A stretch of DNA of 7,758 nucleotides. It comes from Naegleria gruberi (Eukaryota). Position 1 is the stretch's first letter. Every line of letters begins with the position of its first letter. Shown one piece after another: positions 1 through 7,758 of this stretch. Location of the stretch: NCBI GenBank assembly GCA_000004985.1, contig GG739110.1, one strand, 5' to 3'. The notes under the pieces were generated by a model, which saw only the letters and a list, made by a program, of their open reading frames with translations, searched no databases and was not told the origin of the DNA. The translations under genes were made by a program, and so were the position numbers.

Positions 1-625
1 CTGGTGATTTCGTATATTCAATCTGTTCCTCAACAAATTGTTTCGCATAATTGTCATTCTCAATCTCACCAATAACTTTCATCATGTCATATTTTCCCAA
101 AGAGTCAAAATCATACGGCATTATTCTAAAACAGAGAATGTTATCTTTCCATTCATAGGTAAACTTTTCCCTCTCCTCTACAAAATTTTCATTCGAAAGG
201 TGAGTATAAAATAGTCCAATATTAATTTCCTCAACTTCCTCCACACGTCCCCAATCATCATTATATTCTCTGATGTGATAATCATCACACGGATCCAAAT
301 ATCCAAGTTCTGTAGTTCTACCCCTCACAGAATTAAATATCATTCTTCTTTCAAATAAATTCTTTTCATTATCAACCTTTTCTTCATCATCATCAACTTG
401 ATTATCCTCTACATAATCTTCATCATCATCTTCATCATCGGAATCTTCCCGTTCCATATAAAATTCATGAGTATTTTCATGAGCGTCGGTTTTTATCCAC
501 TTTTTAATTTGTGAATTATATGAATGAAGCAGTAGAAGCTCATTACATGTTATTTCTTCGTACATGAATGATGCTGGTGCGGAGGCAACTGTGTCAGAGG
601 CGTCATTATTGGTATCACACGGCAT
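1..625 (-). CDS. 5' part of a protein-coding gene (start codon at 623-625 on the minus strand; open through position 2 and continuing beyond the window). The N-terminal 208 aa include a poly-Asp/Glu tract; family not recognised.
   Basis: I checked every minus-strand codon by hand and found 208 sense codons with no stop from 625 down to 2. In ~27% GC DNA the chance expectation is roughly one stop per 12 codons. The ATG at 625 is the first in-frame ATG after an upstream in-frame stop (plus-strand 698-700 'tca' = TGA). It is preceded on the minus strand by A10 (plus-strand T-run 626-635). GC rises to ~35-40% inside the ORF versus ~23% immediately upstream. The translation begins MPCDTNNDASDTVASAPASFMYEEITCNELLLLHSYNSQIKKWIKTDAHENTHEFYMEREDSDDEDDDEDYVEDNQVDDDEEKVDNEKNLFERRMIFNSVRGRTTELGYLDPCDDYHIREYNDDWGRVEEVEEINIGLFYTHLSNENFVEEREKFTYEWKDNILCFRIMPYDFDSLGKYDMMKVIGEIENDNYAKQFVEEQIEYTKSP and continues past the edge. 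It is not in the supplied ORF track, presumably because it has no stop inside the window. Internal introns cannot be excluded. Confidence 0.65.
   Translation of the reverse strand, partial: MPCDTNNDASDTVASAPASFMYEEITCNELLLLHSYNSQIKKWIKTDAHENTHEFYMEREDSDDEDDDEDYVEDNQVDDDEEKVDNEKNLFERRMIFNSVRGRTTELGYLDPCDDYHIREYNDDWGRVEEVEEINIGLFYTHLSNENFVEEREKFTYEWKDNILCFRIMPYDFDSLGKYDMMKVIGEIENDNYAKQFVEEQIEYTKSP
383..440 (-). repeat. Imperfect trinucleotide (GAT/GAA)n tract on the coding strand (ATC/TTC on plus) encoding the acidic run DSDDEDDDEDYVEDNQVDDDEEK
   Basis: Plus strand reads ttcatcatcatcaacttgattatcctctacataatcttcatcatcatcttcatcatcggaatc. It lies in frame within the minus-strand ORF. It is a coding microsatellite-like tract and could vary in length. 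Confidence 0.6.
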
Positions 626-726
626 TTTTTTTTTTGTAAATTGTGAAATTGAGAGAGCAATAGGCCTGACTGATCTTATCAAATATTTTAATATGTTTCA
701 TTGTTTTGATTCAATTTTTTCAATTG

Positions 727-747
727 CTTAAATGTTCTTAAATGTTC
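727..747. repeat. Tandem direct duplication of a 10-bp unit (cttaaatgtt x2)
   Basis: gCTTAAATGTTCTTAAATGTTcc read directly in the upstream region of gene 1. Confidence 0.7.
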
Positions 748-814
748 CTTCCATTATTTGGTGTTCGGTGCGATTTCCAAAAATCAAATCTCATTTCTTA
801 GGATTATCATTTTG

Positions 815-823
815 TTTTATATA
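815..823 (-). promoter_or_regulatory. TATA-like element (minus-strand TATATAAAA) ~190 nt upstream of the gene-1 start codon
   Basis: Plus-strand ttttatatattttt at 815-828 reads AAAAATATATAAAA on the minus strand. It is on the correct side and strand for a core promoter of the 1-625 gene. Such strings occur by chance in DNA this AT-rich, so this is weak. Confidence 0.2.
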
Positions 824-932
824 TTTTTCTTTATGAAAACTGAGAGATAAATAGGTGAAGATTCCTTTTCAGATTACTAACTATCAAGAGATAAAACTTT
901 TCGAAAAATGTATTCTCTTGATTTGTTTTGAA

Positions 933-946
933 ATATATATATATAT
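933..946. repeat. (AT)7 dinucleotide microsatellite
   Basis: atatatatatatat read directly. Confidence 0.9.
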
Positions 947-1281
947 TAGAACAAAAGTTAATAAGGAAGCTAAATAAGGATAACTTGATCAATAAAATAA
1001 CCACGAAAACTCATTCCTTTCCATAAAGAAACTAATATATTATTTAAAGATAAATTTACTGATTTCCTTTCTTAATCAATATTTAAAGATTATTAAATTG
1101 AAATATTTTCAACAACATGCATTATGACAAAATCAGTTTAATGAATTCCGATTTCAAGCATTTCAGCAAATAATCTTGTTTATTTAAACAATAATTGGAC
1201 TAATTCAATCTGACTTGAAGAGGATCAAAACTTACAGAAAAATAACAAGTAAGTATTTTGGTAATAGGAGAACTTTCTGTA

Positions 1282-1296
1282 ATATATATATATATA
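1282..1296. repeat. (AT)7 dinucleotide microsatellite
   Basis: atatatatatatata read directly. Confidence 0.9.
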
Positions 1297-1977
1297 ACAA
1301 ACTACGAAAGTGTTTAAATGTACTGTTTTTCAGAAAAAGGATTTCCTCTTTGAACAACATCCTAAAATAGTGATGCCGATTTGGTGATATCAACATATCA
1401 CAATGCACTCAGTTGTATTGTTTTGAATGCTGTTCAACATGTACTACTTACATCTTGGTAAGCATTCTCTATCAATAATTAAAAACGTACAAACGTTCTT
1501 GTCAACGATTTTCAAACATCCCATTACAGGTTTTTTAGGAGAGAACAATAAATCATGTTGTACAAACTTCCTGTAAAGGTAAGCCTTCAACACCCTCAGT
1601 AAATATTGACCCTCTACAATCCAATTAATGCAGAAATTGAAATTTATTGTATTTTTTTTAGCCATGTTAAATAAAAGAAAATATATAGTAGGTTACCCAA
1701 ACTTCTTCTCATAAAAGGAGAGCAATCAAGAAAATATTATTCAATAAGGGTGAAAAGTAACAGGAGAGATTACATTCAAGATTATTTAGTAAGATTTTCT
1801 CTTTGAAAAGCAAAACATACCAACATTAAAGTTAAATTACTAGATAGAAAACAAATAGAACACCTTAAATAAGGCGAATATTGTAATAATTCTGTTATAA
1901 ATAAAATTATTAAATTACAACTATCCAATTTATGGGGTGTTGATTTGTGAAATTAGTAACGAGTTCTATTTTTATCA

Positions 1978-1991
1978 ATATATATATATAT
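1978..1991. repeat. (AT)7 dinucleotide microsatellite
   Basis: atatatatatatat read directly, ~75 nt before the gap. Confidence 0.9.
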
Positions 1992-2065
1992 TTGAATGTT
2001 CAATTTTTATGGCACTACAGTAAGGGGGAAAGTTGCAAAAAAACTCCAAGAATTGTTCTTCTTGT

Positions 2066-5000
2066 NNNNNNNNNNNNNNNNNNNNNNNNNNNNNNNNNNN
2101 NNNNNNNNNNNNNNNNNNNNNNNNNNNNNNNNNNNNNNNNNNNNNNNNNNNNNNNNNNNNNNNNNNNNNNNNNNNNNNNNNNNNNNNNNNNNNNNNNNNN
2201 NNNNNNNNNNNNNNNNNNNNNNNNNNNNNNNNNNNNNNNNNNNNNNNNNNNNNNNNNNNNNNNNNNNNNNNNNNNNNNNNNNNNNNNNNNNNNNNNNNNN
2301 NNNNNNNNNNNNNNNNNNNNNNNNNNNNNNNNNNNNNNNNNNNNNNNNNNNNNNNNNNNNNNNNNNNNNNNNNNNNNNNNNNNNNNNNNNNNNNNNNNNN
2401 NNNNNNNNNNNNNNNNNNNNNNNNNNNNNNNNNNNNNNNNNNNNNNNNNNNNNNNNNNNNNNNNNNNNNNNNNNNNNNNNNNNNNNNNNNNNNNNNNNNN
2501 NNNNNNNNNNNNNNNNNNNNNNNNNNNNNNNNNNNNNNNNNNNNNNNNNNNNNNNNNNNNNNNNNNNNNNNNNNNNNNNNNNNNNNNNNNNNNNNNNNNN
2601 NNNNNNNNNNNNNNNNNNNNNNNNNNNNNNNNNNNNNNNNNNNNNNNNNNNNNNNNNNNNNNNNNNNNNNNNNNNNNNNNNNNNNNNNNNNNNNNNNNNN
2701 NNNNNNNNNNNNNNNNNNNNNNNNNNNNNNNNNNNNNNNNNNNNNNNNNNNNNNNNNNNNNNNNNNNNNNNNNNNNNNNNNNNNNNNNNNNNNNNNNNNN
2801 NNNNNNNNNNNNNNNNNNNNNNNNNNNNNNNNNNNNNNNNNNNNNNNNNNNNNNNNNNNNNNNNNNNNNNNNNNNNNNNNNNNNNNNNNNNNNNNNNNNN
2901 NNNNNNNNNNNNNNNNNNNNNNNNNNNNNNNNNNNNNNNNNNNNNNNNNNNNNNNNNNNNNNNNNNNNNNNNNNNNNNNNNNNNNNNNNNNNNNNNNNNN
3001 NNNNNNNNNNNNNNNNNNNNNNNNNNNNNNNNNNNNNNNNNNNNNNNNNNNNNNNNNNNNNNNNNNNNNNNNNNNNNNNNNNNNNNNNNNNNNNNNNNNN
3101 NNNNNNNNNNNNNNNNNNNNNNNNNNNNNNNNNNNNNNNNNNNNNNNNNNNNNNNNNNNNNNNNNNNNNNNNNNNNNNNNNNNNNNNNNNNNNNNNNNNN
3201 NNNNNNNNNNNNNNNNNNNNNNNNNNNNNNNNNNNNNNNNNNNNNNNNNNNNNNNNNNNNNNNNNNNNNNNNNNNNNNNNNNNNNNNNNNNNNNNNNNNN
3301 NNNNNNNNNNNNNNNNNNNNNNNNNNNNNNNNNNNNNNNNNNNNNNNNNNNNNNNNNNNNNNNNNNNNNNNNNNNNNNNNNNNNNNNNNNNNNNNNNNNN
3401 NNNNNNNNNNNNNNNNNNNNNNNNNNNNNNNNNNNNNNNNNNNNNNNNNNNNNNNNNNNNNNNNNNNNNNNNNNNNNNNNNNNNNNNNNNNNNNNNNNNN
3501 NNNNNNNNNNNNNNNNNNNNNNNNNNNNNNNNNNNNNNNNNNNNNNNNNNNNNNNNNNNNNNNNNNNNNNNNNNNNNNNNNNNNNNNNNNNNNNNNNNNN
3601 NNNNNNNNNNNNNNNNNNNNNNNNNNNNNNNNNNNNNNNNNNNNNNNNNNNNNNNNNNNNNNNNNNNNNNNNNNNNNNNNNNNNNNNNNNNNNNNNNNNN
3701 NNNNNNNNNNNNNNNNNNNNNNNNNNNNNNNNNNNNNNNNNNNNNNNNNNNNNNNNNNNNNNNNNNNNNNNNNNNNNNNNNNNNNNNNNNNNNNNNNNNN
3801 NNNNNNNNNNNNNNNNNNNNNNNNNNNNNNNNNNNNNNNNNNNNNNNNNNNNNNNNNNNNNNNNNNNNNNNNNNNNNNNNNNNNNNNNNNNNNNNNNNNN
3901 NNNNNNNNNNNNNNNNNNNNNNNNNNNNNNNNNNNNNNNNNNNNNNNNNNNNNNNNNNNNNNNNNNNNNNNNNNNNNNNNNNNNNNNNNNNNNNNNNNNN
4001 NNNNNNNNNNNNNNNNNNNNNNNNNNNNNNNNNNNNNNNNNNNNNNNNNNNNNNNNNNNNNNNNNNNNNNNNNNNNNNNNNNNNNNNNNNNNNNNNNNNN
4101 NNNNNNNNNNNNNNNNNNNNNNNNNNNNNNNNNNNNNNNNNNNNNNNNNNNNNNNNNNNNNNNNNNNNNNNNNNNNNNNNNNNNNNNNNNNNNNNNNNNN
4201 NNNNNNNNNNNNNNNNNNNNNNNNNNNNNNNNNNNNNNNNNNNNNNNNNNNNNNNNNNNNNNNNNNNNNNNNNNNNNNNNNNNNNNNNNNNNNNNNNNNN
4301 NNNNNNNNNNNNNNNNNNNNNNNNNNNNNNNNNNNNNNNNNNNNNNNNNNNNNNNNNNNNNNNNNNNNNNNNNNNNNNNNNNNNNNNNNNNNNNNNNNNN
4401 NNNNNNNNNNNNNNNNNNNNNNNNNNNNNNNNNNNNNNNNNNNNNNNNNNNNNNNNNNNNNNNNNNNNNNNNNNNNNNNNNNNNNNNNNNNNNNNNNNNN
4501 NNNNNNNNNNNNNNNNNNNNNNNNNNNNNNNNNNNNNNNNNNNNNNNNNNNNNNNNNNNNNNNNNNNNNNNNNNNNNNNNNNNNNNNNNNNNNNNNNNNN
4601 NNNNNNNNNNNNNNNNNNNNNNNNNNNNNNNNNNNNNNNNNNNNNNNNNNNNNNNNNNNNNNNNNNNNNNNNNNNNNNNNNNNNNNNNNNNNNNNNNNNN
4701 NNNNNNNNNNNNNNNNNNNNNNNNNNNNNNNNNNNNNNNNNNNNNNNNNNNNNNNNNNNNNNNNNNNNNNNNNNNNNNNNNNNNNNNNNNNNNNNNNNNN
4801 NNNNNNNNNNNNNNNNNNNNNNNNNNNNNNNNNNNNNNNNNNNNNNNNNNNNNNNNNNNNNNNNNNNNNNNNNNNNNNNNNNNNNNNNNNNNNNNNNNNN
4901 NNNNNNNNNNNNNNNNNNNNNNNNNNNNNNNNNNNNNNNNNNNNNNNNNNNNNNNNNNNNNNNNNNNNNNNNNNNNNNNNNNNNNNNNNNNNNNNNNNNN

Positions 5001-6213
5001 NNNNNNNNNNNNNNNNNNNNNNNNNNNNNNNNNNNNNNNNNNNNNNNNNNNNNNNNNNNNNNNNNNNNNNNNNNNNNNNNNNNNNNNNNNNNNNNNNNNN
5101 NNNNNNNNNNNNNNNNNNNNNNNNNNNNNNNNNNNNNNNNNNNNNNNNNNNNNNNNNNNNNNNNNNNNNNNNNNNNNNNNNNNNNNNNNNNNNNNNNNNN
5201 NNNNNNNNNNNNNNNNNNNNNNNNNNNNNNNNNNNNNNNNNNNNNNNNNNNNNNNNNNNNNNNNNNNNNNNNNNNNNNNNNNNNNNNNNNNNNNNNNNNN
5301 NNNNNNNNNNNNNNNNNNNNNNNNNNNNNNNNNNNNNNNNNNNNNNNNNNNNNNNNNNNNNNNNNNNNNNNNNNNNNNNNNNNNNNNNNNNNNNNNNNNN
5401 NNNNNNNNNNNNNNNNNNNNNNNNNNNNNNNNNNNNNNNNNNNNNNNNNNNNNNNNNNNNNNNNNNNNNNNNNNNNNNNNNNNNNNNNNNNNNNNNNNNN
5501 NNNNNNNNNNNNNNNNNNNNNNNNNNNNNNNNNNNNNNNNNNNNNNNNNNNNNNNNNNNNNNNNNNNNNNNNNNNNNNNNNNNNNNNNNNNNNNNNNNNN
5601 NNNNNNNNNNNNNNNNNNNNNNNNNNNNNNNNNNNNNNNNNNNNNNNNNNNNNNNNNNNNNNNNNNNNNNNNNNNNNNNNNNNNNNNNNNNNNNNNNNNN
5701 NNNNNNNNNNNNNNNNNNNNNNNNNNNNNNNNNNNNNNNNNNNNNNNNNNNNNNNNNNNNNNNNNNNNNNNNNNNNNNNNNNNNNNNNNNNNNNNNNNNN
5801 NNNNNNNNNNNNNNNNNNNNNNNNNNNNNNNNNNNNNNNNNNNNNNNNNNNNNNNNNNNNNNNNNNNNNNNNNNNNNNNNNNNNNNNNNNNNNNNNNNNN
5901 NNNNNNNNNNNNNNNNNNNNNNNNNNNNNNNNNNNNNNNNNNNNNNNNNNNNNNNNNNNNNNNNNNNNNNNNNNNNNNNNNNNNNNNNNNNNNNNNNNNN
6001 NNNNNNNNNNNNNNNNNNNNNNNNNNNNNNNNNNNNNNNNNNNNNNNNNNNNNNNNNNNNNNNNNNNNNNNNNNNNNNNNNNNNNNNNNNNNNNNNNNNN
6101 NNNNNNNNNNNNNNNNNNNNNNNNNNNNNNNNNNNNNNNNNNNNNNNNNNNNNNNNNNNNNNNNNNNNNNNNNNNNNNNNNNNNNNNNNNNNNNNNNNNN
6201 NNNNNNNNNNNNN
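2066..6213. other. Assembly gap: 4148 consecutive N (53% of window)
   Basis: An uninterrupted run of n. The non-round length suggests a size-estimated scaffold gap. All ORF-track entries spanning it are strings of X with no information. Confidence 0.99.
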
Positions 6214-6586
6214 TTGGAGAAAGAATAAAAACTTTTGAATCACCAATAACACTTGTTCTACATTGAAGACTCAAGGAAGTCAAGTAGAAACCATTTGGAC
6301 AAGTTGTCTTGATAAAAAAGTCCTTGTAATCATATGAAGAAACTGGACAAGTGCCTGCACATGTGCAATCACCACCAACTGGACACAATGTACAATCTTC
6401 TTGGAGGGATCTGGAGTTTGGATTGGTAGAGTTGAATAGGTTAGTTTCAACATTAGTTTCGAATGAAGGAACGAGGGTTCCATCCATGTAGGTCGTAGTA
6501 GAATAGACAATATTCTCACAAGTGACTGAAGCAAAGAGCAACAGAGAAACAGCAAGCAGAATGAATAGGCAAACCTTGTTGACCAT
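6214..6586 (-). CDS. First coding exon (3'-truncated by the gap) of a secreted cysteine-rich protein: signal peptide + NST sequon + Cys-rich module
   Basis: The minus-strand frame is open from 6634 down to the gap edge at 6214. Every codon from 6586 down to 6215 was checked by hand. The translation from the ATG at 6584-6586 is MVNKVCLFILLAVSLLLFASVTC|ENIVYSTTTYMDGTLVPSFETNVETNLFNSTNPNSRSLQEDCTLCPVGGDCTCAGTCPVSSYDYKDFFIKTTCPNGFYLTSLSLQCRTSVIGDSKVFILSP... The first 23 aa form a textbook signal peptide (n-region MVNK, hydrophobic core VCLFILLAVSLLLFA, c-region SVTC). The mature part has an N-x-T sequon and seven Cys with spacing C-x2-C-x5-C-x-C-x3-C-x19-C-x13-C. The ATG at 6586 is preceded by A8 on the minus strand (plus-strand T 6587-6594), matching the start context of the other two genes. 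In-frame upstream ATGs at 6604 (MSLQKK...) and 6634 (MKEIPISNDR...) are alternatives. The downstream end is unknown because the gene runs into the gap. Confidence 0.65.
6518..6586 (-). other. Predicted signal peptide-coding segment (23 codons) of the secreted Cys-rich protein
   Basis: The n/h/c tripartite structure is read from the translation, with predicted cleavage after SVTC. Exact cleavage would need SignalP. Confidence 0.55.
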
Positions 6587-6935
6587 TTTTTTTTGAAGTG
6601 ACATCCTGTCATTTGAAATAGGTATTTCTTTCATTGTTGACTTTTGGAGCCAGTTAATGATATTTTAGAAAAAGTGCACAGGTGATTTAATCAACCGAAT
6701 ATTGTGCTAACATTACGAATTAGGCAGGTAGTAAAAGAGACATTGGTATGAGAAAAACAAGAGTACCACCTTAAGCAAGGATTTTTTGGAAATGAGCTTT
6801 TCGCACATATTTCACATTAATTTTTTATCTCATTTCTTTAGTATCTCTATAGGGGTGGTGAAGACTGTAGTTCAAAAATTGGGAAAAGTTGAACATGTTT
6901 GTAAAATCAAATGTTACAAAGAATTGTAAAAAAAA
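6587..6935. promoter_or_regulatory. Shared upstream region of a divergently transcribed gene pair (secreted Cys-rich gene on minus, TLDc gene on plus); candidate bidirectional promoter
   Basis: The two start codons, 6586 on minus and 6936 on plus, point away from each other and are separated by ~350 bp of 25-30% GC sequence. There is no convincing canonical TATA box. If 6604 or 6634 is the true start of the minus gene, the spacer shrinks to ~300 bp. Confidence 0.35.
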
Positions 6936-7574
6936 ATGGAATTAAATGACAGTTGTGTTTCCCTTTCTCTCGATGCAAATTTTAAATCAAGCCTTTTGAA
7001 AGATCATTTAAAAACAAAACTAGATAGTCAAATCATCACTCATTCTCAATATTTACAATTATTTCGCATGTCTGCAGAATTAAATAATTGTACAATGTTA
7101 ATGCCAAAGCTTCTTTTCAGAGCCACTAGAGATGGTTTCCGAAGTGCTGATTTTCATAGACATTGTGATGGAAAATTGAAAACTGTTACAATCATCAAAT
7201 CAGACCAGGATGATTTATTTGGTTTTTATGCTACAAGAGATTTGGCTTCGAATTGTGATGATTTTGAGAAGGGAATTCTTATAAGGGATGATGAATCGTT
7301 TACTTTCAGATTAGAGAATGACAAGTGTTACACCTTTCATTTAGAAGAGGATAAGGCAGAATGTCCACTTGTTACCTATGATAGTACATTGTTACTTTCA
7401 TATGCTTATTGTTTTTGGATTTCTGATCAGTCAGATGTGAAATATTCATCGAGTCAAGAGGATGTTGAGTTGCACATTCTTCCTCAGAATAGATTACCTG
7501 GTAAGAAGCAGAGATATTTCAGCGAAGATGATTTTCTGGTTAAGGAAATTGAAGTGTTCCATATTTTAGACTAA
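6936..7574 (+). CDS. TLDc-domain protein (TLDc-only, 212 aa, apparently intronless; complete ORF with stop TAA at 7572-7574)
   Basis: The ATG at 6936 is preceded by A8 and an in-frame stop (taa, 6927-6929). The translation carries the hallmark TLDc motifs. The N-terminal motif is ...SQIITHSQYLQLF...PKLLFRATRDGFRSADFHRHCDGKLKTVTIIKS...LFGFYAT..., matching the OXR1/NCOA7/TBC1D24-type consensus S.IL...Q...L...LP...LLY..S.DGfS...FH..CD.kgpTl.vi+...iFGg. The C-terminal motif is ...YFSEDDFLVKEIEVFHI, matching the consensus F.v.diEVw. The TLDc domain spans roughly residues 30-212 (nt ~7023-7571). GC is ~36% versus ~25% in the flanks. A donor-like CCTG|GTAAGA at ~7498 is read through in frame into the conserved C-terminal motif, so no intron is called there. 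Confidence 0.8.
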   Translation: MELNDSCVSLSLDANFKSSLLKDHLKTKLDSQIITHSQYLQLFRMSAELNNCTMLMPKLLFRATRDGFRSADFHRHCDGKLKTVTIIKSDQDDLFGFYATRDLASNCDDFEKGILIRDDESFTFRLENDKCYTFHLEEDKAECPLVTYDSTLLLSYAYCFWISDQSDVKYSSSQEDVELHILPQNRLPGKKQRYFSEDDFLVKEIEVFHILD

Positions 7575-7630
7575 TTTCTTCACCTGGTTAAAAGAAGAAA
7601 TCAATTCTCACAAAAACTAAAATATGTTGT

Positions 7631-7722
7631 AATATTTAAATAGTAACATAAATCAATCAAGATTGGACTGCACAATATTTAATATTTAAATAATTTATAT
7701 AATATTGGATAATATCAATATT
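7631..7722 (+). promoter_or_regulatory. AU-rich 3'UTR segment of the TLDc gene with clustered ATTTA pentamers and repeated AATATTT(AAATA) units
   Basis: aatatttaaata occurs at 7631-7642 and 7681-7692, with further aatattt/atttat units at 7674-7680, 7694-7699 and 7716-7722. Roughly 5-6 ATTTA pentamers fall in ~90 nt where ~1 would be expected by base composition. No canonical AATAAA was found within the readable 184 nt of 3' flank. Confidence 0.2.
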
Positions 7723-7758
7723 TATTGAGTTGTTTAATAGAAAGATCTGTAAGAGAGG

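Follow-up and report, generated by a model that had tools for sequence, protein, structure and literature searches.

The window analysed here, 7758 bp in length, is a complete scaffold of Naegleria gruberi, a heterolobosean amoeboflagellate. Its two sequenced parts, of 2065 and 1545 bases, flank a run of 4148 N (2066–6213). The Sanger assembly of this species comprises 40.9 Mb in 1,977 scaffolds with a GC content of 35% (Table 1, PMC9928731). The preliminary description had placed the sequence in an AT-rich invertebrate genome; this assignment was abandoned, as the TLDc-domain protein encoded on the same scaffold is 100% identical to an N. gruberi protein. Three open reading frames (ORFs) stand out by their length: a cysteine-rich frame that enters the gap from its right-hand side on the minus strand, the TLDc-domain gene on the plus strand and an acidic frame that runs off the scaffold start. 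None of the three contains an in-frame TAA or TAG, for which reason a ciliate-type genetic code was rejected.

On the minus strand, the Cys-rich frame stays open over 140 codons from 6634 to 6214, where it meets the N-run at 6213. In-frame ATG codons are located at 6634, 6604 and 6586. Translation from ATG 6586 gives MVNKVCLFILLAVSLLLFASVTCENIVYSTTTYMDGTLVPSFETNVETNLFNSTNPNSRSLQEDCTLCPVGGDCTCAGTCPVSSYDYKDFFIKTTCPNGFYLTSLSLQCRTSVIGDSKVFILSP, 124 residues up to the gap, which opens with MVNKVCLFILLAVSLLLFASVTC followed by ENIVY and includes the string EDCTLCPVGGDCTCAGTCP; the peptide ENIVYSTTTYMDGTLVPSFETNVETNLFNSTNPNSR likewise lies within this predicted Cys-rich product. The gap-truncated coding region proposed in the preliminary description was thus recovered, with the frame open to the gap and a translation from 6586 identical to the quoted one. 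An overlapping minus-strand ORF of 110 aa (6280–6612) was rejected, its frame scoring worse on codon usage.

Several properties of this frame resemble those of coding DNA. When the non-N sequence was shuffled 2000 times by mononucleotides, 0.35% of the shuffles contained an open frame of 140 codons or more (P=0.0035; mean longest frame 83 codons); 140 codons is itself a minimum length, since the real frame is cut by the gap. The GC content of the ORF amounts to 38.7%, compared to 26.8% in the non-coding DNA of the window and 33–34% in the two other ORFs. With a codon-usage log-likelihood of +0.044 bits per codon, based on a reference of only 420 codons from the two neighbouring ORFs, the frame ranks at the top of all six (others −0.03 to −0.43). 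A comparable value was reached by the TLDc gene under cross-validation (+0.073), and both are far above the non-coding controls (−0.48 ± 0.12, maximum −0.30). The fraction of T in the third codon position is 0.47, similar to the values of 0.46 and 0.43 in the neighbouring genes. GC1 is lower than GC2, which is atypical for coding DNA and is explained by the Cys/Thr/Ser/Pro content of the product. Frame length, codon usage, third-position T, raised GC and a run of eight A directly before ATG 6586 represent five independent lines of evidence, on the basis of which 6214–6586 (minus strand) is probably the 5′ coding end of a genuine, unannotated N. gruberi gene; this grade is given jointly with the reading of its product as a secreted or surface Cys-rich glycoprotein developed below.

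The A-run (A8, 6587–6594, minus strand) is taken as translation-start context. Only five A-runs of at least seven are present in the window, both strands counted, and the three longest of them (9, 9 and 11, including the A of the ATG) are located exactly at ATG 6586 (minus), ATG 6936 (plus) and ATG 625 (minus), i.e. at the starts of the three longest ORFs. Since A8 precedes ATG 6586 as comparable runs do in both other genes, 6586 was picked as the most likely translation start on sequence grounds. The two upstream in-frame ATGs, 6634 and 6604, would add a possible N-terminal extension, MKEIPISNDRMSLQKK (6595–6634, minus strand). Its GC content is 23–37% and its ATGs carry no A-run; owing to this non-coding-like composition and the missing run, the extension is presumed to be 5′ UTR. 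Runs of 8–10 A directly before the ATG were thus observed in three out of three genes of the window (625–635, 6586–6594 and 6928–6936). Such a run may be a general start-site signature of N. gruberi, of use in picking start codons, a suggestion drawn from n=3 within this window.

A cleavable eukaryotic signal peptide typically begins with a short positive n-region, followed by a hydrophobic h-region of approximately 7–15 residues; its c-region is polar and, by the (−3,−1) rule, has small or neutral amino acids at positions −3 and −1 of the cleavage site. Residues 1–23 of the product (MVNKVCLFILLAVSLLLFASVTC; 6518–6586, minus strand) are a predicted signal sequence of this kind, with the n-region MVNK (+1), a hydrophobic core V5–V21 and a c-region V-T-C ahead of a Glu. 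The Kyte-Doolittle maximum of this segment is 3.2 for an 11-residue window and 2.7 for a 19-residue window; elsewhere in the fragment it does not exceed 1.6. AlphaFold run without an alignment places a helix at residues 2–19 with a pLDDT of 66–78, the sole confident part of the fragment. In a rule-based check, V21-T22-C23/E24 is in line with the (−3,−1) rule; signal peptidase might instead cut after A19. The core of 17 residues exceeds the usual length in cleaved signal peptides and is of borderline length for a signal anchor. Hydropathy thus agrees with the signal-like N-terminus of the preliminary description, with cleavage as a prediction and a core longer than usual. Whether the segment is cleaved or serves as an anchor, the region that follows is predicted to be luminal or extracellular.

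Residues 24–64 (6395–6517, minus strand) form a linker free of Cys and rich in Thr, Asn and Ser (T7 N6 S5 E4 of 41 residues). It carries the single N-x-S/T sequon of the fragment, N52-S53-T54 at 6425–6433, in agreement with the NST site given previously. R59 is the only basic residue in the mature part before the Cys module, and no K/R-R pro-peptide site is present. The subsequent Cys cluster comprises residues 65–109 (6260–6394, minus strand) with the spacing C-x2-C-x5-C-x-C-x3-C-x15-C-x12-C. The compact module that had been described is accordingly present, and only its last two spacings had to be corrected from x19 and x13 to x15 and x12. Cys residues occur at positions 6, 23, 65, 68, 74, 76, 80, 96 and 109 of the product. 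The cluster contains three C-P-[VN]-[GS] motifs (C68, C80, C96) and the string TTCPNGFY. At least seven Cys in a 45-residue window were found in 0.67% of 20000 ORF shuffles (P=0.0067, a post-hoc test). AlphaFold2 without an alignment gave no confident fold, the mean pLDDT being 41.0 over the whole fragment of 124 residues and 40.0 when the Cys region (65 residues) was modelled by itself.

Residues 110–124, RTSVIGDSKVFILSP (6214–6259, minus strand), extend up to the gap edge and may still be coding or already intronic. The last ~37 nt before the gap have a GC content of 23%, similar to non-coding DNA, and GT dinucleotides are found at 6252, 6250, 6243 and 6232; an intron could begin within 6214–6259. 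The odd number of seven Cys in the visible mature part, together with a frame that is still open at the gap, implies that the module or the protein continues into the gap, as far as can be judged from the sequence. The gap itself (2066–6213, 4148 N) conceals the remainder of the Cys-rich gene including its 3′ end. On its left flank (1765–2065) the GC content is 25%, stops occur in all six frames and codon-usage scores range from −0.42 to −0.75; given stops in all frames and non-coding scores, the 3′ end of the gene is placed inside the gap. The length of a gap in a Sanger scaffold is an estimate. The ~1400 further codons mentioned in the preliminary description correspond to the N-run read as X and stand as a rough upper bound at best.

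The neighbouring TLDc-domain gene (6936–7574, plus strand) is a 212-codon ORF with a Pfam TLD match at E=1.1e-14. It is 100% identical, over 159 annotated residues, to XP_002668358.1 / NAEGRDRAFT_76729, a "predicted protein [Naegleria gruberi]". The 159 aa of XP_002668358.1 begin with MLMPK, which corresponds to residue 54 of the 212-codon ORF. The first ATG of the ORF, 6936, directly follows an A8 run of the kind seen at the other starts, and the match to Pfam TLDc sets in as early as residue 30; for both reasons the deposited gene model is probably truncated at the N-terminus. The Cys-rich and the TLDc genes are divergent with 349 bp between ATG 6586 (minus) and ATG 6936 (plus). The upstream region that they share, 6595–6927 without the two A8 runs before each ATG, is presumably a promoter region common to the pair.

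At the other end of the scaffold, the ORF scan revealed an acidic frame of at least 208 codons running off the scaffold start (2–625, minus strand). It contains a long acidic tract, DSDDEDDDEDYVEDNQVDDDEE, which is seen at the DNA level as a TCA/TCTTCATCATCA tandem repeat at 381–439. No Pfam domain was found in it, and the exact fragment is absent from protein records; presumably it is another gene cut by the scaffold end. The following 1.4 kb (626–2065) have a GC content of 24–30% and contain (AT)n microsatellites, e.g. at 1282–1296. A search of this stretch gave no ORF above 73 codons, no tRNA and no Rfam match. It is unusually long as intergenic DNA for a gene-dense genome, and may hold UTRs or introns of genes outside the view. 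Rfam, tRNA and tandem-repeat scans of the whole window returned nothing bearing on the Cys-rich gene. In a search of 5.8 billion protein clusters, the TLDc protein had a single other relative at E≤0.001 (P0002, 33% identity), from which all three genes of the scaffold look fast-evolving or lineage-restricted.

To search for relatives of the Cys-rich product, two large protein libraries were used. A word-indexed search of the 5.8 billion clusters gave one candidate sharing words, zero scoring matches and no self-match. The missing self-match places the gene outside the annotated N. gruberi proteome; the product is not contained in the NCBI, UniRef and EukProt protein sets of N. gruberi, and its exact sequence is not on record. 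An exhaustive phmmer search of 1.84 billion representatives returned 0 matches at E≤0.001. At that library size only matches above ~40–45 bits pass, and a paralogue match of 25–30 bits would be invisible. This search would therefore have revealed a clear orthologue from N. fowleri or N. lovaniensis, but not a weak paralogue with nothing but the Cys scaffold in common. Among JGI metagenome contigs, a back-translated pattern scan for a contig spanning the gap gave 192 pattern matches, 0 of which were confirmed.

Pfam-A was searched by hmmscan at E≤10 with the fragment and two sub-fragments, and no Cys-rich family was matched at a setting where HMMER filters may hide matches with E above ~0.1. 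The sole Pfam match, AbfB, reached E 0.08–0.15 and 12.6–13.5 bits compared to a cut-off of 22.8 and was judged to be due to chance. A PDB sequence search at E≤10 found no relatives and only chance matches to Cys-rich chains (a ferredoxin domain and PHD fingers). In the literature, we found no described Naegleria family fitting the product. That the module could not be assigned to a named family in the preliminary description is in accordance with Pfam, the PDB and both protein libraries, all of which are without a relative, and a lineage-restricted origin is consistent with these negative homology searches. The further suggestion that this is the most likely place in the window for something undescribed holds only weakly, in the sense of a gene that is unannotated and has no detectable relatives.

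Several known families invite comparison. The furin-like and growth-factor-receptor repeats (PF00757, PF15913, PF14843; IPR009030), such as FU1-FU2 of R-spondin, are similar in being extracellular and following a signal peptide, both as predicted here, and in their dense Cys, and they share C-x2-C and C-P-x-G-[FY]-[FY] motifs with the fragment. In contrast, the C-x-C-x3-C core and the x15/x12 spacings of the fragment do not match the FU pattern. Only about one Cys unit is visible, in the 45 residues ahead of the gap edge at 6213, which is too little for tandem repetition to be seen. In a single pairwise BLASTP comparison with the FU repeats of human R-spondin-1, for which we used what we take to be the correct sequence, three segments of 7–17 residues were aligned with E=0.11–0.35, all of them placing TTCPNGFY at the FU positions C-[PK]-x-G-[FYLS]. 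Pfam profiles of Furin-like, Furin-like_2, GF_recep_IV and GCC2_GCC3 (PF00757, PF15913, PF14843, PF07699) gave no match at E≤10. Judged from the sequence, the C-P-x-G-[FY]-Y likeness to these repeats is a motif-level resemblance, which is not significant and no evidence of membership. Of the likeness to laminin-EGF, TNFR and furin-like repeats that the preliminary description had noted without calling it diagnostic, the furin-like motifs persist; profile matches to laminin-EGF and TNFR were not obtained.

The signature of EGF domains is C-x-C-x2-G-[FYW]-x-G-x2-C, and TNFR domains show the spacings C-x2-C-x2-C. EGF, laminin-EGF and TNFR domains are extracellular disulfide-rich modules with a core resembling C-x-C-x-G-x-C, as in the fragment, whereas the EGF signature and the TNFR spacings, in the form given above, are missing from it. 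EGF, Laminin_EGF and TNFR_c6 had no Pfam match at E≤10, and no PDB chain of these families was found at E≤10. Antistasin domains comprise about 26–30 residues with about six Cys. Proteins with antistasin-like Cys repeats (IPR004094 / PF02822) are reported from Naegleria and Willaertia in numbers of 5–17 per species, mostly bearing a signal peptide (PMC12482156). They are found in the same genus as the present product and, as predicted for it, are mostly secreted; their short Cys-rich repeats have fewer Cys than the animal archetype. An antistasin-like identity was not supported: Pfam Antistasin was not matched at E≤10, and neither protein search returned any Naegleria protein. Protist CXXC-rich surface proteins (Giardia VSP, PF03302; ciliate surface antigens, PF01508) are alike in the order of a signal peptide, predicted in the fragment, and an extracellular region with C-x2-C, in protists that live freely or as parasites. 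The fragment differs in showing a single C-x2-C and no Pfam match, and any tandem array or C-terminal anchor would be concealed by the gap.

Taken together, the product is most likely a secreted or cell-surface glycoprotein whose N-terminus is the visible part, and we regard this whole reading, including the genuine gene that encodes it, as probable. The N-terminal hydrophobic sequence would direct the nascent chain co-translationally to the ER, where signal peptidase may cleave near residue 23, the first 19–23 residues being the putative signal peptide. N52 would be N-glycosylated, the Thr/Ser-rich linker may be O-glycosylated, and the Cys module would be oxidised to disulfides; the glycoprotein would leave the cell or reach its surface. 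Should the gap be estimated correctly, up to roughly 1,300–1,400 residues of the protein could lie in it. Cleavage, glycosylation, disulfide bonds and an extracellular location are thus predictions from sequence features. It is possible, if doubtful, that the Cys module is the first unit of a Naegleria-restricted extracellular domain family, unrelated to FU, EGF, TNFR and antistasin, and carried by a large surface or secreted protein in the gap.

Other readings have to be weighed against this one. A refinement of it would see in the fragment the N-terminal part of a large receptor or adhesin at the cell surface, with a very divergent furin-like repeat of the R-spondin, EGFR/insulin-receptor CR or GCC2_GCC3 kind. 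The three C-P-[VN]-[GS] motifs with TTCPNGFY, the placement of that string on the FU motif in all three BLASTP segments and the room for up to ~4 kb more coding sequence in the gap point in this direction. Nevertheless we consider it rather unlikely, as no Furin-like, Furin-like_2, GF_recep_IV, GCC2_GCC3, Laminin_EGF, EGF, TNFR_c6, VSP or Antistasin profile was matched in Pfam at E≤10 and the PDB yielded no chain from these kinds of family at E≤10, the BLASTP matches to the assumed R-spondin sequence are confined to 7–17 residues at E=0.11–0.35, and the C-x-C-x3-C core falls outside the FU spacing. We consider it quite unlikely that the hydrophobic segment remains as an uncleaved type II signal anchor, perhaps after translation from 6634 or 6604; the product would then sit in the membrane, its short N-terminus facing the cytosol and its Cys-rich domain the lumen or the exterior. 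This reading would account for the 17-residue core and the 19-residue Kyte-Doolittle mean of 2.7, and the two upstream ATGs, both with A at −3, would supply a charged N-terminus of 6 or 16 additional residues. However, 6586 is marked by the A8 run that the two other genes also show, the GC content of the extension is as low as in non-coding DNA, and the c-region, small or neutral at −3 and −1 with an acidic residue next to it, looks as expected for cleavage.

That the frame is open by chance, or belongs to a decaying pseudogene without a functional product, appears very unlikely. It is unannotated and without homologues, and hence without any in which purifying selection could be seen, gap makes up more than half of the tiny scaffold, and the last 37 nt are of non-coding composition. 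Against this stand the length of the open frame (P=0.0035), frame-specific codon usage and third-position bias like those of the neighbouring genes, the gene-start A-run and the coherent architecture of signal, linker and Cys module. The missing annotation would find an explanation in the routine dropping by gene callers of models that enter gaps. Highly improbable, finally, is a short lineage-restricted secreted peptide with an antimicrobial or signalling role that ends just inside the gap, as the preliminary description had suggested. A signal sequence with a Cys cluster and no homologues would suit such a peptide; the suggestion is disfavoured by the frame still open at the gap after 124 residues, the 41-residue linker ahead of the Cys cluster, the odd number of seven Cys in the visible mature part, and the lack of a K/R-R pro-peptide processing site before the Cys module, where R59 is the only basic residue.

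With the secreted or surface glycoprotein as the preferred reading, the Cys-rich gene is new to the annotation but ordinary in kind: a signal sequence followed by a Cys-rich extracellular module in a protist. The visible 124 residues bear on no long-standing question. The significance is limited: the N. gruberi annotation gains a gene model that was missing, and genes adjacent to gaps are shown to have been dropped from the annotated set. Should the complete Cys-rich protein, whether secreted or at the surface, prove specific to Naegleria, it might be of interest for studies on the contact of the amoeba with its environment or its prey, as well as for antigen work in the genus of N. fowleri.
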